A stretch of 63,491 nucleotides of DNA, the filler included, from Octopus bimaculoides (lineage: Eukaryota), in assembly GCF_001194135.2 (NCBI RefSeq). It is 4 parts of 4 records of this genome, joined end to end, with 100 filler letters (N's around TTAATTAATTAA, not from the genome) between each part and the next. Parts side by side here need not be neighbours in the genome. Positions count along the whole stretch, not along the records: positions 32,456 to 60,344 come from NC_069009.1; 3 more parts are not named here. One strand, written 5' to 3'. Within the stretch, counting starts at the first letter, position 1. Each line of letters starts with the position of its first letter. The notes under the pieces are model-generated. The model did not search any database. It saw nothing but the letters and a program-made list of their open reading frames with translations, and was not told the DNA's origin. The translations under genes were made by a program, and so were the position numbers. This document shows positions 1 through 63,491 of this stretch, piece by piece.

Positions 1-37231: not shown

Positions 37232-37734
37232 GTACGAGAGTTAACTGTATATATATCTGCATATTGTCTCCATATCATTTGATCTCAATATTGGACCTGT
37301 AATCTTGGTTTGATCAAGACCTTGTAGGTTCAATTTTGTAGATAGAAAAATATATACCCAACTGAATGATGGGATCACTCAAATATACAGGACAATACTC
37401 ACCAATGCTTTAAGATCTTAGATTTTGAGCCACAATTATTAGAGCATTTGACAAAAAGGACTTTGCAATAACTTTTCTAAACCTTAATGCTTTGAGTTTA
37501 AATCATATGAAAGTGGTCTTTATCTGCCATCCCTCTGGGACCAATGAAATAAAGTAGCAATCAAAAACTGGAGTCAATGTCATCAAGTAAATATTCTCCT
37601 CAAAATTGTTTGCCTTGTACCTAAATCAGAAAACATTATAATTATTATCCTGTGTTTCAGTAAAGACAGTAAGGCTGAATTATATAACTATATAAACCTA
37701 GCCTGACATAAAAATTACATGCTCACTTCGTCAG

Positions 37735-37778
<44 letters not shown>

Positions 37779-40680
37779 GTTTATATATTCCCAATATTCA
37801 TTGCAATACTATATTTCAATCAGTTTAATGTGTCTTATTGCTGGATATACACATACTACATAGAGTCATGTCTGCCTAGACTCTGTCACTTCTAAAGTTA
37901 TCCTATTGGCCACTGATACATGATAAATGCTTCAGTTCATCTGAAAACATTTTAATTCTGGCCATGCTGGAGTACAATATGCAGATTTTTAATTTCTAGA
38001 CATATACCGTGTGATTCTAATCTCTCATTTGTTTCTAATAACAAAATTTATACCTCTAAAATACATATTAACCTGTTTTTTTCCCCCTTTTTAATTATTT
38101 ATGTATTTTGAATATAATTCTCTTTTCTTCAATTATTATTTTCCCATTTCAATAATTTTTTAAATTTCAAAATTGTATTTTTATATATAAAAAGAACAAG
38201 AATATATACATATATTTAGAAACTGTAAGATCTATATGCACTTTGCCCTTTCACAATCGTCTACTTATTAGACAGGTGTTCTCTTAGACCTGGAAATTAA
38301 TACAAACCCAATAAAGGTAAAGAATAAATTTCCAGCGCTGAAGTATGTTTATATTAACAAAAGAAACTCTATGAATGCCATTATGTATGTCAAATGTTGG
38401 TTATCCTGTTTATGTACATAGGTAGCCAGCCATCTCTGTGAGTAAATAGCCAGCAAACCACACATATCTATGATTTTAAAAAAAAGGAAATTATCCTGCA
38501 CAAATCATCTCCCTTATCCAGATTGCTTAAATGTGATAACAGCTCCTTAATTTTTTCTACCACAACTTACAGTTTCTATAACAAATACATATATGCATAT
38601 ATATATATACATACATACATATANNNNNNNNNNNNNNNNNNNNNNNNNNNNNNNNNNNNNNNNNNNNNNNNNNNNNNNNNNNNNNNNNNNNNNNNNNNNN
38701 NNNNNNNNNNNNNNNNNNNNNNNNNNNNNNNNNNNNNNNNNNNNNNNNNNNNNNNNNNNNNNNNNNNNNNNNNNNNNNNNNNNNNNNNNNNNNNNNNNNN
38801 NNNNNNNNNNNNNNNNNNNNNNNNNNNNNNNNNNNNNNNNNNNNNNNNNNNNNNNNNNNNNNNNNNNNNNNNNNNNNNNNNNNNNNNNNNNNNNNNNNNN
38901 NNNNNNNNNNNNNNNNNNGTGTGTGTGTTTGTGTGTATGTATGTATGTATGTATATATATATGTATATTCTTGTTGCTCTTCATATGTATTGTATCTTTA
39001 TTATTATGTATGCTATGTTGTAATATTTTATTTCATTGAATACATTGTATATATTAATGTATGTATATATATTTATGTGTGTCTATGTGTTGTATATACA
39101 CATACACATGTACACACTTGGATTTATGCGCTGTACAGCAGAAACACCTAAACCACATGCCTAATTGTCTGTACTTCCTCTGATAAATAATAGCAATTGG
39201 CCTATACATTCTACGGGCCTATCAATCTGTCTGGTTACTTCAAGTTTCATAATATCTGGTTTTAACACTGAATATCAATCATCAAACATATATGAGATGC
39301 ATATCAAATGAAAAATTTATTTCTTTATTAATCTTTAAGACAAACTGAAAACTGTGGTTTAGTGCTTTTCAGCTTCCATTTGAAATTAGACTAGGAATAT
39401 TGTATTCAATCATTTTCTTTTGGATTCTATTGTGATGAGCAATTATTTCTATTTAGAAATGCAGTAATTTCACATGATAGTCATATTATTTGTAATATTA
39501 GTATTAAATTTGTCATTTGACATTTTGTTATATTCTATGTATATTTATTTTTGTATTTTGGAAGTTTTGTTGTTTTTGTCATTGTTGTTGTTATTGTTGT
39601 GATTGTTTTTTGTTGTTGTAGCTGTGTTTGTCATCGTTACAATGGAAAACCAAAATTAAAACCAAAACACTGTATATACCCAAGTACACAGACACATGTT
39701 CAGCTGTGCAATGAAATCATGCAATAACATTAAGACTACCAAATTAATAATAATAATAATAATAATAATAATTATAATAATTATAATAAAATTTTGCATT
39801 CTGCAGGCAGAACAAATACACTGATACTTCCCTTGATGCACACACACACACACACACACAAAGATATATATATATATATATGGATATATATATATATATA
39901 TATTCTGTCAGTTCACAATCTTGAAACAAGTGAACAAAATGCCTTCATTTGAAAGCAATAGAAAATGTCTGTAGTGGCCACTTTCAGCAGTGTTATAAGG
40001 GGCAGTGTTATATCTATGGAATCATTCAAGCATTCACATTATGTGCATAGCTGATACTCCTAGGTAGGGAGTTAAGGTTTCTTAACATCAGAAAACATAT
40101 TAGGAGGGTATTGGGAAATATCACAAGTAATGGTGTAATTAACATAAGGGGTGGGGTAAATATAATTGAATAGAAAATAGCTAATCTAACTGCTCAACAA
40201 CTAACTGAAATACTAATGCTTATTAATGCATGTTTATAAGGGTTGAGGTCAGTTATGGGCATAATTCTTGTGAATGGAAGGCTGACATTGATATTAATAC
40301 AAAACAACATTTGAAGATGGCCATAAGTGCATCAACAGTTTAGGTCTTTTGCCCAGACATTTCTATTTTGTAGGGATATTTCTCCCTACATATGGAGATT
40401 ATTCTTAGCTATGAATTCACAAAGTAAAATAGAAAACTATCTCCACAGCTCATATATATATATATATATATATATANNNNNNNNNNNNNNNNNNNNNNNN
40501 NNNNNNNNNNNNNNNNNNNNNNNNNNNNNNNNNNNNNNNNNNNNNNNNNNNNNNNNNNNNNNNNNNNNNNNNNNNNNNNNNNNNNNNNNNNNNNNNNNNN
40601 NNNNNNNNNNNNNNNNNNNNNNNNNNNNNNNNNNNNNNNNNNNNNNNNNNNNNNNNNNNNNNNNNNNNNNNNNNNNNNNN

Positions 40681-40718
<38 letters not shown>

Positions 40719-41441
40719 TATGAATAGTAGTAGTGATTTCAGAGTTTTGCCAAAGAAGACTCTTCATACATGCATAAATATATATTAAGATACAAAATGT
40801 TTGTACTGTGATGTTTGACTATAAATGTATGTGAATATATGTATATATGAATATATGTATCTATAATTATGTACCGTGCTTGTCATTAGAATTGTATATT
40901 TATTTATACTCAGAGTTAACTGTGTAATCTTTCTTTATATGTTTGTCTTAGTTGTTATTATTCATTTTATTTTTTTGCTTTATTACAATCTTTAAAAATT
41001 CACTTGTACAAATTTTCACATTTTTTCTTTGCTTTCTTTTATCATTCTTTCTCTGCCTGCCTTTCTCTCACTATCTTTCTCCCTGTCTCCTTCAAAAATT
41101 CCCCAACACAAAAATTTTTCTAAACAAAATTCCTTATCTTATTTTTTAAAAAAATCTTTTATTCAACATCAACAAATGAAATCAATTCCAACTCGTTTCA
41201 TCTAAAACTCAAAACTTATCAAATGTACAAAATATTTACTCCTCTTTAAACTTCCTTAAAAAATAACAACACAAAACTTTAAAATAAAATAATAATAATG
41301 ATAAAAATTATAATAATAATGATAACAATAAACTAAACTAAAATTAAAACCAACAAAACAAAATTATTACTCAACCGCTCAAAAAACTCCTCTTTCAATC
41401 TATCTGAAAAACCCCAAACCTTCCCATTCACAAAATTCTAG

Positions 41442-41549
41442 AAAGACGAAAAGAAGGGTACCCTTGAGGATCAGATTGTCCAGTGTAACCCAGTACTGGA
41501 GGCATATGGTAATGCCAAAACTACCCGTAACAACAACTCTTCCCGCTTC
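41442..41549 (+). CDS. Mhc: Myosin heavy chain switch-I exon, variant a (36 aa): [36 protein letters not shown]
   Basis: Acceptor ttctAG at 41440-41441 and donor GTAAGT at 41550. 108 nt, phase 0/0, with the myosin NNNSSRF switch-I motif. Confidence 0.96.
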
Positions 41550-41630
41550 GTAAGTACACAGTGATTGTGGTCCACCCAAGTGGATATGCCACACTAGCAA
41601 ACTGAAACTAATATGCAAGAAAAAAGAAGA

Positions 41631-41632
<2 letters not shown>

Positions 41633-41693
<61 letters not shown>

Positions 41694-41917
41694 TAATAAT
41701 AAATAATAATAATGATGGCGATGATGACAACAATGATAATAATAATAAGAAGAAGAATAACAACAATAATAATTAATTAATTAATTAATAATAATAATAA
41801 TCATAATAATAATAATAATAATAATAATAACCACAACAAATACAGCTGCCAAGACAATAACTCTGACCTTTTCCTATAATAATAACTCCCTCCTACAACA
41901 ACAACTATATCACCTCC

Positions 41918-41961
<44 letters not shown>

Positions 41962-42068
41962 TAATATTAATAATAATAAGGATGGTGATAATAACAAAAA
42001 TATTAATAATAATAATGATGATGATGGTAATAATACCAATAATAATAATAATAGTAATAATAATATTG

Positions 42069-42123
<55 letters not shown>

Positions 42124-42231
42124 CCACAGTGAGTACTACTACCATGAAAATAACTCCATTTCTCAATAATAACTCCACTTTTCAACAGCAATAATAACAA
42201 TAATACTGCCTCTATCAATAATAATAATAAT

Positions 42232-42279
<48 letters not shown>

Positions 42280-42384
42280 CACAACTGTGGATGGTAACCA
42301 CAGTTATATCTCTCAACTCAAAAATCTGAACCTCATAACATGTATCTACCCACAAACTGTGTTAACCAACCAAACAACAACAGC

Positions 42385-42416
<32 letters not shown>

Positions 42417-42425
42417 CAACTACTA
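41633..42425. repeat. Long compound (AAT)n/(AAC)n array between switch-I exons a and b
   Basis: Direct reading. Confidence 0.9.
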
Positions 42426-42500
42426 CTACTACTACAAACAGCAAATTGTATGATAAACTAATAATTCTCTATCAAAAGTAACCACTTTTTTTAAAACTAC

Positions 42501-42531
<31 letters not shown>

Positions 42532-43253
42532 CAACATACACACACATATGCATATTCTCTTTTAAAACTCTCTTCAAAACTGACAAAATATAAAATACCT
42601 GTAATTTATAACACTGCTAATATATTTGTGAAAGCATTACATGCATGTATGTATGCATACATGCAGGAACATGCATATATATTAGATATAGATGCAACAA
42701 TGTACTTGCAACTATTACATTTAATCAGAGACCATCTCTGACATTAAAAGCATGAAAAGACAAAGATAATATTAAGATTATGCAGAGTGTTAATTTACAC
42801 TCTTTTTCTTGCATCACTTGGAAAATATGAAGATAAGGAAACATGAACAATTATTAGTCATTTTCCAAGTTTATATTCTTGTTAAAGTTTACCATTTTAT
42901 ACATTTTTTATTACTTTATGAATTATATTACATATGTTTATCTCCTATATTCAGCCAGTGAAGATGTCACTCTCAAATTTGTCACTGAAAGATGACAAAG
43001 ATAGCTTTTGTAACTCAAGACTACATATATATACATTATATATATAAAAATACACGCACACACACCCACATATACACACACACGTTTCTGTGTATGTGTG
43101 ATAGTTGTAGTAGTAATAGCTATGTTCATCTATATTAAAATATAATTAGTGGTACACAGGGTATGAGAACACATGAAAAGGTATGATTCTTTTTGCATCT
43201 AAGATACATCAACTGAAAATAAATAATAATAACAAAAAATAATAAAATTAATG

Positions 43254-43311
<58 letters not shown>

Positions 43312-43332
43312 TTTCTTACAGATAACCTTGTA

Positions 43333-43371
<39 letters not shown>

Positions 43372-43710
43372 TGTGTGTCACTCACCTACCCCTCTCCCAT
43401 TCAACCTTATTTCCTTCTCTCTCTATCTTCCTCTCATTCCAATCCTTTTTATCAATCTCACTCTCTATTTCACTGTGTTATCAAATAAAAGAATGTTATC
43501 TCTATACATTGTCTAACCAAAATTTTCTCCTTTCTTTTCTTTCATTCTCTCTTTACACCCATCCCCTCCCTAATTTATTTCCTCTTTGGTGTTCCATAAA
43601 AATATTTTTTTAAACTATATCTTATGAAACCCTAAACTCTTAATACCAATATCAACAAATCTAAATACTAAAATAACTCACCCTCCAAAACTGTAATAAC
43701 CGAAATGTAG

Positions 43711-43803
43711 ACATCCTTGGAAGACCAAATTGTCCAAGCTAACCCAGTATTGGAAGCCTACGGAAACGCCAAGACTGTCCGTAATAACAACTCATCTAGA
43801 TTC
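43711..43803 (+). CDS. Mhc: Myosin heavy chain switch-I exon, variant b (31 aa): [31 protein letters not shown]
   Basis: Acceptor aatgtAG and donor GTAAGT at 43804. 93 nt, phase 0/0, intact frame. Confidence 0.96.
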
Positions 43804-44019
43804 GTAAGTACTTGACCAAAATCGTGGGCTAATGTCCTCAAAAAAAAAAAAAAGAAAAAAGAAAGAAATGGTGAATCATCTGCTCTTTTGAATTTTTTTT
43901 CTTGACAAACATGATTTGACCAATCAAGAAGTACTTGAAGTCAAAAACTTTGCAGATGAGAAATATTGGATAAAAATATTCAATAAATGAAAATATATAT
44001 ATAAATATTATGTTTGTGT

Positions 44020-44050
<31 letters not shown>

Positions 44051-44198
44051 TATATATATACATATATATATATATGTGTGTGTGTGCATGTATGTGGGTG
44101 TGTGTTTGTGTATATACATATATTTATGTATATATTTACAGAGGACCAAATGATAGACACAACTAAATAACAAAAATAATATTAGTAATAGTATTAAC

Positions 44199-44251
<53 letters not shown>

Positions 44252-45492
44252 TAATAATAACAATGATCATAACAATAATAATAACAAAAAATTAACAAAC
44301 AATAATAATAACAATAATAACAATAACAATTAAATACTAGCAAATCATCAATTTTTTAACCTGCCAAACTATTTTTTTCCCATTTATCTTTGTCTTCCTG
44401 TCATTTACGTGAAAAAAAACCCCCAAAATTTTTCATCCAATAATCTCTACATTAATCTAACCATTCTCTTTTCCTTTCTCTTTAGATCCTTTCTAGCCTA
44501 AACATATATATATATATATATATANNNNNNNNNNNNNNNNNNNNNNNNNNNNNNNNNNNNNNNNNNNNNNNNNNNNNNNNNNNNNNNNNNNNNNNNNNNN
44601 NNNNNNNNNNNNNNNNNNNNNNNNNNNNNNNNNNNNNNNNNNNNNNNNNNNNNNNNNNNNNNNNNNNNNNNNNNNNNNNNNNNNNNNNNNNNNNNNNNNN
44701 NNNNNNNNNNNNNNNNNNNNNNNNNNNNNNNNNNNNNNNNNNNNNNNNNNNNNNNNNNNNNNNNNNNNNNNNNNNNNNNNNNNNNNNNNNNNNNNNNNNN
44801 NNNNNNNNNNNNNNNNNNNNNNNNNNNNNNNNNNNNNNNNNNNNNNNNNNNNNNNNNNNNNNNNNNNNNNNNNNNNNNNNNNNNNNNNNNNNNNNNNNNN
44901 NNNNNNNNNNNNNNNNNNNNNNNNNNNNNNNNNNNNNNNNNNNNNNNNNNNNNNNNNNNNNNNNNNNNNNNNNNNNNNNNNNNNNNNNNNNNNNNNNNNN
45001 NNNNNNNNNNNNNNNNNNNNNNNNNNNNNNNNNNNNNNNNNNNNNNNNNNNNNNNNNNNNNNNNNNNNNNNNNNNNNNNNNNNNNNNNNNNNNNNNNNNN
45101 NNNNNNNNNNNNNNNNNNNNNNNNNNNNNNNNNNNNNNNNNNNNNNNNAATGATACAAATTCATATTTCTCTAAATAGTCATGTGACATGTTTCGAAGAG
45201 CTTCACTGAAAAGGAATAGCAATGCTCATTCCATAACCTCTACCCACCTTAGAAAAAAAAATCCCTTCAATCTCCTTAGATTTTCTGCTCCACAGATATT
45301 ACTGATGGCTGAACAGCACTTTTTTTTAACTAAATATTTTCCATTATAATTTTTCCCTGTCTAACATATTCTTCTCTTTTTCGTGTGATTTCCAAACCTT
45401 CACAAAAAAATTACCCTTCAAAAAACATCTTCCTTCGTAACTGATGAACCCTACAAAACTTACACACAAAACAATAACCGTCTACAAAACAG

Positions 45493-45585
45493 GGTTCTCT
45501 TGAGGACCAGATCATCCAAGCTAACCCGGTATTAGAGGCATATGGCAATGCCAAAACTGTCCGTAATAACAACTCGTCCAGATTT
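45493..45585 (+). CDS. Mhc: Myosin heavy chain switch-I exon, variant c (31 aa): [31 protein letters not shown]
   Basis: Acceptor aaacAG and donor GTAAGT at 45586. 93 nt, phase 0/0, intact frame. Confidence 0.95.
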
Positions 45586-45745
45586 GTAAGTATAACAAAG
45601 GAAAATGAAAAAATATAACAATGTCTTGTAAAAAAAATGATTGAGTTTTTTGTAACTGAAATCTATGGCCAGGTAACATGGACTTATTAAAACCCACTTT
45701 ACCCTTGCAAAAACCATAATATTGTCTAATTTTCTTACTGAAAAA

Positions 45746-45783
<38 letters not shown>

Positions 45784-45996
45784 ACTCACACACACATGAT
45801 ATTGATTTTTAACTATTTCTTATCAATATGTCAATCTATCAGTCAATCTGTTCTTTTATTCATTGTATCTTTTCTAATTGCTGGATCTGTAAGAAGGGGT
45901 AGGATCCATGGTCTTTTCAGCCCCTTCTGAACCAGTGAGACTGATGTCTATAATGTTTAGTTAATGATTCTTATCTATTTATCTCTCTATCTATCC

Positions 45997-46063
<67 letters not shown>

Positions 46064-48765
46064 CATCTATCTATCTATCTATCTTTCTAACTGTCTTTCT
46101 TTCTCTCTCTTTTGCTTTCTGTATTGATACATACACACACACACACACACACACACATAAATGCATAATCTTATAACTCCTGGATTTATACTCTTCTTAT
46201 CTCTCTAATATGATTCAAACAAGAAAGTAGTCTAAAAACCTTTTTAAAATCTAACACCAAAATAATACCCATTAACATAATATTTTAGTAAAGACTTATA
46301 GTCACTGTAGGAAATAATACCTGATTGTTTGAGATAATATCAAATAACAGCTATCAACAAGGAAGCCATTTCTTTAACCAAATAACTATGCCTGTTCCCA
46401 TTTAAGAAATATAAAGAAGACTTTTATCATTTCTAAATCAACATAAGAAGACATTTCATTTTGTCATCTTCTGAGTCCAATCGTTTGAAATACTGAATAG
46501 ATGAAAGTTGCCCAACTCCATCAAATTTCTGTTTCTCTGCTATTTTGGCATTCCATGACATAGCCTGAACAGAGGTGTTGTGCCTCATATTTATTATTAT
46601 ATATCTATAGCAAAATGGCTGCAGTCTTTAAATTCAGAATTCATTTGTGGATATCGTTTTCCACCAAAATATAACACACACACACACACACACACATATG
46701 CATGCAATTGGCATTCTGAATGGGGAAAAGAGACAGACAGAAAAAAGACATTAAAATGGAAGGGGAGGAGTGAGGATGGTTGGTGGTTTAGTTTATGGGA
46801 CTGACAGTTGTTTAAGTTATGCATGCATGCATATATCCATATAACAATGACCATTAAGATACAGACAGGTGGCAGGTTAGAATGTAGTCAAACATTCAGA
46901 ACTGTCATTGTATGCATATATACAATGTGCGCACATGCACACGCACACACACACACACAGCATGGAAGACAATCATAAATGAATTCTGTAATTAGTATTC
47001 CTTTAGCAGTTTTGGTATCATAGGATAGTAATGGTGCCACATTGAGATTTGAACCAGGCAACACAAAGGTTTTAATGAGAACAATCTGTCTTGCTGCATT
47101 AGCCATAAACACTAGTGGTTCTACAAATTGCATCTACCTGAGACAGCAAAGTGGCTTATATGTGGCTGCTCATATATATATATAGCAACTAAATTTCCTT
47201 GAAATCAATGTGTGCCATACTGAAAAACTCAGGAAAACATTTGATAATGCAGCCCGAGACACAAAATGCCTAAAATAAATATAAGCTGGTCAAAGCTTTG
47301 TATATAGATCTGTTTGACCAGAATTGAACTGGTGTTAAACAACAATAACTATAGCCACTACTAGATAATATAACCCCAGATATACTGTTTGAATAAGAGA
47401 TAAGGTGGTCAGCTGCAGCTGGAATGCTTTTTATCTTTTATTTAATCAAAATATTAGTAACAAAAGCAATAACAAATATTAAACTATTCAACAGACATTT
47501 AGAAGATGATGAAAATAAAAATAGTATCTGTAAGCAAGCAAAGCAACTCCCCAAATGATACTTTATGTAACATGTTATAACAAAGGAAAAAAGTTCTCAA
47601 CAACTCTAGTTAATGTTTTAAAAACTACACTGAAATTCATAATAATTAACAATTTTTATTAACAATGATTAAATATAAACTAACCATAATAATAACCGTA
47701 TTTCACTCCCCCTTCAAAAGATGAGTTTTTAATATATAAGTATTGAAATGTGTTTAAATCTTAAAGTATGCACTGTAACTACTATGAAGCAAGAAGTAAT
47801 TCAGCTGTAAATTTGTATTTTCTCTAGTGGCATTTACGTATAAATATATACACCCAAACGTATATACATACATATATATGCATATGTATTTATGTATATA
47901 TGTATAGATAGATATAGGAATAAATTTCACAGATATGAATTATGCTTATTATTACTCCAACTTATGTACATTTATATTTTCTCATCTCTGATTCAAATGA
48001 TTATGTTGAAGTTTCCACTGTGCTGAAGAAGCCTAACAAGAAATATGCCTTCAACATGTATACATGGTCTACTACACTTGTTGGGAAGGCTTAAAACCAG
48101 ATAAATGAATACTTTATAGCTAGTTGTATTTATCTTTCAATGCTTACAATGTTAAATATGTTAAAACTAACTTAACTATCTTTAAAAAAAAAACTTTTTT
48201 ATTATCAAATTTATAATGTAACACAGTGTTGATATGTTTCAGTAAATTTCTGAACATAATGACGAATTTTAAAAAATTTAATAAAACACCAAACGTCAGT
48301 CATAATTAATCAGGCTGTTTGCAAAAATAACTGAACAAAACAATATTCTTTCATAAAATTCAGGTAGAATGTAATTAAATAATCAAAATACTTTAAACAT
48401 TAGAGATTTCTTGTTATCATAAGGCAGATTAGTGCTAAACAAGGTAAATTCCTTCTCAGCCACAATCTTAATAAATAACAATAACAATTTATAGCAAATA
48501 ATAAATAACCACAGTAGACACCTTTTATCTAACTTGCATGCTACACTTTACCTTCCCACAAAGACCTTCACTACTTAATCACGTAATTTGTATCTTTTAA
48601 CATTTTATTTTTGTGTTTTTTCTTTGAAAACGTATATATTTGTATATATATACGTATACATGGCCAAAGATTTTGATTACAAAGAGCTCTTGAAAAATGT
48701 ATCTTTTCGTTTTTTTACAAACAATAAAACTTGATTGATATATGTTAAGAAACATATATCATACT

Positions 48766-48820
<55 letters not shown>

Positions 48821-50809
48821 NNNNNNNNNNNNNNNNNNNNNNNNNNNNNNNNNNNNNNNNNNNNNNNNNNNNNNNNNNNNNNNNNNNNNNNNNNNNNNNN
48901 NNNNNNNNNNNNNNNNNNNNNNNNNNNNNNNNNNNNNNNNNNNNNNNNNNNNNNNNNNNNNNNNNNNNNNNNNNNNNNNNNNNNNNNNNNNNNNNNNNNN
49001 NNNNNNNNNNNNNNNNNNNNNNNNNNNNNNNNNNNNNNNNNNNNNNNNNNNNNNNNNNNNNNNNNNNNNNNNNNNNNNNNNNNNNNNNNNNNNNNNNNNN
49101 NNNNNNNNNNNNNNNNNNNNNNNNNNNNNNNNNNNNNNNNNNNNNNNNNNNNNNNNNNNNNNNNNNNNNNNNNNNNNNNNNNNNNNNNNNNNNNNNNNNN
49201 NNNNNNNNNNNNNNNNNNNNNNNNNNNNNNNNNNNNNNNNNNNNNNNNNNNNNNNNNNNNNNNNNNNNNNNNNNNNNNNNNNNNNNNNNNNNNNNNNNNN
49301 NNNNNNNNNNNNNNNNNNNNNNNNNNNNNNNNNNNNNNNNNNNNNNNNNNNNNNNNNNNNNNNNNNNNNNNNNNNNNNNNNNNNNNNNNNNNNNNNNNNN
49401 NNNNNNNNNNNNNNNNNNNNNNNNNNNNNNNNTATATATATCTGTAAACTATATATTTAATATTATTAATTAGTCTTTTAGGTAATTCCAAGACTTGGTA
49501 ATAAACCTGTTTTTTTACATTAAAAAATCATCAGACCCAATGTTTTAAATATCCTGCCTACTCCCTAATGTAAAATCATTCATCAGCAACAACGTCAAAC
49601 AATAACAATATTAATATTAATATTAATAATAATATACCAATAATTATAATAACAGTAATAAAAAATATAAAAATGATGATGATGATGATTTAACAAAAAT
49701 TTCCTCGAATTGTACAAATCAACCTCATCTGTTTTATTTTGAATTTCACATATAAAGTACAATTAATTAACTAATCAAAAGTAATAACCTAAATGACCAA
49801 ATAATTACTAAGATTTATCGAGAAATTAACAGACTGAAAAACAATGAATAATGATTTTAAAAAATGAATTACTGGTTAATACATAATATGTATATATATA
49901 TTTACATGCATATATGTGATATATACTCAAATATATTTATATATATATATGTATTATATATATATTAATTAGTAATTAATTAACTTCCCCTCCCACTTTG
50001 AATTTTTCTTATTGAGACCTTGATAACGATGGTAAATTGTTATCAAACATATTGAACAAAAAAATCAAATCACATTTGACTGAATATCTTTAATAAATGT
50101 TTTGAAAAAATATTTATTTAAATATTTTTTCAAATACTTAATATTAAAATAAAATAGATTAACTCATTTAAATTAACCAATCAAATGAAAATATTAATCA
50201 ACACTTGATTTTTATTACAAATAAATTAACTAATTCATGAAAAAATAATTTTTCTATATTAAATGAAAATATTTATTAAACAAATGAATTAACATCTTAC
50301 TGTAATATTTTTTAATTAATCAATTTGATGAAAATTATTTTAGAAAATAGATTAACATTTTATTTAGTAATGTTTTTTTATTAAATTAACCAATTAGATA
50401 CAAATAAACCATTTTTTATGAATTAACAATTGATGTAATATTTAATGATTAACCAACTAGATTATATAATATAAAAATATAAATTAACATTTTATTTAAT
50501 TTTTTAAACTACTTAACTAATTAGACGAATATATTTTTTTCTAAATTAAAATATAAATATAAATAAATAGTACAAGAAAATATAGGCACCTACATGAAGA
50601 ATGATTGTTGGTTTTTAACTGACAACCAAAGCCATATATTTGTATAGGCTTGTGGGTTAGTGTGGGAGAGAGGGAAAACATTTGATTTGATTGACACCAC
50701 TCTTTTACTGGTAAGAATGCATTTTACAGAACCTGAAATAGTGAAGGTAAAAAAAATTAGAACATATTCTGTTTTTTTTTTTCCTGTTTCTGATCTATTA
50801 TGAGACTCA

Positions 50810-63491: not shown

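Follow-up and report, generated by a model that had tools for sequence, protein, structure and literature searches.

How is one exon chosen from a row of three similar ones in a muscle myosin heavy chain gene? In molluscan myosins, variants of loop-1 and switch-1 tune speed as well as ADP release, and we know of no mechanism, outside insects, by which a choice among several in-frame variants is made. The question is raised by a window of 63,491 nucleotides, filler included (the whole stretch of DNA that was analysed), from Octopus bimaculoides (assembly GCF_001194135.2), of which positions 32,456 to 60,344, referred to below as the piece, come from NC_069009.1. On its + strand the piece carries a section of a muscle myosin heavy chain gene with three mutually exclusive cluster-3 exons (3a, 3b and 3c), which code for the end of loop-1 to switch-1, and the P-loop exon joins to one of the three.

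32757..32868, + strand: P-loop exon (cluster-2 position), translating to GESGAGKTESTKKVIMYFAEVAATQDRKREKADGTRA; donor GTAAGT; AG-free zone of just 7/23 nt
41442-41549, + strand: alternative exon 3a, 108 nt, phase 0-0, 36 residues; donor GTAAGT
43711-43803, + strand: alternative exon 3b, 93 nt, phase 0-0, 31 residues; AG/GTAAGT
44525-45148, no strand: assembly gap, wholly within the intron between 3b and 3c, touching no feature
45493-45585, + strand: alternative exon 3c, 93 nt, phase 0-0, 31 residues
52897..52960, + strand: next constitutive exon (GKFIRIHFGTQGKIAGADIET), with an ordinary U-rich acceptor and an AG-free zone of 80 nt

The three exons are homologous, stand in tandem with equal phase and are flanked by the P-loop exon upstream and the GKFIRIHF exon downstream, which is the arrangement of a cluster-3. 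Nucleotide identity among them is 72-80%, and every copy has AG/GTAAGT and phase 0-0. Purifying selection acts on them, the codon differences between 3b and 3c being 16 synonymous and 2 non-synonymous. Exon 3a codes for a peptide whose residues are identical, 36/36, with those of isoform A of squid myosin (PDB 3i5f), and the exon's acceptor is therefore the first AG (41440-41441). The assembly gap starts 721 nt past exon 3b and ends 344 nt ahead of exon 3c, and no feature or reading frame crosses it. In the readable sequence, tblastn and blastn gave only these three copies and no fourth cluster-3 variant. No cephalopod protein came up in protein searches, where Lottia and Patella gave the best molluscan matches; the exact look-up of three window ORFs gave no match, and the contigs from a metagenome scan were all cDNA-like, lacking introns, and no more than 81% identical. 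Mutually exclusive cluster-3 exons are known for metazoan muscle Mhc genes, including those of scallop, oyster, Aplysia and Lottia (Kollmar and Hatje, 2014; PMC3912159), and isoforms A and B have been reported from squid cDNAs and six isoforms from O. bimaculoides (cited in PMC3912159, PMC4757648). The exon set itself was thus already known; for the layout of its acceptors, given below, no paper on molluscan myosin was found, in line with the original prediction.

What sets the three exons apart is the sequence ahead of them, which lacks the dinucleotide AG over long distances.

40952-41439, + strand: AG-free zone before 3a, 488 nt, G 2.9%, the longest of 958 AG-free runs in the piece, 17% tandem repeat
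43322..43489, + strand: second AG-free run, upstream of zone b, 168 nt, with a lone AG at 43490 between the two
43492-43708, + strand: AG-free zone before 3b, 217 nt, G 4.1%, without tandem repeat
45317-45490, + strand: AG-free zone before 3c, 174 nt, G 4.6%, without tandem repeat

On recount, the three stretches reported in the original prediction proved exact to the nucleotide. The 387 nt before 3b hold one AG (G 4.1%), and zone c begins 168 nt to the right of the assembly gap. Compared among acceptors, the AG-free zones measure 490, 219 and 176 nt for 3a, 3b and 3c vs 23-122 nt at the ten other acceptors in the piece, two constitutive ones reaching 122 nt, so that the cluster-3 acceptors are the top 3 of 13 (chance 1/286), these 13 being the only octopus background. 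All three zones reach the length of at least 100-150 nt by which AG-exclusion zones were defined (Gooding et al., 2006), a length that is rare in human introns, 1.2% of which have a zone of at least 100 nt and 0.25% one of at least 150 nt (PMC1431707).

Could such runs be a compositional by-product without function, which AT-rich, sense-strand G-poor, (AAT)n-filled octopus introns would give in any case? Of the AG-free runs in the piece, 36 do reach 100 nt and 14 reach 150 nt, and two non-repeat runs of 184-193 nt lie in AT-rich intron without any exon downstream; besides, zone a is in part degenerate (AAT)n, and constitutive zones are not all short. The low G content also accounts for a good part of the effect, since local composition alone gives zones b and c a chance of about 0.05-0.06 each of being free of AG. 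Against this explanation, all three alternative acceptors, and no other acceptor, stand at the ends of such runs, and three of the five longest non-repeat runs among the 958 end exactly at the acceptors of 3a, 3b and 3c. Mononucleotide shuffles of 340-750-nt windows gave P<5e-5, 0.001 and 0.002 for the AG-free lengths. In fixed 500-nt windows before a and b, A precedes 3 of 37 G, a share that is 31% over the piece (P about 1e-3 to 1e-4). GA and GT occur there as often as expected; AG is depleted beyond what low G accounts for. G content also steps sharply, from 12-14% to 3-5%, right at the zone borders (from 13.7% to 2.9% at the 5′ border of zone a), and the same ranking of acceptors is found in Lottia and Patella and is lost in a single-copy paralog. 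We consider the by-product explanation unlikely; the AG-exclusion zones are real and tied specifically to the three alternative exons.

Other origins of the zones were considered as well. A microsatellite or tandem-repeat origin was rejected, such repeats making up 17% of zone a and 0% of both b and c, as was a transposon or other repeat origin, there being no further copies in the piece; Rfam gave no match to a structured RNA family in the zones. The introns upstream of 3a, 3b and 3c have no alignable homology among them and the exons are near synonymous saturation, which suggests that the AG-free state has been kept up rather than inherited.

A second peculiarity of the three acceptors is the place of their pyrimidines.

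41012-41092, + strand: pyrimidine tract before 3a, 81 nt, 88% Y, 349-429 nt upstream of the exon, score 43
43380..43586, + strand: pyrimidine-rich region before 3b, 77% Y, spanning CTAAC, 124-330 nt upstream, score 42.6
43510..43517, + strand: TGTCTAAC, candidate distant branch site of 3b, A at 43516, 195 nt ahead of the exon
45336..45381, + strand: pyrimidine tract before 3c, surrounding CTAAC, 111-156 nt upstream of the exon, score 15.7
45358..45365, + strand: TGTCTAAC, candidate distant branch site of 3c, A at 45364, 129 nt ahead of the exon

The strongest tracts of these exons lie at -111 to -429, away from the AG. The long tract that had been announced before variant a is indeed there; its score is twice that of the best tract at any constitutive acceptor, and it starts with TTTTCAC, a yUnAy branch candidate. 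Among all acceptors, UCUU/CUCU density peaks in the region before 3b (7.7 per 100 nt), whose copy of TGTCTAAC is the best pairing of branch and pyrimidine tract in zone b, with 83% Y over the next 30 nt; the candidate GTCTAAC at -129 of 3c is followed by 73% Y over the same length. In zones b and c the pyrimidine tract comes directly after GTCTAAC, which is placed 20-45 nt in from the 5′ border. Zone a has no CTAAC anywhere, only TTCAC-type candidates ahead of the 81-nt tract. The elements follow one another as a distant branch point would require, from the boundary AG through a branch-like motif and pyrimidine tract to an AG-free spacer and finally the acceptor, an order that is clearest in b and c. 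The constitutive acceptors are built otherwise: nine downstream exons carry motifs of the CTAAT/CTRAY type about -30 to -45, then U-rich tracts, while at 3a, 3b and 3c there is neither a CTRAY at -20 to -45 nor a U-rich tract. Over the last 40 nt, T makes up 15-25% and A 38-52% ahead of the three variants, vs T 40-52% at the other ten acceptors, which agrees with the earlier description of A/C-rich flanks for the variants and U-rich ones for constitutive exons.

Read together, these features are consistent with the use of the distant-branch-point type of 3′ splice site by exons 3a, 3b and 3c, an explanation that we take as the best one and to which, judging from sequence, we give about even chances. 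U2AF and the U2 snRNP would assemble on a branch-like motif and strong pyrimidine tract about 110-430 nt upstream of the exon, the motif being GTCTAAC for b and c and probably the TTCAC ahead of the 81-nt tract for a. The second splicing step would then pick the first downstream AG, that is, the acceptor of the exon, across a spacer of 100-350 nt that is rich in A/C, almost devoid of G and essentially without structure, and that selection would have purged of AG. We propose that the three acceptors are intrinsically weak or slow, because their pyrimidine tract is uncoupled from the AG, and that tract and spacer are likely landing sites for factors setting the a:b:c ratio, candidates being proteins that bind CU-rich or CA-rich RNA. 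Counting against this model, a branch about 425 nt from acceptor a would be at the extreme of known cases. Regulation of the cassette, as was originally suggested, is a possibility only; published work reported every isoform from each muscle sampled (PMC4757648).

The distant branch point has one serious competitor, in which the three exons have weak proximal 3′ splice sites, branching occurs at -31 to -49 without a pyrimidine tract, and activators bind the A/C-rich sequence; the upstream tracts would then be silencer or enhancer platforms, e.g., for PTB-like proteins, and AG would have been purged only as a dangerous cryptic acceptor downstream of a strong tract. Candidates for such a branch are TACTAAA (-40) and CTCAC (-31) for exon b and CTTAC (-31) and CTGAT (-49) for exon c, so proximal branching is possible at b and c. 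The A/C-rich last 40 nt, the peak of UCUU/CUCU density at exon b and the status of squid isoform B as a minor product (5-10%; PMC4757648), as weak sites predict, also fit this reading. However, exon a has no CTRAY there but only a TTCAC at -12, which is too close, and a proximal branch alone needs no AG exclusion 130-450 nt further upstream. Moreover, because the argument from AG purging already grants that the distal unit of tract and branch can support splicing, proximal branching merges with the main explanation. We regard it as a lesser possibility, though the one to be taken most seriously among the alternatives. The distant branch points of the original prediction accordingly stand in part, with a matching layout that is clearest for b and c, and with the proximal candidates of b and c and the lack of CTAAC in zone a on the other side.

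The variants also share short motifs, which bear on a different mechanism, that of competing RNA structures, known from insect Dscam1, 14-3-3xi and Mhc.

41373..41377, + strand: AACCG, 69 nt before acceptor a
43695..43702, + strand: AATAACCG, 9-16 nt before acceptor b
45473..45480, + strand: AATAACCG, 13-20 nt before acceptor c

Here a docking site would pair with a selector beside each variant, e.g., an element containing AACCG, and the G-poor spacer would merely keep the selector single-stranded. AACCG also occurs at 43698 (b) and 45476 (c), and AATAACCG has three copies vs 0.06 expected, all in the cluster region, though it is a post hoc pick among 65,536 possible words; its third copy, at 47691, has nothing exon-like after it (tblastn and blastn of the readable sequence). 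Selector sequences can, in addition, be copied by tandem exon duplication (PMC6071210). But the complement CGGTT occurs just once, inside exon E9, with none in the cluster introns, and wobble variants of the complement are scattered and weak. A duplex scan limited to 2 kb of candidate docking region (the 1 kb that follows the P-loop exon and the 1 kb ahead of E4), with the flanks of each variant as the other partner, did not rise above the reversed-sequence control, save for microsatellite pairing, and the zones have the weakest predicted folding among the acceptor regions of the gene. We judge this mechanism highly improbable. The words TGTCTAAC and AACCG are present at the positions originally given, but their sharing is within chance: TGTCTAAC has a third copy at 54062, 6- to 8-mers common to the zones are at or below dinucleotide-shuffle expectation, G-containing 8-mers common to b and c have P about 0.11, and AACCG in all three zones has P about 0.05, both by dinucleotide shuffle and the latter not above chance.

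Relatives carry a smaller version of the octopus layout at the homologous exons, and a single-copy exon lacks it. The cluster-3 AG-free zones measure 154/85/85 nt in Lottia, vs 13-51 nt at the other acceptors of the gene, and 66/79 nt in Patella, vs 22-66 nt; they are the longest in their genes, yet much shorter than in octopus, so that the parallel in these two gastropods is the weaker one. Lottia exon 3-1 has CTAAT, a tract and a C/A-rich spacer, as in octopus, while a Lottia paralog with a single-copy exon at the cluster-3 position has a 26-nt, U-rich zone, and the other alternative-exon clusters of Lottia have short zones (13-44 nt). A reading in which gastropods lack the pattern, based on Patella alone, was dropped after all acceptors were ranked and Lottia Mhc was added. 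It is conceivable, though we find it rather doubtful, that the design of the cluster-3 acceptors, in which a G-poor, unstructured spacer free of AG parts branch and tract from the acceptor AG, predates the cephalopod-gastropod split, that the octopus spacer was stretched to 100-350 nt, and that the spacer sets the isoform ratio; the branch-to-acceptor distance, up to about 430 nt, would then be among the longest known. More speculatively, the scarcity of G may keep the spacer single-stranded, perhaps shielding it from ADAR editing of AA to AI, and AI is read as AG. If the distant-branch-point layout is real, it offers a concrete, mutable cis-element for isoform choice in cephalopod muscle (CTAAC, pyrimidine tract and AG-free spacer), and the graded series from Patella through Lottia to octopus would show how the architecture scales with intron expansion. 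Gene predictors that expect a branch site and pyrimidine tract beside the AG would give the acceptors of 3a, 3b and 3c poor scores.

Among known systems, the tandem arrays of homologous, mutually exclusive exons in Dscam1, 14-3-3xi and insect Mhc (PMC6071210, PMC4691838) resemble the octopus cluster, which differs in that the search for a docking site able to pair with a shared element gave none and the acceptor-side regions are predicted to be unstructured. The metazoan Mhc cluster-3 (PMC3912159) has the same position between the P-loop and GKFIRIHF exons and exons of 93-108 nt in phase 0-0; that survey covers exon structure only, not 3′ splice-site architecture, and octopus has three variants where two are known from squid cDNA. 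Tpm1 exons 2/3 and OGDH exons 4a/4b (PMC7969005) are likewise mutually exclusive exons with distant branch points, putative ones in octopus, but there the branch point is so near the 5′ splice site belonging to the upstream exon that joining the two exons is blocked. The candidate branch points of octopus lie about 1,966 and about 1,560 nt (the latter including an estimated gap length) from the donor of the upstream variant, and at about 1.6-2.0 kb steric mutual exclusion is ruled out, so that the tropomyosin analogy drawn at the outset fails on mechanism. Policing by frame shift and NMD is inapplicable too, because all variants are multiples of 3 nt; mutual exclusivity itself is unexplained by the distant-branch-point layout. 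The closest likeness is to the class defined by Gooding et al. (2006; PMC1431707) on Tpm1 exon 3 (rat/human alpha-tropomyosin), the alpha-actinin SM exon and PTB exon 11. The vertebrate exons have zones above 150 nt with an AG-free spacer between tract and acceptor, are alternative, and are mutually exclusive in Tpm1 and actinin; the tracts of PTB-regulated exons, moreover, are rich in UCUU/CUCU, all as in octopus. In human ones a branch-like motif with an adjacent pyrimidine tract stands at the 5′ end of the zone (PMC1431707), where octopus has the candidate GTCTAAC in b and c and TTCAC-type candidates in a. Unlike that class, the octopus branch points are only predicted, its spacer is A/C-rich and almost G-free where the vertebrate one carries UGC/PTB clusters, its zone a, at 490 nt, is longer than the top human cases quoted (381-438 nt), and three paralogous exons in a row have the layout, in the phylum Mollusca; if the distant-branch-point explanation is true, a rare vertebrate splice-site architecture extends to molluscs.

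The readable sequence of 32456-60344 (hereafter, the piece) covers part of a + strand gene for muscle myosin heavy chain. Thirteen exons were placed using translation and splice sites, and an AG acceptor and a GTAAGT-like donor were present at 13 of 13.

Exons of the piece, placed by translation and splice sites
32757-32868, + strand, P-loop exon
41442-41549, + strand, exon 3a (108 nt, phase 0-0)
43711-43803, + strand, exon 3b (93 nt, phase 0-0)
45493-45585, + strand, exon 3c (93 nt, phase 0-0)
52897 to 60244, + strand, nine single-copy exons, E4 to E12

Exons 3a, 3b and 3c encode the end of loop 1 through switch 1 and correspond to what Kollmar & Hatje (PMC3912159) class as "cluster-3" among mutually exclusive exons. 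The 3a peptide is identical to squid myosin isoform A (PDB 3i5f) at 36 of 36 residues, five extra N-terminal residues (KDEKK) included, and the first AG (41440-41441) is therefore the 3a acceptor. Four AGs (41440, 41444, 41452 and 41455) fall within 17 nt at the start of 3a (41440-41456); since splicing at 41455 would leave 93 nt of exon, in register with 3b and 3c, alternative acceptor use is conceivable, with a difference of 5 residues in the length of loop 1. Codon differences between 3b and 3c are 16 synonymous and 2 non-synonymous, which identifies them as old duplicates under purifying selection and rules out pseudo-exons. The readable sequence of the piece holds three copies only, with no fourth. 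The P-loop exon peptide, …TESTKKVIMYFAEVAATQDRKREKADGTRA, is markedly unlike that of squid isoform A, …TENTKKVIQYFALVAASLAGKKDKKEEEKK, and this exon probably belongs to a cluster-2 set of alternatives, its partner(s) lying upstream of the piece.

The gap at 44525-45148 lies wholly inside the intron between 3b and 3c, 721 nt past 3b and 344 nt ahead of 3c; zone c, the AG-free stretch before 3c, starts 168 nt to its right. No reading frame or claimed feature spans it, and exon order, strand and phase agree across it. On the left it is bordered by a (TA)n run, a typical cause of assembly gaps, and exact look-ups of three ORFs of the window found no other assembly to bridge it. A hidden extra variant may lie in this gap or in that at 48821-49432. 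Two 10-N gaps, 55111-55120 and 59856-59865, each lie between exact duplicates, 74 nt and 150 nt long respectively (regions 55037-55194 and 59706-60015), almost certainly assembly artefacts, and the introns holding them are truly shorter than shown. Large (AAT)n microsatellites fill the introns around the variants (41631-42278, 43222-43309, 44166-44330 and 51100-51650), on the sense strand always as AAT and never as ATT, and a degenerate (AAT)n copy lies at 41283-41331, within zone a. In the intron before E4, 52400-52660 is GC-rich (53% GC), holds 15 of the 136 CpG of the piece, whose overall CpG O/E is 0.25, and looks like an inserted element.

The main finding concerns the introns ahead of the three variants, for which the original prediction gave AG-free zones whose coordinates were correct in every case. 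Measured to the exon, zones a, b and c are AG-free for 490, 219 and 176 nt, and the ten other acceptors have 23, 80, 23, 59, 122, 40, 43, 122, 91 and 80 nt, so that the alternative exons are the top three among 13 acceptors (1/286). The P-loop acceptor, which is G-rich and has a zone of just 7/23 nt, does not share the long-zone design. Among the 958 AG-free runs of the piece (median 13 nt), zone a ranks first by far, b fourth and c ninth, the other long runs being mostly microsatellites. Tandem repeats are absent from zones b and c and make up 17% of zone a; once they are removed, three of the five longest runs stop exactly at the three alternative acceptors. The other two, 38000-38192 (193 nt) and 50158-50341 (184 nt), are non-repetitive, very AT-rich, with about 4% G, and no recognisable exon follows them; therefore, AG-free runs of about 190 nt can come from composition alone.

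This bears on the possibility that the zones are a pure compositional by-product. G amounts to 12-14% just outside the zones and drops abruptly to 2.9-4.6% within, and it is 3.4-4.0% in the 500 nt ahead of a and b and 11-18% ahead of constitutive acceptors. AG depletion is explained largely, but not entirely, by this low G. Of the 37 G in fixed 500-nt windows ahead of a and b, only 3 have an A before them, a share that stands at 31% for the whole piece and at 32% upstream of constitutive exons; the AG deficit in these windows has a binomial P of ~1e-3 to 1e-4, and GA and GT match expectation there. Mononucleotide shuffles of 340-750-nt windows gave P<5e-5, 0.001 and 0.002 for zones a, b and c. 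Chance does not explain the coincidence of long runs with all three alternative acceptors, and we regard a purely compositional origin as improbable.

The splice signals also differ between the two kinds of exon, much as had been anticipated. At constitutive acceptors an ordinary U-rich tract runs up to the AG, preceded by a CTAAT, CTGAC or TTAAT-type motif at about -30 to -45. The sequence next to the alternative acceptors is indeed A/C-rich rather than U-rich (last 40 nt: T 15-25%, A 38-52%; T 40-52% at the other ten acceptors), no CTRAY motif occurs at -20 to -45 of a, b or c, and their strongest pyrimidine tracts sit far upstream, those of a and b scoring twice any constitutive tract.

Pyrimidine tracts of the alternative exons, located by tract scoring
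41012-41092 (-429 to -349), + strand, tract of exon a, 81 nt, 88% Y
43380-43586 (-330 to -124), + strand, tract of exon b
45336-45381 (-156 to -111), + strand, tract of exon c

Zones b and c each have GTCTAAC 20-45 nt in from the 5' border, with a pyrimidine tract directly after it. No CTAAC occurs anywhere for exon a, whose sole candidates are the TTCAC-type motifs heading its tract. Proximal candidates of b (TACTAAA at -40, CTCAC at -31) and c (CTTAC at -31, CTGAT at -49) count against a simple distant-branch reading. They leave weak proximal 3' splice sites dependent on activators as a possible, if rather doubtful, account. Competing RNA structures seem very improbable: predicted folds of the 170 nt upstream are weakest at the three alternative exons (-1.8, -5.9 and -6.9 kcal/mol; -7.7 to -27.7 kcal/mol at the other acceptors), and a scan of 2 kb of candidate docking sequence found no docking/selector pairing.

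The motifs proposed as shared, the CTAAC-containing TGTCTAAC (43510 and 45358) and the AACCG-containing AATAACCG (43695 and 45473), are present as claimed, but their sharing is not above chance. Apart from them the upstream introns of a, b and c are unalignable, and the shared k-mer count is at or under dinucleotide-shuffle expectation (P ~0.11 for G-containing 8-mers common to b and c; P ~0.05 for a G-containing 5-mer that the three zones share within their last 75 nt). AATAACCG occurs 3 times in the piece against 0.06 expected (first-order model; CpG O/E 0.25), a post hoc pick among 65,536 words, and no exon follows its third copy (47691, beside CTAAC). These motifs are leads, not evidence. 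About 2.2 kb past exon 3c, a distance resembling that between the variants, a 109-nt AG-free run (47610-47718) has CTAAC and AATAACCGT at its end (47680-47698), separated by 11 nt; it is not followed by any myosin-like exon, and the element could be what remains of a lost fourth variant or could be due to chance.

Protein searches and a metagenome scan found no cephalopod relative, and the comparison was made with two gastropod Mhc loci: Patella vulgata (L001), with two cluster-2 and two cluster-3 variants, and Lottia gigantea (L083), with two cluster-2, three cluster-3 and two cluster-5 variants. Lottia cluster-3 zones are 154, 85 and 85 nt versus 13-51 nt at nine other acceptors (top 3 of 12), and those of Patella 66 and 79 nt versus 22-66 nt elsewhere. 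The other Lottia alternative clusters are short (cluster-2, 44 nt; cluster-5, 13 and 19 nt), and in the Lottia paralog L002, where the exon is single-copy, the zone is 26 nt and U-rich. In three molluscs, therefore, an extended zone accompanies the alternative status of the cluster-3 exon, with octopus the extreme case; a reading from Patella alone, "not conserved", was overturned by the Patella ranking and the Lottia data. Judged from its sequence, Lottia exon 3-1 is the octopus layout in miniature, its boundary AG being followed by CTAAT (about -147), then a pyrimidine tract (-133 to -109) and a C/A-rich spacer (last 40 nt: T 15%, C 50%, A 35%, G 0%). In exons 3-2 and 3-3 a TTAAC/TTAAT motif at about -60 to -66 precedes a tract, and ~20 nt of spacer come after the tract. 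The three Lottia variants lie at 11797-13034 of L083, the first and second only 232 nt apart. CpG in short tract-AG spacers such as gaatgcaacccgaaaatccag (Lottia 3-3) and cccccgaatgctcctgtctatacag (Patella 3-2, L001 ~21214-21238) recalls the CCG of octopus AACCG.

The best-supported reading, to which we give about an even chance, is that the spliceosome would assemble at a branch site and pyrimidine tract far upstream, the first AG downstream would be taken as acceptor, and selection would keep the spacer AG-free; here we infer the branch positions, with candidates at about 43516 for b, 45364 for c and near 41000-41020 for a, the first-AG rule at such distances and any binding protein. Since the three introns have diverged past alignment, the exons are near synonymous saturation and neutral sequence of the locus has ~4 AG per 100 nt, the AG-free state appears to be maintained, not inherited. 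The distant-branch hypothesis is well-founded and testable, but its basis is sequence from one locus, with 13 acceptors in octopus and two gastropod species. This layout does not explain mutual exclusivity. Frame-based policing is ruled out because all variants are multiples of three. Squid isoform A amounts to 90-95%, and in O. bimaculoides all six isoforms occur in every muscle sampled (PMC4757648); therefore tissue-specific regulation, as "regulated" exons would have it, is not established, and the element may set the isoform ratio rather than act as a switch.

The cluster-3 exons were already known in scallops, oyster, Aplysia, Lottia and squid isoforms A and B (PMC3912159), Capitella has cluster-3 variants as well, and the architecture is of the distant-branch-point, AG-exclusion-zone kind, itself known. 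In tropomyosin and OGDH mutual exclusion is steric (PMC7969005), whereas the octopus candidate branch points lie ~1.6-2.0 kb from the upstream variant's donor, too far for that mechanism to apply. The arrangement of GTCTAAC and tract in b and c matches what Gooding et al. (PMC1431707) describe for human exons whose zones reach 150 nt or more, with a branch motif near the 5' end of the zone and the tract after it. No description of such a layout was found in the literature for molluscan or cephalopod myosin; if confirmed, it would extend this kind to a new phylum, at unusually long distances and in a three-fold repeat.

Follow-up and report, generated by a model that had tools for sequence, protein, structure and literature searches.

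The window analysed here, a 63,491-nt stretch of Octopus bimaculoides DNA, contains three consecutive paralogous exons (a, b and c) which very probably constitute a cluster-3 array of mutually exclusive exons (MXE) in the muscle myosin heavy chain gene (Mhc) of this species. Identified by homology, the host gene is the O. bimaculoides muscle Mhc, encoding a class-II muscle myosin heavy chain: the window is 100% identical to an O. bimaculoides myosin model in UniProt (P0251), which uses exon c, and 89% identical to squid MHC isoform A (P0262), with PDB 3I5F as the best structure match. Full-length octopus and squid myosins were recovered using a triple-concatenated protein query. The same matches bear out the muscle myosin identity proposed in the first-pass annotation of this DNA.

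Each of the three exons (Table 1) is bounded by an AG acceptor and a GTAAGT donor (GTAAGTA in all three cases, graded strong), has phase 0/0 and a length that is a multiple of 3, and reads ...AKT(T/V)RNNNSSRF at its 3' end. They cover the end of loop 1, the next helix and switch I, which is where the first-pass annotation had placed them, and its description of three intact phase-0/0 paralogous exons with GTAAGT donors between a P-loop exon and a GKFIRIHF exon held for coordinates, splice sites and frames alike. The variants differ in loop-1 length and charge (exon a adds KDEKK, a 15-nt 5' extension relative to the 93-nt unit), in one helix residue (V/I), in a second helix residue (C/A) and in the residue preceding switch I (T/V). 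An in-frame AG inside exon a (41455-41456) is a possible alternative acceptor that would give a 93-nt form. The downstream partner exon begins with GKFIRIHF in phase 0. The assembly gap between b and c starts 721 nt past the end of exon b, and exon c begins 344 nt beyond it; no exon is touched, and no reading frame spans the gap because every exon has its own splice sites. Searches of the entire piece holding the locus (tblastn and blastn) yielded exactly three cluster-3 exons and one P-loop exon, with no fourth cluster-3 copy and no second P-loop exon in its readable sequence. Scanning this piece against Rfam and for tRNAs returned no matches, and no transposon-like ORFs were found in it.

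Table 1. Features of the cluster-3 region of the octopus Mhc gene (positions along the window).
Feature	Position	Strand	Description
P-loop exon, "2a" (TEST.../catch-like) type	32757-32868	+	(T)GESGAGKTESTKKVIMYFAEVAATQDRKREKADGTRA; first part of loop 1
Part of the 2a-3a intron with four N gaps	34845-40680	.	34845-35455, 36069-36898, 38624-38918, 40477-40680
AG-free tract before exon a	40952-41439	+	488 nt, rank 1/1011 among AG-free runs of the piece
Cluster-3 exon a (3a)	41442-41549	+	108 nt, 36 aa
AG-free, G-poor tract before exon b	43492-43708	+	217 nt, rank 3/1011
Cluster-3 exon b (3b)	43711-43803	+	93 nt, 31 aa
Assembly gap	44525-45148	.	within the b-c intron; (TA)n microsatellite at left edge
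AG-free tract before exon c	45317-45490	+	174 nt, rank 9/1011
Cluster-3 exon c (3c)	45493-45585	+	93 nt, 31 aa
Constitutive exon, downstream splice partner common to a/b/c	52897-52960	+	GKFIRIHFGTQGKIAGADIET(Y)

The P-loop exon holds GESGAGKT and ends in ...KADGTRA, its last codon GCT being followed by the donor gtaagt in phase 0. In Lottia, Potamilus and Plakobranchus, which each have two P-loop exons, the 2a type comes first, and in bivalve and gastropod isoforms the TESTKK-type P-loop exon is paired with cluster-3 exons of the IIQA...TVR (or TIR) type. In squid isoform A the P-loop is encoded by another exon, of the TENT type ("2b"), and no such exon is visible in the window. Because the order 2a-2b-3a... 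holds in the three other molluscs and no second P-loop exon is readable here, the missing 2b (TENT...) exon probably sits in an assembly gap, its likely location being the gapped part of the 2a-3a intron. The "one P-loop exon" of the first-pass annotation is indeed the only one readable in the piece, but it is one of an alternative pair (cluster-2). By analogy with the other species, cluster-3 of the octopus would be paired with cluster-2, the upstream P-loop pair supplying the first half of loop 1 to the a/b/c cassette.

Cluster-3 has been defined as the stretch between the point where loop 1 ends and the point where switch 1 ends (Kollmar & Hatje 2014, PMC3912159), and its mutually exclusive exons are known in scallop, oyster, Aplysia, Biomphalaria, Lottia and Capitella, while arthropods except Daphnia are without P-loop/switch-I clusters (PMC3912159). 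The comparison with other Mhc loci that had been suggested at the outset revealed homologous arrays, with position and order as in octopus, in Lottia (L002; 2a, 2b and three cluster-3 exons), Plakobranchus (L004; 2a, 2b and three cluster-3 exons) and the mussel Potamilus (L003; 2a, 2b and two cluster-3 exons). Molluscan and annelid cluster-3 arrays have in common with that of octopus the exon concerned, its phase, the 93-nt unit, the place after cluster-2 and the peptide types IVQC/TTR and IIQA/TVR. With a class-II Mhc host, a position after the P-loop exon, matching frame, splice pattern, length and similarity, and homologous arrays in relatives, the octopus array is, on its sequence features, the MXE cluster-3 of molluscan Mhc and belongs to an already known kind. 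Judged from the same loci, triplication of cluster-3 is not peculiar to octopus, because Lottia and Plakobranchus also carry three members.

Some differences between these arrays are also observed. Two members are present in Potamilus, oyster and scallop (for the striated and catch isoforms of scallop, Nyitray et al. 1994, as cited in PMC3912159), compared with three in octopus; the KDEKK stretch of octopus exon a forms, in Lottia, the last part of the P-loop exon; and the introns of the octopus cluster are 2-10 times longer than those of the compared molluscan clusters. For squid (S1 structures 3I5F-3I5I), PMC3912159 and PMC4757648 describe MHC isoforms, established from cDNA, that differ in the cluster-3 region, including isoforms A and B of Doryteuthis pealeii (Matulef 1998; Shaffer & Kier 2012, as cited in these two sources). 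Isoform A, compared here at the cDNA and protein level, has the exact peptide of octopus exon a together with a TENT-type P-loop. Both the documented MXE cluster-3 (PMC3912159) and these squid cDNAs, which differ in exactly that region, agree with the earlier remark that the cassette is partly known. The Mhc clusters of Drosophila (3, 7, 9, 11, 15) resemble the octopus array in being in-frame mutually exclusive arrays within the motor domain of one muscle Mhc gene, whereas the motor regions that they vary are other ones.

Since switch I is single-copy and lies in this exon, a functional mRNA must hold exactly one copy of the exon, and in octopus each functional mRNA would carry exactly one of a, b and c. 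This predicted mutual exclusivity is supported only indirectly, squid isoform A protein containing the a-type alone and octopus model P0251 containing c alone. Changes of this kind in loop 1, the adjoining helix and switch I modulate ADP release, the rate of ATPase activity and the speed of shortening, and the choice of a, b or c would be expected to tune the same properties in octopus muscle. An effect of loop 1 on ADP release is cited in PMC3912159. Six isoforms are reported for O. bimaculoides and, according to the cited review (PMC4757648), all octopus isoforms are present in all tissues, which weakens the case for a simple tissue-specific tuning.

Three general ways of enforcing exclusivity are excluded by the layout of the locus: steric hindrance by the length of the inter-exon GT-AG introns (2161 nt between a and b; ~1689 nt between b and c with the estimated gap size, of which at least 1065 nt are readable; 232-1159 nt in other molluscs), policing by NMD by exon lengths of 108, 93 and 93 nt, all multiples of 3, and U2/U12 incompatibility by the AG acceptors and GTAAGT donors on all three exons. 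Ruling out NMD, steric hindrance and U2/U12 incompatibility by such features is a standard argument (PMC6071210). The premises on which the first-pass annotation had dismissed NMD and steric hindrance (these lengths and intron sizes) were confirmed, as were the GT-AG borders, and we infer that an active mechanism is needed. For in-frame clusters with three or more members, the standard solution is competing RNA structures, in which one intronic docking site pairs with a selector beside each variable exon. Insect Dscam and 14-3-3zeta have such docking/selector systems, one is reported for Drosophila Mhc (PMC6071210), and the exclusion of the other three classes speaks for them here as well. Nevertheless, we consider such structures rather unlikely in this cluster, as a seed-and-duplex search of 32869-52896 returned only microsatellite-type or local hairpin pairings, windows pairing with both inter-exon introns performed no better than shuffled ones (median -12.0 vs. 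-11.6 kcal/mol; 1st percentile -18.8 vs. -17.7 kcal/mol), the compact Lottia cluster is also devoid of a docking/selector signal, and the sense strand over the octopus cluster contains only 7-10% G, which disfavors stable stems. Thus, no docking/selector signal above shuffles was detected in octopus or Lottia, the octopus scan being that of a single sequence, in which short conserved stems could escape. The strongest pairing overall is that of (CA)n with (TG)n flanking exon b, which we take as a microsatellite chance match.

Within the cluster-3 reading, exon choice would most likely act at the acceptors. The AG-free zones preceding exons a, b and c (488, 217 and 174 nt) compare with 21-120 nt at nine constitutive exons, and over the final 20 nt the fraction of pyrimidines amounts to 0.40-0.45 ahead of b and c vs. 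0.70-0.85 ahead of constitutive exons; a similar acceptor trend is observed in three other molluscs. The tract of exon a, with ~2% G in its last 200 nt, is CU-rich and then CA/A-rich. Between 40.5 and 46.5 kb the sense strand is generally depleted of G, which partly accounts for the length of these tracts; another G-poor zone lies at 48.5-50.5 kb. Acceptors of this kind, whose proximal pyrimidine tracts are weak and preceded by long AG-free, G-poor stretches rich in CU/CA, suggest that the branch points lie far upstream and that proteins regulate the choice. Some vertebrate mutually exclusive exons, such as those of tropomyosin and alpha-actinin, have remote branch points and extended pyrimidine tracts, and the octopus exons may be likened to these in their long upstream AG-free zones and weak proximal acceptors. 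Exclusivity of alpha-tropomyosin exons 2 and 3 results from a branch point too near the upstream donor, a logic that fails for octopus because the inter-exon introns are ~1.7-2.2 kb long. A more general proposal, which we advance as a speculative and quite unlikely one, is that molluscan cluster-3 arrays choose one exon by a protein system acting on distant branch points without docking/selector RNA, perhaps coupled to the cluster-2 choice (2a with TVR-type and 2b with TTR-type exons), and that exon b would be a cephalopod-specific third kinetic variant.

Across the shared 93 nt, 26 nucleotide differences separate a from b, 19 separate a from c and 21 separate b from c, most of them synonymous, with pairwise identities of 72-80% at the nucleotide level and 87-94% at the protein level. 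The substitution-rate comparison between variants proposed earlier, run as pS/pN, placed pN well below pS (0.06-0.13 vs. 0.56-0.80, Fisher p <= 1.6e-5); for b vs. c, which differ by 2 aa, pS is 0.80 and pN 0.06 (Fisher p 1.7e-11). Because synonymous sites are saturated while protein change is small, this pattern indicates that all three exons are under purifying selection. No significant similarity was found between the intron flanks of a, b and c, selector-like repeats shared by the flanks amounting only to low-complexity matches, and the copies are therefore old duplicates, neither haplotype nor assembly copies. The saturated pS, low pN and unrelated flanks together uphold the earlier preference for purifying selection over an assembly duplicate. 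The exon a peptide is identical (36/36) to that of squid isoform A and of Lottia (P0012), and the exon c peptide (31/31) to that of Babylonia areolata isoforms; the peptide type of exon b (IVQA with TVR) has no counterpart among the 360 myosins compared. These matches point to a and c as ancient variants common to squid, limpets and whelks; b is a third, equally old-looking copy.

The unmatched residue combination of exon b, its proximal pyrimidine tract (0.40, the weakest of the three) and the (CA)n and (UG)n tracts on its two sides, whose complementarity is strong (-49 kcal/mol), would fit an arrangement in which one copy, most likely b, is a silent relic no longer spliced and the working cassette is the ancestral pair a/c; expression of exon b is a prediction. 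We regard this arrangement as improbable, given that exon b still has an open reading frame bordered by AG and GTAAGT splice sites, that a dead exon as old as its divergence from c implies (pS against pN as above) would have decayed, that three-member clusters are present in two gastropods, and that the six isoforms reported for O. bimaculoides are reached more easily with three variants. An assembly artefact, by which the triplication would represent haplotype copies or contigs mis-scaffolded across gaps, has a negligible probability in spite of the gap-rich assembly and the one gap between b and c, since 20-28% of nucleotides differ between copies whose flanks are unrelated, where alleles would be near-identical, and their order and orientation agree with the gene and with the Lottia and Plakobranchus arrays. 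Assembly duplication was ruled out on this divergence and the unrelated flanks.

Overall, a cluster-3 array of mutually exclusive exons in the octopus muscle Mhc is what a specialist would expect, the cluster having been described before from scallops, oysters and gastropods, and forms with three members being present in Lottia and Plakobranchus. The present analysis provides exact genomic coordinates for variants so far known only from cDNA. Of wider interest, beyond one gap-rich sequence, is by what means three in-frame exons separated by kilobase introns are kept mutually exclusive. By means of this cassette, one octopus gene would give rise to muscle motors with different nucleotide-pocket kinetics, which bears on the debate as to whether cephalopod muscle speed is set via myosin isoforms or by sarcomere ultrastructure only.

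The first-pass annotation had proposed a triplicated, probably mutually exclusive switch-I exon cassette of muscle myosin heavy chain (Mhc) at 41442-45585, and this main claim is supported. Reading of the sequence at 40800-46400, together with all-frame translation of the piece and tblastn/blastn searches, confirmed three paralogous exons (a, b and c) with GTAAGT donors between a P-loop exon and a constitutive downstream exon starting GKFIRIHF (the GKF exon). When the octopus protein model was placed on the sequence by brute-force spliced alignment, the borders of exon c and of nine further exons were recovered exactly, while tblastn and blastn over the readable sequence of the whole piece yielded exactly three copies of this exon type and one P-loop exon. 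One N run lies wholly within the b-c intron (721 nt past the end of exon b and 344 nt before the start of exon c, with a (TA)n microsatellite at its left edge), and no reading frame need span it, every exon being bounded by splice sites of its own. Large (AAT)n arrays are present in both inter-exon introns (41631-42278, 43222-43309 and 44166-44330), the first being about 650 nt long and beginning 82 nt past the exon a donor. An in-frame AG at 41455-41456, 15 nt into exon a and right before GGT, is a candidate alternative acceptor that could give a 93-nt exon a without KDEKK.

Features of the octopus cassette and of the corresponding loci in other molluscs
Feature	Position	Strand	Remarks
P-loop exon	32757-32868	+	upstream of a-c; phase 0 end ...KADGTRA, then gtaagt
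Exon a	41442-41549	+	108 nt, 36 aa; AG before, GTAAGT after
Exon b	43711-43803	+	93 nt, 31 aa; AG before, GTAAGT after
Exon c	45493-45585	+	93 nt, 31 aa; AG before, GTAAGT after
GKF exon	52897-52960	+	downstream of a-c; phase 0 start
N run in b-c intron	44525-45148
Other N gaps in piece	34845-35455, 36069-36898, 38624-38918, 40477-40680, 48821-49432
AG-free, G-poor tract before exon a	40952-41439		488 nt; rank 1 of 1011 AG-free runs in piece
AG-free, G-poor tract before exon b	43492-43708		217 nt; rank 3 of 1011
AG-free, G-poor tract before exon c	45317-45490		174 nt; rank 9 of 1011
Lottia gigantea locus L002	9552-13034		2 P-loop exons; 3 cluster-3 exons, intact, 93 nt, AG...GTAAGT
Plakobranchus ocellatus locus L004	6316-11091		2 P-loop exons; 3 cluster-3 exons, first 99 nt
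Potamilus streckersoni (mussel) locus L003	7974-12164		gap-free; 2 P-loop exons; 2 cluster-3 exons

Two proteins from a homologue search with a triple-length query identify the gene. The O. bimaculoides UniProt myosin motor protein P0251 is 100% identical to the exons of the window and contains its P-loop exon and exon c, while MHC isoform A of the squid Doryteuthis pealeii (P0262) is 89% identical and also provides the best PDB match (3I5F-3I5I). The exon a peptide is exactly present in squid isoform A (36/36) and in one Lottia myosin, exon c is identical (31/31) to Babylonia areolata isoforms, and the exon b combination (IVQA with TVR) occurs in 0 of 360 fetched myosins. Compared with the window at 60124-60344, P0251 passes from ...VLFTPPEG directly to LIDAALVLHQ...; it is incomplete, since loop 2 and the next motor segments found in squid are missing, presumably due to assembly gaps.

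Between any two copies, 19-26 of the 93 shared nucleotides are substituted, with saturated synonymous sites (pS 0.56-0.80) vs. a pN of 0.06-0.13 (Nei-Gojobori; Fisher p <= 1.6e-5 in every exon pair), and the silent-site distance between them is as large as that between octopus copies and limpet exons. Matches common to the 400-nt flanks are of low complexity only, so that haplotype or assembly copies are rejected and the exons are old duplicates maintained, as initially suggested, by purifying selection.

The prediction that the cassette is partly known was likewise borne out: the corresponding array (cluster-3, from the loop-1 end to where switch I ends) has been described in scallops, Crassostrea Mhc2, Aplysia, Biomphalaria, Lottia Mhc5 and Mhc6, and Capitella, where it adjoins the alternative P-loop exons of cluster-2; scallop catch muscle combines 2a with 3b and striated muscle 2b with 3a, and the variation among the three squid isoforms is located at the C-terminus and in the cluster-3 region (Kollmar and Hatje, 2014; PMC3912159). 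The order 2a-2b-3a-3b(-3c) is conserved across the Lottia, Plakobranchus and Potamilus loci, and a three-member cluster-3 is not special to octopus because the first two also hold three. The octopus cassette is a further genomic instance of a well-described exon cluster. In the Mytilus coruscus (P0337) and Elysia (P0286) gene models, two cluster-3 exons are wrongly read in tandem. Octopus exon a opens with 15 nt (41442-41456; AAAGACGAAAAGAAG, KDEKK) that match the final 15 nt of one Lottia P-loop exon (AAAGACGAGAAAAAG, then gt; locus L001, 11146-11180), which a 157-nt intron separates from GGTACA..., and therefore the post-loop-1 intron position in octopus is offset by 5 codons relative to that in limpet; in Plakobranchus the extension is 2 codons long (KE) as opposed to the 5-codon KDEKK.

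The claim of a single P-loop exon holds for the readable sequence only, as the visible exon (TESTKKVIMYFAEVAAT...) is the 2a member (TEST..., catch-like) of a 2a/2b pair. In isoforms of Argopecten, Saccostrea, Mercenaria and Babylonia, the partners of this type are IIQA...TVR (or TIR) exons, whereas squid isoform A carries a TENT... type (TENTKKVIQYFALVAAS...KKEEEKK). The squid and octopus exons diverge immediately after the P-loop while the remaining motor is about 90% identical, which argues, from sequence comparison, that octopus must also possess a 2b exon; going by the conserved order, its expected place is between 32869 and 41441. Since tblastn and blastn found no 2b exon in the readable sequence of the whole piece, it is probably within one of the four N gaps of this interval. 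Loop 1 is built from two alternative modules (cluster-2 and cluster-3).

With respect to exclusivity, the AG-free zones preceding exons a, b and c exceed those of nine constitutive exons (21-120 nt), and the proximal pyrimidine tracts of b and c are weak (0.40-0.45 vs. 0.70-0.85). AG-free zones are also mostly longer at cluster-3 exons (62-300 nt) than at GKF exons (15-37 nt) in Lottia, Plakobranchus and Potamilus. In vertebrate regulated exons, long AG-free zones and weak acceptors point to distant branch points and protein regulators. By analogy, this suggests that exon choice is made at the acceptors in a similar way, but the pattern alone does not account for the inclusion of one and only one exon.

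As to competing RNA structures, the pairings from a seed-plus-duplex search of 32869-52896 were all of microsatellite or local hairpin type, windows pairing with both inter-exon introns were equivalent to shuffled controls (median -12.0 vs. -11.6 kcal/mol; 1st percentile -18.8 vs. -17.7), and the compact Lottia cluster showed no signal either; these searches covered one octopus and one Lottia sequence, and short conserved stems could escape them. Stable stems are further disfavoured by G depletion of the sense strand at 40456-46455 (7-10% G, GC skew -0.24 to -0.48, vs. 12-19% G in most other introns of the gene; a second G-poor zone spans 48456-50455). Exon b has a (CA)n-rich tract on its upstream side (43045-43083) and a (TG)n-rich tract on its downstream side (44080-44118), and their pairing (duplex -49 kcal/mol) would loop out this exon, although the strong complementarity is probably microsatellite chance. 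In a GC-richer patch, a near-perfect palindrome at 52400-52438 (within 52250-52720; duplex energy -46.6 kcal/mol) precedes the GKF exon by some 460-500 nt and may represent a small repeat element. As the first-pass annotation had argued, NMD cannot police double inclusion because exon lengths are multiples of 3, and introns of 2161 nt (a-b) and about 1689 nt (b-c, including the N run, so that the true length may differ) leave no steric block. All splice sites are GT-AG, which removes a U2/U12 clash as well; these exclusions agree with standard reasoning (PMC6071210).

Relative to b and c, exon a lengthens loop 1 by five charged residues, and the variants further differ by V/I and C/A in the helix after loop 1 and by T/V just before switch I. 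Loop-1 length has been tied to ADP release and sliding velocity in literature cited in PMC3912159, and we infer a kinetic effect of the octopus variants. Simple tissue-specific use is disfavoured because, according to a review that cites Shaffer and Kier (2016), O. bimaculoides has six MHC isoforms, each of them present in every tissue studied (PMC4757648).
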